DNA of 63,941 bases, the filler included, from Deltaproteobacteria bacterium (GTDB taxonomy: Bacteria > JAUYMQ01), in assembly GCA_030698575.1 (NCBI GenBank). It is 12 parts of 12 records of this genome, joined end to end, with 100 filler letters (N's around TTAATTAATTAA, not from the genome) between each part and the next. Parts side by side here need not be neighbours in the genome. Positions count along the whole stretch, not along the records: positions 14,911 to 19,044 come from JAUYMQ010000028.1; positions 19,145 to 22,325 come from JAUYMQ010000030.1; positions 22,426 to 25,933 come from JAUYMQ010000033.1; 9 more parts are not named here. One strand, written 5' to 3'. Under the pieces are notes generated by a model. That model saw only the letters and a program-made list of their open reading frames with translations, was not told the origin of the DNA and did no database searches. This document shows, one piece after another, positions 1 through 63,941 of the stretch (position 1 is the first letter of the stretch; each line of letters begins with the position of its first letter). The translations under genes were made by a program, and so were the position numbers.

Positions 1-201
1 TTTGCCCGCGCCCGTCGGCCCCGGCTGCGCTGGCATAATGCTTGCAACCTTTGCAAGGACCCCGTGCCTGTGTGCCGGGCCCCTCAAACGCCGGGCGCCG
101 TCGGCCGATGATCGATCGGGATAGCTCGCAGAGCGGGCGGACGGGTTTCCGCAAATCAACTCGACAGTCAACTTGAGTGAACAGGGCAACCAAGGAGTGA
201 C

Positions 202-3512
<3,311 letters not shown>

Positions 3513-4014
3513 TCAAGTTTGGGACGCGAGCTTACGATAGGACAGTTCGTGGGGCCAGGGTGCCAGTATTGCCTGAAGGCGTGACCCGGCCCCGGGGCCG
3601 GGCCGGGTACGGGCTCCCGGCGTGCTCGGAAATCCCCTATATTCCGGCCCCTTACCGTCCCGGCCACCGTGGCGGGCGGGGGGATCCGGCCTCCCGGAAC
3701 CTGGCGGGACGGGGGGAATCGAGGTTCCGGCGATTGACTCTCCCGGGACGGGGGTGGTAATCTCCGTGGGAAAAATAAGTTACCTTTTAGGAAAAAATCT
3801 GACTTGCCCGCCCATGGAAGCCGCCGATGCAGGGGGATTTGCGGGGCCTTCGCCCCAATGGAATCAAGGGACACTGGATCGGTCTCCCTGCAGAGTGCTA
3901 AAAAAGGAAAAGTTTTACCTACACGGAACGGTTCGCGTTCGCGCCCCGTGTGAAAAGAATTTCCCTCTGCGCTCCCACCTCCAGCTCCCGGCCGCGCCGG
4001 CAGGGGGGTGAGGG

Positions 4015-4114
4015 NNNNNNNNNNNNNNNNNNNNNNNNNNNNNNNNNNNNNNNNNNNNTTAATTAATTAANNNNNNNNNNNNNNNNNNNNNNNNNNNNNN
4101 NNNNNNNNNNNNNN
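4015..4114. other. Artificial contig spacer (first of 11)
   Basis: N-run + TTAATTAATTAA (stops in all frames) + N-run; repeated at 14811, 19045, 22326, 25934, 29877, 34741, 41751, 45177, 52622, 59969. Confidence 0.99.
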
Positions 4115-4316
4115 CGCCCGCGTGAACCTTGCGACCCACTATATGCGCTAGAATGTCGCGCTCCCGTTCCGAAAGCACGCCGACGCCGGCAACCGCCCCG
4201 GCGAGCGCCGCGGCGGCCGTCGCCGCGGGGAGGCGCGCCAATGCGGCGAGGGAAACCGCGAGGCCCGAACGGCGGAGGAAGGCCCGGCGCGTGAGGCCCG
4301 GCTGATCGATCGACAT
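4115..4316 (-). CDS. Tat-exported protein, gluconate 2-dehydrogenase subunit 3-like, 3' truncated by contig end
   Basis: LTRRAFLRR twin-arginine signal followed by VLSERERDILAHIV. Confidence 0.55.
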
Positions 4317-4337
4317 GGGGTTCCTACACCATTGAGT

Positions 4338-4363
4338 GTCTCAAGGCCGCGCGGCCTTGAGAC
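4338..4363. promoter_or_regulatory. Perfect 26-bp palindrome between divergent genes (operator or hairpin)
   Basis: GTCTCAAGGCCGC|GCGGCCTTGAGAC. Confidence 0.4.
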
Positions 4364-4479
4364 GGATGAAGATGAGTCCCGGTGGCGCAAATCCTGCGGC
4401 CGGGAGTTTCGCCGCATCGAGACTTGACCGCGGCGCGCGTAGAGTCAACACTGAAAGCGAACCGGGAGGACCAGGGACC

Positions 4480-5736
4480 ATGGCGCAGCCGCCAGCCAGC
4501 CTCGATGCGCTCATCCGCCGCTATGACGCCGGCGTTTTCGAACCGCCTCCGGAGGGGTTGCGCGTCCGCCTGATCGCCTCGGGCGCCGGCGAATGGGACG
4601 TGACCCTGAAGCCAGGGAACGCCGAAATCGGCGCGGCGCGGGGACCGGCCCCCGAAGCCACGCTTGCGGCCGATACGGGCACCTGGGCGGAGATCGCGGA
4701 AGACGGGCGAGCGGGGCTCCTGGCCTTCCGGCAGGGGCGGCTTATCATTCGCCGAAATTTGAATCTGGGGGTCGCGCTGCTGGCCGCAACGAGCGGCGTC
4801 ACGGGGCCCGGGCGGCTCCGCTTCCGTCAGGTCGAGACCGCTTCGGGCGTGCTTTCGGTGATGGAGGGGGGCGCCGGCGTCCCGGTCATCCTGATCCACG
4901 GCCTCGGCGCGACCAAGGGATCCTTTCTCCCCACCCTCCTCGGGCTCTCCGGCGCTTTCAGATTGATCGCACTGGATCTACCGGGCTTCGGCGATTCCAC
5001 GAAGCCCTTGCTCGCCCCCTACCACGCCCCCTTCTTCGCCCGCGCCGTCGCCGAGTTGATGAACTCGCTGCACATCGATCGGGCGCACGTCATCGGGAAC
5101 AGCATGGGCGGGCGCACCGCCCTCGAGGTGGGCCTGCGCTATCCGAAGCGGGTCCGGCGGCTCGTGCTGCTCGCGCCGTCGCTCGCCTGGAAGCGCGAGC
5201 GCCCGTGGGCGCCTCTCGTGCGGCTGCTCCGCCCCGAGCTCAGCTTGATCCAGCTCGCGCCCAGACCGGTCATCGAGGGATTTGTCCACCGGATGATCCC
5301 GGGCGCCGAGACCAACTGGGTGCGCGCCGGCGTGGACGAGTTTCTGAGATCCTACATGACGCCCCGGGGACGCATGGCGTTCTACGCAGCGGCACGGCAG
5401 ATCTATCTGGAGGAGCCGCACGGCTCGAAAGGCTTCTGGACACGGCTCGCCCGCCTCGAGCCCGAGGCGCTGTTCATCTGGGAGAAGCGTGACACGCTCG
5501 TGCCGATAGCGTTCGCCAGCCACGTGCGCCGCGCGCTCCCGCCCGCGCGACACCTCGAGCTCGATTGCGGCCACGTACCGCAAATGGAGTGCACGCTGGA
5601 GACCAACGCCGCCATCGCAGAGTTCCTCTCGGCTGCCCCGATGGACAAGACCGCCGCGCGCCGGCCCGGGAGGGCGCTCGGCGAAAGGCGCGCTTACGGG
5701 GAACCCGGTCTGACGCCCCCCTCCCAGAGTCCGTGA
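4480..5736 (+). CDS. Alpha/beta hydrolase with N-terminal SCP2-like (sterol carrier) domain
   Basis: IHGLG, DLPGFGDS, GNSMGG nucleophile elbow, CGHVPQ; N-terminal AFRQGRLIIRRNLNL SCP2-like segment; ATG 4480 after a purine-rich stretch. Confidence 0.8.
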   Translation: MAQPPASLDALIRRYDAGVFEPPPEGLRVRLIASGAGEWDVTLKPGNAEIGAARGPAPEATLAADTGTWAEIAEDGRAGLLAFRQGRLIIRRNLNLGVALLAATSGVTGPGRLRFRQVETASGVLSVMEGGAGVPVILIHGLGATKGSFLPTLLGLSGAFRLIALDLPGFGDSTKPLLAPYHAPFFARAVAELMNSLHIDRAHVIGNSMGGRTALEVGLRYPKRVRRLVLLAPSLAWKRERPWAPLVRLLRPELSLIQLAPRPVIEGFVHRMIPGAETNWVRAGVDEFLRSYMTPRGRMAFYAAARQIYLEEPHGSKGFWTRLARLEPEALFIWEKRDTLVPIAFASHVRRALPPARHLELDCGHVPQMECTLETNAAIAEFLSAAPMDKTAARRPGRALGERRAYGEPGLTPPSQSP

Positions 5737-5743
5737 TTCAACT

Positions 5744-7114
5744 TCAGACAGCCCCCGGGAGCACGGGCGCGCGCCCGGCGCCTCTCGAGAGATGCGCGCG
5801 CGCCTCGCCGACCACATAGAACGAACCCGATACGAGCACGAGATCCTCGCCCGTCGATTCGCGCAACGCCGCATCGACTGCCCCGGCGACCGACGGGATT
5901 GTGCGCGCCCGCGCCCCGAGTTTCCTGAGCGCTCGTGCGATCTCCGTCCCGCTAGCCGAACGATCGAACGCCGCCGCGGTGGCCAGGGCGATCCCTCGGG
6001 TCCGGCGCACCTCGCGCGCCAGCGGCCCGAGGAGCTTCGGCAGATCCTTGTCGGACATCGCACCACAGACCAGAACGAGCCTGCGGTAGGAGAAGACCCG
6101 CGGCAGCGCGCGGGCCAGCGCCCGGGCGCCGGCCGGATTGTGCGCGCCGTCGAGAACGACGGCGCCGCGCCGCGCCGTAGCCGGGAGGACGCGCTCGAGC
6201 CTTCCGGCAAGGCGCGCCGCTGTCACGCCGCGACGCATGTCTCTCTCGCCCACGGCGAGGCCGCGCCCGGACAGGCGCTCGCAGGCTGCGAGCGCAACCG
6301 CCGCATTCTCCTGCTGGTGCGGCCCGAGGAGCCCGCAGCGAAGGCCGGGGAGCTTGGCCCGCAATCCCACGTAGTCGAAACGTTCCTCCGGCTGCGCCAG
6401 CGCATGAAAGTCGCGCCCGAGAAACGAGAGGCAGGCGCCCTGCTCGCGCGCCCGCCGCTGGATCACCCGCCGCGCGGCGGGCGCCTGGGCCGCCGAGACC
6501 ACGGGCACGCCGCGCTTCACGATGGCGGCCTTCTCGCCGGCGATGGCCGCAAGCGTGCGCCCGAGGTACCGCTGATGTTCGAGGCTGATGGGCGTGATGG
6601 CGCAGACGAGGGGCGTGGCGACGTTCGTGGCGTCGTAACGGCCTCCCATGCCCGTCTCGATCACGGCCGCCTCGACGCCGCGCTCGGCGAAGTGCAGAAA
6701 GGCCATCGCGGTCGTCGCCTCGAAAAAGGTGACGCCGCGGCCCACTCGGGAGGCCACTTCGGGCATCGCGGCGATGACGCGGCCGGTGAGATCGAGAAGC
6801 GCGCGCCGGCCGATGGTCCGGCCGTCCACCCTGATTCTCTCGGCAAAGTCGATGAGGTGAGGCGAGGTGTAGAGCCCGGTGCGCCACCCCGCCTCGCGGA
6901 GAATTGCCTCCGCGATGGCCGCCGTGCTCCCCTTCCCGTTCGTTCCCGCGACGTGAAGGATCCGGAGCTTCTTCTCCGGCGCTCCGAGCGCGTCGAGGAG
7001 CGCGCGGGCAGCTTCGAGATCGAGCTTCATTCCGAACCGCCGGAGGCCGTACAGCCAGGCCAGGCGCTCGGGGAGCGGCGCAGCGGGCCTCCGTGACGAT
7101 CTTCTGGGAGTCAC
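5744..7114 (-). CDS. folC: Folylpolyglutamate synthase / dihydrofolate synthase
   Basis: HVAGTNGKGST, YTSPHL, ETGMGGRYDATN, LDGAHN, GSFYVVGE; downstream of accD as usual. Confidence 0.96.
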   Translation of the reverse strand: MTPRRSSRRPAAPLPERLAWLYGLRRFGMKLDLEAARALLDALGAPEKKLRILHVAGTNGKGSTAAIAEAILREAGWRTGLYTSPHLIDFAERIRVDGRTIGRRALLDLTGRVIAAMPEVASRVGRGVTFFEATTAMAFLHFAERGVEAAVIETGMGGRYDATNVATPLVCAITPISLEHQRYLGRTLAAIAGEKAAIVKRGVPVVSAAQAPAARRVIQRRAREQGACLSFLGRDFHALAQPEERFDYVGLRAKLPGLRCGLLGPHQQENAAVALAACERLSGRGLAVGERDMRRGVTAARLAGRLERVLPATARRGAVVLDGAHNPAGARALARALPRVFSYRRLVLVCGAMSDKDLPKLLGPLAREVRRTRGIALATAAAFDRSASGTEIARALRKLGARARTIPSVAGAVDAALRESTGEDLVLVSGSFYVVGEARAHLSRGAGRAPVLPGAV

Positions 7115-7181
7115 CTTCGGTTCTCCGGGAAGGGGCGCGCAGGCGTCGCCGGGGCATTCATGGGAACGACCCGTGAGGGCC

Positions 7182-7661
7182 TCAGGCGGTGCGGACGGGC
7201 GCAGGCGGCGGAACGAGAAGGGCGAGCAGGCGCGCGAGTGTCGGGCGAAGCTTGCGCCGGTCGACGACGCGATCGATGAGGCCGTTCCGCAGCAGCGTTT
7301 CTGATCGCTGGAGGTCAGGCGGGAGCTCCGTCTCGATCATCTCCTCGATGACCCGCGTCACCTTCTCGCCCACCACACTCCCCATGCTCCCGCCCATGAA
7401 CGCCATCTCGAAAAACGCGAAGAGCGCGCGATTGCCTTCCACGGATCCCTCGCCGCAGATGACCGCCTCGTCGAGAATTCCCCGTAGCCGTTCGCGGGCG
7501 GGCATGCGGCTGTGGTGACTGCACTTCGGGCAGACCTGGAGGTTCCTGGCCAGTTCGCCGGCGTGGACGATCTCGCCGCACGCCGTGCAACGACTCCAGT
7601 CCGCCCCCGTCTTCTTCCCGGGCGAGCCACCCACTTTTCGTTTTCCGCGCAGCCAGGCCAA
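7182..7661 (-). pseudogene. accD: Acetyl-CoA carboxylase carboxyltransferase beta, with two internal in-frame deletions (159 aa)
   Basis: CTAC...CPKC zinc finger, FMGGSMGSVVGEK, LQRSETLLRNGLIDRVVDR present; GGARMQEG and PTTGG segments absent; directly upstream of folC. Confidence 0.8.
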
Positions 7662-7723
7662 GCGCCCGCCCTCCTCAATCTCTCCGCCCGGGCCGATCCC
7701 TCAGGCAGCGGCCCGGGGTCACG

Positions 7724-8434
7724 TCAATTTTCCCCAGGGGTATTCCGCAGCGCCGGAATCGTCGCGAGCATGCGTCGCGTCTCGGGCGCGCCACCGGCGG
7801 CCGCCGGCCCGAGCGTTTCGAGATGGCCGCGGAGCATTCGCAGATCCGCGATCACGTCGACGTCGTACCAGGTAGGCGTGTAAGCCAGACGGAGCCCCGC
7901 GCGCTCGACGTTGGCCCGGGTTGCGGCAAGCGCGCCGTCGGTGTCCCAGGGAACCCCGGCAAAAACGGCGCCGGGCGCCGCGGCTGGTCCGAGGGCCGCC
8001 AGCGTGTAGCCGCCATCGAAGCTCGGCCCGAGGACCACGTCGCGCCCCGCGCGCAGCCGCGCAAAAGCGAGATCGACGAAGGCCCTCGGCAGCGTCGGGG
8101 AGTCGGCGCCGATGAAGAGGACCCGCGCCGCGCCGCCGGCCCGGGCTCGCGCCGTCGCGTCGGCGAGGCGCTCGGTCAGATCGGCGCCCCGCTGCACATC
8201 GAGCGAAAGGCGCCAGGTCCCGGCCAGGGTGCGGAGAAACTCGTCGGGCGCCGGTGTGCACGCGAGCGTCCCCGCGAGACCCGCCTCCGTGAAAACCGAG
8301 CGCACCGTGTCGGCCACCATCGCGCGGTAGAGCCTGGCGGCCATATCGGCGCCGATCACGAGCGCGAGCCGCGTCTTCACGAGGCCGGGCGAGGGCGCCT
8401 TGGTGAAGACGATCACGCGCTCGGCGGCGCTCAT
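7724..8434 (-). CDS. DUF2064 / TIGR04282-type (CofC-like) glycosyltransferase-family protein
   Basis: FTKAPSPGLVKTRL, QRGADLTERL, IGADSPTL, LGPSFDGGY, WYDVDVIADL. Confidence 0.85.
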   Translation of the reverse strand: MSAAERVIVFTKAPSPGLVKTRLALVIGADMAARLYRAMVADTVRSVFTEAGLAGTLACTPAPDEFLRTLAGTWRLSLDVQRGADLTERLADATARARAGGAARVLFIGADSPTLPRAFVDLAFARLRAGRDVVLGPSFDGGYTLAALGPAAAPGAVFAGVPWDTDGALAATRANVERAGLRLAYTPTWYDVDVIADLRMLRGHLETLGPAAAGGAPETRRMLATIPALRNTPGEN

Positions 8435-8459
8435 GGCCGCCCCTGAGCACAGGCGCGGC

Positions 8460-8942
8460 TCAAAGCAGGGTCTTGATGAGCGATTCGTACTCCTCGCGAT
8501 CCACGATGCCCACGAATCGGCGGACGATCTGACCCTGGCGGTCGATCAGGAACGAGGCCGGGATGCCGGGAATGCCGCCGAATGCGCGCGTGGTTCCCTC
8601 GTCGCCGAGAAGCACATCGTAGTCCATCCGCCGCTCGGCGGCGTAGGGCGCCACGACCTTGCTCCCGCCCACGTCGAGGGCGATGCCGACCACCTGGAAA
8701 CCCCGTTCGCCGTAAGAAGCCTGGAGTTTGGAGAGAAGCGGGATGGATTCCTCGCAGGGAGCGCACCAGGTGGCCCAGAAGTCGATGAGCAGGACCTTCC
8801 CCCGGTAGCCCGAGAGCGCCACCTCGCGCCCGTCGAGCCCCTCCAGCATGACATCCGGGAGATCCGCAACCGGCGCGATCTCATGGGGCGCGCCGCAGCC
8901 GAGAATCACCAGGAAGGCCAGCGCAGCCGCCACCGCCCTCAA
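8460..8942 (-). CDS. TlpA/ResA-like thiol-disulfide oxidoreductase lipoprotein
   Basis: DFWATWCAPC motif, GIPASFLIDRQG; lipobox ILGC; proposed TTG start overlapping the ccdA stop. Confidence 0.9.
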   Translation of the reverse strand: MRAVAAALAFLVILGCGAPHEIAPVADLPDVMLEGLDGREVALSGYRGKVLLIDFWATWCAPCEESIPLLSKLQASYGERGFQVVGIALDVGGSKVVAPYAAERRMDYDVLLGDEGTTRAFGGIPGIPASFLIDRQGQIVRRFVGIVDREEYESLIKTLL

Positions 8943-9670
8943 AGCCTTCCCCCGAAATCCCACTGGGGGAGATAGTTCAGGATGATCGTCATGCGATCGG
9001 CGACCAGCAACACGCCGAGGATGACGAGCACGCATCCGGCGAGGATCTCGACGGTGCGGATGTGGCGGCGGAAGCGCTTCATGCCGGAGAGGAACACCGG
9101 AATGGCGAGGGCCGACAGGAAAAAAGGAATGCCGAGCCCCAGGCTGTAGAGGCACAGGAGCCCTACCCCCTCGCGGACGGTCTCCTGCGCAGCCGCCATC
9201 GTCAGAATGGTGGCCAGCACCGGGCCGATGCAAGGGAGCCAGCCGAAGCTGATGGCGGCGCCCAGAACGAAACTGCTGCCGAAGAGGCCCGTTCGCGCGG
9301 GGAGGTTCTGGAAACCGCGAATGCGATAGATAAAGCTGAGCTTGAGCAAGCCGATGAGGTGCAATCCGAAGAGGATGACGATGACCCCGGCGATGCGTCC
9401 GAGGATGTGCCGGTAGGAGACCAGAAGCTGCCCGGCCGAGGTGGCCACGGCGCCCATGGCGATAAAGATCGCGGAGAAGCCCAGGATGAACGCGATGGCG
9501 TTCCAGAGAACGCGCGGTGGGACGCGGTGGTGGCTCTCCTCGGCGGCGATCTCGTCGAGGGTGAGCCCTGAAATGTAGGAGACGTAACCTGGCACGAGCG
9601 GCAGGACGCAGGGTGAAGCGAACGAGACGAAGCCGCCGACGAGGGCGCCGATGACGGTAACCTGTTCCAA
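8939..9670 (-). CDS. ccdA: Cytochrome c biogenesis protein CcdA (DsbD-like transmembrane domain)
   Basis: SPCVLPLVPGY and GWLPCIGPVLATIL motifs, multiple TM segments; AAGGAGG RBS before TTG 9670. Confidence 0.93.
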   Translation of the reverse strand: MEQVTVIGALVGGFVSFASPCVLPLVPGYVSYISGLTLDEIAAEESHHRVPPRVLWNAIAFILGFSAIFIAMGAVATSAGQLLVSYRHILGRIAGVIVILFGLHLIGLLKLSFIYRIRGFQNLPARTGLFGSSFVLGAAISFGWLPCIGPVLATILTMAAAQETVREGVGLLCLYSLGLGIPFFLSALAIPVFLSGMKRFRRHIRTVEILAGCVLVILGVLLVADRMTIILNYLPQWDFGGRL

Positions 9671-9879
9671 AGATACCTCCTTACCCTTTCGTGGCTTATC
9701 CCTTCTTGGCTCATCCCCTCGTGGCCGGACTCTTCTTATAGATAATCGACACGGCCCTTTCAACGCGCGGTGTGCGAGGCGCCGCCTGGAGAAGCGAACC
9801 AGTCGCGGCGTGCCGGGCTTTTGCGGTCGCCAGCGACGTGGGTTAATCTGCCCGTTCGGACGCGCCGTGACCCCGCAAC

Positions 9880-10626
9880 GTGAACAGGCGCCCGACCCAT
9901 GCAGAGGGAGCGTCAGTGCCGCCTGATAACGCGAAGTCCCCGCTCAGGATCCACCTCGCCCGCCACGCCGAGACCGAGTGGAATCGCGTGCGCCGTGTCC
10001 AGGGCGTCTCCGACATTCCGCTGAACGAGCGCGGAATGGCCCAGGCGTCGGCCCTGGGGGCGCGTTTCGCCGCGGAGCCCCTCGAGGCGGTCTACGCGAG
10101 CCCGCTTGCGAGGGCGCGGCAGACCGCCGAGGCCATCGCCTCTGCTCACGGCCTCGAGGTCCAGATTATCGGAGACCTCTCCGAGTTCGATCAGGGCGAC
10201 CTCGAGGGGCGCTACCTGAGTGACATCGCCCGCGAGTACCCGGAGCTCCTCGCCGCCTTCGGGAAGGAGCCGGGGAAAGTCCGCATCCCCGGTGGCGAAA
10301 CCCTGACCGAGGTTCAGACACGCGCCTGGCGCGCTTTCACCCTGCTTCTCGATCGCCACACCGGGGGCAGCATCGTCGCGGTCTCACACAATATGACGCT
10401 CCTCACCCTGCTCTGCCGCTTCCTCGGGATGAGCCTCACGCACTTCCGGCGCCTCACACAGAGCTCGACCGGCGTGACGAGCTTCGAGCGGGGAATCCAG
10501 GGCCTTCACCTGCGCGTCCTGAACGACATCTCTCATCTGCCCCCGGAACTCCGCCCCGAGGAGCCGGGGATCCAGCCGGTCCACCTCCGGCCCGGTGAGG
10601 AGAACGGCCCGGCCGAGAACGCCTGA
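9880..10626 (+). CDS. Histidine phosphatase (phosphoglycerate mutase-like) family protein
   Basis: ARHAETEWN, YASPLARARQTA, GGET, VSH, LNDISHL; true start may be GTG ~9916. Confidence 0.9.
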   Translation: MNRRPTHAEGASVPPDNAKSPLRIHLARHAETEWNRVRRVQGVSDIPLNERGMAQASALGARFAAEPLEAVYASPLARARQTAEAIASAHGLEVQIIGDLSEFDQGDLEGRYLSDIAREYPELLAAFGKEPGKVRIPGGETLTEVQTRAWRAFTLLLDRHTGGSIVAVSHNMTLLTLLCRFLGMSLTHFRRLTQSSTGVTSFERGIQGLHLRVLNDISHLPPELRPEEPGIQPVHLRPGEENGPAENA

Positions 10627-10671
10627 TCGGGGGGAGCCTGTGGCGTCAGTCATTAGGAGGCCCTCGCGCGG

Positions 10672-11127
10672 ATGGGGCTCAGCGGGAGGTGGCGCCGGGT
10701 CGAGGAGTTCGCGGCCGGGGCCGGTGTGCCCATCGCGCAACCTCCGCTCCTTCCCTCGAGCCGGCTCGCTCTGGAGGGCGCTGAGCTGGCGCGGCGAGAA
10801 GGGCGCCTGGACGCCTACCGCGAGCGCGTCTTCAGAGCCTACTTCATCGAGGGAGCGGACATCGGCGACCGGAACGTGCTCTGCGATATCGCGGCCGAAA
10901 CAGGCCTCGACCGCTCGCGCTTCGAACAAGAGGTCATCGGACGACGTTTCCGCGACGAACTGGACCGCCACCGGGAGGATGCGGAGGATCTCCTGGTGAC
11001 CGGCGTTCCTGCATTCTTCCTGCACGGGGTGGCCGTTGTCGGCGCCCGGTCCCCCGGGGAATACCACGCGGCTTTCTCCCGCATTCTCGCCCGCAGGGCC
11101 GCCAAACGGGACGCCCCGCCCGCCTGA
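10672..11127 (+). CDS. DsbA/FrnE-like protein lacking the N-terminal CxxC segment
   Basis: SRLALEGAELAR, VFRAYFIEGADIG, VTGVPAFF, VVGARS; TAGGAGG RBS; in-frame TAG at 10654. Confidence 0.7.
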   Translation: MGLSGRWRRVEEFAAGAGVPIAQPPLLPSSRLALEGAELARREGRLDAYRERVFRAYFIEGADIGDRNVLCDIAAETGLDRSRFEQEVIGRRFRDELDRHREDAEDLLVTGVPAFFLHGVAVVGARSPGEYHAAFSRILARRAAKRDAPPA

Positions 11128-11136
11128 GCCCCAACG

Positions 11137-11172
11137 GAGAGAGGGAGCCCTGGGGCTCCCTCTCTCGTTTTT
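11137..11172. terminator. Intrinsic terminator between convergent genes
   Basis: GAGAGAGGGAGCCC-TG-GGGCTCCCTCTCTC followed by GTTTTT. Confidence 0.7.
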
Positions 11173-11244
11173 CACCATGAGATCCTCGATCACGCGCCAT
11201 GAGCCCGGCCGGGGGGAAACCGGAGCAACGCGCGCCGCTCCTCT

Positions 11245-11712
11245 CTAGAACTGCTCCTCGACGATTCCCGAATCACCGCCGGCGACCATGCCGCCCTGCT
11301 GATCGGGCGGGTAGTCAGCCTCCGCCGTGCTGGTTGTTGAGTAACGCTCGCTGCCGACGAAGTGGATCGTATCCTCGCCGGTCAGATGCCGGGGCGTCAG
11401 CACGTAGGTGCCGCGGAGCGAGGGCGTGAAGATACGATCCGCCACCTCCCCGTCGCCGCCCGTGAGGATCCATCCGGCGCTTCCCGTGGTGAGACCGAGC
11501 GCGCCGTAGATCAACTTCGCCGGGACGTAGAGGAAATCAGCTCCGATGGCCGCGATCCCCAGACCCGCCTGGGCCCAGGTTGATTCTTCTTCTTGCTGTT
11601 CCACCTGGTAATTCTGATCGTAGGTGCCGCCGGTGTCCGACGCGACCGCCGGCGGCGCCGGCGCAAACACGAGCGCCAGGGCCAGCCCGAAGGCCGCCGT
11701 TCGCAGAAACAT
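11245..11712 (-). CDS. Secreted/membrane hypothetical protein
   Basis: Signal peptide, glycine-rich hydrophobic core (LYVPAKLIYGALG...ILTGGD), GGAGG RBS. Confidence 0.75.
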   Translation of the reverse strand: MFLRTAAFGLALALVFAPAPPAVASDTGGTYDQNYQVEQQEEESTWAQAGLGIAAIGADFLYVPAKLIYGALGLTTGSAGWILTGGDGEVADRIFTPSLRGTYVLTPRHLTGEDTIHFVGSERYSTTSTAEADYPPDQQGGMVAGGDSGIVEEQF

Positions 11713-11805
11713 GTTCCCCCCCCTCCGGAGACGCCCCTGTGCGGGACTTCCCCGGAATCACCGGACAATCGCGCAGCCTGAGTGTGACGGCTGCCCCGTG
11801 GCGTG

Positions 11806-12288
11806 TCAAGAAAGTTCTGTGGGAGCGGGGGGCGCGGAGTCGCCGGCGGAGCGCCTGAGGGCCAGCGCGAAGCCGATCGTGAGAAGAAGCAGGATCGCGA
11901 CCGTGACGATCAGATATTCAAAATCGTGGAGTGGCCCCCGCAACCCCTCCCACCAGGCCAGCCGGTTCAACCGCGGGATGAACCATTCGGTCATGCGCTG
12001 CACGCGCCTCATCGCCGGATAGACTTCGATGGCGCGCGAGATCTGCACGGCGAGCATCGAGACGAGAAAGAGGAATGAGACCCCGCCGTAGATCCGGCGC
12101 AGCCGCGCAGTCGCGCCGCCGCGCAGCAGCCCGATGAAGCAGCTCGCCATGGCGAAGATTGCCGCCACCAGGAAGATCGCTCCCCGAAGCAGCAACTGCC
12201 TGGCCTCCGTAACTTCCGTGCCGAGGAATACGAGGAACGTGAGGAGAAGGAGGAACAGGACGGACTGGACTAGATAGAACGTGGGCAA
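11806..12288 (-). CDS. Hypothetical integral membrane protein (about 4 TM); start uncertain
   Basis: Several hydrophobic helices in ORF 11806-12360, immediately downstream of mreB. Confidence 0.6.
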   Translation of the reverse strand: MPTFYLVQSVLFLLLLTFLVFLGTEVTEARQLLLRGAIFLVAAIFAMASCFIGLLRGGATARLRRIYGGVSFLFLVSMLAVQISRAIEVYPAMRRVQRMTEWFIPRLNRLAWWEGLRGPLHDFEYLIVTVAILLLLTIGFALALRRSAGDSAPPAPTELS

Positions 12289-12316
12289 GGGGCCATCCGG
12301 CGCGCGTCGGGCGCGC

Positions 12317-13348
12317 TTAGTCCATGCAGACGCGGCGATACTTGGGAATGTCTTCCACAACCCTTCCGGTGCCCCGGACGACGGTGGTCAGGGGATCATC
12401 AGCCACCCGGACCTTGAGTGACGTCTCCTTGGCGATCCGCTCGTCGAGGCCGCGCAGCTGGGCGACCCCGCCCGCGAGGACGATGCCCGTCTTCAGCAGC
12501 TCCGCCGAGATCTCCGGCGAAAGCTTTTCGAGACATTTCAGGATGAACTTCGCGATCAGATCGACGGTCGGGCTCAGGGCTTCGCGGATCATGTCGTCGG
12601 AGACGGGGATCTGCTTGGGGACGCCGCTGATCAGGTCACGGCCCATCACGTCGGTCACCTTCCTCTCGCCGAGCGGCAGGGCGGAACCGATCTGGATCTT
12701 CGTGCGCTCGGCCTCATAGGGACCGATGTCGAGATTGAGATTTTTTCGCACGGCGTTGACGATGGCCTCGTTCAGCTCGTCGCCGGCGACGCCGACGGAC
12801 TCCGCGAATGCCGTGGCGTTGTAGGCGATCACGCCAACCTCGGTCGTCCCGCCGCCGATGTCGACAATCATGTGCGCGCCGGTCTCGTGAATGGGGATGT
12901 CGGCCCCGATGGCCGCCGCCATGGTCTCGCCGATGAGGTAGACGCGGCGCGCCCCTGCCTCCTGGCCGCTCTCGATAACCACGCGCTTCTCGACGTCAGT
13001 GATGTTCGACGGTACGCAGATGACCACGATCGGCCCGATGAGCCCGCCTCGCCGGGAGACCTTGCGGACGAAGGCGTTGATCATCTTGCTCGTTGCGTCG
13101 AAGTCGGCAACGACGCCGTCCTTGAGGGGCCGGATGGTGCGGACGTGCTGCGGGGTCTTGCCGTAGATCTCCTTGGCCGCTCGCCCGACGGCGACGACGT
13201 CGCCGTCCTGCCCCGAAAGCGCCACGATCGAGGGCTCGTTCAGGACGATCCCTCGACCCTTCATGTGGATGAGGGTGTTGGCCGTGCCGAGATCGATGGC
13301 GATGTCGCGGGGAATTATCGAGAACAAACCTTCGTCGGGCCGTTCCAT
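12317..13348 (-). CDS. mreB: MreB/Mbl actin-like protein (no adjacent mreCD)
   Basis: IDLGTANT, RPLKDGVVADF, VDIGGGTTE, GIVLAGG, ADDPLTTVVRG. Confidence 0.9.
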   Translation of the reverse strand: MERPDEGLFSIIPRDIAIDLGTANTLIHMKGRGIVLNEPSIVALSGQDGDVVAVGRAAKEIYGKTPQHVRTIRPLKDGVVADFDATSKMINAFVRKVSRRGGLIGPIVVICVPSNITDVEKRVVIESGQEAGARRVYLIGETMAAAIGADIPIHETGAHMIVDIGGGTTEVGVIAYNATAFAESVGVAGDELNEAIVNAVRKNLNLDIGPYEAERTKIQIGSALPLGERKVTDVMGRDLISGVPKQIPVSDDMIREALSPTVDLIAKFILKCLEKLSPEISAELLKTGIVLAGGVAQLRGLDERIAKETSLKVRVADDPLTTVVRGTGRVVEDIPKYRRVCMD

Positions 13349-13402
13349 GGGCGGGAGGCTAACACGCGTCGGAGACGGGCGGCAAGCGGCGGGCCGGGCC
13401 CA

Positions 13403-13915
13403 TCAGACGCTGGCCTGATCCTTGAAGATTCCCTCATATACCGCGTGTCCCTCGGTGCGCTCGAAGATGAACTGGCAGAGCCGGAGCCCCGCGCGGAGAG
13501 CGAGGGGCTCCCGCGAGGTGTTCGAGAGTTCGAGGACCTGGTGGTTGTCTATGCCCGGCTGGATGAAACCCGCCGTCACGTGAATCATGAGCCCGAGCCG
13601 GGCGAACCGGGACCGTCCCTCCAGCCAGCCGCAAATGTTCCCGGGAAGCCTGATGCGCTCCCGCGTCAGGCCGTGGATGGTTGCGCCGGGCTCGAGCACG
13701 AATTGACCGTCGATCGGCAGCCGTTCGGTTACCGCCTCGTAGTCAGGCTGGTCGTCCACCACGAAAGGCGCGCTCTCGCGCTTGAAGACCCGGATTTCGT
13801 CTCCCAGGTGAAGATCCACGGATCCGGGGCCGACCATGGCCTCATCGTAAGGATCGATCGCGATCCTTCCCTCCTGAATCTCGCGGATAATTTCGTCATG
13901 GGTGAGCACGCACAT
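13403..13915 (-). CDS. dcd: dCTP deaminase
   Basis: GPGSVDLHLG, EGRSRFARLGL, AGFIQPG, LELSN, CQFIF; ATG 13915 with AGGAGG RBS. Confidence 0.9.
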   Translation of the reverse strand: MCVLTHDEIIREIQEGRIAIDPYDEAMVGPGSVDLHLGDEIRVFKRESAPFVVDDQPDYEAVTERLPIDGQFVLEPGATIHGLTRERIRLPGNICGWLEGRSRFARLGLMIHVTAGFIQPGIDNHQVLELSNTSREPLALRAGLRLCQFIFERTEGHAVYEGIFKDQASV

Positions 13916-14007
13916 CGGCGCCTCCTGATTCACAAGGGCAAGCGTTCGTGTCGAGATCATCGGGTGCCGCAGGCCGCGGCTTGAGAGGATCCCGCGGGGC
14001 GTCCGGC

Positions 14008-14810
14008 TCAGCCCCCGCCTCCGGCTACCGGGGGCGGCGCGGCTACCGGGACGGGCTCCTGGTTCTGGTACTGGAGCTGGTAGAGCTTGTAATAGATTCC
14101 GCGCTCGGACAGCAGTTCCGCGTGCGTGCCTACCTCCCGCACCTTCCCCTTGTGAAGGACGATAATGCGGTCGACGTAGCGGATGGTGGAGAGCCGGTGC
14201 GCAATGACGACAGACGTCCGCCCGGACATGAGTTTGTGCACCGCGTCCTGGATGAGGATCTCGGTCTCGGTGTCCACGCTCGAGGTCGCCTCGTCGAGCA
14301 CCAGGATCGCCGGGTCGTAGGCCAGCGCCCGGGCGAAGGAGAGGAGCTGCCGCTGCCCGACGGAAAGGTTGCCCCCCCGCTCGCGAATCTGCTCGTGATA
14401 GCCGTTGGGAAGGCGCTCTACGAATCGATCCGCGTTCACGTGGCGCGCCGCCTCTCGCGCGCGCTCCGGGGAAATGTCCGGATTGCCGAGGCGGATGTTG
14501 TAGTCGATGTCGCCCGAGAAGGCGAAGACGTCCTGCAGCACGATGCCAATGTGGCGGCGGAGATCGTGGAGGCGCAGCCGGCGGATGTCGACGCCATCGA
14601 GGAAGATCTGCCCGGACTGCGGCTCGTAGAACCGCGCCAGCAGCTTGATGATGCTCGTCTTCCCCGCGCCCGTATGCCCGACCAGCGCGATCTTCTCCCC
14701 CGGCTTCACGATGAAAGAGACGTCGTGAAGGATGACGTCGCCCGGGTTGTAGGCGAACGTCACGTTGCGGAACTCGATCTCCCCGCGGACGCGATCGAGC
14801 CGGACGGGAT
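14008..14810 (-). CDS. ABC exporter (MsbA/MdlB-like) nucleotide-binding domain, 5' truncated
   Basis: GHTGAGKT Walker A, LSVGQRQ signature, [11 protein letters not shown] Walker B, IAHRLST. Confidence 0.93.
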
Positions 14811-14910
14811 NNNNNNNNNNNNNNNNNNNNNNNNNNNNNNNNNNNNNNNNNNNNTTAATTAATTAANNNNNNNNNNNNNNNNNNNNNNNNNNNNNNNNNN
14901 NNNNNNNNNN

Positions 14911-15039
14911 CCCGCAAACAAGCCGCCCGTTTCGACGTCGCTCGACCTGCGCCTCGAGCCCTCCCGGAACCTCTCGAAGGGCGACCACCCGGTGGGCTTT
15001 CATCCCGTGGTCTTTTTTGATAACGGTTTCAATGCGCAT
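14911..15039 (-). CDS. ISL3-family transposase N-terminus (partial; not in the ORF track)
   Basis: Manual translation MRIETVIKKDHGMKAHRVVALREVPGGLEAQVERRRNGRLVCG, running into the start of a zf-ISL3-like zinc ribbon. Confidence 0.65.
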
Positions 15040-15156
15040 CGGCTCCGGCTCGCCTATCCGCGAAACCCGCTAGGTCCGCGGTCGGGAGACTACTGGATCA
15101 CCGATGCGTTTTCATTTTCAGACGTTTAGACCACCCACACAGTTGGGAGAAGAGCC
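14911..15156 (-). mobile_element. Left end of an ISL3-family insertion sequence, truncated by contig end
   Basis: Minus-strand terminus GGCTCTTCTCCCAACTGTGTGGGT (15133-15156) resembles ISL3 terminal inverted repeats; followed by a transposase-like N-terminus; adjacent AT-rich 8-mer GATTTTCT is a candidate target duplication. Confidence 0.7.
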
Positions 15157-15366
15157 GATTTTCTGAAGCCCCGGAAAATCGCTGCGCCATTCCGGCCATG
15201 TTTTCAGCCGGCCCGTCGCGTGCGTGTGCGCCGCCACTCGCCAGCCCTGCTTCTGACGGGGGGTGAATGTGACACCCGTCTCTTTCTTGATTTCAGCAAA
15301 CACCGCGTTGGGCACCGCGGCGGCGAAAATCCGATCCCAGGACGGCCGGGGCTTCGCGCGCTTCAT
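15157..15366 (-). pseudogene. Island gene coupled to the integrase, interrupted by ISL3
   Basis: ATGA overlap with the integrase stop; the last 12 codons of ORF 15118-15366 lie inside the IS end. Confidence 0.5.
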
Positions 15367-16598
15367 CGGGCCAGCTCCACCACCTGGCCGCCCTCTTCGC
15401 CGGCGACGATCGCGGAGAGGCGGCGATCCCAGCGCAACAGCGCCCGGCGCTTCTCATCGTCCCGCGTGGCGCGGTCATAAATGGCCGTCGTGCTCTTCTG
15501 CGCGTGGTTCAGCACCGCCCCGATCGTCTCCCGCGTGATGCCCAGGCGCCCCATCTCGGTTGCCGCCGTGCGGCGCAGGTCGTGATAGCGAAAGGCGACT
15601 ACCTTGCGGAGCTGGGCCTCGTACTTCTGGAGATTCCTCAAGGGGAGATCCGCGCGGCCACCGGGTAGGACGAATGGACACTCGGGCGCCACCACGGCGC
15701 GCCGGCGGCGAAGCAGATCCAGTGCAATCGGCGCGAGGAAAACGCGATGAGACATCCCGTTTTTGCTTCGCTCAGCTGGGATCGTCCAGGCGCCCGCCTC
15801 GAGGTCGAGCTCGGCCCAGCGCATCCCGAGCACTTCACCGCGGCGCTGCGCCGTCGCGAGGGCGAGCTTGAACGCGGCGGCCACTTTCTCGGGGAGGGTA
15901 TCGAGCTCGCGCCACAAGGTGCGGAGTTCCGCCGGCGATAACACGCGGTCCCGCGGTGTCTCCTTCTTCACCGGCTTTTCGACACCGGCGCAGGGGTTCG
16001 CGTCCACCAGGTCGCGGCCGAGACCGAAGCTGAAAATCTTGCTGATCAAGGAGCGCGTCCGATTCGCCATGATGGGCGCGCCGCGGTCCTTGATCCTATC
16101 GAGCACCTGAATCACGTCCGCACGGCGAATCTCTCGCGCCTTGCGCCCGCCCCAGGCCGGGAGCAGATCTTTCGCGATGACGCGCCCGTCCTCTCCGCCC
16201 GTGCGCTTCTTCGAGGCGTGCCGCTCGATGTAGAGGTCGGAGAGGTCTTTGAAGCTCTCGGCTTGCCGGCGCGCGGCCTTCGAGACGCCGGGATCGATGC
16301 CGTTCGCCACGTCCGCCAGCCGCTTGCTCGCGAGATCCCGGGCTTCGCCTGGCGCCAGGGCGGGGTAGTGCCCCAGGGTGAGCCACCGCGGGCGCCCGTC
16401 AAAGCGATAGGTGACAACCCAGGTCCTGACGCCGTTGGCGGTTACTCGCAGGCCGAAGCGCGGGAACTTGGAATCCCAGTAGGCTATCCGGTCGCGATCG
16501 GGCACTTTGACCGAGGCCGCAAACTGAGCCGTGAGCGAGACCCTGCGAGGGCGTTTCCGGGACGGCTTGCTCTCTGGCATGTACGCCTCCTCTCTCAC
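15363..16598 (-). CDS. Tyrosine integrase, P4-like, with N-terminal arm-binding domain
   Basis: WDSKFPRFGLRV...LTLGHYPAL arm domain; catalytic R (AQRRGEV), K (RSKN), HDLRR, LNH, IYDR all present. Confidence 0.95.
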   Translation of the reverse strand: MREEAYMPESKPSRKRPRRVSLTAQFAASVKVPDRDRIAYWDSKFPRFGLRVTANGVRTWVVTYRFDGRPRWLTLGHYPALAPGEARDLASKRLADVANGIDPGVSKAARRQAESFKDLSDLYIERHASKKRTGGEDGRVIAKDLLPAWGGRKAREIRRADVIQVLDRIKDRGAPIMANRTRSLISKIFSFGLGRDLVDANPCAGVEKPVKKETPRDRVLSPAELRTLWRELDTLPEKVAAAFKLALATAQRRGEVLGMRWAELDLEAGAWTIPAERSKNGMSHRVFLAPIALDLLRRRRAVVAPECPFVLPGGRADLPLRNLQKYEAQLRKVVAFRYHDLRRTAATEMGRLGITRETIGAVLNHAQKSTTAIYDRATRDDEKRRALLRWDRRLSAIVAGEEGGQVVELAR

Positions 16599-16621
16599 AT
16601 CTGAACAGTCAGTTATTCTAC

Positions 16622-16640
16622 GGGCTAACGCGGGGCTAAC
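16622..16640 (+). repeat. Candidate integrase arm-type sites (8-bp direct repeat, 11-bp period)
   Basis: GGGCTAAC at 16622 and 16633, between the integrase start and att. Confidence 0.55.
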
Positions 16641-16771
16641 ACATAACTGAAATTTCAGGGTGTTTCAAGATAAAACGTGAAACGGCGGAAAGGGTGAAAT
16701 TGGCCAGCGCGGACGGGACGTTTCTTCGTTTTTTGCGCGTGGCGGCTGGGAAGGCTGAAAGGCCCGATATA

Positions 16772-16819
16772 TGACTCTTAATCAGTAGGTTCCTGGTTCG
16801 ATTCCAGGTGGGCTCACCA
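16772..16819 (+). repeat. att site: 48-bp exact duplicate of the 3' part of tRNA-Lys(CTT)
   Basis: TGACTCTTAATCAGTAGGTTCCTGGTTCGATTCCAGGTGGGCTCACCA is identical to the reverse complement of 23309-23356; the 5' part of the tRNA is absent. Confidence 0.95.
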
Positions 16820-16868
16820 ATTAAATCGGGTACTTAGCCGAAGAGCGGAAAACCGGGAGAAGGGCCGT

Positions 16869-16887
16869 ATAGACGGCGAATAGACGG
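16869..16887 (+). repeat. Second type of candidate arm sites (8-bp direct repeat, 11-bp period)
   Basis: ATAGACGG at 16869 and 16880, just downstream of att. Confidence 0.5.
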
Positions 16888-16951
16888 TCAGCGTGGGGCA
16901 TCCCCCAGCCGCCCCGCCCCGGGCCCCGGCAAGGCCCCAAAGGGAGAGACG

Positions 16952-17111
16952 GTGGGAAGGAAGCTCGGCTTCTCGTTCACTTTGGAAGCGCGCCCTGGGC
17001 GTCTCGGGCGCCAAGGGCAAGGTCTCGCGCAAGGCGGGCGTGCCCCTCAGCAAGCAGGGGCGCGAGCGCAAGGTGGGCCGGGCCCTTCTGAGGCTGCTCG
17101 GGTTCAAGTGA
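16952..17111 (+). pseudogene. Small basic FSWKRALG-type protein, frameshifted copy
   Basis: GTG start MGRKLGFSFT, then an extra T at ~16981 shifts into WKRALGVSGAKGKVSRKAGVPLSKQGRERKVGRALLRLLGFK; intact paralog at 23007-23162. Confidence 0.75.
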
Positions 17112-17248
17112 CGGCTCGAGCTGGCGGGCGCGAGGCGAACCCCCCACGGGCTTAGCGCAGTTCACCAGTGATGCGACCGAGAGGGAGCAGTGCTCCCGAG
17201 AGAAGCCAAATCGTGCGCTGAGAGTCTAGCGCCGTGCGAGGTGTCCTC

Positions 17249-18031
17249 ATGGCACTGGATATTTGAAGATCACTCCGGAAGTTCCTGCCGCACCTTCTGC
17301 AAGCCCGCCAAGACAACCTGAACGAGGCGGATACCGTCCAGCGGTTGATCAAGGTCTTCGAGGATGTTCTTGGCTACGACGCACTCTCGGAGATCAGCCG
17401 TGAGACGCAGGTCAAGGGCAAATACATAGACATCGCCCTCAAGATAGCCGGCGTTGTGAAGGTGATCGTGGAAGCCAAAGCGGCCGCCGTCACCCTGCGC
17501 GAACGTCACATTGAGCAAGCCGAGCAGTACGCTTCGAAAAACAATTTCGAGTGGGTCTTGCTCACAAACGGCGTCGTCTGGAATCTCTATCACCTCACGT
17601 TCGATGAGGGGATCGAGTCCGTTCTCGCTTTCTCTGCCGATCTGTCGAGTGACGAGAACTTCGACGGGTCCGCCAAGTGTCTGGGGATCCTTCACCGCCA
17701 GTCGATCAAGAAGGGCGAGCTGGATCAGTTCTGGGAGCAGAAGACCGCCCTCAGTCCGGCGTCGATCGGCCGCGCGCTGTTTCAGGAGGACGTCATCCGC
17801 GTGATCCGTCGGGAGATCCGGAGGGGGGAGGGCATTCTGGCGGACCCGGAGGATCTCGCGGAGGCGCTGCGGCGGATGCTCTCCTCGGAGGCTCGCGAGG
17901 CGATGGGACCGCTGAAGGTGAAAAAGAGGCGATCTAAGCGCCCGAGAACAACGCCAATCACACCCGCCGCAGAGGGATCGAACGAGGCATCGCCGCCAGG
18001 CCCGCCGGAGCCTGATGAAGAGGGCCAGTAA
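17249..18031 (+). pseudogene. Stand-alone type I restriction HsdR-N-like PD-(D/E)XK nuclease with a nonsense codon at position 6
   Basis: ATG GCA CTG GAT ATT TGA, where the paralog has CGA; the rest is open: NEADT, YIDIAL...VEAK, EQAEQY (QxxxY), LTNGVVW. Confidence 0.8.
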
Positions 18032-18485
18032 GGCTACCGCCAGCGCCGTTGCCCTCAGTTGCCGTTCCCCGGTCCTGCCACCCCCCGCGGCGCCGCCGGG
18101 ATCTTGTCCCGGTGCCGCCGGCGATCGGGGATGGCGACGTGGTGGTCGTTTCCGCGCGCGCGGGTGCGCTCGTGGGACGAGGCCGTGGTGATACTGCAAT
18201 CGGGAAAGACGCTCGTTTGGCGTGTCTTCTTCGCCAGCCGAATGCTCGAGCTCCGGGCCTATGCCAAGAACGCGGAAGAGTCGGGGCGTCGTCCTTCGGC
18301 TGTTCCACCTTGACACAGCCGAAACGATCCCGGCCGGGAAGAGTGCTGTACCCACGCGGTATAGCACTCAGCCGCCGCCGATGATCGTGTCGCGGAAGGA
18401 CGTGCGGCTCATGGCGCGGGTGATTTGGATTCAAAGGGCCAGATGATGAAACGAAGCGCGAGCTGAGATTGGAGAGGGGGGATCT

Positions 18486-18845
18486 ATGAAGTCGCTTCTG
18501 TGGCTATCCGTGGCGGCCTCACTAACAGTCATGCTCTTCGCCGCCGATCTAAGTGCAAGAGATGATCGACCGCAGCTCGTGGGCGTCGGCTGGGACAGGG
18601 GATGCAACGTGCTCGCGGCAATGATCGATTGCGCGAGTGGTGAGTACCTTATGCTCATTCGAGACAGTTGTGACGAGATACAAGATGGGACGAGTAGGGT
18701 GATCGCAACCGGCCTCTGCGAACGCAAGAGAGCCTCTGTAGACATCGACCCGCTCCAAGCACCGGCCGGTACGCGCCTGTTCGTCAAATCTTCCCAGAGA
18801 GGCTGTTCCGACATCGGCTTCACCGTACCAGAATGCAGGCGCTAG
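18486..18845 (+). CDS. Small secreted cysteine-containing hypothetical protein
   Basis: Signal peptide MKSLLWLSVAASLTVMLFAADLSA, 6 Cys, GGAGAGG RBS, lower GC than the core genes. Confidence 0.6.
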   Translation: MKSLLWLSVAASLTVMLFAADLSARDDRPQLVGVGWDRGCNVLAAMIDCASGEYLMLIRDSCDEIQDGTSRVIATGLCERKRASVDIDPLQAPAGTRLFVKSSQRGCSDIGFTVPECRR

Positions 18846-18887
18846 GATTGGCGCCCTTGTCCCCCGCTTCGCCCAAGGAACTAAAGC

Positions 18888-19025
18888 ATGCCCCGCACCA
18901 AGGCCGGCATCTTCAAGCGCCCCGCCTCTCCCAACTGGTACGTGAAGGTCAAGGACGCCCGCGGCCGCTGGATCATGCGGTCCACCCGGATGCTCACGGG
19001 CACCTGCTCGCGCACGAGACAATGA
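18888..19025 (+). pseudogene. Probable integrase N-terminal remnant
   Basis: Manual translation MPRTKAGIFKRPASPNWYVKVKDARGRWIMRSTR resembles integrase arm-binding N-termini, then stops after 45 aa. Confidence 0.5.
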
Positions 19026-19144
19026 ATGGGGGTCTTCCTTGTGTNNNNNNNNNNNNNNNNNNNNNNNNNNNNNNNNNNNNNNNNNNNNTTAATTAATTAA
19101 NNNNNNNNNNNNNNNNNNNNNNNNNNNNNNNNNNNNNNNNNNNN

Positions 19145-19327
19145 GGCAAGGAACGCGAGCAGGGCGATTGTCCCACCGCCGACGAAAGCGAAGTCTTCAG
19201 CCCATGCGGCGACGACGAGTCCGGCGAGCAGCAACGGAGGGCCTGGGAGCCCGGGCAACACGAAGCCGGCCAGGCCCAGGAGGACCAGAACGAGTGAAAG
19301 GAGCCAGAGCAGGAGCTCGGTTTCCAT
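19145..19327 (-). CDS. DUF456-family membrane protein, 3' truncated
   Basis: LVLLGLAGFVLPGLPGPPLLLAG...AWAEDF. Confidence 0.75.
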
Positions 19328-19333
19328 CGACCC

Positions 19334-22216
19334 CTAAGAGCTGCGAATCCGCGCCCGGCGCCGCCCGCGGGCGAAGGCGAGGAGGGCAAGGAACATAGCC
19401 GCGCCCCAGCCCGATAGCGCAGGGACGGCGCCGCCCGCAGGTGTGCTGCCCGCATCGGCGGGATTGGAGCCGGCGTCGATCTCGTCCCGGTCCTGGAATC
19501 CGTCGAGATCGCGGTCGAGGCCCATGCGGCCACCCGATCCGACCGGGACCGCCATGAAGGTCAACTCAGCGCCCGCGCCGGCCATGGTTCTTAGCGCTGC
19601 AGCGTCGATCGGCGGCTCGGAGGCCCTGTCGGGCTGGCAGCTGGCCTGCGTCGCGCTCACCGAAAGGCAGCGGAAGCTCCGCGGTATCCCGCCGAACACT
19701 CCCCCGACGATGAGATCAATCCCCCCCTGACTGAGCACGAGAAACATCGAGTCGAGTTCGGCAATCAGCGCCGCGTCCCCGTTGTTCGCACCATCGAACG
19801 TTATTGCGTGCCCCACGGTCGCCGCCGGGCCCGTCGGGAACTGGTTCATGAAATCGACGATGTTGATCTTGGCCGTCACGTCGGTCCCGAAGGTGAACAC
19901 CGGCGCGCTCACGAAGTTGAACAGCGTATCCACCGCGCCGTCGTGCGTCAGGCCGAATCCGTTGCGGGTGAAGGCCGGAACGGGAATGGCCGCCAGCGGC
20001 AGCGCCGCGTAACCCGTCTTCTCGTACATGTTGCGAAGGTGCGGCACCTTGAGCGCCTCGTTCCCGCCGTCCGCCAGCGCATTGATGAAGCGGCTGTTGG
20101 TCCCCGTCGGGAGCGTGTGGCATTGGTTGCAGGTGCGAACGTTCGCATCGCGCAGGATCGACATGTAGTCGGTCATCCCCGCGGCGGCGCTTGCCGTGAA
20201 CGTGTCGTCGAGGTTGCGGTTCGGGTTCGGCGGGAACCGAACCGTCATGATGAAGTCGGTGTACGCGTTCATCTCGGTCGTGGTGAGCTGGGCGTCGTTC
20301 TTGAGGAGTCCGGGGAACGCCTTGTTGAAGGCCTGGAAGTTCGCCCGGTCGCCGCGCCAGTGCAGCGGCTCGGTGCCGCCGAGGTCGCGCAGCGTCTGCG
20401 TCGTCTGCGGGCCCTTGAGCGGATGGAACGGGCCGCAGCCGCCCACGTTCGGATTGGCCCCGCAGTCACCCGGGAAGCCCGAGGCCGACTGGGGGGGGCG
20501 CTGATCGTAAGGGAAGGTGTCGGTCGGGTCGCCGAGATCCCAGGCCAGCAGATCGAAGTCGCCGAAGGCGTGGCAGGTGGCGCAGGCGACGTCCCCGCGC
20601 CCGGATGTGAGCTGGGCGTCGTAGAGGAACTTCCGCCCCGTCTTGATGGCCGCCGGCTCCGGATTGAAGAGAGCGACGCGCGGAAGCACTTCGGTGTTGA
20701 TGCTCGTGTTCACGACCGAGATCGTGTTCTCGTGCCGGTTCAGCACGTAAAGACGATTCGCCGATTCCTTCAGCGCAACGCCCGTCGGCCCCTCGCCCAC
20801 GTCGATGCGCGCGAGCATCGAGCCCGGCACCGCGCTCGTGTCCACGACGGCGACCTTCCGCGAGAGGATCGCGGCCGCGTAGAGTCGCGTGCCCGCCGCG
20901 TTGAAAGCCATGCCGTTGGGCTGGCCGATGCTCTGCGCCTGGGCGATCGTGGCGATGTCTGCGCTGTAGTCGATGTGCGGATTCAGATCCACGAAGCCCG
21001 AGATCGTGGTCCCCGTGGCCACGGTGATCCGGGTGTCGACAAGATGGCCGTTGAGCGAGACCGTGCAGGGCTCGGCCCCTTCACAAACACCGTCCTCGTC
21101 CCCCTGCGCGTCGCCCAGTATTTCCAGGCTCGCCTCGAAACGCACGTGATTGCGGGCGTCGGTGTTCGCGACGTACAGGCGCTGTGTGAGGGGATGCACC
21201 GCCACCCCGAAGTTGAGCGTCCCGGTGCTCTGAACGTAGCCCGAGACCAGGGGCGTCGCGGCGTCGGCGTCGATTACCGCCACATCGCGATCGCGCATCT
21301 GCATCACCGTCCCGCCGCCGGCCCCTCCCGCCACCGAGTCGAGCAGGTTGTTCCAGGAGTTGTTGTTGTCGTCGCACCACGCGCTGGCCGGGGATCCCGT
21401 GCAGTCCCGCCACTTCGCAATGATGGACGTGCCGGGCCGGTCGTTGAAGGGAGAGCTGGCCGCGTTGTAGCCCGGCGGAGGCGGCACGATGGCGCCGAGG
21501 TAGGGGCTTGCGGGATCCGCGGCCCGGCTGCCCGCGTTGTCGCCGGCGATTATCGTTGTCTGGTTCCCCGAGTAGAAAACCGCGGCGTAAACCTCGGTCC
21601 CGGTGCTGTTCCGCGCGAGCGCGCGCGGGTCCTCGCCATCAATCTGCAGGAAGAAGAGCGGGGTCGTGGGAGCGACCGCGTCGAAGACGTCCACCCGGTT
21701 GCGCTGCGAGAGGCACACGAAAGCCCGGGGATCACCCGTTCCGCCGGCGAAGACGACGTCCGTCGGCTCGTCGCCCCGGCAATCCTTCGCCGTCCCCGCA
21801 CCGGTGCAGCAGTCGAAGGGGGCGCGAACCCCCGTGCAGGAAGCGGCCAGCGGGGAGTTTCGGAGACTGAGTGTCCGCTTCACCCGTTCCTGCCCGGACG
21901 TCAGATCCACGATGCTGATCGAATCGGAGAGGTGGTTCACCACCCAGGCTTCGCCGTTGGTCCGGGCGCGCACGCTCACCGGCTCGAGGCCAACCGGAAC
22001 TTCCGCGAGCAGGGCCAGCTCGCCGGCAACGCCGACGGAGAAGATCAACAGCCGGGCGTCGGGGGTGTTGAGCGCAAGCAGCCTGGAGCCGTCGGGCGTA
22101 ATCTCGAGCGGGTGGATCTGATGGCTCTCGAAATTCGTGTAGGAGGTTTGGGCGTGGGCCGCCGCCGGCCAGACGAGAACCAGCGCCGCGAACAGCGCGA
22201 TCAACAAAATCCGCAT
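19334..22216 (-). CDS. Secreted YVTN beta-propeller + di-heme cytochrome c protein with IPTL-CTERM-like sorting tail
   Basis: Signal peptide; propeller repeats (VPVGLEPVSV, WVVNHLSDSISIVD, IDVGEGPTG); CATCH and CNQCH; TQTLR, PLHWRGDR, KVPHLRN; DRDLDGFQD; AVPALSGWG + TM + RRR. Confidence 0.85.
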   Translation of the reverse strand: MRILLIALFAALVLVWPAAAHAQTSYTNFESHQIHPLEITPDGSRLLALNTPDARLLIFSVGVAGELALLAEVPVGLEPVSVRARTNGEAWVVNHLSDSISIVDLTSGQERVKRTLSLRNSPLAASCTGVRAPFDCCTGAGTAKDCRGDEPTDVVFAGGTGDPRAFVCLSQRNRVDVFDAVAPTTPLFFLQIDGEDPRALARNSTGTEVYAAVFYSGNQTTIIAGDNAGSRAADPASPYLGAIVPPPPGYNAASSPFNDRPGTSIIAKWRDCTGSPASAWCDDNNNSWNNLLDSVAGGAGGGTVMQMRDRDVAVIDADAATPLVSGYVQSTGTLNFGVAVHPLTQRLYVANTDARNHVRFEASLEILGDAQGDEDGVCEGAEPCTVSLNGHLVDTRITVATGTTISGFVDLNPHIDYSADIATIAQAQSIGQPNGMAFNAAGTRLYAAAILSRKVAVVDTSAVPGSMLARIDVGEGPTGVALKESANRLYVLNRHENTISVVNTSINTEVLPRVALFNPEPAAIKTGRKFLYDAQLTSGRGDVACATCHAFGDFDLLAWDLGDPTDTFPYDQRPPQSASGFPGDCGANPNVGGCGPFHPLKGPQTTQTLRDLGGTEPLHWRGDRANFQAFNKAFPGLLKNDAQLTTTEMNAYTDFIMTVRFPPNPNRNLDDTFTASAAAGMTDYMSILRDANVRTCNQCHTLPTGTNSRFINALADGGNEALKVPHLRNMYEKTGYAALPLAAIPVPAFTRNGFGLTHDGAVDTLFNFVSAPVFTFGTDVTAKINIVDFMNQFPTGPAATVGHAITFDGANNGDAALIAELDSMFLVLSQGGIDLIVGGVFGGIPRSFRCLSVSATQASCQPDRASEPPIDAAALRTMAGAGAELTFMAVPVGSGGRMGLDRDLDGFQDRDEIDAGSNPADAGSTPAGGAVPALSGWGAAMFLALLAFARGRRRARIRSS

Positions 22217-22425
22217 GAGGGCTCCTCTTTCTCCCGCCGACCATGCACCGAAAGAGGAGGGTTCCCGTTCCGCTGCCATCGCCCGTTCACCGGGAGGTAC
22301 CCCGAGGGGCCGGCCCGGGTGCGAGNNNNNNNNNNNNNNNNNNNNNNNNNNNNNNNNNNNNNNNNNNNNTTAATTAATTAANNNNNNNNNNNNNNNNNNN
22401 NNNNNNNNNNNNNNNNNNNNNNNNN

Positions 22426-22897
22426 ACTCGCCCTTCTTGATGGACTGACGGTTAAGGAGCGCGAGACTCTTAGCGGCCGCGTCGAAGTCCCCTTCGCTTG
22501 ACAGATCGGCGGAGAAAGCGAGTACGGATTCTATGCCTTCGTCGAAGGTGAGGTGGTAGAGGTTCCAGACAACTCCGTTCGTAAGCAACACCCACTCGAA
22601 GTTGTTCTTCGATGCGTACTGTTCGGCCTGCTCGATATGGCGCTCACGCAGCGTGACCCCAGCCGCCTTTGCTTCAACGATCAGCTTCACGACGCCATCG
22701 ATCTTAAGCGCGATGTCGATGTATTTCCCCTTCAACTGCGCTTCGCGGCTGATCTCCGTGAGCGCGTCATACCCCAGCACCTCCTCGAGGACCTTGATCA
22801 ACCGCTGGACTGTATCCGCCTCATTTAGGTTGTCCTCCTGGGCTTGCAAGAGGTGCGGTAGGAACTTTCTAAGCGACCTTCGAATATTGAGTCCCAT
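22426..22897 (-). CDS. Stand-alone HsdR-N-like PD-(D/E)XK nuclease, intact as far as assembled (3' truncated by contig end)
   Basis: MGLNIRRSLRKFL...NEADT...YIDIAL...VEAK...EQAEQY...LTNG; AAGGAGG RBS. Confidence 0.85.
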
Positions 22898-23006
22898 GCC
22901 TACGCCTCCTTCGCATCGCGGATCATCCAGTACATGGCGGCACCGTGGGTGCCGAGTCACGCCAGCCGGGTCCCGGGGGCTCCATCCCGTCAGCCAGCTC
23001 GGAGCG

Positions 23007-23162
23007 TCACTTCAGCCCGAGCAGCTTCAGGAGGGACCGGCCCACCTTCCGCTCGCGCCCCTGCTTGCTGAGGGGGACGCCCGTCTTGCGCGAGACCTTG
23101 CCCTTGGCGCCCGAGACCCCCAGGGCGCGCTTCCAAGAGAACGAGAACCCGAGCTTGCCCAT
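23007..23162 (-). CDS. Small basic 51-aa protein (FSWKRALG type; not in the ORF track)
   Basis: Manual translation MGKLGFSFSWKRALGVSGAKGKVSRKTGVPLSKQGRERKVGRSLLKLLGLK; purine-rich RBS; conserved paralog at 16952. Confidence 0.75.
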   Translation of the reverse strand: MGKLGFSFSWKRALGVSGAKGKVSRKTGVPLSKQGRERKVGRSLLKLLGLK

Positions 23163-23268
23163 CCTGCCCCCCTTCGGGGCCGTGGCGGACCGGGGCGCCC
23201 GTGGGCGACTACTACCCCCGGGCGCCTTTTCATGCCCGCCTCGAGGCCGGCAGGCCCGCCCCGCTCGA

Positions 23269-23287
23269 TAGCTGAGCGTTAGCTGAG
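23269..23287 (-). repeat. Candidate arm-type sites downstream of tRNA-Lys
   Basis: CTCAGCTA twice at 11-bp period (CTCAGCTAACGCTCAGCTATC on the minus strand). Confidence 0.5.
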
Positions 23288-23308
23288 AACCCTGCCGCCT
23301 CTAAAAAG

Positions 23309-23384
<76 letters not shown>

Positions 23385-23406
23385 TGAACTTCTCCGTGGT
23401 GCGCTG

Positions 23407-23483
23407 TGGTGCGCCCGGGGTGACTCGAACACCCGACCTGCGGATTCGAAGTCCGACGCTCTATCCAACTGAGCTACGGGCGC
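23407..23483 (-). tRNA. tRNA-Arg(TCG)
   Basis: GCGCCCGTAGCTCAGTTGGATAGAGC...CTTCGAA...TTCGAGTC...CCA. Confidence 0.95.
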
Positions 23484-23521
23484 TAATCGTCTTGATCGGT
23501 TCCCCGCGGGAACCTTGAAAA

Positions 23522-23599
23522 TGGGGTGAGCGAGGGGACTTGAACCCCCGGCCTCCAGGGCCACAACCTGGCGCTCTAACCACCTGAGCTACGCCCACC
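23522..23599 (-). tRNA. tRNA-His(GTG) with encoded G-1
   Basis: GGTGGGCGTAGCTCAGGTGGTTAGAGC...TTGTGGC...TTCAAGTC...CCCA. Confidence 0.95.
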
Positions 23600-23671
23600 A
23601 TACTGTCCCCATCGGGAGGTGGCGCCCTGCCCGCTCTCGGGCTTCCTCGCCCTGCCTCACGATGATCTATC

Positions 23672-23749
23672 TGGTGCGCCCGGCGTGATTCGAACACGCG
23701 ACCCGCGGATTAGAAGTCCGCTGCTCTATCCAGGCTGAGCTACGGGCGC
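23672..23749 (-). tRNA. tRNA-Arg(TCT)
   Basis: GCGCCCGTAGCTCAGCCTGGATAGAGC...CTTCTAA...TTCGAATC...CCA. Confidence 0.95.
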
Positions 23750-23889
23750 CTGTCGCCGGAGACGCGTCATTCGAAACAGCACCGCGCCGGGAATCTCCAG
23801 ATTAACGAAAACGAAACCGGCCCGCACGCCAGCGCACGCTCCGGCGATCGAGGGTGGCGGGAATGCCGCCACGGCGCGGCGGCGAAGCT

Positions 23890-23918
23890 TAGTTATCACC
23901 GGCAGCGGTCTGTGTCAA
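23890..23918 (-). promoter_or_regulatory. Putative sigma70 promoter of the tRNA operon
   Basis: Perfect TTGACA with an imperfect AT-rich -10-like GATAACTA about 15-17 nt downstream. Confidence 0.4.
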
Positions 23919-23987
23919 GAAAAGGCGCGATAAAACGCGGGGGTAGCCGACCCCGGCGGACCCCGAAACAGGGACTGACCCGCTTCG

Positions 23988-25933
23988 CTACTCGACCTCC
24001 GAATACTTGCGAACCTGGGCGATCTGCGCGGCAAAGGTGTCCGGGTCGCTGGTCGGCAGGGCGCAGAGCTGTTTCTCGCAGACGTAGGCCGTCGCCCGTC
24101 CTTCCAGCGCCTTCTTCCCCTCGACCAGCGGCACGGCCGCGGAGAACGCCTCCGCCGGGGCCCCCTCCGCCGTCACCACGAGCACGCGGTTCGGGACGAA
24201 GGCCGCGCGAAGCTTGTCGAGCAGCGCGTCGGCGCTCGCCCCGGGCGCCGGCTTCACGATGACGATCTCCTTGGGCAGATCGTTCCGGAAATCGAGCGCG
24301 GCGAGCATCATCGGCGCCGCCCGCGGCGCCCGCGCGAGCAGCCCCGAAACGCCCTTCACGACGGCGTCGGCGCGCTTCCGGTACTCATCGTTCGAGGTGA
24401 ACTCGGCGAGCCGGAGGAGATTCAGCGCCGCAACGGAATTGCCCGACGGCAGCGCGCCGTCGTTGTCGGGCTTCTGGCGCGCGATGAGCTTCTCGCCGTC
24501 GGCGGGCGTCTGGAAGTAGCCGCCGGCCTCGGCGTCGATGAACCTCAACTCGAGGGCCTCCATGAGGCGCTCCGCCGCCTGAAGATCGCGCACGTCGCCG
24601 CCGGCTTCGAAGAGATCGAGAAACCCCGCCGCGAGAAAAGCGTAGTCCTCGAGCGTCCCCTCCGCGCTTGCCGTGCCATTGTTATAGATACGCATGAGCC
24701 GCCCGTCGGACTCTAGCTTCTCGAGAAGGAAGTCCGCCGTCCGCCGCGCCTGTGCCGTGTAGCGGGGCTCGCCGAGAACGAACCCGCCGCGCGCGAAGGC
24801 TGTGAGGGCGAGCCCGTTCCAGGCGGCGATGACCTTGGCGTCGGTATGAGGCGGCACGCGCCCGAGGCGCGCGTCGTAGAGTTTTCGCCGGGCCGCATCG
24901 ATTACCGCGCGCGCCTCATCCGGCTTCACCCCGACCGCGGCGGCGGCTTTATCGAGCGGCATCGCTACATGAAGAATGTTGGCGTGCTCGAAATTTCCCG
25001 CGGCGGTGACGCCGTAGTATCGCTTCACGAGCGCGGCTTCATTCGGTTCGAGCACGGCGTCGATCTCGTCCGGCGTCCAGACGAAGAACTTCCCCTCGAC
25101 CCCCTCGCTGTCGGCGTCGGTCGCCGAGTAGAAGCCCCCCTCAGGCGACTGCATCTCGCGCGCCAGGTAGTCGAGCGTCTCACGCGCGATGCGGGCGTAG
25201 GCTTCAATTCCCGTCACCTGGTAGGCGCTCAGATAGACCGAGACAAGCTGGGCGTTGTCGTAGAGCATCTTTTCGAAATGCGGAACGAGCCAGTTCGCGT
25301 CGGTCGAGTAGCGGTGAAAGCCGCCGCCGATCTGGTCGTAGATTCCTCCCGCCGCCATCGCGTCGAGCTGGCGCCTGATCATGACGAGGGTTCCGGACTC
25401 CTGCGTTCGCCGCTGGTTTCGGAGCAGGAACTCGAGAATTGAGGGCTGCGGAAACTTCGGCGCGCCGCTGAAGCCGCCCCGCGCCGCGTCGTGGCTCTGC
25501 CGGTAGGCGACGGCGGCAGACTGCATTTCACGAACGCCCGGCATCTGTTCGGCGGCGGGGCGCGCCGAGGCCTGGCGGATCGCTTCGGCCACCTTGTCTG
25601 CATGCGCCGCGATCTGGTCCCCCTCAGCGTCGTAAGCCGCGCGCAGGCGCTGCGCCAGGGTCAGAAAACCGGAGCCCGCGCCGCGATCGCCGTCACGCGC
25701 TGGAAAGTAGGTGCCGCCGAAAAAGGGTTTCCCGTCCGGCGTGAGCCAGACGGTCATCGGCCAGCCGCCCCGGCCCGTCATGAGATTCACGGCTGTCATG
25801 TATGTCTCGTCGATGTCCGGGCGTTCCTCGCGATCGACCTTGATGAGCACGTAATTCTCATTGAGGTAAGCGGCTATCTCCTCGTCCTCGAAAGACTCCC
25901 GCTCCATGACGTGGCACCAGTGGCAGGTCGAGT
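23988..25933 (-). CDS. YyaL/SSP411 thioredoxin-domain plus alpha/alpha-barrel protein, 5' truncated
   Basis: [59 protein letters not shown]. Confidence 0.93.
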
Positions 25934-26034
25934 NNNNNNNNNNNNNNNNNNNNNNNNNNNNNNNNNNNNNNNNNNNNTTAATTAATTAANNNNNNNNNNN
26001 NNNNNNNNNNNNNNNNNNNNNNNNNNNNNNNNNC

Positions 26035-27174
26035 AAGGCGCGGCGCCCGGCGGTTTTCTCGCTCCACTGCCCCTGTCCGCCCGAGCATGGGCCGGCCGAC
26101 GACGCGGCCAACAGGGCGTCGCGCCTCGCGCTCGAAAGCCGGGCCGTCCCCGTGCTAGTCTACGACCCGGGCGCCGGAGAGTCGCTTGCGGAATGCCTGA
26201 ACCTCGACGGAAACCCGTCCATCGATGAAACCTGGCCCGCCTATGAACTGAAGTATCGCGACGCCGAGGGGGCCGAACAGGCAATGACCCTGCCGCTCAC
26301 CGTCGCGGATTGGGCGGCCACCGAGACGCGCTTCAAGAAACACTTCACGCCGATCGCGCCGGACGCTCCCGACGAGGATCTCATGCTCTTCCACGAGTAC
26401 CTCGCCCTGGAGCCCGAGGAGCGCGAAGGGCGCGAGCCCTACATCTACACGCTCGACCGAGAAAGGCGCCTCGCCCGCTTCGCGGTGAGCCCCGAGATAG
26501 CGGAGCTGGCCGAGGACCGGCTCCGCCTCTGGCACCAGCTCCGACAGATGGCGGGACTCGAAGTTTCCGGGACGGTCCGGGACAGAGTGGCGGCGGAGAT
26601 CGAGGCCGAGTTCGAGCAGAAGGCCGAAGCGGTCCGGGCGGACTACGAACGCCGGATGGCGGACCTCAAGGTTCGCTACCCGCAGGTGATTGCACGGCGA
26701 CTTGCGGAAGGGCTCCTTCGGGGCAACGGAAGCCGCACTGTTTCCGAGATCCTGGCCGAGGTGGGGACCTCCCCTCTTCCACCGCTGACCATCGAGCCCC
26801 TCGAGCCGGCCCGGCCCGCCGAGCCGCTCGCGAAGACCGCGCCGGCCCCGGAGCCGGCCCCCGCCCAGGAATCGCCGGCGGCGCCTGCAACCGGGGGAGC
26901 GGCCGTCGCCGCGGACGAACCGCTCGTGATCGAGCCCTACATCGATTCGGCGCGCTGCACGACCTGCGACGAGTGCACGAACCTGAACCGAAAGTTGTTC
27001 GCCTACGACGAGAAGAAGCAGGCCTACATCAAGGATCCAAAGGCGGGCACCTTCAAGGACCTGGTGATCGGGGCGGAACGGTGCCCCGTCGGCATCATCC
27101 ATCCGGGCACGCCGCTCAACCCCAAGGAAAAGGGGCTCGACAAGCTCATCGAACGCGCGGCCAGGTTCAATTGA
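26035..27174 (+). CDS. C-terminus of a large PFOR-like protein ending in a ferredoxin domain, 5' truncated
   Basis: Frame open from the contig edge: PAVFSLHCPCPPEHG...ALESRAVPVLVYDP (PFOR beta-like), then a Pro/Ala linker and CTTCDEC...CPVGIIHPG. Confidence 0.8.
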   Translation, partial: KARRPAVFSLHCPCPPEHGPADDAANRASRLALESRAVPVLVYDPGAGESLAECLNLDGNPSIDETWPAYELKYRDAEGAEQAMTLPLTVADWAATETRFKKHFTPIAPDAPDEDLMLFHEYLALEPEEREGREPYIYTLDRERRLARFAVSPEIAELAEDRLRLWHQLRQMAGLEVSGTVRDRVAAEIEAEFEQKAEAVRADYERRMADLKVRYPQVIARRLAEGLLRGNGSRTVSEILAEVGTSPLPPLTIEPLEPARPAEPLAKTAPAPEPAPAQESPAAPATGGAAVAADEPLVIEPYIDSARCTTCDECTNLNRKLFAYDEKKQAYIKDPKAGTFKDLVIGAERCPVGIIHPGTPLNPKEKGLDKLIERAARFN

Positions 27175-27175
27175 A

Positions 27176-28501
27176 ATGCCCTCTCTCTGGCACACCTTCC
27201 GCCACGGGGTCCATCCGCCGGATCACAAGGAGCTGACGGCTTCCGTTCCGATCCGCCGTCTTCCCTTTCCCGCCGAGATCGTCCTGCCGCTGCGCCAGCA
27301 TGCCGGCAAGCCCGCCCGCCCGATCGTCCGCGAAGGGGACAGGGTCGAGCGCGGCGACACGGTGGCGGAGGCCGACGGCCAGTTCTCGGCGCCCATCCAC
27401 GCCTCCGCGGCGGGGCGGGTCGCGGCGATCGAGTTCTGGCCCCACCCGGAAGGGGTGCACGCCCCCGCTATCCGGATCGAGGTCGAGCGCTACTCCCCGC
27501 AGGCGCTGCGGCCCCGGATCATCCCGGAGTGGGAGGGCCTCACGCGCGAGGAGCTGATAGCCGCGGTCAGGGAATCCGGCGTGGTAGGCCTGGGCGGCGC
27601 GGCCTTTCCCGCGCACATCAAGCTGTCGCCTCCGCCCGAGTGTCCGATCGACACCCTGGTGGTCAACGGGTGTGAGTGCGAGCCCTACCTGACGACCGAC
27701 CATCGGACCATGGTCGAGTATCCGGACCGCGTTCAGCTTGGAATCCGGATCATGCTTTCCTGCCTGGGCGCGAAGCGGGCTGTGGTGGGGATCGAGCGCA
27801 ACAAGCCCGACGCCATCGCCGCGATCACCCGCACGCTGCCGGCCGACCTCGACGTCTCGGTGCTCGACCTGCGCGTGAAGTATCCTCAGGGTGCGGAGAA
27901 GCTCCTGATCCAGACGGTCCTGGGGCGGCAGGTTCCCTCCGGGAAGCTGCCGATGCACGTCGGTGTCGTGGTCCAGAACGTCGCGTCGCTGGCGACGATC
28001 GCCGAGGTGTTCGAGACCGGGCTCCCGCTCATCGAGCGAATCGTGACGGTCACGGGGCGCGGGATCAGGAATCCGGGCAACCTCATAGTGCCGGTAGGCA
28101 CCAAGCTTCGTGATCTGCTCGATGCATGCGGCGGATTCACATCCGACGCGCGCGAGGTGGTCTTCGGCGGCCCGATGATGGGCGTCGCGCAGGCCGATCT
28201 CGACGTTCCAATCACAAAAGGCACAACCGGGGTGATCGTTCTCTCGGAGGACGAGTGCAAGACCCAGCAGAGCTGGGCCTGCATCCGCTGCGGCCACTGC
28301 CTCGACGCCTGCCCGGTGTTCCTCAATCCCCAGATCCTCGGCTCACTCGCGAAAGCCGGCCGCTTCGAGGAAATGAACGCGCACCATCTGGCCGACTGCA
28401 TGCTGTGCGGCAGCTGTACCTACGTCTGCCCCTCGAACATTCCGCTATCCCAGCTCTTCGTTGCCGCGAAGGCGCAGGTCCGCAAGCTGAAGGTGGCATG
28501 A
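27176..28501 (+). CDS. rnfC: Rnf/Rsx electron transport complex subunit C
   Basis: QHAGKPA, GVVGLGGAAFP, NGCECEPYLTTD, KYPQGAEK, GGPMMG, CIRCGHCLDACP, CMLCGSCTYVCP. Confidence 0.95.
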   Translation: MPSLWHTFRHGVHPPDHKELTASVPIRRLPFPAEIVLPLRQHAGKPARPIVREGDRVERGDTVAEADGQFSAPIHASAAGRVAAIEFWPHPEGVHAPAIRIEVERYSPQALRPRIIPEWEGLTREELIAAVRESGVVGLGGAAFPAHIKLSPPPECPIDTLVVNGCECEPYLTTDHRTMVEYPDRVQLGIRIMLSCLGAKRAVVGIERNKPDAIAAITRTLPADLDVSVLDLRVKYPQGAEKLLIQTVLGRQVPSGKLPMHVGVVVQNVASLATIAEVFETGLPLIERIVTVTGRGIRNPGNLIVPVGTKLRDLLDACGGFTSDAREVVFGGPMMGVAQADLDVPITKGTTGVIVLSEDECKTQQSWACIRCGHCLDACPVFLNPQILGSLAKAGRFEEMNAHHLADCMLCGSCTYVCPSNIPLSQLFVAAKAQVRKLKVA

Positions 28502-29502
28502 TGACCGCCGGGGAACGCCTCGTCACCGCATCGCCCCACCTGGCCTCCGGGCATACGACTCCCCGGATCATGTGGACCGTTGTGGCAAGCCTCGTGCCCG
28601 TGATCGGCGCAGCAGTCTGGTTCTTCGGGCCGAGCGCGGTGTTCGTGATCGGCGCAGCGACAGCGGGGGCGCTCGCGACCGAGCGGGTATTCGGCAGAGC
28701 GGGTTCGCTCATGGACGGATCGGGCCTGATCACGGGTCTGCTCCTCGGCCTCACCCTTCCCGCCGGCCTCCCGATCTGGATGGCCTTCGTCGGAGGCGCC
28801 TTCGGCATCGGCTTCGGCAAGCTGATCTTCGGCGGGCTGGGGCAAAACGTCTTCAACCCCGCGCTCCTCGGCCGGGCCTTTCTTCAAGCGGCGTTTCCCG
28901 TGGCCATGACGACCTGGCCCGCCGAGCAGGTGAGCTGGTGGACCCTCCGGGGCGACACCTTTGCCTTGCCGCTCATGGCGGGGAAGGCCGCCGACGTCGT
29001 CACCGGCGCCACGCCGCTGGGCCTCATGAAGTTCGAGCAGCAGGGCACGACCCTCTCGCACCTGATGCTCGGCAACACGGGCGGATCGCTGGGCGAGACC
29101 GCCGGCATCCTCATCACGCTGTGCGGGTTGTATCTCGCCCTGCGGAACTATCTGAACTGGCGGATACCGGCGAGCATCTTCCTCGCCGTGCTGGTGTTCG
29201 CCGGTCTTCTGCACCAGCTCGATCCGGGTCGCTTCCCGGCGCCGCTCTTCATGCTCTTCTCGGGGGGCCTCATGCTGGGCGCGTGGTACATGGCGACGGA
29301 CATGGTCACGTCGCCCGTGACCAACGGCGGCACCTGGGTTTTCGGGGCCGGGGTGGGATTTCTGGTGGTCGTGATCCGCGTCTGGGGAGGGCTGGCCGAG
29401 GGTGTGATGTACGCGATCCTGCTCATGAACGCCCTCGTTCCGTTCATCAACCGCGCGACTCAGCCGCGAGTGCTCGGCACGCGTGAGAGGAGCGGCGCAT
29501 GA
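28498..29502 (+). CDS. rnfD: Rnf/Rsx subunit D
   Basis: SPHL, GGLGQNVFNPALLGRAFL, TGATPL (FMN site), GSLGET, MATDMVTSP. Confidence 0.95.
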   Translation: MMTAGERLVTASPHLASGHTTPRIMWTVVASLVPVIGAAVWFFGPSAVFVIGAATAGALATERVFGRAGSLMDGSGLITGLLLGLTLPAGLPIWMAFVGGAFGIGFGKLIFGGLGQNVFNPALLGRAFLQAAFPVAMTTWPAEQVSWWTLRGDTFALPLMAGKAADVVTGATPLGLMKFEQQGTTLSHLMLGNTGGSLGETAGILITLCGLYLALRNYLNWRIPASIFLAVLVFAGLLHQLDPGRFPAPLFMLFSGGLMLGAWYMATDMVTSPVTNGGTWVFGAGVGFLVVVIRVWGGLAEGVMYAILLMNALVPFINRATQPRVLGTRERSGA

Positions 29503-29876
29503 CCGCCGGCCCCTCGAACGGCACACCGGCCGCCCGGCCGGAACGCGCGGTTCCGGCCGGGCGGCTGATAGCGGCGCTAGGCGGGGCGGGCGCTGTCGCG
29601 GGCGCACTCATCGTGATTGCCTTCACGATCACGCAGCCGGCCATCGAGGCCCACCGGGCGCAACGGCTCGCCGAGGCGATAACCGAGGTCCTCCGGGGCC
29701 CGGCGCACTACGACACCCTCTACCTGGTGAATGGCGCGATCAGTGACCGGCTCCCGCCGGGCGCCGATCCCAAGGCCTTCGAAAGGGTTTATCTCGGGCA
29801 CGCGGCCGACGGCTCGCCGCTGGGCTACGCGGTGGTCGCACAGGCGCCGGGCTTCGCCGACATGGTGCGCATCATC
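29499..29876 (+). CDS. rnfG: Rnf/Rsx subunit G (FMN-binding), 3' truncated
   Basis: N-terminal TM, TQPAIEAH, GYAVVAQAPGFADMVRII; ATGA overlap with rnfD. Confidence 0.8.
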
Positions 29877-29976
29877 NNNNNNNNNNNNNNNNNNNNNNNN
29901 NNNNNNNNNNNNNNNNNNNNTTAATTAATTAANNNNNNNNNNNNNNNNNNNNNNNNNNNNNNNNNNNNNNNNNNNN

Positions 29977-30102
29977 GTTGCCCCAATGCGACGCGAGCCG
30001 CGCCGCCTCGAGCATCTTCTGAATCTTCTCGCGCTCGACCGGCGCGTAATTGCGCAGGAAGCGCATCGATCGCCGGTTTCCGATGACCTGCTTGAGTTCC
30101 AT
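29977..30102 (-). CDS. Nitroreductase-family protein N-terminus (partial; not in the ORF track)
   Basis: Manual translation MELKQVIGNRRSMRFLRNYAPVEREKIQKMLEAARLASHWGN; AAAGGAG RBS. Confidence 0.75.
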
Positions 30103-30229
30103 CGCCTGCTCCTTTCAGGGGGACTGTTCCCGAGCTTCCGCTTGCGAACCCTGTCCCTGTTCGAGGGGGACTGTCCCCATTATTTCAGTTGCCGGAATCG
30201 GCCGACGTCGTGATCGCGTTTGACCGCGG

Positions 30230-31474
30230 TCACACGGTCAGGATGTGGATCGCCACGGCCGCGGGGTCGGCCCGGACGGCGCCTCCGGCATTCTCAGCGA
30301 GCGCCACCCGCGCGTGCGCCACCTGCCGGGCGCCGCAGCGCCCGCGAAGCTGCTCGGTAAGCTCGTAGATCTGCGCCGCACCCGTCGCACCCACGGGGTG
30401 TCCGCGGGCGATGAGTCCGCCGGACGTGTTGACGGGGCGCTTGCCGCCGAGGCGGGTTACCCCCTCTTCGACGAGCTTCCCGCTCTCGCCGGGCGCGCAG
30501 AAGCCGAGCTCCTCCATGATGATCAATTCCGCGGGCGCCGTTGCGTCGTGCACCTCGGCGAGGTTCACGTCGTCGGGGCCCAGGCCGGCCTGCTCGTAGG
30601 CCAGTCGCGCGGCTTCGGCGACGGGATCCGTCTCGTCGGGCTGCCGATCGCGCCCGGTGCGCAGCACCGACGCGGCAATGCGCACGGGACGCGGCGATTC
30701 GCCGCGCGTCGAGAACCGCTTCTGGAAATCTCCGCTGACGACGACGAGCGCCGCCGCGCCGTCGCCGATGGGCGCGCACATGAGGCGCGTGAGCGGCTCG
30801 GCAACGAGGGGCGAGGCCAGCACCTCGGCCACGGTTTTCGACTCGCGGTACTGGGCGTTGGGGTTCAGGCTGCCATGGAAGGCGTTCTTCGCGGCGACCG
30901 CGGCGAGCTGCTCCTTGGTCGTTCCGTAGCGACTCATATGGTCGCGCGCGGCCATCGCGTAGAAATCCATGAACATCGACCGCGACTTGCCGCTCTCGGC
31001 GCCCGCGTCGCCCTTCTCGGCCGCCTTCTTCTCCTGCGCCTTCAGCATTTCCTTGATCGACGCGAGGAACTCCACGTCGACTGCGGCACCGAAGGCCGCG
31101 AAGGTCTTGCGCTTGTCCTCGCTGTAGAGCTTCTCCATGCCGAGCACGAGCGCGCACTCGTGGAAGCCGCCGGCAACGGCCTGCCAGGCGAGGTGCAGCG
31201 CGGTGGAGCTGGAGGCGCAGGCGTTCTCGACGTTCACGACGGGGATGCCGCCGATGCCCATCTCGCGCAGCACGACCTGCCCGCGCACGCACTCCTGGCC
31301 GGTAATGAGACCCTGGGCGGCGTTACCGACGAAGGCGATGGTAGGGTCGTCCTTCGAGAGGCTCGCGTCGTCGAGCGCGTGGTTCACGGCCTCGGCGGCC
31401 AGCGACTTCATGTTCCGGTCGAGCCACTTGCCGAACCGCGTCATGCCGACGCCTGCGATGTACACGTTGCGCAT
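30230..31474 (-). CDS. Thiolase family protein (SCP-x type)
   Basis: NVENACASSS, EVHDA, VNTSGGLIARGHPVGATG. Confidence 0.92.
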   Translation of the reverse strand: MRNVYIAGVGMTRFGKWLDRNMKSLAAEAVNHALDDASLSKDDPTIAFVGNAAQGLITGQECVRGQVVLREMGIGGIPVVNVENACASSSTALHLAWQAVAGGFHECALVLGMEKLYSEDKRKTFAAFGAAVDVEFLASIKEMLKAQEKKAAEKGDAGAESGKSRSMFMDFYAMAARDHMSRYGTTKEQLAAVAAKNAFHGSLNPNAQYRESKTVAEVLASPLVAEPLTRLMCAPIGDGAAALVVVSGDFQKRFSTRGESPRPVRIAASVLRTGRDRQPDETDPVAEAARLAYEQAGLGPDDVNLAEVHDATAPAELIIMEELGFCAPGESGKLVEEGVTRLGGKRPVNTSGGLIARGHPVGATGAAQIYELTEQLRGRCGARQVAHARVALAENAGGAVRADPAAVAIHILTV

Positions 31475-31529
31475 GGGGTCAGATCCGTTCGGTTGAATTC
31501 CGCAAATTTTCCGCCCACTCCCGCCGCGC

Positions 31530-31560
31530 TTAAATAAAGGGGTCTGACCCCATTATTTAA
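31530..31560. repeat. REP-like palindrome GGGGTCTGACCCC
   Basis: TTAAATAAAGGGGTCTGACCCCATTATTTAA; related GGGGACTGTCCCCATTATT at ~30166-30184. Confidence 0.5.
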
Positions 31561-31564
31561 GCTT

Positions 31565-32803
31565 CTAGTAGCGATCCAAGACGAGGCGGGCGCCGGCGAG
31601 GGAGAGCACGTCGTTCGTGCCGTCCTCGATGAGCGAGGCGCGCGCGTCGCGGAAGATCTTCTCGATCGGATACTCCCGCGAAAGCCCGTTGCCGCCGAAC
31701 AGCCCCAGCGCCCGGCTCGACACCTCGAAGGCGGCGTCGGTGCAGAAGGTCTTCGACGCGATCGAGTACTGCGTCTGAGGCGGCAGGTTCATCTGGTTGT
31801 AGATAAGCGCGTTGCGCGAGAGCGCCCGGCAGGCCTCGACCGTGCGGAACATGTCGAACAAGTGCTTCTGCACGAGCTGGTGCTCGCAGATGGGCTTGCC
31901 GCCCTGCACGCGCACCTTGGTGTAGGCCAGCGCTTCCTCGAAGGCCGACCGCGCCACGCCGGTGAAGATGGCGCCCATCCCGGCGTTCGCCATGGCCAGC
32001 ACCATGTCGAGCATGAACTCGTACATCTCGGGCTCGATGAGCATCAGCTCCTTCGGAAGCTTCACGTCGTCGAAGTAGATCTCGCCCTGGTTCAGCGCGC
32101 GCTGCCCCATCTTGTTGAGCGGCTTGCCGCGCGTGATGCCGTCGAGATCGAGCGGAACGAAGGCCACGCCGCCCCCGCTGGTGCCGTCGTCGCGGTCGAC
32201 GCTCAGGAAGACCAGCGCGTGGGTGGCGATGGTCCCGTTCGACACCCAGGCCGACTTCTGCCCCTTCAGGATGTAGTTATCGCCGTCGAGCTTGGCCGAG
32301 ACCTGCGCGTGCACCTTCGGCCCGGCGAACCCCTCCGTCCCGACATACAGGAAATCGGAGCCGTGCTGCGGCTCGGTGATGGCCCAGCAGCCGATGAAGC
32401 GCGCCTCGCGGTCCTGCACGAAGGGCACGACGTACTTCTCGATCAATTCCATGTTGCCCGTATTGGCCAGCGCCGCGAAGGGCAGGCCCGAGACGCCGAT
32501 GCCGATGGCGAAGTCGGAGCTCCCCCACCCCATCTCCTCGCAGAGCAGATGCGTCTCGAGGGGGCCGAGCCCCATGCCGCCGACCTCCACGGGAAGGCCT
32601 GAGGCGTGGTACCCGAGCTCGTAGGCGGTGCGGAAGACGGCCCAGAACTCCGAATCCTTGGCGATGACTTTCTCGGGATCGTCGATCAGGTCGAGGTTGC
32701 GAGCCGCCGGCCGCAGGGCCGTATCGGCGAACTTGTGGACGGCCTCCCGGAGGGCGATCTGCTCGTCGGTCAGGCTCATGTTGAGGTCGAGATAGAGTTT
32801 CAT
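31565..32803 (-). CDS. Acyl-CoA dehydrogenase
   Basis: WAITEPQHGSD, GQKSAWVSNG, RVQGGKPI, FGGNGLSREYPIEKIFRDAR, IEDGTN. Confidence 0.92.
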   Translation of the reverse strand: MKLYLDLNMSLTDEQIALREAVHKFADTALRPAARNLDLIDDPEKVIAKDSEFWAVFRTAYELGYHASGLPVEVGGMGLGPLETHLLCEEMGWGSSDFAIGIGVSGLPFAALANTGNMELIEKYVVPFVQDREARFIGCWAITEPQHGSDFLYVGTEGFAGPKVHAQVSAKLDGDNYILKGQKSAWVSNGTIATHALVFLSVDRDDGTSGGGVAFVPLDLDGITRGKPLNKMGQRALNQGEIYFDDVKLPKELMLIEPEMYEFMLDMVLAMANAGMGAIFTGVARSAFEEALAYTKVRVQGGKPICEHQLVQKHLFDMFRTVEACRALSRNALIYNQMNLPPQTQYSIASKTFCTDAAFEVSSRALGLFGGNGLSREYPIEKIFRDARASLIEDGTNDVLSLAGARLVLDRY

Positions 32804-34401
32804 GAGATTTTCTCCTGCGTGGCGGCGCTTTCGCGATCCCAAGTGGTGGGGGTGACGCCCTCGCGTTTCAGATCGGATTTCTGAACCCGGTGGGTCTCGG
32901 TCTTTGGCAGCGATTCGCGGAAATCGATGTAACGGGGGAGCATGAACCGGGCGAGGCGCGCGTCGAGAAACGCGATCAGCGCTTCGGGCGTCACGTTCAT
33001 GCCCGGCTTGAGGACGGCGACGACCATGATGTCGTCTTCGCCCAGGTCGGACTTGACGCCGAAGGCGGCGCTTTCGAGAACGGCGGGGTGGGCGTTCACC
33101 TCGCGCTCCACCTCATAGGACGAGACATTCTCGCCCCGCCTTCGCATGGAATCGGTCAGGCGATCGACAAAGTAGAGGTTGCCCGCCTCGTCGCGGTACA
33201 CGACGTCGCCCGTGTGGAGCCAGCCGTTGCGCACCTTGCTGCCCGAGGCCTTCTCGTTCTTGTAGTACTCGACCTTCTGCGCCTTCTCGTCCTCGACCTT
33301 GAAGCACAGCTCGCCGGGCTCGCCCAACGTCACCTCGTTGCCGTTCGCGTCGGCCACTTTGAAAACGGTGCCGGGCATGGGCTGGCCGATGGAGCCGACC
33401 GGCGCGTTGCCGAGGTTGAAGGTCAGGAACCCGCCGCCGTCGACCGCGCCGTAGAACTCGAAGATCTTCACGCCGAAGCGCTTCTCGAAAGCCTCCCACA
33501 CGTTGGCGGGGCAGGCCGCGCTCACAACCAGGTTCACCGGGTTGTCGGCGTCGTCCGGCTTCTCGGGCTGCTTCATCAAGATGGGGATCATTGCACCCAG
33601 GGCGTTATACGTGGTCGCGCCGTGCTTCCGCGCCTCGTCCCAGAAGCGGCTCGCGCTGAAGCGCCGGCTGATGGCCAGCCGGGCGCCGGCGTGCAGTGCG
33701 CACATGGTCGAGATGAAGAGCGCGTTGGCATGGAACAGGGGCAAGCAGGTGAAGAGGACGTCCTCGGGCTTGTAGAGCATCATCGCCAGCGGCAGTGAGC
33801 GGGTTGCGTCAGCCGCCGCAAAGCGCATGACGACGCCCTTCGGGAGCCCCGTCGTCCCCGAGGTGTACATGAGCGCGCAGAGCCCGTCGGGGTCGATCGC
33901 GACGCGTGGCGCGCTCTCGTCCTTTGCCTCGATCCCGTGAAGCGTGAGCGCGCCCGCGGGAAGGGCGAAGGCGGGGGCCTCGGCCGTGTCGAGGATCAGG
34001 TGCCGGATCTTCGGAGTCTTGCCCCGGATCTCGTCGAGCACGCCGGCGTAGGCCGCGTCGGCGATGAGGGCGATAGAGTCGGAATGATCGATGATATAGG
34101 CCAGCCCCTCCCCCTTGAGGGCCACGTTGATGGGGACGATGCAGACCCCGAGCCTCTGGATGGCGAAGAATACGGCGAGCCACCGGGGGGAGTTCGGGAG
34201 CATGACGCTCACGTGACTCCCTGGCCCGATGCCAAGGGCCAAGAGCCCGTGGGCGATGCGGTTCGCCCAGGCATCGAGCTGGCCGAGGGTGATGCGCTCG
34301 TCCCCGAACAGGAGGAACTCACGATCGGGCGCGGCGGCGGCCTTGTCGGCCAGGAGGCGCCCGAAGGGCATGAAACCGAGATCGGGTTCAGAATTGGACA
34401 C
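32800..34401 (-). CDS. AMP-dependent acyl-CoA ligase (CaiC-like)
   Basis: MYTSGTTGLPKGV, LPLFHANA, WLHTGD, RRRGENVSSYEVE. Confidence 0.93.
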   Translation of the reverse strand: MSNSEPDLGFMPFGRLLADKAAAAPDREFLLFGDERITLGQLDAWANRIAHGLLALGIGPGSHVSVMLPNSPRWLAVFFAIQRLGVCIVPINVALKGEGLAYIIDHSDSIALIADAAYAGVLDEIRGKTPKIRHLILDTAEAPAFALPAGALTLHGIEAKDESAPRVAIDPDGLCALMYTSGTTGLPKGVVMRFAAADATRSLPLAMMLYKPEDVLFTCLPLFHANALFISTMCALHAGARLAISRRFSASRFWDEARKHGATTYNALGAMIPILMKQPEKPDDADNPVNLVVSAACPANVWEAFEKRFGVKIFEFYGAVDGGGFLTFNLGNAPVGSIGQPMPGTVFKVADANGNEVTLGEPGELCFKVEDEKAQKVEYYKNEKASGSKVRNGWLHTGDVVYRDEAGNLYFVDRLTDSMRRRGENVSSYEVEREVNAHPAVLESAAFGVKSDLGEDDIMVVAVLKPGMNVTPEALIAFLDARLARFMLPRYIDFRESLPKTETHRVQKSDLKREGVTPTTWDRESAATQEKIS

Positions 34402-34663
34402 AGGGAACCCCGGTGTGGGCCTGGCAGCAATCCCGCGTGCTGCTGCAAGAATTGTTCCCCACGGGAGATCTCAGGGGAAGTAGCCGTCATGGCTGCAAAC
34501 TTTGCGCGAGGGCAGCGCAAGGAGTTGCAGACCGCGAAAGACTTGCAGCCTGGCCCGGGCCGGGCGCCGCCTCGCGGAAAAAATCAGGCCCTGACCCCGG
34601 GGAATGACCCCGGGAAATTGCCGTGGGGGCTTATGGTCTATACTGGGGCCGGGAGGATGGACC

Positions 34664-34740
34664 ATGAGCGTTGCGACCAAGCTGGCGGGCATCGATCTCC
34701 TCGACCCGTCGGGCAAGAAAGTGCGGCTGGGGGACATGTG
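34664..34740 (+). CDS. Possible AhpC/TSA-like redoxin N-terminus (partial)
   Basis: MSVATKLAGIDLLDPSGKKVRLGDM at the contig end; GGAGG upstream. Confidence 0.45.
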
Positions 34741-34840
34741 NNNNNNNNNNNNNNNNNNNNNNNNNNNNNNNNNNNNNNNNNNNNTTAATTAATTAANNNN
34801 NNNNNNNNNNNNNNNNNNNNNNNNNNNNNNNNNNNNNNNN

Positions 34841-36673
34841 GATGATCGTGTCCGCCCGTTCGGCCGGCCCGAGGGTGATCTGCGTCACCGTGACGGGGGC
34901 CGGAAGCAACCCTCCCTCCTGGCCGATGATCTGCATGGACGCGCCGTTGGAGAGCGACAGCCGGACAGTCCGCGAGTTGCATCCGTTCAGGAGCCGGAGG
35001 CGGTACTTCCCCTTCTTGACGTTCAGATAGGGCCAGGCCTTCCCGTTCACCACGAAGGTGTCGCCGAAGAAGTGATCCTGCCAGGCCGACGGGTACTGGA
35101 GCGAGCCGTCGGGGTTGAACGTGCGATCCTGGATGACAACCGGAATCTCGAACTCCCCCGTGGGGAGGTTGAGCGCCTGCTCGACCGAATCGCGGATAAG
35201 GTAGAGCCCCGCGAGCCCCATGTAGACGTTGAGCCGCGTGATTCCCAGTGCATGGTCATGGAACCACAGGGTCGAGGGGAGCTGGTTGTTCGGGTAGACG
35301 TAGGTTTCCTGGTTCCCCGGCAGGAAGGTGTCTTCCGGGTAGCCGTCGAACGCCGCCGGCACGTGGCCGCCGTGCAGGTGGACGACCGTGCGCACGGACT
35401 GATCGTCGGCGCCGTGCGGGCAGGTGTCGACGTTCAGGTAGTGCGCCGTGCGGTTGAGCCCCGTCGTGAAATCCCTGATGTCGTTGATCCAGTTGACCGT
35501 GACGGCCGCTCCCGTCGTCGCCTCGATGATCGGGCCCGGGAACGTGGCCCCCGTCGGGCCGTCGCCGTAACCCCAGAGGCGGGTGGGGTTGGCCAGCTGG
35601 GCGTGGAGTTGCTGCTCGATCTCGCGCATGGCGATGTCGTAGGTGGCCACGCCGCCGGGGCTGCCCGTTACGGGCTGGGCCACCGCCGGGAGGGGAAGCG
35701 CGTCGAGGTAGGGCGTGAGCACCACCGGGCAGGGGTTGGGCGAGCAGGCGGTCATGTTGCCCCGGAACGTGCCGCCGCCGCCCGTGCAGCTCGCCTGGGT
35801 GATCTCGTTGCAGGTCGCCGTCGCGTTCGGGAAGCAGCATGCGCCGGTCGGCTGCGGGCAGGGATTGGGATCGCAGACCGTGCCCGAGCCCTGATAGGTG
35901 CCGCCGCAGGCGCCGCCGGGGTCGAGCGCGACCGTGCACCCGCCGCCCGCGTCGCAGCAGGCCCCCGTGGGCGCCGTCGGCGTGAAGTTGATCGTCAGCA
36001 TGGGGCGCTGGGCGGTGATCGAATGGGTGCGGCTGGGGAACTGCTTGGCGACGCGCGTTCCGGTCTCGTTGCCGAGGATGATCCAGCCGAAGTTTGTGGC
36101 CGGGCTGTTGAGCCAGCCCTGGACATCGGCCACGAGAGAAGCGGTGGAGGCCCAGGTGTAGAAGTTGTTCTGCCCCAAAAGGCTCGTCGTGGCGCTCGCC
36201 GTCGCGTTGTAATTTCCACCGGCGGTGGTCCAGGGGGTGGCGCTGTAGAAGCGATGCGTCCAGGTGGCGTCGCCGGTCGTCGCGGGGGCTCCCGTGCCTT
36301 CCTCGCCGGCGGCGTTGGACGTGCCCTCTCCCCAGTCCGCTAGCAGCCTGTGAAGGGCGCCGGTCCCGCTCTGGGTGCGCGTTCGCGAGACGAACACCTG
36401 GAGCGAGACGCTGTTGATCGTCGATCCCGCCGGGATCGACCCGGCGACATTGAAGGCGATGAGCGCCCGCCGCGTGAAGGCGGTGCCATCCTTGGTATTT
36501 CCCGCGAAGAGGTAATCACCGGCGCCGTTGCTGAAGGCGCCGTTCTCCTCGAATATCGTGTTGTCCTTGCTGGCGCCGATGACGACCGTATCCGCGAACG
36601 CGGGACCGGCCACGGCCAGCAGAAGGGCGATGGCTGCAAGCGCACCAACCGCGAGTTTTCGACCGTGGCTCAT
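34841..36673 (-). CDS. Secreted multicopper oxidase (CotA/bilirubin oxidase type) fused to a DNRLRE-like domain and Cys-rich repeats, 3' truncated
   Basis: Signal peptide; ASKDNTIFE...RALIAF...NFGWII...RPMLTINF; two TGACC...PNPCP repeats; VVHLHGGH and WFHDHALGITRLNVYMGLAG copper motifs. Confidence 0.88.
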
Positions 36674-36927
36674 AACCCCTCTCCTTCGGCGCCGAGGCGC
36701 GCCGAACGCGAACCGGGCCGGTCTTCGCGTCCTTGAACGGTCTCTGCTCGAAAGTGTCTCTAGAGTGGGACTGCAAGAACCTTGCCAGAGGAATTACAGG
36801 CTGAAGGGCCGTAGGAAATCACCGCCGCGCACGGCTTGCGTGCAAAAGCTGCGCGGGATCGGAAGGCCGGTGAAGGCTTTGCAGATAGGTCGGAACCGAG
36901 GTAAGGAACCGAGAAAAGGATCGAGCG

Positions 36928-37728
36928 TCAGCGGTGGGAAAGGAAATCCGGCGCGCGCTTCTCGATGAACGCCGACAGGCCCTCGCGCCCTTCCGGCGAG
37001 TCGCCGCAGCGCACGAGTGCCTGCCGCTCGTCCTCGAGTTGACGCTCGAGCGGGGTGTCGAAACTCCGGTTGAGCAACGCCTTGACCTCACCGATCGCGC
37101 CCACGGCCCTTGCGGCGAGATCCGCGGCGAGCTTCGCCGCTTCGCCCGCCAGCTGATCATCCGGAACCACGCGGTGAACGAGCCCCAGCTCGAGGGCGCG
37201 GGCGGCGGGGATGCGCGGGTCCAGCATGGCTATCTCGAGCGCCCGCGCGAGGCCCACCAGACGGGGGAGCGTGAAGCTGCTTCCGCCGTCGATGCACAAC
37301 CCGCTGCTGGTGTAGGCCTGCTGCAGGAAGGCCGATTCCGCCATGATGCGCAGGTCGCAGGCCAGCGCGAGCGAGAAGCCGCCGCCCGCCGCAGGCCCGT
37401 TGATGACGGCGACCACCGGCTTGGGCATAAGGCGGATATCGATGATGCACTGATGATAGACGGCGGCCAGCGCGCGGAAGCCGTCGCCGGGACGATCCGG
37501 GTGGCCCGCCACAATCGCGCCCAGGTCACCGCCGGCGCAGAAAGCCCGGCCGGTGCCGGTGAGCAGGACGCAGCGGATGGCCGGGTCGCGCGCCGCCTGC
37601 GTGAGACGGGCATGGAGCTCCTCGATCGTGCCCTGGTCGAAGGCGTTCAGCCTGGCCGGTTTGTTGAGCGTGATCCTCGCCAGGTTGCCCTCGATGGAGA
37701 GCAGTGCGCGATCCTGCGTCTCGTTCAT
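36928..37728 (-). CDS. Enoyl-CoA hydratase/isomerase (PaaG-like)
   Basis: AFCAGGDL, INGPAAGGGFSLALACD, EGREGLSAFIEKRAPDF. Confidence 0.92.
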   Translation of the reverse strand: MNETQDRALLSIEGNLARITLNKPARLNAFDQGTIEELHARLTQAARDPAIRCVLLTGTGRAFCAGGDLGAIVAGHPDRPGDGFRALAAVYHQCIIDIRLMPKPVVAVINGPAAGGGFSLALACDLRIMAESAFLQQAYTSSGLCIDGGSSFTLPRLVGLARALEIAMLDPRIPAARALELGLVHRVVPDDQLAGEAAKLAADLAARAVGAIGEVKALLNRSFDTPLERQLEDERQALVRCGDSPEGREGLSAFIEKRAPDFLSHR

Positions 37729-37779
37729 GCCGTTCCTCCTCGTCGTCGGCCTGCCGGGCACCGCATCCCCGAAGCCTCA

Positions 37780-38937
37780 CTAACCGCGCGGCTTGCTCAT
37801 GCGCCGCTTGGCGATAATTTCCCGCATGACCTCACTGGTGCCGGCCCCGATGCCCCAGTTCTGGACGCCGCGTGAGCAGCGCGCGATGTAGTACTCCTCC
37901 ATGAATCCGTACCCGCCGTAGGCGTGGCCGCATTCGGGGATCACGCGCCGGACCATCTCCGCCGCGTAAAGTTTCGCCATGCTCACGCTGACCTCAGCCT
38001 CGGGGCTGCCGGAGACAAGATCGTCGGCGGCGCGATAGGTGAGAAGCTCCGACGCCTCGAGATCGGTCATCAGATCCGCCATGCGATGCCGCCACACCTG
38101 CATCGATCCGATCGTCTGGCCGAAGGCCTTGCGCTGGCCGAGATACTCCATCGTTTCCTCGAGCAAATCGCGGCAGAGGCTGTTGACCATCGTGGCGAGC
38201 ACGAGCCGCTCGCCCTGAAAGGATCGCATGATGTACCGGAACCCCTGCCCCTCCTCGCCGATCAGATTGCTCCTGGGCACGCGCACGTCGTCGAAGAACA
38301 ACTCCGCCGTGTCGCTGCTGTGGAGATCGATCTTCCGGAGCCGCTTGCTGACCGTGAAGCCCTTCACGTCCGTCGGCACGACGAAGAGGCTCACGCCGGC
38401 GGCGCCGGCCCCTCCCGTGCGGGCGGCAAGCATCACGAAATGGGCCCGCGTGCCATTGGTGATGAAGGTCTTGGCGCCACGGATGATGTAATCGTCGCCG
38501 TCGCGCCTGGCCGACGTGGTGAGCGCGGCCACGTCGGAACCGCCGCTCGGCTCCGTCACGCCGAGCGACGCGATGCGCTCGCCCCGGATCACGGGGACGA
38601 GCCATTCCTTTTTCAGTTCGTCCGAGCCGTAGTCGTGAATCACGGTCGTGGCCATTTCGCTCTGAACGAGAAGGCCGACGACGCAGCCGATGTCCCGTCC
38701 CCGGATCAATTCCTCCACCAGGATCACCGTGTACCAGTAGTCGAGCCCGCTCCCGCCCCAGGCGGGGTCGAAGCGGACGCCGAGAAGCCCGAGGGCGCCC
38801 GCCTTGCCGAAGATCTCGTCGGGGAAGTAGCCCTCGGCCTGCCATTGCTCGGCGAAGGGGCGGATCTCGTCTTTGGTGAACCGCCGCACGGTCTCGCGGA
38901 AGGAGCGGTGTTCTTCCGTCCAGCGGGGAAAAGCCAT
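37780..38937 (-). CDS. Acyl-CoA dehydrogenase (long-chain/citronellyl-CoA type)
   Basis: GVTEPSGGSDV, GAKTFITNG, SSDTAELFFDDV, RKAFG, IGAGTSEVMRE. Confidence 0.92.
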   Translation of the reverse strand: MAFPRWTEEHRSFRETVRRFTKDEIRPFAEQWQAEGYFPDEIFGKAGALGLLGVRFDPAWGGSGLDYWYTVILVEELIRGRDIGCVVGLLVQSEMATTVIHDYGSDELKKEWLVPVIRGERIASLGVTEPSGGSDVAALTTSARRDGDDYIIRGAKTFITNGTRAHFVMLAARTGGAGAAGVSLFVVPTDVKGFTVSKRLRKIDLHSSDTAELFFDDVRVPRSNLIGEEGQGFRYIMRSFQGERLVLATMVNSLCRDLLEETMEYLGQRKAFGQTIGSMQVWRHRMADLMTDLEASELLTYRAADDLVSGSPEAEVSVSMAKLYAAEMVRRVIPECGHAYGGYGFMEEYYIARCSRGVQNWGIGAGTSEVMREIIAKRRMSKPRG

Positions 38938-38981
38938 GACGACCTCCCTAATGAATACGCTTGCGTGCAAGCGCGGCCCGC

Positions 38982-39681
38982 TCAGGTGCCCTTGGGCTGG
39001 AACATCGCGCCCGCGATGCCCGCGGCGACGCTGAGTGGCAGGATGCGTGCCACGCCGGTGGAGGCCTTGTTCATGATCCCCGGAACGTGCGCGCGCTTCC
39101 CCTGCTTGGCGGCCGCGATCGCCTGTCGGACGACCTCCCCGGCGCTCATGTAGCTCATCTCGGGAACGTTATCGCTCACGCCCGCAACTTCCTGGAACTC
39201 CGTCCTCGTGGCGCCCGGGCAAAGCGCCAGCACACGCACGCCCTTCTTCGCGACCTCCGTCGCGAGCGCGCCTCCGAGAAGCTCAGGACGAAGGCCTTGG
39301 TCGCGCCATAGGTGGCCATGTAGGGCACCGGCACGAAGGAACCGACCGAGCCGAGGTTCACGATGTGCCCGCGTCCGCGGCTCGTCATGCCCGGGAGGTA
39401 GAGATGGCAGAGGGCCACGAGGTTCGAGATGTTGAGGCATATTTCTTTCAGTACCCGGTCTCCGCGAAAACCTCAGCGGAGGCGCCTTCCCGGCTCAGGT
39501 CCTTCGCGATCACGTGAGGCCGGACCGAGAATTCCTTTTCCAGATCTCCCGCGAGCGCATCGAGGCGTTCCCGCCTTCGCGCGACGAGTACGAGATCGCT
39601 GCACTCCGGCGCAAGCTGCCGGGCGAACTCGGCGCCGATGCCGCTGGATGCGCCCGTGATGAGGGCGATGCTGGCTGCCAT
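38982..39681 (-). pseudogene. Short-chain dehydrogenase with an internal deletion and a frameshift
   Basis: TGASSGIG N-terminus stops at 39448; NNAG segment missing; the YGATK segment and the LCPGATRTEF segment are in different frames (extra CG near 39266-39271). Confidence 0.8.
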
Positions 39682-39740
39682 GGCTTCATCCTCCTGGACT
39701 TACCCCGGGCCCGTCGCCTGGACCTGATTGGTCCGGGTCG

Positions 39741-40703
39741 TCAGACGGGTGAGTGATGGTTCCGGTAGTAAATCTTTCCGCAGGCATTTTGATGATGCCA
39801 GTAGGCGATGTGAAAGCGGGTGAGGTCCGGAATCCAGAACGATCCCGGATCGACTTGGTCGGACGGTTCCACCGCCTCGAGCATCACCTCGCCGAGGGCC
39901 AGTCCCGCACCCTCGTCCTGCTCTCGCCTCGCGACGACGCGTCCTCGCCCGTCGACGATCTTCGTCTCCCCCAGGAACCGGGCCACGTAAGGCAGGGAAA
40001 GATTGAGGCCCGGGAAGAGAGGAAATTGCCCCTTGAACCGACCCGCCTGGCCCGCGTGGATCACGGGAACTCCCAGAAGCCGCGCGAAGCGGATGGGCGC
40101 CTCGGCGGCAAACTCGCGATTGGCTCGCTCGACGCCGCCCAGCAGCCTCGGCAGCAGCGGCCAGTTCACCGGCCCCGTCCACCAGTTGCTGCCGGTCATG
40201 GCGAGTCGAATCTTTCCGCGAAGCCTTTCGACGGTTTGCGTCCGGACCAGCTCCCAGCAGACCGCGGCGCCGAGCCGGCCAATCTCGGTATCCATCACGC
40301 CGTCGTCCGACCCGCCGACGTAGAAAGCGTTCTCCCACATCGTGGGGATGTCCTTGTCGTGCGTGAAGACGGCGCCATCCGGCTGGACGAAGCAGTACGT
40401 ATTGAAGACATCCGCGCCCTTGCGCATGAGCATCGAGCCGCCGATGTAAGCGCCGTGGGCCCGGGCGAGCCGCTTCATCATCTCGAGGGCTGCGTTCTCC
40501 GGCGGCAGGGCGCACCGTGAGAGCCGCGCGTCGAAGGAAACGGGTGTCGTGAAGAACTCCGGAAGGCCAACGATCCGCGCCCCGCGCTCGAGGGCCTCAC
40601 CGGCGAGCTTCTCGGCCTGCTCCAGGTTGTAGGGGATGTCGGCGACACGGCCGTCCATCTGGACGGCGGCCACCCGAACGGGTTTCGAGACATCGAGCGC
40701 CAT
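39741..40703 (-). CDS. Carbon-nitrogen hydrolase (nitrilase superfamily)
   Basis: LPEFF (E), HDKDIP (K), VCWE (C) catalytic triad. Confidence 0.88.
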   Translation of the reverse strand: MALDVSKPVRVAAVQMDGRVADIPYNLEQAEKLAGEALERGARIVGLPEFFTTPVSFDARLSRCALPPENAALEMMKRLARAHGAYIGGSMLMRKGADVFNTYCFVQPDGAVFTHDKDIPTMWENAFYVGGSDDGVMDTEIGRLGAAVCWELVRTQTVERLRGKIRLAMTGSNWWTGPVNWPLLPRLLGGVERANREFAAEAPIRFARLLGVPVIHAGQAGRFKGQFPLFPGLNLSLPYVARFLGETKIVDGRGRVVARREQDEGAGLALGEVMLEAVEPSDQVDPGSFWIPDLTRFHIAYWHHQNACGKIYYRNHHSPV

Positions 40704-40819
40704 GTTGTTCCTCCCGCCGTTCTTCCTGCTCCTGGCAAGGCTTGATCCAAAATGCACGGAGAGTCAAGGCGGCAGCTTTACGCCTCCGGATTGCCATTCC
40801 GAGTGGGAGGCGGCATATA

Positions 40820-41234
40820 ATGCGCGCGCCTTCTACGCGCGCCTCCGGGAGCGACGTTTCTGCACGACTCGATGCGCGGAGTGCAGCGCGCTTTCCTTCC
40901 CGCCCCGCCCGGCCTGTCCCGCCTGCTCTGCGAGGGACGCGTCGCGGGGGCGCGGCGGATGGAATGGGTCGATCTCTCGGGACGGGGCTCGCTGCACGCC
41001 TTCTCGCAGAACTATCAGGCGCTCTTCTGCCCGAAACCCGATCTGATCGGGCTCGTCGATCTCGAGGAGGGGTGCGGGCGCGTGCTGAGTCGCATCGACG
41101 CCCCTTACGATGATTTGCGCATCGGGCAGCCTCTCCGGATGGATTTCCTGGAGCTTCCCGGCGGCCTCTTCCTCCACCAGTTCCTGCCTGACGCCCCAAC
41201 GACCAGGGGCCCCGTCCTTCGACGGAGCCCCTGA
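40820..41234 (+). pseudogene. DUF35 zinc-ribbon/OB-fold protein, frameshifted
   Basis: FYARLRERRFCTTRCAEC...FPPRPACPAC in one frame and MEWVDLSGRG...GLVDLEEG..RVLSRI...LRIGQPL in another; shift near 40930-40957; start uncertain. Confidence 0.75.
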
Positions 41235-41302
41235 ACGAAGCCTTGCGAGTGATCTCTGCCGGGACACCCTCCCGTGGTGGGGTGATCCCGATACTTTTCT
41301 TG

Positions 41303-41750
41303 TCAGGCCTTCCGCAGCCGCTTCCGCCCGAAGCCCGCAAGGTGCGCCAGGCCCGTGCCGAGCAGAAGCAGCGTGGCGGGCTCGGGAATGTTCTGGGGCG
41401 GGAATTCGCCGTCCGGCGGAGCGTAGTCGCTGCCCTCACCGTTCGTCCCCACGCCCTGGAACCGGACGATGAAGCCCTCGGAGCCAGCCTCGTTGCTCTT
41501 TCCTTCCGAGAGGAGGGCGAGGAAGCTGTTGATGTTCAGCATGTCGAGGTCGGTTCCGGTGATGCCGAAGACGAAGGTGCCCTTGAAGCCGGGGTCGATT
41601 CCCTCGCTCGGCTTCCCGCCGTTGATGTTCTCCTTCTCCTCGGCGCCGCCCATGCCGCTGGCCTGCGCCTGCGCCACGGCGAGTTCCGCAATGTCCATCT
41701 TGGCGAGTGCTTTTTCGAGCTTCTGGAGGGCCTTCGCCATCCCCTTCTCG
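41303..41750 (-). CDS. PEP-CTERM sorting-domain protein, 5' truncated
   Basis: C-terminal IPEPATLLLLGTGLAHLAGFGRKRLRKA. Confidence 0.88.
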
Positions 41751-41850
41751 NNNNNNNNNNNNNNNNNNNNNNNNNNNNNNNNNNNNNNNNNNNNTTAATT
41801 AATTAANNNNNNNNNNNNNNNNNNNNNNNNNNNNNNNNNNNNNNNNNNNN

Positions 41851-42180
41851 CATCGGCCCCCCGAGATCCTGATCGCCGGCGTCGACGAGCTGCCGGCAGC
41901 GCGCCTTCGCCTTGACGTCCTTCGGGTAGAGCGGCGTTTCGGGGTAGGCCTCATCCAGGTACTCGAGCACGAGGCTCGACTCGTAGACCACCGTGTCGTC
42001 GTCGATGAGTGTGGGAACCTTGCCGCGAGGATTGGCGGCAAGAAACTCGGCGGGTTTGTCCATCGTTCCGTCGGGCTTGCTGGGAATTGAGATTTTCTCG
42101 AAGGTCAGGCCCTTCTCGTAGAGCGCGATCCGTGCCTTGCGCGCCCAGGGTGAGAGGGCAATCGAATAGAGCTTCAGCAT
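41851..42180 (-). CDS. Glutathione S-transferase family protein, 3' truncated
   Basis: SPWARKARIALYEKG, NPRGKVPTL, YESSLVLEYLDEAYP. Confidence 0.92.
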
Positions 42181-42308
42181 CCAGATTTCTCCTCGCAAAG
42201 GGCCGCCCGCGCACAATTCTATCATCGCGCCCTTCCGCCGGCCACGCATGACCCATGCCAATGAAGCGCATTCAGCGCAGGCCATTGGCGGCGTGCGGGC
42301 TGCCGGGG

Positions 42309-42370
42309 GATTGCTTCGTCGCTTCGCTCCTCGCAATGACATGCGCGGGGGCTGCTCGCAATGACATGCG
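42309..42370. repeat. REP-like extragenic element (GTCATTGCGAGGAGCGAAGCGACGAAGCAATC family)
   Basis: Reverse copy plus a partial second copy; same unit at 44857 and 52535. Confidence 0.8.
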
Positions 42371-42686
42371 GGGGGAGGCCGGAGATTGATTACGATTCAG
42401 TCCGGGCGATTTCGACTGCACGCACGAAACTGGCACGGCACTTGCTTTCTCATGGGATCGTGTTGGCTGATTGCCCGCGGCGCCCCGGACCCCCTGGGAG
42501 CGTCGCGGGTGGGACCACCTCCGACACTTCGGGGGAGGCAACCGGGAAAACGAGAATACTCTGGCCGGTGACAACCACTTCCGCCCCTCCGGACAGGGAA
42601 TTTCGATGAAAGTTCCAGGTTGCCATCTCCGTTGCGCGAAACCGGCCTCGGGTTGCTAGGGCTCGAAGCCGGTCACACGACCAGGC

Positions 42687-42723
42687 AACCGCCCGGCGAA
42701 AGTCGCTGGGCGGTTTCCTTTTG
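42687..42723 (+). terminator. Intrinsic terminator-like hairpin
   Basis: AACCGCCCGGCG-AAAGT-CGCTGGGCGGTT followed by TCCTTTTG. Confidence 0.55.
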
Positions 42724-42974
42724 TGTTCTCACCCTCCAAATCACGCCGCTTGCAGCCTGCCGTTTGAAGCATGACGCCTGGCGTTATCGGCATCCCTTGC
42801 GCCACGCGATTCCCCCTCGCTTGCGGCCGGGAAGGCCTTTGGTTTAGTCTGCCTACCTCGCTGCGCCCCCGGCCCGGATCTCCTGAAATTCCATCAGGGG
42901 TGACACAGGCGCGTGCAGGGCGAGCCCCTTTCTTCCAATTAACCCAAGGTTCTGGCCTCGAAGGAGCGATACCC

Positions 42975-43538
42975 ATGATCGAGACATCCCGGCGCATGGC
43001 CCCTGCCCGGCTCTTCGGCACGCTTGTGATCGCCCTGGCGTTCCTGATGGCCGCCGGTTGCGGCCCCGATGAGAAGGACATGATCAAGCAGGCGAAGAAA
43101 GTCGACTCCAAGTTCCAGCAGGCCTTCTCCGAAGAAAACGTGGAAGCGCTCATGGAACTCTACTGGAACGACCCCGCTGTCGTTCTGGTTCCGATCGGAG
43201 GTCCCATCATTACGGGGCCGGACGGTATCCGGAAGAATTTCCAGGAGTTTTTCGACGGGACGAATGTGAAGAGCATGTCCTTCCGCGGACAGAAGTACGC
43301 GGCGCTGGGTGACGCGGTCATCGGCTGGGGCACCTTCAAGGTCGTAACCGATCCCTCGATAGGACCGGCTGCCACGATGGAGGGGCGGTACAGTGAGATC
43401 GTCGCCAAGCGCGACGGCAAGTGGGTCTACATCCACGACAACGCCTCGGTCGCGATGACCCCCGACGAGGGCAACGCATCGGTGCGATCCGTCGAGATGC
43501 CGGTGCCCGAGTCCGCACCCGAGAAGCCCAAAAAGTAG
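42975..43538 (+). CDS. SnoaL/NTF2-like (DUF4440-like) lipoprotein
   Basis: Lipobox AAGC; ALMELYWND, GRYSEIVAKRDGKWVYIHDNAS; AAGGAG RBS. Confidence 0.8.
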   Translation: MIETSRRMAPARLFGTLVIALAFLMAAGCGPDEKDMIKQAKKVDSKFQQAFSEENVEALMELYWNDPAVVLVPIGGPIITGPDGIRKNFQEFFDGTNVKSMSFRGQKYAALGDAVIGWGTFKVVTDPSIGPAATMEGRYSEIVAKRDGKWVYIHDNASVAMTPDEGNASVRSVEMPVPESAPEKPKK

Positions 43539-43575
43539 TCCGCGTGAGACCGGAGAGTGGCGAAATCGAGCTGGC

Positions 43576-44343
43576 ATGAAAGTCATCCCTATCCCCTGCC
43601 TGAGCGACAACTACGCCTACCTCCTCGTCGATGAAGCGACGGGGGCCGCGGCTGTGGTCGACGCCTCCGAGGCCGGTCCCGTGCGCGAAGCCATCGCGCG
43701 CGAGAAGGTCGAGGTGGGCGCTATCCTTTCGACGCACCATCATTTCGATCACGTTGGGGGGAACGAAGAGCTCGCCGGGGAGCTGGGTGTGCCGGTCTAC
43801 GGCGGCGCGAAGGACGAGGGGAGGCTGCCCGGCCTCACCAATCCGGTCGTGCACGGCGACACCGTGAAGGTCGGCTCGGCCCAGGCGCGGGTCCTGCACA
43901 TTCCCGGCCACACGCTCGGGCACGTCGCCTACGCCTTCGACGGGCACGTGTTCACCGGCGACACGCTCTTCTTCGCCGGCTGCGGGCGGCTCTTCGAAGG
44001 GACGCCCGAAATGATGCTGGAGTCGCTCGAGAAGAAGCTCGGCGGCCTGCCGGACGACACCCGCGTCTACTGCGGCCACGAGTACACCGCCAAGAACCTC
44101 GAGTTCGCGCTGCACGTCGAGCCTGGCAACGAGGCGGCCCGCAAGGCCCTCGCGGAGGTTCAGGCCAAGCGCAAGGCGGGCAATCCGTCGATCCCCTCGA
44201 CGATCGGCCTCGAGAAGGCCGTGAACCCCTTCATGCGCTCGGCCAGCCCCGAGATCCAGGCGATGGTGCGCGGGAAGCATCCCGACGCCCGTGATCAGGT
44301 GAGCGTCTTCGCCCGCGTGCGCGAGATGAAGGACAACTTCTAG
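43576..44343 (+). CDS. gloB: Hydroxyacylglutathione hydrolase (glyoxalase II)
   Basis: SDNYAYL, THHHFDHVGG, PGHTLGH, FTGDTLFFAGCGRLFEG, CGHEYT, NPFMR. Confidence 0.95.
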   Translation: MKVIPIPCLSDNYAYLLVDEATGAAAVVDASEAGPVREAIAREKVEVGAILSTHHHFDHVGGNEELAGELGVPVYGGAKDEGRLPGLTNPVVHGDTVKVGSAQARVLHIPGHTLGHVAYAFDGHVFTGDTLFFAGCGRLFEGTPEMMLESLEKKLGGLPDDTRVYCGHEYTAKNLEFALHVEPGNEAARKALAEVQAKRKAGNPSIPSTIGLEKAVNPFMRSASPEIQAMVRGKHPDARDQVSVFARVREMKDNF

Positions 44344-44368
44344 ACCGCCCTCCCGCCGGACCCCGCCC

Positions 44369-44851
44369 ATGGCCGCACAGAAAACAATCGATACGAAGTC
44401 GAAACCGCCCCGGAAATCCTCCTCGAAATCCCGCGCCGCGAAGGGCAGGAAGGCAAGTCAACGCCCCGCGTCGGCGCTGCTGGAGGTAGCCGCGACCTGG
44501 CCGTTCGTTTCACGCAAGTACATGTTCGGCTGCAATGTGCTGCTCGGCAACGGCCGGCTCTTTTTCCTCGAGATGGACGATTCCATCGTGCTGCGCGTCG
44601 GGAAGGATCATCTCGAGAAAGCGCTGCGCGTCCGCGGCACCAAGTTGTGGAACCCCTGGACACCGGGCGCGCCCGGCGACTGGGTGAGCTTCCCACCCTC
44701 TCGCCGGCAGATCCCGAGGCCGCTTGCCGCGTGGGCGCGCACCGCCTACGAGGCCTCCCTTCAGCGAAAGCCTCCGCCGAAGAAGCGCCTTCGCGGCTCG
44801 CGCCCCGCGGGAGCCCGCAGTAACCGCCGCGCCGATCGCAACGGGAAATAG
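44369..44851 (+). CDS. TfoX/Sxy N-terminal-like domain protein
   Basis: RKYMFGC..LL.NGRLF...IVLRV...DWV pattern. Confidence 0.6.
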   Translation: MAAQKTIDTKSKPPRKSSSKSRAAKGRKASQRPASALLEVAATWPFVSRKYMFGCNVLLGNGRLFFLEMDDSIVLRVGKDHLEKALRVRGTKLWNPWTPGAPGDWVSFPPSRRQIPRPLAAWARTAYEASLQRKPPPKKRLRGSRPAGARSNRRADRNGK

Positions 44852-44856
44852 CCTCC

Positions 44857-44994
44857 CGCATGTCATTGCGAGGAGCGAAGCGACGAAGCAATCCCCCTCG
44901 CTAATGCCCCTTCAACCTGCTGCGAAGGGCAAAGGTGCCGAACGCGCAGGAGATTGCTTCGTCGAGCCTGTGGCCCTCCTCGCAATGACATGCG
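44857..44994. repeat. Inverted pair of REP-like elements (REPIN-like)
   Basis: CGCATGTCATTGCGAGGAG...GAAGCAATC ... GATTGCTTCGTCG...CTCCTCGCAATGACATGCG. Confidence 0.8.
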
Positions 44995-45276
44995 CAGTCC
45001 TCTTCCGACGGGAAATTTGACACCCGTTGGCCGGGCGCATAGTCTGAACCGTCCCCGCACGGGCGCACCCCCGCCCCGCCTCCCCAGTCAGGAGCGACAC
45101 ACGGTGGATACAAATTTCGAGGCCCAGATCGAAAAGGAGCTTGCGGCCTACAAGCCCTCCTGGCGGCCCGATCATCNNNNNNNNNNNNNNNNNNNNNNNN
45201 NNNNNNNNNNNNNNNNNNNNTTAATTAATTAANNNNNNNNNNNNNNNNNNNNNNNNNNNNNNNNNNNNNNNNNNNN

Positions 45277-45895
45277 CTTCTCCGGCACCATAGGGAGGCG
45301 GCGCGTGAGCCCGGGCGCCGTCATCGAGCCCGGTGACGATCTGGCCAATTTCGAGCTCATCAACCCGCTCACTCTCAACTTCGAGGTTCCGGAGCGCTAC
45401 CTTCCCGGCGTCCGGACCGGGCAGCCGGTGAAGCTGAAGGTCGTGGCTTTCCCGGGCAGGGACTTCAAGGGAACGGTCTATTTCATCGATCCTCGCGTGA
45501 GCGCGGCCAGCCGCTCCGTTACCGTCAAGGCTCTTGTTCCCAACCCGGAGCTCGTCCTTCGGGCTGGGATGTTCGCCAACACGCGATTGGTCATCGAGGA
45601 GAGGGATGAGGCCATCACCGTCCCGGAGCAGTCGCTCGTACCGCAGGGGGATCAGCAGTTCGTCTTTCGTGTGAAGCCCGACTCGACGGTCGAACTCATT
45701 CCCGTCCAGACCGGGATCCGCGAGGCCGGCGTGGTGGAGATCGCGCAGGGGCTCGCTGGTGGTGACACTGTCGTGGTCTCGGGCCACCAGAAGATCGGGC
45801 CGGGCAGCAAGGTCATGCCCTTCGGCACTCCGCCGCCCGGCAAAGCTCCGGCCGCAGGCGAAGGCACCGACGCGAAGCCGGGGGATAGCGCGTGA
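45277..45895 (+). CDS. RND efflux membrane fusion protein, 5' truncated
   Basis: FEVPERYL, IDPRV...SRSVTVKA, LRAGMFA, GLAGGDTVVVSG; GTGA overlap with the permease. Confidence 0.9.
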
Positions 45896-48800
45896 AGCTC
45901 TCCGAGACAGCCATCCGGAGACCGGTTCTCGCCTCGGTCATGAGCATCATCATCGTGCTCTTCGGAATGATCGCCCTCTTCCGCCTCCCCGTCCGACAGT
46001 ACCCCGACGTCGATCCGCCCATCGTCTCCGTCACGACCATCTATCCGGGCGCCAACCCCCGCGTGGTCGAGACCGAGGTGACCGAACCGCTCGAGGAGCA
46101 GATCAACGGCATCGAGGGAATCCGCACGCTCGTCTCGCAGTCTCGCGAGCAGGTCTCGACGATCACGGTCGAGTTCACCCTCGATCGCGACGTGGACGTG
46201 GCGGCGCAGGACGTGCGCGATCGCGTCCTTCGGACGCGCAACCAGCTTCCGAACAGTATCGAAGAACCCATCATCGCCAAGCAGGACGCCGACGCGAGCC
46301 CCATCATGTGGATCGGCCTCTCGGGGGCGCGCTACACAGCGCTTGATCTCACCGACTACGCGGACAACGTGGTCAAGGAGCGGCTCGAGATCCTCCCCGG
46401 CGTTTCCTCCATCATCATCGGGGGGGAACGGAAGTACGCCATGCGGCTCTGGATCGACGCGGAGAAGCTGGCGGCCTATCAGCTGACGGTGGCGGATGTC
46501 TCGGAAGCGCTCCGGCGCGAGAACGTTGACATTCCGTCGGGCCGCATCGAAGGGATCGATCGCGAATTCACCGTCAGGACCCTGGGCGAAATGCGCAGCG
46601 CCGAAGAGTTCAATGCGATGATCATTGCGAACCGCGATGGGCAACCCATCCGGATTCGCGACGTGGGGAACGCGGAGCTGGGCGCGGAGGACGACCGCAA
46701 TCTCGTGCGCTTCAACGGGAAGCCCGCCGTCGGCCTCGGCGTGGTGAAGCAGTCGAAGGCCAACAGCATCGAGGTGGCGAAGAACGTCAAGAAGGCCGTG
46801 GAGCAAACCCGAAGCATCCTCCCTACCGGCCTCGAAATGGTCGTCGCCTTCGATTCCTCTATTTTCATCGAGGACTCGATCAGGGAGGTCAAGAACACGC
46901 TCCTGCTGGCGGGGTTCCTCGTTATCCTGGTCATCTTCCTCTTCCTGCGCACGCTGCGCGGCACGCTCATCCCCGCCATCACGATCCCGGTGTCGGTCAT
47001 CGGCACCTTCACGATGCTTTACGCCCTCGACTATACGATCAACATCATCACGCTCCTGGGCCTGACCCTGTCCATCGGCCTGGTGGTGGACGATGCCATC
47101 ATTGTCCTCGAGAACATCTACCGGCGAGTCGAGGCGGGGCAGCACCCCATGAAGGCGGCCCTCGACGGAATGCGCGAGATCGGGTTCGCCGTCATTGCCA
47201 CGACCGTGGCGCTCGTTGCTGTGTTTACACCGCTGGCCTTCATGACTGGGACCACGGGGCGATTGTTTCGCGAGTTCGGGGTGACTCTCTCCGTGGCGGT
47301 GATCATCTCCACCTTCGTGGCCCTGACTCTGTCTCCCGCGCTCTCCGCGCGGATCCTCAAGAAAAGTGCGCGACACGGCCGGTTCTACACGGGACTCGAG
47401 CGGGGTTTCGTGGCGACGGCCGACGCCTACCAGCGGCTCCTTCGCAGGGCAGTTTCACACCCCGCGCTGATGATGACCGTCGCCGGAATCTGGATCGGCC
47501 TCGCTGTCTTTCTCGTCAGGGTGATCCCGCGGGAGTTCATCCCGTCGGCGGATAGCGGCTCGCTCTTCGTCTTCGCCCAGGCGCCCGAGGGATCAACCCT
47601 CGAATACACCAACCGCTACATGCATCAGGCAGAGGCCGTCATGCAGGCCCAGCCGGAGATCGACAAGCTGTTCAGTGTGATCGCCCTGGGCCTGAACACG
47701 CCGGGGGAAGTGAACTCCGGCGCGATGTTCGCCATGCTCAAGCCCCGTGACCAGCGCGAGCGATCGAGCCAGCAAATCGTGCAGGAACTTTTCCCGATGA
47801 TGATGGGCATCCCGGGCATGCTCGCCTTTCCCATCAACCCGCCGTCGCTGGGACAGAGCTTTCTGTCTCAGCCGGTCGAGTTCGTGATCCAGGGGCCGAA
47901 CCTGAGCGAACTGGCCCAGATTAACGGGGCCGTCCTCGGGGAGGCGTTCGGGATTCCAGGGCTCATCAACGTCGATTCCGATCTCAAGCTAAACAAGCCC
48001 GAGCTCGAGGTGGAGATTGATCGGAATCGCGCGAGCGACCTCGGCGTTTCCGTGCGCGACGTTGCGACGACGCTCCAGATCCTGCTCGGGGGCGAACATC
48101 TCTCCGATTTCAAGCGGGGCGCCAAACAATACGAGGTGAAGGTCCAGCTCCGGGACTTTGATCGCGTCACGCCCTCCGATCTCGAGCGTCTCTACGTGCG
48201 CGGCGCCGGCGGCCAGGTGGTGCAGCTCTCGAGCCTCCTGAAGGTCAAGGAGAGTGTCGCCCCCCGCCAGCTCAATCACTACCAGCGCCAGCGCGCGGCC
48301 AAGATCACGGGAAGCGTTGCGCCGGGCTTCGCGCTTGGAGGCATCCTCGACCAACTCCAGGCCATCGCCGACAAGCACCTCCGGCCCGGCTTCTCGACGG
48401 CGCTGGCGGGACAATCCCGGGAGTTCAAGGAATCGGCCAACGCCCTCTACTTCGCCTTTCTCCTTTCGATCATAGTCATCTACCTGACGCTCTCGGCCCA
48501 GTTTGAAAGCTTCCTTCACCCCCTCACAATCCTGTTCACCGTCCCTCTGGCCGTGACGGGCGCCTTCGTCGGACTGATAGTGACTGGAAATACGCTGAAC
48601 CTGTTCAGCGAGATCGGCCTGGTGATGCTCACCGGTCTCGTTACGAAGAACGCCATTCTGATCGTTGAATTCGCCAACCAGCTTCGCACGCAGGGAAGCT
48701 CGCTCATCGACGCGACTGTCGAGGCCTGCAGGCTGCGGTTCCGCCCCATTCTCATGACGACGGTGTCGACGATCTTCGGCACCCTCCCCATCGCCCTTGG

Positions 48801-49020
48801 TCTGGGCGCCGGCGGCGAGAGCCGCGCCCCGATGGGTGTCGCGGTCATCGGCGGACTCTTCTTCTCCGCCCTGATCTCGCTCCTGGCGGTGCCGGTGGTC
48901 TACATCCTCCTCGACAACCTTTCATCTTTTGTAGCCGGAAGGGCGGCCGATCGGAAAGTTGCCGGCGGGCTCTTCCCGGCGACGCCCCCCCGCCCAGGAG
49001 GCTCCTCAGATGGCGGTTAG
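45892..49020 (+). CDS. RND efflux permease (AcrB/MdtBC family)
   Basis: 1042 aa; IRRPVLA, GLVVDDAIIVLENI, TKNAILIVEFA, RFRPILMT. Confidence 0.96.
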   Translation: MKLSETAIRRPVLASVMSIIIVLFGMIALFRLPVRQYPDVDPPIVSVTTIYPGANPRVVETEVTEPLEEQINGIEGIRTLVSQSREQVSTITVEFTLDRDVDVAAQDVRDRVLRTRNQLPNSIEEPIIAKQDADASPIMWIGLSGARYTALDLTDYADNVVKERLEILPGVSSIIIGGERKYAMRLWIDAEKLAAYQLTVADVSEALRRENVDIPSGRIEGIDREFTVRTLGEMRSAEEFNAMIIANRDGQPIRIRDVGNAELGAEDDRNLVRFNGKPAVGLGVVKQSKANSIEVAKNVKKAVEQTRSILPTGLEMVVAFDSSIFIEDSIREVKNTLLLAGFLVILVIFLFLRTLRGTLIPAITIPVSVIGTFTMLYALDYTINIITLLGLTLSIGLVVDDAIIVLENIYRRVEAGQHPMKAALDGMREIGFAVIATTVALVAVFTPLAFMTGTTGRLFREFGVTLSVAVIISTFVALTLSPALSARILKKSARHGRFYTGLERGFVATADAYQRLLRRAVSHPALMMTVAGIWIGLAVFLVRVIPREFIPSADSGSLFVFAQAPEGSTLEYTNRYMHQAEAVMQAQPEIDKLFSVIALGLNTPGEVNSGAMFAMLKPRDQRERSSQQIVQELFPMMMGIPGMLAFPINPPSLGQSFLSQPVEFVIQGPNLSELAQINGAVLGEAFGIPGLINVDSDLKLNKPELEVEIDRNRASDLGVSVRDVATTLQILLGGEHLSDFKRGAKQYEVKVQLRDFDRVTPSDLERLYVRGAGGQVVQLSSLLKVKESVAPRQLNHYQRQRAAKITGSVAPGFALGGILDQLQAIADKHLRPGFSTALAGQSREFKESANALYFAFLLSIIVIYLTLSAQFESFLHPLTILFTVPLAVTGAFVGLIVTGNTLNLFSEIGLVMLTGLVTKNAILIVEFANQLRTQGSSLIDATVEACRLRFRPILMTTVSTIFGTLPIALGLGAGGESRAPMGVAVIGGLFFSALISLLAVPVVYILLDNLSSFVAGRAADRKVAGGLFPATPPRPGGSSDGG

Positions 49021-50374
49021 CGGTGACGCGCGCCACGCTGTTGCGATCATCGGTGGGGCGACGGCGGGCGCCGAAGTTGCAGGCAGCCTGGCCCGGCGGG
49101 GCGTCGAAACCGTGGTCTTCGAGCAGAACGACCGCCCCTACGGCAAGATCGAGGACGGCCTGCCCCGCTGGCACGTGGAGCTCAGAAAGAAAGAATACCG
49201 GCTCATCGATCAGAAACTCTCCCTCCCCGGCGTCCACTTCGTTCCCCGGACGAAGATCGGCCGCGACATCCCCTTCGAGGAGCTGGTCAAGGGCTGGGGC
49301 TTCACGGGCGTGATTCTCGCGGTGGGAGCCTGGCGTGACCGTCCGCTGGCCGTACCCGGCGTGGACGCCTACGTGGGCCGGGGGCTCGTCTACCAGAACC
49401 CTTTCATCTACTGGTTCAACCACTCCGTCGAAAAGGGCTACGACGGTCCCGTCTTCGAGATCCTCGACGACGCGATCGTCGTGGGCGGCGGGCTGGCCTC
49501 CATCGACGTCGTCAAGGCGCTTCAGATCGAAACCACGCGGCAGGCGCTGGCCGCCCGCGGGATCGAGGAAGAGGTGCTGACGCTCGAGGTCGAGGGAATT
49601 CCGGACGTGCTGGCCAAACACGGGCTCGCGTGGGAGGCGCTCGGGCTACAGGGGTGCACCCTCTACTACCGCCGCCGCGAGGAGGACATGCCGCTGGTCG
49701 AGGCGCCGCCCGGGGCCGACGCGGCGAGGCTGGCCAAGGTGGCCCAGGGCCGGAGGAAGATCCTCGAGAAGGCGATGCGCAAGTATCTCTTCAAGGTATG
49801 TGCGCAGCTGGCCCCGAAGGATGTCGTCGTGGAAGGCAACCGCCTCGTGGGGCTCGTCTTTCAGCGGACGCGCATCCAGGACGGGAAGATCGTCGAGGTT
49901 CCGGGAGAGACTGTCGAGGCGCGCGGATCGATGGTGGTGAGCTCCATCGGAAGCGTCCCGGAACCGCTGGGAAGCATTCCGATGAAGGGTGAGCTCTACT
50001 GCTTTACTGACTGGAAGCTCGGCCGCTTCGAGAACTACGAGCACGTTTTCAGCGCGGGAAACGTCGTCACCGGAAAGGGGAACATCGTCGCGTCGCGGAA
50101 ACACGGGGCAGTGATTGCCGCCCACGTGATCGAGCGCTTCCTGGGTCTCGACAGCGCGGGGCACGCGGGAGAGGAAGCGATGGCGGCGCCTGCGAGGGAG
50201 GCGGCACGCGAGACGGCCGAAGTGATCGCGCGCGAAATTACCGGGCGCCCGCCCCTGCCTGCGGCCACGCTGTCGTCGATCCGAGAACGGGTTCGAAGGC
50301 GGCAGAACGAAATCGGCTACGGCGACGACTACAATGCCTGGATCAAGCAGGTGACTCCGCCCGACATGGTCTGA
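49010..50374 (+). CDS. FAD/NAD(P)-dependent oxidoreductase (ferredoxin-NADP reductase/GltD-like)
   Basis: AIIGGATAG, PYGKIEDGLP, VGGGLASIDV, YYRRREEDMP, VFSAGNVVTG. Confidence 0.75.
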   Translation: MAVSGDARHAVAIIGGATAGAEVAGSLARRGVETVVFEQNDRPYGKIEDGLPRWHVELRKKEYRLIDQKLSLPGVHFVPRTKIGRDIPFEELVKGWGFTGVILAVGAWRDRPLAVPGVDAYVGRGLVYQNPFIYWFNHSVEKGYDGPVFEILDDAIVVGGGLASIDVVKALQIETTRQALAARGIEEEVLTLEVEGIPDVLAKHGLAWEALGLQGCTLYYRRREEDMPLVEAPPGADAARLAKVAQGRRKILEKAMRKYLFKVCAQLAPKDVVVEGNRLVGLVFQRTRIQDGKIVEVPGETVEARGSMVVSSIGSVPEPLGSIPMKGELYCFTDWKLGRFENYEHVFSAGNVVTGKGNIVASRKHGAVIAAHVIERFLGLDSAGHAGEEAMAAPAREAARETAEVIAREITGRPPLPAATLSSIRERVRRRQNEIGYGDDYNAWIKQVTPPDMV

Positions 50375-50416
50375 CGGGCGCCCCGTGCACCCGGGATCTC
50401 CACCGTCAACGCCGGC

Positions 50417-50755
50417 TCAGGCGTTTCCGCCCGCAGTTCCCTCGGAAGCGCAGGCAAATCCCTGATCCGTCGCCCGCAGAGTCCAGATCGCCCCGTCGCG
50501 CCATTCGGTCTGCTCGTGCCAGTGGTTCGCCTTGCCGTCCGCCAGCAGCCGGTTGAGGGTAGGCTCGGGGCTGCCCGCGACGGCCGTGATCTCGATCAGG
50601 CCCAGCTCACGCAGCCGGAAAAGCGTCGCTACGAATTCCGCCGGCTCGTCGAAGTGCTGGCAGAACACACCACAGACGACGTGCCAGGGCTCCTCGTTCG
50701 CCACGTAACCCAGAATCGCCTTGTCGGTCTCGTCGATCTGCACGGCCTCGGCCAC
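50417..50755 (-). CDS. Hypothetical protein
   Basis: GGAGG RBS, protein-like composition, follows the hydrolase gene. Confidence 0.55.
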   Translation of the reverse strand: MAEAVQIDETDKAILGYVANEEPWHVVCGVFCQHFDEPAEFVATLFRLRELGLIEITAVAGSPEPTLNRLLADGKANHWHEQTEWRDGAIWTLRATDQGFACASEGTAGGNA

Positions 50756-50770
50756 CGGCGCCCCTCCGGC

Positions 50771-51631
50771 TCAGGAGAGCGAGCTGTACTTCAGAAAAGA
50801 ACCCACCGCGCTCGTGTAGGCGGAAGGCTTCTCCTCGTGGATGAAAAGGCCGCAGCCGGGGATGATGTCGAAACGCGTGGGTGCAGGCAGCAGCTCCCGC
50901 AGGCGCCATCCCTGTTCGAGAGAGAAGAACTTGTCGTCCTCGCCCCACAGCACGTACTTGGGCATCTTCAGCTCCGCATATTTGGCGGCCGGTTCGTCGA
51001 CGTCCTTCCACGCGAAGTCCCTCATGAACCTGAGACTCGATCGGATCTTCACGTCTGAGGCCGCATTGGGCGCCACCAGGATGCGGAAGAACTCGTCGAA
51101 GTCGAAGGTATTCAGATGCGAAAAGCAGAGCCCGAAGCCAAGCGGGCTCTTCGCGAGAGCGCGGCTGGAGAACGTCATCCCCATGATGCTCTTTGCACCG
51201 GGCAACCGGCTGATCGTTTTCAGTGAATTCACGAGGAGGGACTGGCGCTCCGGGACCTCCGTGTCGGCCAGCACGAGGCGCGAGACCCGCTCGGGATGGG
51301 CCACCGTGTAGGTTCGGACGATCGACCCCCCGGAGTCGTGCCCCACGAGGGTCGCTTGCCGGAGATCGAGCGCATCCATGAAGCCTGCGACGACTTTCGC
51401 CTGCGCCGGGATGCTGTGATCCCGATCGGGATCATGCGTGCTCTCTCCCGCGCCCAGCAGATCGAGCGCGATGCATCGCCGTTCGCGCGCGAGCTCGGGC
51501 ACGACCTTTCGCCAGGTGAGCGAGGAGAGCGGCCAGCCATGCACAAAGAGGATCGGCTCTCCGCTTCCCACCTCGCGATAGGCAATCTCGAGATCGCCCA
51601 CCCTCGCCTTCTTGATTACGTCGAAGCTCAT
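50771..51631 (-). CDS. Alpha/beta hydrolase (epoxide hydrolase/dehalogenase-like)
   Basis: VHGWP, DLLGAGES, GHDSGG (Asp nucleophile), WGEDD. Confidence 0.88.
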   Translation of the reverse strand: MSFDVIKKARVGDLEIAYREVGSGEPILFVHGWPLSSLTWRKVVPELARERRCIALDLLGAGESTHDPDRDHSIPAQAKVVAGFMDALDLRQATLVGHDSGGSIVRTYTVAHPERVSRLVLADTEVPERQSLLVNSLKTISRLPGAKSIMGMTFSSRALAKSPLGFGLCFSHLNTFDFDEFFRILVAPNAASDVKIRSSLRFMRDFAWKDVDEPAAKYAELKMPKYVLWGEDDKFFSLEQGWRLRELLPAPTRFDIIPGCGLFIHEEKPSAYTSAVGSFLKYSSLS

Positions 51632-52103
51632 CGCCCCTCCCCTACGCCTCCCGCCGATGACGGCGCCGGCGCGCCTCGCAGTATACCGGAATCCTTCGGC
51701 GGATCGGGAGCGCCCCGGCTGTCCCGGTAGTGGGAAGGAGGACGCGCGCGGACCTGCCACCTCCTCGACATAGTCTTCACATCATCCAGCAAAGCACTGA
51801 AACAGATATGTTTTTCAGGATCCCTGGAGGCAGGGTGAACAGGCCGATTCCGGACCTCCGGCCGCATTGGGCCTGATTGATTCATGCGCATTGGCGCGGG
51901 TCAGACAGCTGATCACAAGCGCCATCCGAGCACACCCCGGCTTGAATAATTCGGCCGCCCGGACGTTTCTCTTGATCAGCCTCCCGAGGGGGGTATCCTG
52001 AGCCCTGCGCCGTTCGGATTCCCCCGCGCATCTGGCGGCGTGGCGCGCGGCGCTCGTTCCCGGGCTCGCGACGTCTCGTTATTGCGGGAACGGAGGAAAT
52101 TGA

Positions 52104-52439
52104 ATGCTTAATCGAGTAAAGACCAGGCTCCCGGCGCTCTTGCTGTCATTTGCGCTCGCAGCGCCGCTGGCGGCCTGCGAGAGCAACGATGGCGTCGGCG
52201 TCATGGGACGGCCCGGCTGGGGCAAGACCGAGACCGGCGCGCTGATAGGCGGGGCCGCAGGGGCGGCAACCGGCGCGGTGATCGGCCATCAGAGTGACAA
52301 CAAGGGAAAGGGCGCGCTCATCGGAGGCGCCACCGGCGCGGTGCTGGGAGGCGTCGTCGGACGCGAGATGGAAAAGAACGACGTCGAGAAGGAACAGCAG
52401 CAACAGCAGCAGCAGTACCAGCAGCAGTACGGCTACTAG
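52104..52439 (+). CDS. Glycine-zipper lipoprotein with poly-Q tail
   Basis: Lipobox LAAC; GALIGGAAGAATGAVIG-type repeats; GGAGG RBS. Confidence 0.8.
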   Translation: MLNRVKTRLPALLLSFALAAPLAACESNDGVGVMGRPGWGKTETGALIGGAAGAATGAVIGHQSDNKGKGALIGGATGAVLGGVVGREMEKNDVEKEQQQQQQQYQQQYGY

Positions 52440-52534
52440 AGGCCGATTCGAACGGCGGCCGGGCCCGGAGCCCGGCGGCTCGAGAGGCCCCCGCGCCACG
52501 CGCGGGGGCCTTCGCGTCTGGGGGGCGGGCCCGC

Positions 52535-52621
52535 CGCATGTCATTGCGAGGAGCGAAGCGACGAAGCAATCTCCCTGTTCGTGGCGCTGCCTGGGGGATT
52601 GCTTCGGCACCCTCTGCGAGG
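52535..52621. repeat. REP-like element at contig end
   Basis: CGCATGTCATTGCGAGGAGCGAAGCGACGAAGCAATC followed by inverted GATTGCTTCG. Confidence 0.75.
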
Positions 52622-52721
52622 NNNNNNNNNNNNNNNNNNNNNNNNNNNNNNNNNNNNNNNNNNNNTTAATTAATTAANNNNNNNNNNNNNNNNNNNNNNN
52701 NNNNNNNNNNNNNNNNNNNNN

Positions 52722-53010
52722 GGGGGGCGGGGAGCCGCTTACGCCGCCTCCGCCGACCACCGCGCTGGGCGCGCTGGTCGCCTACGTCTCGGAGGGGAAT
52801 CCGGACAACTTCCAGCCGATGAACATCAACCACGGCCTCTTCGCGCCGGTCGAGGAAGCGGACATCGATGCGGCATTGCGGCAGGGCGCCATTGCCGGCC
52901 TGCAAGGAGGGAGGCGGTCGAGGCGCGAGGCGCGCAAGGCCGCCACGCTGGCGCGGGCAGGGCGCGACTTCTCCGCATGGCTCTCGGAGTCGGGATTCCC
53001 GCCCCTCTGA
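52722..53010 (+). CDS. trmFO: TrmFO (Gid) C-terminus, 5' truncated
   Basis: PPPTTALGALVAYVS...NFQPMNINHGL; usual position upstream of xerC. Confidence 0.85.
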
Positions 53011-53082
53011 GCACGGCCTGCGGCATCCTCCCAGCCCCCGCCGGGGGCAATTTTCTTTGGCGGTCCGGGGGCCTGTGCTAGG

Positions 53083-54033
53083 ATGACAAAGGATTTTCTC
53101 GAGGGGGAATTCTTGGCCGACGCCCGTGCGCCGCTCGCGGATTTCGAGCGCTACCTGCGTGATGAACGGAACGCATCCCCACACAGCGTGCGCGCCTATC
53201 TGAGCGATTTGACTCAGTGGGCGGCCTATCTTAAGGAAGCGGGCGGACGGGGCGCGGTGGCGGCGCGGGCGGAGGACGTCCGGGGCTGGCTCGCGCGCGT
53301 GCAGCGGGGGCGATCCCGCGCCACCGTGGCGCGCAAGCTCTCGGCCCTGAGATCCTTCTACGCCTGGCTGGCGCGCGAGGCGCGCCGGCAGGGGGTGACG
53401 CGGCCCAATCCCGCGAAGCTCGTCGGCACGCCGAAGGTGCCCCGGACGCTTCCGCGGTGGCTCACTGTCGATGAGGCCGCCTCCCTGCTTTCGCCCCGGG
53501 GTGATGCGAGTGACCGGCGCCCCCCCGCGGAGATCGCCCGCGATCGGGCGCTCTGGGAACTGCTCTACGGGGCGGGGCTCCGGATCAGCGAAGCGGTCGG
53601 GCTCGATCTCGAGGACGTTGATCTCTCTCGCGATGTCGTGCGAGTGACTGGCAAGGGGCGAAAGGTCCGGGAGGTGCCGCTTGGCGCGGGGGCGAGGCGT
53701 GCCGTGACGGACTGGATCGCCCTGCGACGGGCGACGAAGGATAACCCGGCGCTCTTTCCAGGGCGGCGGGTTGCGCGCATGGATGTTTCGGGCGCGCGCC
53801 GCCGGCTGGGGCGCCGGGGGCTCAGTACCATCCAGCGCCGGGTGAACCCGCATGCCCTGCGGCACAGCTTCGGCACGCACCTCCTCGATGGCGGCGCGGA
53901 TCTTCGCGCCATCCAGGAGCTGATGGGGCACGCGAACCTCTCGACGACGCAGCGCTACACGCATTTGTCGCTGGAGCGGTTGCGCGAGAGCTACGACGCG
54001 GCCCATCCCCGGAATCGAAAACCCGAGCGATGA
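53083..54033 (+). CDS. xerC: Tyrosine recombinase XerC
   Basis: RKLSALRSF, LYGAGLRISE, GKGRKVR, PHALRHSFGTHLLDGGADLRAIQELMGH, TTQRYTH; trmFO-xerC-hslVU context. Confidence 0.92.
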   Translation: MTKDFLEGEFLADARAPLADFERYLRDERNASPHSVRAYLSDLTQWAAYLKEAGGRGAVAARAEDVRGWLARVQRGRSRATVARKLSALRSFYAWLAREARRQGVTRPNPAKLVGTPKVPRTLPRWLTVDEAASLLSPRGDASDRRPPAEIARDRALWELLYGAGLRISEAVGLDLEDVDLSRDVVRVTGKGRKVREVPLGAGARRAVTDWIALRRATKDNPALFPGRRVARMDVSGARRRLGRRGLSTIQRRVNPHALRHSFGTHLLDGGADLRAIQELMGHANLSTTQRYTHLSLERLRESYDAAHPRNRKPER

Positions 54034-54731
54034 GCGCGACCCGCTACGGGGAGTGGCACGAGAAGCTCGGCGGCTTCGAGACCCACGCCGCCGCCCTCGG
54101 CTGGATTCCGCGGGACGCGCGGGTGCTCGATGTGGGTTGCGCGAGCGGATACTTCGCCCGCCGGCTCATCGATGAGAAGGGGTGCCGCGTCGTCGGCATT
54201 GAGATGGACCCCGGCGCGGCAGCCCGGGCGCGAGAGACCTGTGAGCGCGTGCACGTGGGGAGCCTGGAGGATCGGGCCTTCCTCGATGGCGTCGACGAGA
54301 CCGCCGACGTGGTCTTCTTCGGCGACGTGCTCGAGCATCTGGCGGACGCCCGTCCCGTGCTCGAGAGAGCGCGCGGCTGGCTCGCCCCGGGGGGCGCGGC
54401 GATCTGCAGCATTCCGAACGTGGCCTACTGGAAGATACGGCTGGAGCTTTTCCGGGGCCGGTTCGAGTACCAGGACGTGGGCATCCTCGACAGGACCCAT
54501 CTCCGCTTCTTCACGCGGGCGAGCTTCGAGCGTGTTCTCGGAGAATCCGGCTACCGCGTTCTCGAGGCGCTGCCGGTTTGCAGCGATCGGAGCCCGCTCG
54601 GATTCCAGACGGACGGCGGCGCCCCGTCCCGGGCGGGGGCCCTGCTCGCGAGACGGCTTCCGGGGCTGTTCGCCACCCAGTTTCTCTTTCGCGCCGTTCC
54701 CGGCCAGCCTGGGCCCGGCGCAGGGGCATGA
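54030..54731 (+). CDS. Class I SAM-dependent methyltransferase
   Basis: [35 protein letters not shown]. Confidence 0.88.
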
Positions 54732-54756
54732 AGGATTGGATCGCTTGCACCCATCG

Positions 54757-55305
54757 ATGACCGACCGCGGCCGGGGGCCGATCCGCTCCACCACGGTGGC
54801 GGGCGTGCGCCTGAACGGGCAGGTGGCCATGGCCAGCGACGGGCAGGTCAGCCTGGGCAATACTGTCCTGAAGCACGGCGCGACGAAGGTGCGGAAGATC
54901 TACAGCGGGAAGGTGCTCGCGGGATTCGCCGGTTCGACCGCCGACGCGATCACGCTCTACGAGAAATTCGAGGGGAAGCTGGAGGAGTATCACGGCAACC
55001 TGAGGCGGAGCGCCGTCGAGCTGGCGAAGGACTGGCGAACCGACCGGGTGCTGCGCCGGCTGGAGGCGCTTCTCCTGGTGGCCGATGCGGAAACGCTGCT
55101 GATCATTTCCGGCAACGGAGACGTCATCGAGCCCGACGACGGCGTCTGCGCCATCGGTTCCGGCGGGCCCTTCGCCATGGCCGCCGCACGGGCGCTGCTG
55201 CGGCACACAAAGCTCTCGGCCAGGGAGATCGCTCACGAGGCGCTGCGGATCGCCTCCGAAATCTGCATCTATACAAACGAGCAGATCACGGTTGAGGAGC
55301 TTTAG
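54757..55305 (+). CDS. hslV: HslV protease subunit
   Basis: [48 protein letters not shown]. Confidence 0.96.
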
Positions 55306-56688
55306 GTGATGGAGAATCAGACCCCCCGGGAGATTGTCGCCGAGCTTGACCGCTACATCGTGGGACAGGCCGATGCCAAGCGGGCCGTGGCCATCGCCAT
55401 GCGAAACCGCTGGCGCCGCATGCGCGTGGACCCCTCGCTTCGCGACGAGATTGCGCCGAAGAACATCATCATGATCGGGCCCACGGGCGTCGGGAAGACC
55501 GAGATCGCGCGGCGGCTGGCGCGCATGACCGACGCGCCCTTCGTGAAGGTCGAGGCCTCGAAGTTCACAGAGGTCGGCTATGTGGGGCGGGACGTCGACA
55601 CAATGGTGCGAGATCTCGTGGACGTCGCGGTGAACATCGTCCGCGAGGAGGAGACCGCGCGGAGCCGGGGCAAGGCCGAGGCGCGGGCCGAGGAGCGCCT
55701 GCTCGACGCGCTCTACCCGGCCACAGCCCAGCGCGAGCCGCGCCCGGAGGGAGACGCGCGCCGCACCTTCTCCGCCGGGCCCGGGGGAGAAGTAATCGCG
55801 GAGGACGGCGAGAGCACCCGGGAGAAGCTCCGGAAGCTCCTGCGCGAGGGGCGGCTCGACGACCGCAACGTGGAGATCGAGGTCAGCGATCGATCCTTCC
55901 CGATGCTCGAGCTCATCAGCTCCTCCGGGGTGGAGGAGATGAACCTGAAGGACATGTTCTCGCAGCTCGCGCCCTTCGCCGGAAAACAGAAGCGCCGGAG
56001 CGTGAAGGTATCGGAGGCGCGTGAGCTGCTGGCGCAGGAGGAGGCCCAGAAGCTCCTCGATCAGGAGGCGATTCGCAAGGCCGCGATAGAGCGCGCCGAG
56101 AATACGGGCATCATATTCATCGACGAGATCGACAAGATCGCGGGCCGCGAACGGAGCGCCGGCCCGGAGGTATCGCGGGAGGGTGTCCAGCGCGACATAT
56201 TGCCGATAATCGAGGGGTCGACCGTCAACACGAAGCACGGCTCGGTCCGGACGGATCACGTGCTGTTCGTCGCCGCGGGGGCGTTCCACGTCGCGAAGCC
56301 CTCGGATCTCATTCCGGAGTTGCAAGGGCGTTTTCCCATCCGGGTGGAGCTGAAGGCGCTCTCGCGCGCGGACCTGCTGCGCATCCTCAAGGAGCCGAAA
56401 AACGCGCTCACGCGGCAGTACGCGGCGCTGCTCGCAGTCGAGGGCATCGAGGTGATCTGGGAGGACAGCGCCCTGGAGGCCATCGCCGACATGGCGGCGC
56501 TCGTGAACGAGCGGATGGAGAACATCGGCGCCCGCCGCCTCCACACGATCATGGAGCGGCTGCTCGAAGACCTCTCATTCGACGCGCCTGACGTGAGCCC
56601 GCGCACAGTCCGGATTGACGAGGCGTACGTGCGCAAGCAGCTTGAGCAGGTAGTGACCGACGTGGATCTTTCGCGCTATATCCTCTGA
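55306..56688 (+). CDS. hslU: HslU ATPase subunit
   Basis: [40 protein letters not shown]. Confidence 0.98.
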
Positions 56689-56738
56689 GCGCGGCGCCGC
56701 GCCGGCCCCGTTTCCCGGCTAACGACGAGGAGAGACCG

Positions 56739-58196
56739 ATGGCCAAAGTGCTCATTTGCGACGATGAGGCGTTCTTCCGCGACGCGGTGAGTGACATCCT
56801 GCGCAACGAAGGGTTTCAGGTGCTCGTGACGGACAGCGGGGCGAAGGCGCTCGAGACAATCGAGACCCACGATGTGGGCGCCGTCGTGCTCGATCTGATC
56901 ATGCCGGAGATGGACGGCCTTAAAACGCTGGGCCGGATCAAGGCGGAGCACCCCGACGTCCAGGTTGTCATGTTCACCGCGCAGAGCGATGAGGAAGTCA
57001 TTCTGAACGCCCTGCGCGCCGGCGCCATCGACTACCTCGCCAAGCCGATCCACGCCGAGGAGCTGACGCTGTCGGTCCGTAAGGCCATGGCGGCCTTCGA
57101 TCTTCACACCGAGAACCGGCGGAAGGTCACCCAGCTGAAGACGCTGGTGAACTCGGCGAGGAAGCTCTCCGAAATCTCCGAGGGGGAACTGGCTTACGAG
57201 AGCCTGACGGAAAACATCGTTCTCCTGCAGACGACGATGGATCTCATTGCCGAGATCCTGGAGGTGGAACGCGTTTCAATTCTGCTGCTGGACCCCTCCA
57301 CGCGTGAGCTGCGCGTGGCCGTGGCCAACGGGATGAACCTCGATACCATGAGCACCATCCGGGTGGCGCTGGGCGAGGGGATCGCGGGGACGGTGGCTCA
57401 GGAGGGCGCGCCGATCCTTGTCGAGAACATCGACACGGACGAGCGGTTCGAGCGCTCCAGGTACGCGGAGCAGTACGCCACCAAGTCCTTCATTTGCGCG
57501 TCACTCCGCATCGGCAACCGGGTTGTCGGCGTCATCAACGCCAACGACAAGCGCAATCGCGAGAGCTTCACCGAGAACGATCTGGCCCTGCTAGTGACGT
57601 TCTCCTATCAGATAAGCCTGACTCTCGAGAATGCGCTGATCGACTCGGAGCGGCTGCGGGCGGTGAAATCGGTTGAAGCCACGCGGGCGCTGGCCGACAT
57701 TCTGCAGGCGGAGGTTGAGCCGCAGAGCATGTACGAAAAGATGGGAACGACCGCGCGTGAGGCGCTCCGCGCCGACCAGGTCTGCCTGTACCGGTGGGAC
57801 GTCGATATGAACGCGCTTCGCCGCGACGGCGTCTGGGGCGATACGCCCGCCGGCGCCGAACCGGCGGCGGAGAAGATCGAGGGGCCCGAGGGGGCGCTCT
57901 GGGCCGCCTACGAGCGGGGAGAGGCCTTCGCCGGGGAGGAGGCGGGGGGTGCCCGGTGCATCATCGAGCCGCTGCGCCTTCGCGGCAAGCCGGTGGGCGC
58001 CATCCGTATCGTGCGCGCCGACACGGGAGAGGCCTTCGGCCCGAGCGAGACCTCCATGGCGGGGACGGTGGCCCAGATGTGGAGCCTAGGCGTCAAGAAC
58101 GCCTGGCTCTACCAGAGCCTCAACCGGGCCGTCGACGACGTCGCGCGGACCGAGCGCGACATGATGGTCCTCAAGGGCGAGCTGAAGCAGGACTGA
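56739..58196 (+). CDS. Response regulator with REC + two GAF domains and no obvious output domain
   Basis: [25 protein letters not shown]...GVINANDK...FTENDL; second GAF-like segment ending KNAWLY. Confidence 0.85.
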
Positions 58197-58224
58197 GCCC
58201 GCCCCCGGGAACGGAGAAGGAAAA

Positions 58225-59154
58225 GTGGAGCCACTCATCGAAAAGGCCCAGGTGCTCATCGAGGCGCTTCCCTACATTCAGCGCTTCGACGACAAGATCT
58301 TCGTCATCAAGTACGGCGGCGCCGCCATGGTCGACGAGGATCTCAAGCGCTCCTTCTGCCAGGACGTGACGCTGCTCAAATTCATCGGGCTGAATCCCAT
58401 TGTCGTGCACGGGGGCGGGCCTCAGATCGGCCAGGTCCTGAAGCAGATGGGCAAGGAGAGCAAGTTCATCGACGGCATGCGGGTCACCGACGAGGAGACG
58501 ATGAACGTCGTCGAGATGGTGCTCGCGGGGAAGGTGAACGCCGAGATTGTCTCGATGATCAATCGCCTGGGGGGCAAGGCGGTCGGCCTCTCGGGGAAGG
58601 ACGGAAACCTGCTCCTGGCCCGAAAGATGGAGGTTCGAAGCGTTTCCAGGGAAGGCATGCCTCCGGAGATCATCGATCTCGGGCGTGTGGGCGAGGTGGA
58701 GCACGTGAACCCGACGGTGCTGACGGCGCTCGGGCGGGAGGAGTTCATCCCCGTCATCGCCCCGGTGGGCGTGGACGCCGACGGCAACACCTACAATATC
58801 AACGCCGACGTCGTTGCGGGGCAGGTGGCCGGGGCGCTGGACGCCGAGAAGCTCATCCTGCTCACGGATGTCGAAGGTGTGAGGGCGGAGGACGGCCGGC
58901 TCTTCACAAGCCTCAACGCCGAGCAGGCCGAGCGGCACATCAAGGAAGGCACAATCACCGGCGGCATGATTCCCAAGATCAACTGCTGCATTGGGGCCCT
59001 GCACGAGGGCGTGCGGTCGGCGCACATCATCGACGGCCGCATTCCGCACGCGCTGCTGCTCGAGATTTTCACCGACGTCGGCATCGGTACCCAGATCATG
59101 CGGCACGGCCCCGTCAGAGTGGCAAGTCAGAAGGCGAAGGGAAAAGGCAAGTGA
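58225..59154 (+). CDS. argB: Acetylglutamate kinase
   Basis: [41 protein letters not shown]. Confidence 0.96.
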
Positions 59155-59968
59155 GCGGGACGGGCGACATCCTGAAAGGGGCGGCGGAGGTCATGTTTCA
59201 GAACTACCGCTCGTTGCCGCTCGCGCTGACACGGGGCGAGGGGTGCCGGGTGTGGGACGCGGACGGGAAGTCCTATCTCGATTTCGTCGCCGGCATCGCC
59301 GTGGTCAATCTCGGCCATTGCCACCCGGCCGTCGTTGAAGCCATCCGCACACAGGCCGGCCGCCTGATGCACATCTCCAACCTCTACGTGAACGAACCCG
59401 CGGTGAAGCTCGCGCGCTGGCTGGTCGATCACTCCTTTGCCGACCGGGTCTTCTTCTGCAACTCCGGCACGGAGGCGATGGAGGCGGCGCTGAAGCTCGT
59501 TCGCCGGCACGCCTTCGACTCGAAGCGCAAGGGGCCGCCGGAGATCGTCGTCGCCCGGAACAGCTTCCACGGCCGGACGATGGGCGCTCTTTCGGCCACG
59601 ATGCAGCCCCAGTACCACGAGGGGTTCGGGCCGCTGGTGCCCGGCTTCATCGACGTCCCCTACAATGATCCCGAGGCCCTCAGGAAGGCGGTCGGCGACG
59701 CCACCTGCGCGGTGGTTCTCGAACCCGTCCAGGGGGAGGGGGGCGTTCTTCCGGCCACGCGCGCCTACCTTCACGCCGCCCGCGAGCTTTGCAGCGCGCA
59801 AGGCATCCCGCTGGTGTTCGACGAGATCCAGACCGGCATGGGGCGGACCGGAAAGCTCTTTGCATACGAGCAGTTCGGCGTGGAACCGGATGTGATGGTT
59901 CTGGCCAAGGGGCTGGGGAACGGCTTCCCGATCGGGGCCTTGCTCGCGCGGGAAGAGATCGCGAAGTG
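59151..59968 (+). CDS. argD: Acetylornithine aminotransferase, 3' truncated
   Basis: [48 protein letters not shown]. Confidence 0.95.
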
Positions 59969-60068
59969 NNNNNNNNNNNNNNNNNNNNNNNNNNNNNNNN
60001 NNNNNNNNNNNNTTAATTAATTAANNNNNNNNNNNNNNNNNNNNNNNNNNNNNNNNNNNNNNNNNNNN

Positions 60069-61046
60069 GTGATACGGCCGATCCGGGGCGCGGTGACGGA
60101 AGGAACCGTCTTCTCGCCTTCGCTCACGGTGTTCTGGTCGCGGAGGTTCGGAACCTCGCTTTTTTACGAGGACAACCAGGGCTTCACGGAGGGCGGGCTT
60201 GGATCGATCAATAGGACGGTCGCCCTGAGTGGCTTCTATACCCTTTCACGGAACACAACGCTGAGCGGCGTGCTCGCGGGAGCGACGAACCGGAGCTTGC
60301 ACTTCCCGCTTGTGGAGAAATCGGACACCAATTCGTTCACGGCCAGATTTGGGCTCGTCCACACCTTCTCACCGCAGCTGACAGTGGATGTTTCGGCGGG
60401 TCCGCAGTGGACGAAGGATATCAACGCGCCGAGAAACGTGACCGCGCTTTACAACGGAATTACTCAGGCGGTGGTCGATCCTGTCCTGGGTCTCACGGAA
60501 AATGTGTTCATAAGCGAGGCGGGCAGAAAGGTGGACGACGTCTCGCTCGGGCTTTCGTTCAGTCTGAAGGTGTCGTACCAGGTCGACAAGAAGACCAACC
60601 TGTCGCTCTTCGCCGCGCGAGGAACGAACAGCGGCCAGGGGACAGCCGGGACGCAAGAGACACAGGAGTTGCAGGTGACGGGTTCGCGCGCTTTCAACTC
60701 GAAATGGAACCTTTCGGTCCGCGGTGCGTGGCAAAGACAAACAAGCGGCGACAGGAAGTATTCGATCCTGTTCCTGCCGGTGGTGATCAACGGAATAGTC
60801 ATCCACTCGCCGGACCCTGTCACGGGAGAGTTTCAGGCGCTTGACCGCAAATCCTTTGACATCGACGCGCGGCTCGCTCAGCGGCAGCTCACGTTTGAAC
60901 CGCGGCTGACCTACCGGGTCAATCCCTGGCTCGACACTTACGTTTCGTGGAACTGGACGGAGTCAAAAGACGAATTTATCGGTTCCGTATCGCGGGTGAA
61001 CCGGCTTCAACTAGGGCTCGAATTCCGGAAAGACGCGTACTACTGA
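60069..61046 (+). CDS. Outer-membrane beta-barrel protein of an EPS/PEP-CTERM locus, 5' truncated
   Basis: Alternating beta-strand pattern, aromatic C-terminus; upstream of the chain-length gene. Confidence 0.65.
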   Translation: MIRPIRGAVTEGTVFSPSLTVFWSRRFGTSLFYEDNQGFTEGGLGSINRTVALSGFYTLSRNTTLSGVLAGATNRSLHFPLVEKSDTNSFTARFGLVHTFSPQLTVDVSAGPQWTKDINAPRNVTALYNGITQAVVDPVLGLTENVFISEAGRKVDDVSLGLSFSLKVSYQVDKKTNLSLFAARGTNSGQGTAGTQETQELQVTGSRAFNSKWNLSVRGAWQRQTSGDRKYSILFLPVVINGIVIHSPDPVTGEFQALDRKSFDIDARLAQRQLTFEPRLTYRVNPWLDTYVSWNWTESKDEFIGSVSRVNRLQLGLEFRKDAYY

Positions 61047-61088
61047 GAGGCGGGGCCGGTCGGCCGCCGCCGGGGAGCAGCGTAGAAG

Positions 61089-62645
61089 ATGAATGAACAG
61101 CAGGGCGGAACCGCGATCACAGTTCAGTCGATCGTCAAGATACTGAAGCGACGGATGTGGTTCATCATCATTCCCTTCGTCCTGGTGACGCCCGTGGTGT
61201 CGCTCTACGCCCTGAACCTTCCGAACGTCTTCGAGGCCAGCGCCACGATTCTCATCACGCCCCAGAAGGTGCCGGTGGATTACGTTCGTCCGACGGTCAC
61301 GACCGATATCGGCGACCGCGTGGACATCATTATCAAGCAGATGCTCAGCTACGACCGGCTCAATCAGCTCGTCGACGAATTCAATCTGTATCCGGAGCTT
61401 GTCGACAAACTCACGCGCGAGGAGATCTTCTTCAAGATGATGGGCGACATCAAGATTTCGCCCGAGGAGAGCCTGACGCGGAACAATGAGGACAGGTCGC
61501 CTGGACAGCCGCGGGTGGTCGATTCATTCAAAATCAACTACCAAGGCAAGAACCCGCGAATCGTGGCGGCGGTCGCCAATAAGCTCGCCTCGATCTTCAT
61601 CGAGGAGAACCTGCGCGAACGGGAGCAGCTGGCGGTGGGCACGAGCGACTTTCTCACCAAGGAACTCGAACAGGCCAAGGTGGGGCTGGGGCAGCAGGAG
61701 GCGAAGGTCGCGGAGTACAAGCAGAAGCACCGCGGCATGCTTCCGGCTGAACTGCAGACCAACCTGAACAAGCTCGAGCGACTCCAGGGGACGCTGCACA
61801 CCATTTCCGCCACCATCAGTGCCGAAGAGGACCGCCGGATCACCCTCGAGAAGACCCTCACGGAACTCAACGCCGCGAGCTACGAGGACGACCCCGGGCA
61901 GCGCCTGGCAGAGCTGGAGGCAAGGCTTTCCGCCATGCGTGCCGTCAACCTCACGGAGCGGCATCCGGATCTTGTAGCGACCAAGCGTGAGATGGATCTG
62001 GTCAAGGAGCGGCTCGCCTACGAGCGCGCCAACCCCGATGCTTCCGCTGCGCGGATGAACCCGGCCACCTTGCAGACACGCCAGGAGCTGACTGCGTCGA
62101 AGCTTCGCCACGAATCGCTCCGCGAGCAGGAAGTGGAGATGAAGGCCGCTATCGCCAAGGTGGAGGGCATGGTGGGCGAAACGCCGCGCCGCCAGGAGGA
62201 ACTCAACACGATCGAACGTGACCTCTCGATGACACAGCGGCAGTATCAGGATCTGCTCGTCAAGATGCAGAACGCCCGGATGGCAGAGAATCTCGAGCGG
62301 AAGCAGAAGGGGGAGCAGTTCCGCGTGCTCAACACGGCGCAGATTCCAACCCGGCCCATTGAACCGGATCGCTCGAAGATCGTCACCTTCGGCGTTTTCC
62401 TGAGCATCATGTTCGGCGCGGCGCTCGGGGTTCTCGTCGAGGTGTCCGATCATTCGATCCGTGGACCGGTGCAGGCCCAGAGCTACTTCGGGATTCCCGT
62501 TCTGGCGACCATACCGAGGGTCGTGCTCGATACCGAGAGAACCAGGCGCGCGGCGCTGCAGCGTTCGATGGTAATCGCGGGGACAATTGTCGTGGGACTT
62601 CTCGGCGGCTCCCTTGTCGTGGTGTTTTTGCTGCGGTCGGCCTGA
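61089..62645 (+). CDS. Polysaccharide chain-length determinant (GumC/Wzc N-terminal type)
   Basis: N-terminal TM, long coiled coil, QKGEQFRVL...P.RP..P, C-terminal TM, GIPVLATIP. Confidence 0.9.
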   Translation: MNEQQGGTAITVQSIVKILKRRMWFIIIPFVLVTPVVSLYALNLPNVFEASATILITPQKVPVDYVRPTVTTDIGDRVDIIIKQMLSYDRLNQLVDEFNLYPELVDKLTREEIFFKMMGDIKISPEESLTRNNEDRSPGQPRVVDSFKINYQGKNPRIVAAVANKLASIFIEENLREREQLAVGTSDFLTKELEQAKVGLGQQEAKVAEYKQKHRGMLPAELQTNLNKLERLQGTLHTISATISAEEDRRITLEKTLTELNAASYEDDPGQRLAELEARLSAMRAVNLTERHPDLVATKREMDLVKERLAYERANPDASAARMNPATLQTRQELTASKLRHESLREQEVEMKAAIAKVEGMVGETPRRQEELNTIERDLSMTQRQYQDLLVKMQNARMAENLERKQKGEQFRVLNTAQIPTRPIEPDRSKIVTFGVFLSIMFGAALGVLVEVSDHSIRGPVQAQSYFGIPVLATIPRVVLDTERTRRAALQRSMVIAGTIVVGLLGGSLVVVFLLRSA

Positions 62646-62676
62646 ATGGGGCCGTTGCGGACAGGCGCATGAACTG

Positions 62677-63570
62677 ATGTACGAGAACTTCTACAAGCTG
62701 AACGCCAAACCCTTTAACGTCACACCCGACCCTCGCTTCCTGTTCCTGAGCGAGAGTCACAAGGAGGCGCTGGCGAATCTGCTCTACGGGATACAGGAGC
62801 GGAAGGGGTTCGTACTTCTCACCGGAGAGGTGGGAACGGGCAAGACCACGCTGCTCCACACCCTGATCGGCAGGCTCGAGGAAGACACGAAGACCGCATT
62901 TATTTTCAACACGCGGCTCGGGCCGCGAGACTTCTTCCAGTACATGTTCGAGGAGTTCGGACTTCCGTTCGAAGCCCGATCGAAAAGCGACTGTCTTGTG
63001 GCGCTGAACAATTTCCTCATCGAGAGGCTGGGGAAGGGGCAGAACACGGTCCTCATCGTTGACGAGGCGCAGAACCTGGATCCCTCAGTCCTGGAGGAGA
63101 TCCGGCTCATGTCGAATCTGGAGACGCCGACGGAAAAGCTCATCCAGATCCTGCTCGTGGGGCAGCCGGAGCTTGCCGAGAAACTGTCCCTTCCGGAACT
63201 TCGCCAGCTCCGCCAGCGAATCAGCGTCCGTTACAACATCCGACCGCTCTCGAGGGAGGAGACGCGCGCCTACGTGATCACGCGTCTGCGGATCGCTGGA
63301 AATCCGCACGACAGGATCTTCGACGAGAAGGCCGTCGACGTGGTTTTCCGGCTATCGGGCGGAATTCCCAGGCTCATCAACCTGGTGTGCGATTCGGCTC
63401 TACTTATGGGCTTCGCCCGCGGCGAGCGGCAGCTGAACGCGGAGCTTGTGCAGGATTCGGTGCGGGATCTCGAGCTTGACTCGATCCCGCGCCAGAAATC
63501 GAACGGCGGCTTGCGCGGGGGATTTCGCCGCCGCTGGAGCAACTTCACGTCGATCTTTAGATCCAGCTAG
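62677..63570 (+). CDS. ExeA-family AAA ATPase (PEP-CTERM/EPS locus type)
   Basis: MYENFY...PFNVTPDPRFLF, GEVGTGKT, IVDEAQNL, LVGQPEL, GGIPRLIN. Confidence 0.9.
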   Translation: MYENFYKLNAKPFNVTPDPRFLFLSESHKEALANLLYGIQERKGFVLLTGEVGTGKTTLLHTLIGRLEEDTKTAFIFNTRLGPRDFFQYMFEEFGLPFEARSKSDCLVALNNFLIERLGKGQNTVLIVDEAQNLDPSVLEEIRLMSNLETPTEKLIQILLVGQPELAEKLSLPELRQLRQRISVRYNIRPLSREETRAYVITRLRIAGNPHDRIFDEKAVDVVFRLSGGIPRLINLVCDSALLMGFARGERQLNAELVQDSVRDLELDSIPRQKSNGGLRGGFRRRWSNFTSIFRSS

Positions 63571-63608
63571 GGTGCAGCCGGCAGCGTCCGGCTGCGGAGG
63601 CCGATGGA

Positions 63609-63941
63609 ATGGGAAAAGTTTTTGACGCCCTGAAGCGAGCGGAGGAAGAGCGGAAGGCCGCGACGGGCGGTAGCCCGGCCACGTCCTCCGTCCCGGCTCA
63701 GGGTACGGCGCCAGAGGCGGTTGTCAGTCCGCCGGCGGAGGCCCCGCCGGCTGAGGCGACACTGGAAGCCCCGCCCGCGGTGCGGCCGGCTCCGTCACGC
63801 ATTCCACCACTGCGAAGAAAGGCGTTCTCCAACGCTCGCGGGAGCGTGGCGGACGCTTTCCGGACCATGTGGCGGTTGGTGCGGACCCGCGGCCGCATGG
63901 AGACCAATGACGAATTCGCGGACGTGAAGCGCCGGATCATC
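63609..63941 (+). CDS. Probable EPS tyrosine autokinase N-terminus (partial; not in the ORF track)
   Basis: MGKVFDALKRAEEE followed by a Pro/Ala linker, open to the window end; typical position after the ATPase. Confidence 0.6.
   Translation, partial: MGKVFDALKRAEEERKAATGGSPATSSVPAQGTAPEAVVSPPAEAPPAEATLEAPPAVRPAPSRIPPLRRKAFSNARGSVADAFRTMWRLVRTRGRMETNDEFADVKRRII

Follow-up and report, generated by a model that had tools for sequence, protein, structure and literature searches.

Two probable cargo genes of separately mobile families, rather than a two-gene defence system, adjoin a tRNA-Lys(CTT) integration hotspot in a deltaproteobacterial genome

We propose that the small basic gene and the stand-alone HsdR-N-type nuclease gene that lie side by side in this deltaproteobacterial genome are most probably two separately mobile cargo families at a tRNA-Lys(CTT) hotspot, with an adjacency that is specific to the lineage, and that they do not make up a two-component system. 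The window, by which we mean the whole stretch of 63,941 nucleotides that was analysed (Deltaproteobacteria bacterium, GCA_030698575.1), is a chain of contigs joined via N44-TTAATTAATTAA-N44 linkers and comes from a highly fragmented assembly, with 12 contigs in 64 kb. The pair occurs on two of them, referred to here as contig A (14911-19044) and contig C (22426-25933), and the corresponding copies of the genes are named accordingly (Table 1). A preliminary description of this DNA had read the repeated pair as a dedicated two-gene module and a candidate new defence or toxin-antitoxin system. In the reading that we favour, the tRNA-Lys(CTT) gene would serve as a hotspot at which two genes of separate, independently mobile families have come to adjoin the att core.

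The repetition itself is real, as there are two diverged copies on two contigs in which a small basic ORF is followed by an HSDR_N_2 nuclease in the same order and orientation, and the sole long self-similarity within the window (16772-17719 versus 23356-22427) is the one that contains them. Copy C consists of tRNA-Lys(CTT), which is the final gene of the cluster Arg(TCT)-His-Arg(TCG)-Lys, then a gap of 146 nt, the 51-aa ORF, a gap of 109 nt and the nuclease. Each copy had been placed some 130-150 bp after a tRNA-Lys 3' end, and while the distances hold, with 132 nt from the tRNA 3' fragment to the GTG at 16952 in copy A, what precedes copy A is a 48-nt fragment that spans the anticodon stem to CCA, equals the last 48 nt of the tRNA gene and was not called as a tRNA by ARAGORN. 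The integrase gene int1 starts 174 nt to the left of this repeat and is transcribed away from it, and its product matches the Pfam families Phage_integrase (2e-18), Arm-DNA-bind_3 (2.4e-15) and Phage_int_M (2.9e-12). The integrase gene and a perfect repeat of the tRNA-Lys 3' terminus lie side by side, on a contig that does not extend to the far end of the element, and together they mark one junction of an integrative element at a tRNA-Lys(CTT) hotspot, which bears out the tRNA-integrated setting proposed at the outset. In an Rfam scan tRNAs alone scored above gathering; the 'Plastid-ycf2' rows were rejected as they fall below the gathering score and are antisense to the tRNAs. A promoter and terminator scan of copy C found none. 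Further along contig A, the Cys-rich ORF matches no Pfam family and has a homologue (L081 2251-2616; blastp 32% over 111 aa, E 1.8e-10) that lies 3' of the nuclease at L081, the locus of the nearest relative of the window nuclease, while nothing in Pfam or among the loci compared matches a second 'integrase-like' start at 18888.

Table 1. Coordinates of the features discussed, in window positions.
Feature	Position	Strand	Basis or remark
P4-type tyrosine integrase int1, 411 aa	15363..16598	-	Pfam domains
tRNA-Lys(CTT) 3' fragment, 48 nt, att direct repeat	16772..16819	+	identical to 23356-23309
Small basic gene, copy A, disrupted	16893..17111	+	conserved frame 16983-17111
Nuclease, copy A, 260 codons	17249..18031	+	stand-alone HSDR_N_2 PD-(D/E)xK; in-frame TGA at codon 6
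Cys-rich ORF, 119 aa	18486..18845	+	signal-peptide-like N-terminus, judged by eye
Nuclease, copy C, 157 intact codons	22426..22897	-	contig end cuts gene
Small basic gene, copy C, intact, 51 aa (P0001)	23007..23162	-	ORF and homologue alignment
tRNA-Lys(CTT), complete	23309..23384	-	ARAGORN; Rfam tRNA 70.7 bits

The two copies have diverged to very different extents in their two genes. Between the nucleases, 22 of 157 aligned residues, a count that our recount reproduced, and 88 of 471 nucleotides are different, with a synonymous divergence (pS) of 0.61 compared to 0.14 for the small ORF, which lies in a 152-nt region of 90% identity amid poorly aligned flanks. The unequal values indicate that the nuclease and the small gene have different histories, and the nuclease value that the copies are old and do not stem from a recent duplication, as had also been concluded before. 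The preliminary description took the copies to be independent acquisitions. A serious alternative, although one that we hold to be somewhat doubtful, is that they represent one chromosomal locus from two related populations that were binned together, with contig C carrying the empty site (tRNA-Lys and then the native flank) and contig A the far junction of the occupied site, where the element with its integrase is followed by the displaced 48-nt end of the tRNA and the same flank. An empty site and the distal junction of an occupied one would be arranged exactly as these contigs are, the assembly is highly fragmented, and the diverged genes with unalignable intergenic DNA are as expected of orthologues; against this, at a nuclease pS of 0.61 the organisms would be distant ones, for which a common bin is unlikely, no other similar contig pair is present in the window, and the arrangement of integrase, att repeat and small gene would also be seen in a single element, at its attP region or at a junction of tandem elements. 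This alternative is compatible with separate cargo genes and is opposed only to the independent acquisitions.

The main evidence for separate cargo genes comes from how rarely the two families are found together. At the loci examined, which were the top-ranking 80 out of 205 and 80 out of 219, the nuclease was within about 7 kb at 0 of the 80 best small-gene loci and the small gene was at 0 of 81 nuclease loci, and searches with HMMs detected both families at one of 110 nuclease loci and one of 103 small-gene loci, which are the same place. None of 39 viral loci had both, and the nuclease was found nowhere in any of ten small-gene genomes. Each of two 401-genome samples contains a single genome with both families, and just one of these overlaps is an adjacency. 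The preliminary description had staked the module on co-occurrence outside this lineage, and there the families are nearly always apart; by these locus and genome counts they are not adjacent across lineages, and the gaps of 109 and 137 nt between small gene and nuclease in copies C and A, which cannot be aligned with each other, together with a separate AGGAGG of the nuclease, do not describe a tight operon. Since the families are nearly everywhere else apart, separate mobile cargo genes are the most likely explanation, rather than a new two-part defence system.

The one adjacency in the genome samples is independent of the window. In the genome designated G465, a distant homologue of the nuclease shares 4 nt with the start of the next gene, the product of which combines a zinc ribbon, the small domain and a membrane helix, and it is improbable that they adjoin by chance in a genome of 4.6 Mb. 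In addition, two database proteins from Logan, P0004 (92% to the nuclease) and P0124 (88% to the small protein), each have a longest contig of 7494 nt, and the longest contigs of P0049 and P0168 are likewise equal (7916 nt); P0004 and P0124, which are matched by their equal 7494-nt longest contig alone, are a likely third instance of the pair, and P0049 and P0168, matched in the same way, a suspected further one. These observations, like the order and orientation kept in two copies with nucleases near synonymous saturation, run counter to a reading as separate cargo.

They could be accommodated if the pair were a true functional unit within the lineage, in which the basic protein places or restrains the orphan nuclease, on the membrane or a nucleic acid for example, as part of a split defence or toxin-antitoxin-like module. 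Such a unit could account for the arrangement retained by two diverged copies, for the probable third instance and for the overlapping operon of G465, and both families do occur in defence-like or mobile neighbourhoods. Yet we consider it improbable, given the co-occurrence counts above and the unequal pS of the two genes, as well as the unalignable spacers with a nuclease that has its own AGGAGG. Moreover, the gene order in G465 is reversed relative to the window and the small domain there is just the N-terminal part of a larger protein with a membrane helix, and the closest relative of the nuclease, at L081 (93% aa), is found without either the small gene or a tRNA, the DNA that it has in common with the window beginning only 19 nt before the ATG.

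While the nuclease of copy C has its AGGAGG 7 nt upstream of an ATG, and its small ORF is intact, the reading frames of copy A are less well preserved. The frame of about 260 codons that had been described as a full-length nuclease is present, but it contains an in-frame TGA (17264-17266) at codon 6, and the next canonical start, a TTG at 17345, would drop invariant N-terminal residues, so that this nuclease is probably a pseudogene. A reading of TGA as a sense codon was rejected as both small ORFs terminate with it. Of the 51-aa ORF reported for both copies, that in copy C stands, but in copy A one extra base near 16973 (a +1 frameshift) puts the start at 16952 out of frame and costs the invariant GFSFS motif; all 47 small-protein queries match 16983-17108. 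Judged by its reading frames, copy A is a decaying allele in which both genes are broken.

The nuclease domain was correctly recognized from the first as HsdR-N-type without a motor. Both copies exceed the Pfam gathering cut-off of 25 for HSDR_N_2 (PF13588), at 33.3 bits for copy A and 37.6 bits for copy C, and HSDR_N (PF04313) is likewise above its cut-off, while no match to ResIII, SWI2_SNF2 or DEAD, and hence no SF2 motor, was found by Pfam in the 260 codons of copy A. The D...EAK and QxxxY signature is conserved, with D61, E75, K77, Q90 and Y94 invariant in 30 homologues. An AlphaFold2 model (pLDDT 84, and >90 across most of residues 1-160) predicts a core at about residues 1-135 with the helix-strand order of PD-(D/E)xK enzymes, followed by a helical C-terminal domain (138-219) and a disordered tail. 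The top Foldseek matches, all with E >0.001, are the nuclease domains of BpuSI, EcoR124I HsdR, BsaXI and DrdV, plus Hjc, and neither protein of the pair had a meaningful match when the PDB was searched by sequence. In PADLOC-DB 2.0 the nuclease matches nothing but the N-terminal part of type IIG enzymes, and that weakly (REase_MTase_IIG, 2.2e-6), the small protein has no match, and no system is matched by the pair, which does not favour a dedicated two-gene module.

By sequence, the window nuclease is a member of a large known family of stand-alone PD-(D/E)xK proteins of about 260 aa. There are at least 927 homologues, the best 120 of which are 228-301 aa in length, its identity to hundreds of database proteins is about 60-93%, and it matches phrog_17239 (E 5.5e-45). 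The family is patchy, being present in 10 genomes of one phylum sample and 16 of the other, each sample having 401 genomes, and its neighbours are variable, with integrases, transposases, XRE regulators and HNH proteins but no methyltransferase among the 113 ORFs that flank its homologues. Many homologues carry the JGI label 'predicted type IV restriction endonuclease', a name that is a prediction of the annotators and with which the missing methyltransferase would be consistent. We suggest that the solitary nuclease most likely cuts DNA alone, as an orphan enzyme acting in a type IV-like manner.

The small protein is 51 aa in length and very basic, with three predicted helices, and a fold search returned no match with E <7. 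Its 46 homologues range from 38 to 74 aa, and the domain forms a module of about 45 residues with the consensus GFSFSWKRALG...GIP.TK.G.ERK.G, which is found at 205 loci in species genomes and in at least 1120 clusters at 50% identity and has no model in Pfam, NCBIfam, PHROG or PADLOC. It is extremely improbable that the ORF is instead a conserved non-coding element, such as an RNA or an integrase arm site, that is open by chance in a GC-rich genome. That idea would explain why 152 nt are conserved between poorly aligned flanks with little synonymous divergence, and why copy A is conserved despite its frameshift, but it is already contradicted by protein homologues from many phyla and phages with an invariant GFSFSW..R.LG motif, by the in-frame fusion of the domain to larger proteins, often N-terminal to a membrane helix, and by the lack of any Rfam match. 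Furthermore, at ten vWA-small-vWA loci the pS of the small gene is saturated as in its neighbours, with a pN of about 0.2, which, with the homologues, loci and clusters, identifies it as a true coding gene. The same saturated orthologues led us to reject a family-wide nucleotide constraint as the source of the low synonymous divergence in the window. As far as its sequence indicates, the small protein corresponds to an unnamed conserved N-terminal domain that occurs here on its own. A resemblance to DUF4236 (PF14020), which is likewise short, basic and N-terminal with variable C-terminal parts after it, was considered, and kinship was rejected as 48 members of the small family gave no Pfam match at E <=10, the PF14020 model misses the small-gene loci in four carrier genomes, and the hhalign probability is 0.2%.

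The contexts of the small gene point to mobile elements and stress or defence clusters. Among the best 80 of the 205 loci, 16 are in TerD/vWA clusters and six are beside restriction-modification genes, and at 18 phage loci, which include many near-identical phages and fall into about eight groups by inspection, a repressor gene is no more than two genes away in 12 and an integrase gene in nine. In the phage homologues the domain is followed by membrane helices, and their genes are located between or next to the repressor and integrase genes. Some genes of the integrase-repressor interval in the lysogeny modules of temperate phages confer superinfection exclusion (PMC7693887). The phage homologues share with such genes the position and the membrane helices, and the window small gene likewise lies at an att site beside an integrase, but the 51-aa form in the window lacks a membrane helix and has no repressor gene nearby, and the likeness to superinfection exclusion proteins is one of gene position and, in the phage homologues, of membrane helices. 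The small protein would most likely be an element-borne accessory of the lysogeny-module kind that acts at the membrane.

In terms of known nucleases, HSDR_N, HSDR_N_2 and EcoR124I make up group 48 in a survey of PD-(D/E)XK proteins (PMC3424549). The window nuclease has an N-terminal domain homologous to those of HsdR (EcoR124I) and the type IIG enzymes BpuSI, MmeI and DrdV, but unlike these it lacks an SF2 motor, a methyltransferase and a target-recognition domain and carries its own helical domain at the C-terminus, and no HsdM or HsdS is present on contigs A or C, each of which is only 3.5-4.1 kb. It is not materially different from stand-alone proteins of the HSDR_N_2 (PF13588)/COG2810 type, with which it shares the domain, the length of about 260 aa, the D-EAK-QxxxY residues and the lack of a motor or methyltransferase. 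A comparison can also be drawn with SNIPE, a single protein with a membrane helix, DUF4041 and a GIY-YIG nuclease, which is bound to the membrane and cleaves phage DNA while it is being injected (PMC13190303). The likeness is only in the logic of a membrane-placed element and a nuclease, and the pair is not a member, as the window has two genes of other families that are rarely together. It is conceivable, but rather unlikely, that the small domain, which is found alone or before a membrane helix in lysogeny modules, in TerD/TerY-vWA clusters and next to restriction-modification genes, marks membrane-proximal exclusion or defence proteins and may, at the tRNA-Lys site and in G465, recruit or gate an orphan nuclease at the membrane, as if the SNIPE logic were split over two genes.

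At face value the pair would have been a new two-gene defence system, and the evidence presented herein points to two separately mobile cargo genes instead. A false lead is thereby removed, and a neighbourhood that is repeated inside one fragmented assembly is seen to be weak evidence of a module. What the locus draws attention to are its two families, namely the numerous orphan nucleases of the HsdR-N type, the activity of which is a prediction, and a small basic domain, unnamed but strongly conserved, that recurs in prophage lysogeny modules and in stress and defence clusters.

At tRNA-Lys the window has an integrase/attachment junction. Beyond its att core, on the side away from the tRNA, lie two genes of cargo type, a small Lys/Arg-rich ORF and a stand-alone nuclease. 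The two copies of this pair, on contigs A and C, are the sole long self-similarity across the whole window, in which the short contigs are linked by N44-TTAATTAATTAA-N44. The preliminary description placed each copy downstream of a tRNA-Lys, and this holds for copy C, which follows a complete tRNA, and not for copy A, which is preceded by an att-type fragment of the tRNA, next to an integrase gene; ARAGORN called no tRNA on this 48-nt fragment. The geometry fits contigs A and C being tandem elements of one chromosome, and it also fits two populations binned together, in which the same site is filled on one contig and empty on the other. A housekeeping-type protein on contig C has its nearest named relatives among Acidobacteria, Kryptonia and Binatia MAG proteins, at ~55% identity, and hence the source organism has no close sequenced relative.

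Features of the tRNA-Lys junction in the window and of the adjacent gene pair in genome G465
Feature	Position	Strand	Details
Contig A	14911-19044		
Contig B	19145-22325		
Contig C	22426-25933		
P4-type integrase	15363-16598	-	contig A; Pfam Phage_integrase, Arm-DNA-bind_3, Phage_int_M
48-nt exact repeat of tRNA-Lys 3' end	16772-16819		contig A; 174 nt from integrase
Small ORF, copy A			contig A; start put at 16952 by the preliminary description; 132 nt past 48-nt tRNA repeat
Nuclease frame, copy A	17249-18031		contig A; 137 nt past small-ORF stop
Cys-rich ORF, 119 aa	18486-18845	+	contig A, beyond nuclease; signal-peptide-like N-terminus (by eye); no family
Nuclease, copy C, first 157 codons			contig C, runs off contig end; AGGAGG in front; 109 nt past small ORF
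Small ORF, copy C, intact, 51 aa	23007-23162	-	146 nt past tRNA-Lys
tRNA-Lys(CTT), complete	23309-23384	-	contig C, end of tRNA cluster; ARAGORN, Rfam
Nuclease + small-domain membrane protein pair	899-2253	-	locus L194 (G465 C10)

Several smaller features were noted in the window. A 45-aa ORF (18888-19025, +) is terminal on contig A, and its N-terminus resembles the start of a tyrosine integrase; it has no Pfam match and is unmatched among the fetched loci. A 43-49-nt repeat present three times on other contigs, in both orientations at 96-98% identity (42305-42353, 44850-44898, and 52530-52576), may be another att-type or REP-like repeat. The Rfam 'Plastid-ycf2' rows at 23311-23749 (+), antisense to three tRNAs and all below the gathering score, were rejected as chance matches to tRNA-like structure.

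The earlier observation of a repeated gene pair is real, though less clean than stated. The 22 differences counted among 157 aligned nuclease residues are confirmed exactly, at the nucleotide level 88 of 471 positions differ, and the incompleteness of the copy C nuclease is technical, reflecting the contig end. The copy A nuclease, previously regarded as full-length, has an in-frame TGA as codon 6, which is a stop in the source organism since both small ORFs terminate in TGA, and the next canonical start (TTG, 17345) would drop P14 and N25-T29, which are invariant in 30 homologues. Nor is the copy A small ORF intact from 16952, as one extra base near 16973 shifts the conserved part into a different frame from that start, with loss of the invariant GFSFS motif. 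Copy A is thus lesioned in both genes and is decaying. When the copies are compared, pS and pN are 0.61 and 0.061 for the nuclease and 0.14 and 0.044 for the small ORF (42 comparable codons), and the stretches separating the small ORF from the tRNA and from the nuclease are barely alignable. The locus is a mosaic in which the small-gene copies have a far more recent common ancestor than the nuclease copies, or have been exchanged, a pattern that a gene pair passed on as one unit would not be expected to show.

The proposal that the two genes form an undescribed two-component defense or toxin-antitoxin system is not supported, as the families are almost never found together. No nuclease homologue was present within ~7 kb of the small gene in the best 80 of 205 loci (best tblastn E 1.1), 75 of which include at least 1 kb of downstream sequence, nor at any of 39 viral small-gene loci, nor anywhere in ten genomes that carry the small gene. 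Conversely, the small gene was absent from all 81 nuclease loci searched (80 metagenomic and one viral; at least 300 nt of upstream sequence in 65), while all 47 queries recovered both window copies as a positive control. HMM searches of six-frame translations found both families in one of 110 nuclease loci and one of 103 small-gene loci, which are the same place. Each of the two 401-genome phylum samples has a single genome with both families, namely G092, where they are on different contigs, and G465, where they are adjacent. The closest nuclease relative (locus L081, 93% amino acid identity) has DNA in common with the window only across a stretch that starts 19 nt ahead of the ATG and ends shortly beyond the stop; its upstream gene differs, its locus is without the small ORF and without a tRNA, and a downstream Cys-rich ORF is common to both. 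This counterpart (L081 2275-2619) is 32% identical to that of the window, the two being ~115-119 aa. The suggested check for a known defense system using PADLOC gave only a weak match for the nuclease, to the N-terminus of type IIG enzymes.

A functional link between the two genes that is restricted to certain lineages retains a low probability because of the G465 adjacency and two possible further co-occurrences. The G465 case is a distant nuclease homologue (HSDR_N_2, 28 bits) whose gene overlaps, by 4 nt, the beginning of one for a 183-aa product; this product combines a zinc-ribbon-like N-terminus (by eye) with the small domain and a membrane helix. Gene order there is the reverse of that in the window, and the small domain is simply the cytoplasmic N-terminal part of a larger membrane protein. 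Further co-occurrences may be represented by nuclease P0004 and small protein P0124, both from Logan and with the same 7494-nt longest contig, and by P0049 and P0168, which have a 7916-nt longest contig in common. The next frame in G465 has a GmrSD_C match (E 0.0036) below threshold and looks like a frameshifted GmrSD_C-type nuclease.

The identification of an HsdR-N-type nuclease was right, and its family, HSDR_N_2, is already known. The two copies score 33.3 and 37.6 bits against this Pfam model (cut-off 25), HSDR_N is also matched, NCBIfam gave nothing above its cut-offs, and phrog_17239, to which no function is assigned, matches at 5.5e-45. All 30 homologues compared retain D61, E75, K77, Q90, and Y94. 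The AlphaFold2 model (pLDDT 84) has an alpha/beta core (1-135), a helical domain (138-219) and a disordered tail, and its top Foldseek matches, every one with E > 0.001, are the nuclease domains of BpuSI, EcoR124I HsdR, BsaXI, and DrdV, together with Hjc resolvases. From 2190 scored candidates, 927 database homologues were obtained at E <= 0.001; the best 120 are 228-301 aa with 56-100% identity, and many carry the JGI label 'predicted type IV restriction endonuclease'. Passages of a 2012 survey of PD-(D/E)XK proteins group HSDR_N, HSDR_N_2 and COG2810 and mention a predicted type IV class (PMC3424549). The distribution is patchy, with the nuclease in 10 of 401 genomes in the phylum of G001 (locus L001, labelled Nitrospira japonica) and 16 of 401 in that of G407 (locus L063, labelled Acidobacteria). 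The 113 ORFs flanking nuclease homologues include integrases (L083, L088), transposases (L093, L109), XRE-type regulators (L084, L090, L095, L114, L124), HNH proteins, one T5orf172 protein and four Ion_trans channels, and no methyltransferase. The window nuclease is an added member of a known, uncharacterised family of orphan nucleases, and we propose that it would work alone as a DNA endonuclease, possibly one dependent on DNA modification.

The small protein represents a real gene family. Its 46 homologues (38-74 aa, 58-88% identity) have the invariant motif G-F-S-F-S-W..R-A-L-G...G.P....G, and 205 loci were confirmed in one-genome-per-species contigs from Nitrospira, Omnitrophota, Bacteroidota, Planctomycetota, Elusimicrobia, CPR lineages, Chloroflexota, Acidobacteria, Verrucomicrobiota, and others. 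When 1.84 billion cluster representatives were searched with a profile, 1120 had the domain at E <= 0.001 and 579 at E <= 1e-10; among the best 150, 20 are at most 65 aa, 37 have the domain followed by a membrane-helix-like hydrophobic segment, 51 have other C-terminal extensions and 41 have it C-terminal in a slightly longer call. The protein has no matching model in Pfam, NCBIfam, PADLOC or PHROG, the ESM Atlas has only unnamed clusters of 52-aa proteins, and the motif is absent from the literature searched. AlphaFold2 predicts three helices (pLDDT 77), for which a fold search gave no match, and a suspected resemblance to DUF4236 failed every test. In ten Bacteroidota loci with flanking vWA genes, pS of the small gene is saturated as in its neighbors and pN is near 0.2, and hence it evolves like an ordinary protein-coding gene. 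In two genomes a single locus has two copies, namely L020 (1240-1353, 7001-7156) and L027 (6992-7126, 12315-12449).

The best 80 of the 205 loci have no consistent tRNA near the small gene. When 76 ORFs upstream and 64 downstream of it at these loci were scanned with Pfam, the sole conserved operon context found consisted of TerD/vWA (TerY)/TerY_C/AIM24 clusters (16 of 80). Restriction-modification neighbors occur in six of the 80 (three HsdR, MmeI, Eco57I with Mrr, and an N6_N4 methylase), and neighbors at other loci include AbiEii, KAP NTPase, SNase, Fic, resolvase, ion channels and housekeeping genes. Bacteroidota have the small gene flanked by two TerY-like vWA genes of ~210 aa, often 6-20 nt away or overlapping, within TerD/TerY_C/AIM24 clusters (L011, L020, L021, L042, L043, L046, L049, L058, L060, L066; small gene near position 7000 in part of these). 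Ion-channel genes (Ion_trans, TMEM175, IRK_C) adjoin the nuclease (L134, L136, L147, L151) and the small gene (L022, L076, L024, L002) at unrelated loci.

At the 39 viral loci, one or two membrane helices follow the small domain, which is N-terminal. When 66 neighboring ORFs from 18 of these loci were compared with PHROGs, a CI/XRE-type regulator lay at most two genes from the domain in 12 and an integrase lay within the same distance in nine, many of the 18 being near-identical phages that form ~8 groups by inspection. The usual gene order is repressor, small-domain protein, and integrase. Temperate-phage loci in which the small-domain membrane protein lies between or beside a CI-type repressor and an integrase are L224, L227, L229, L232, L237, L240, L247, L250, L251, and L256. 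This repressor-integrase interval hosts superinfection-exclusion functions that are commonly membrane-associated, according to passages in PMC7693887, and the small gene of the window is likewise at an att core beside an integrase. We propose that the small protein would serve integrative elements as an accessory, working at the membrane or on nucleic acid, and regard it as a candidate exclusion factor. The most interesting remainder is an unnamed small basic domain that recurs in prophage lysogeny modules and in Ter/vWA clusters.
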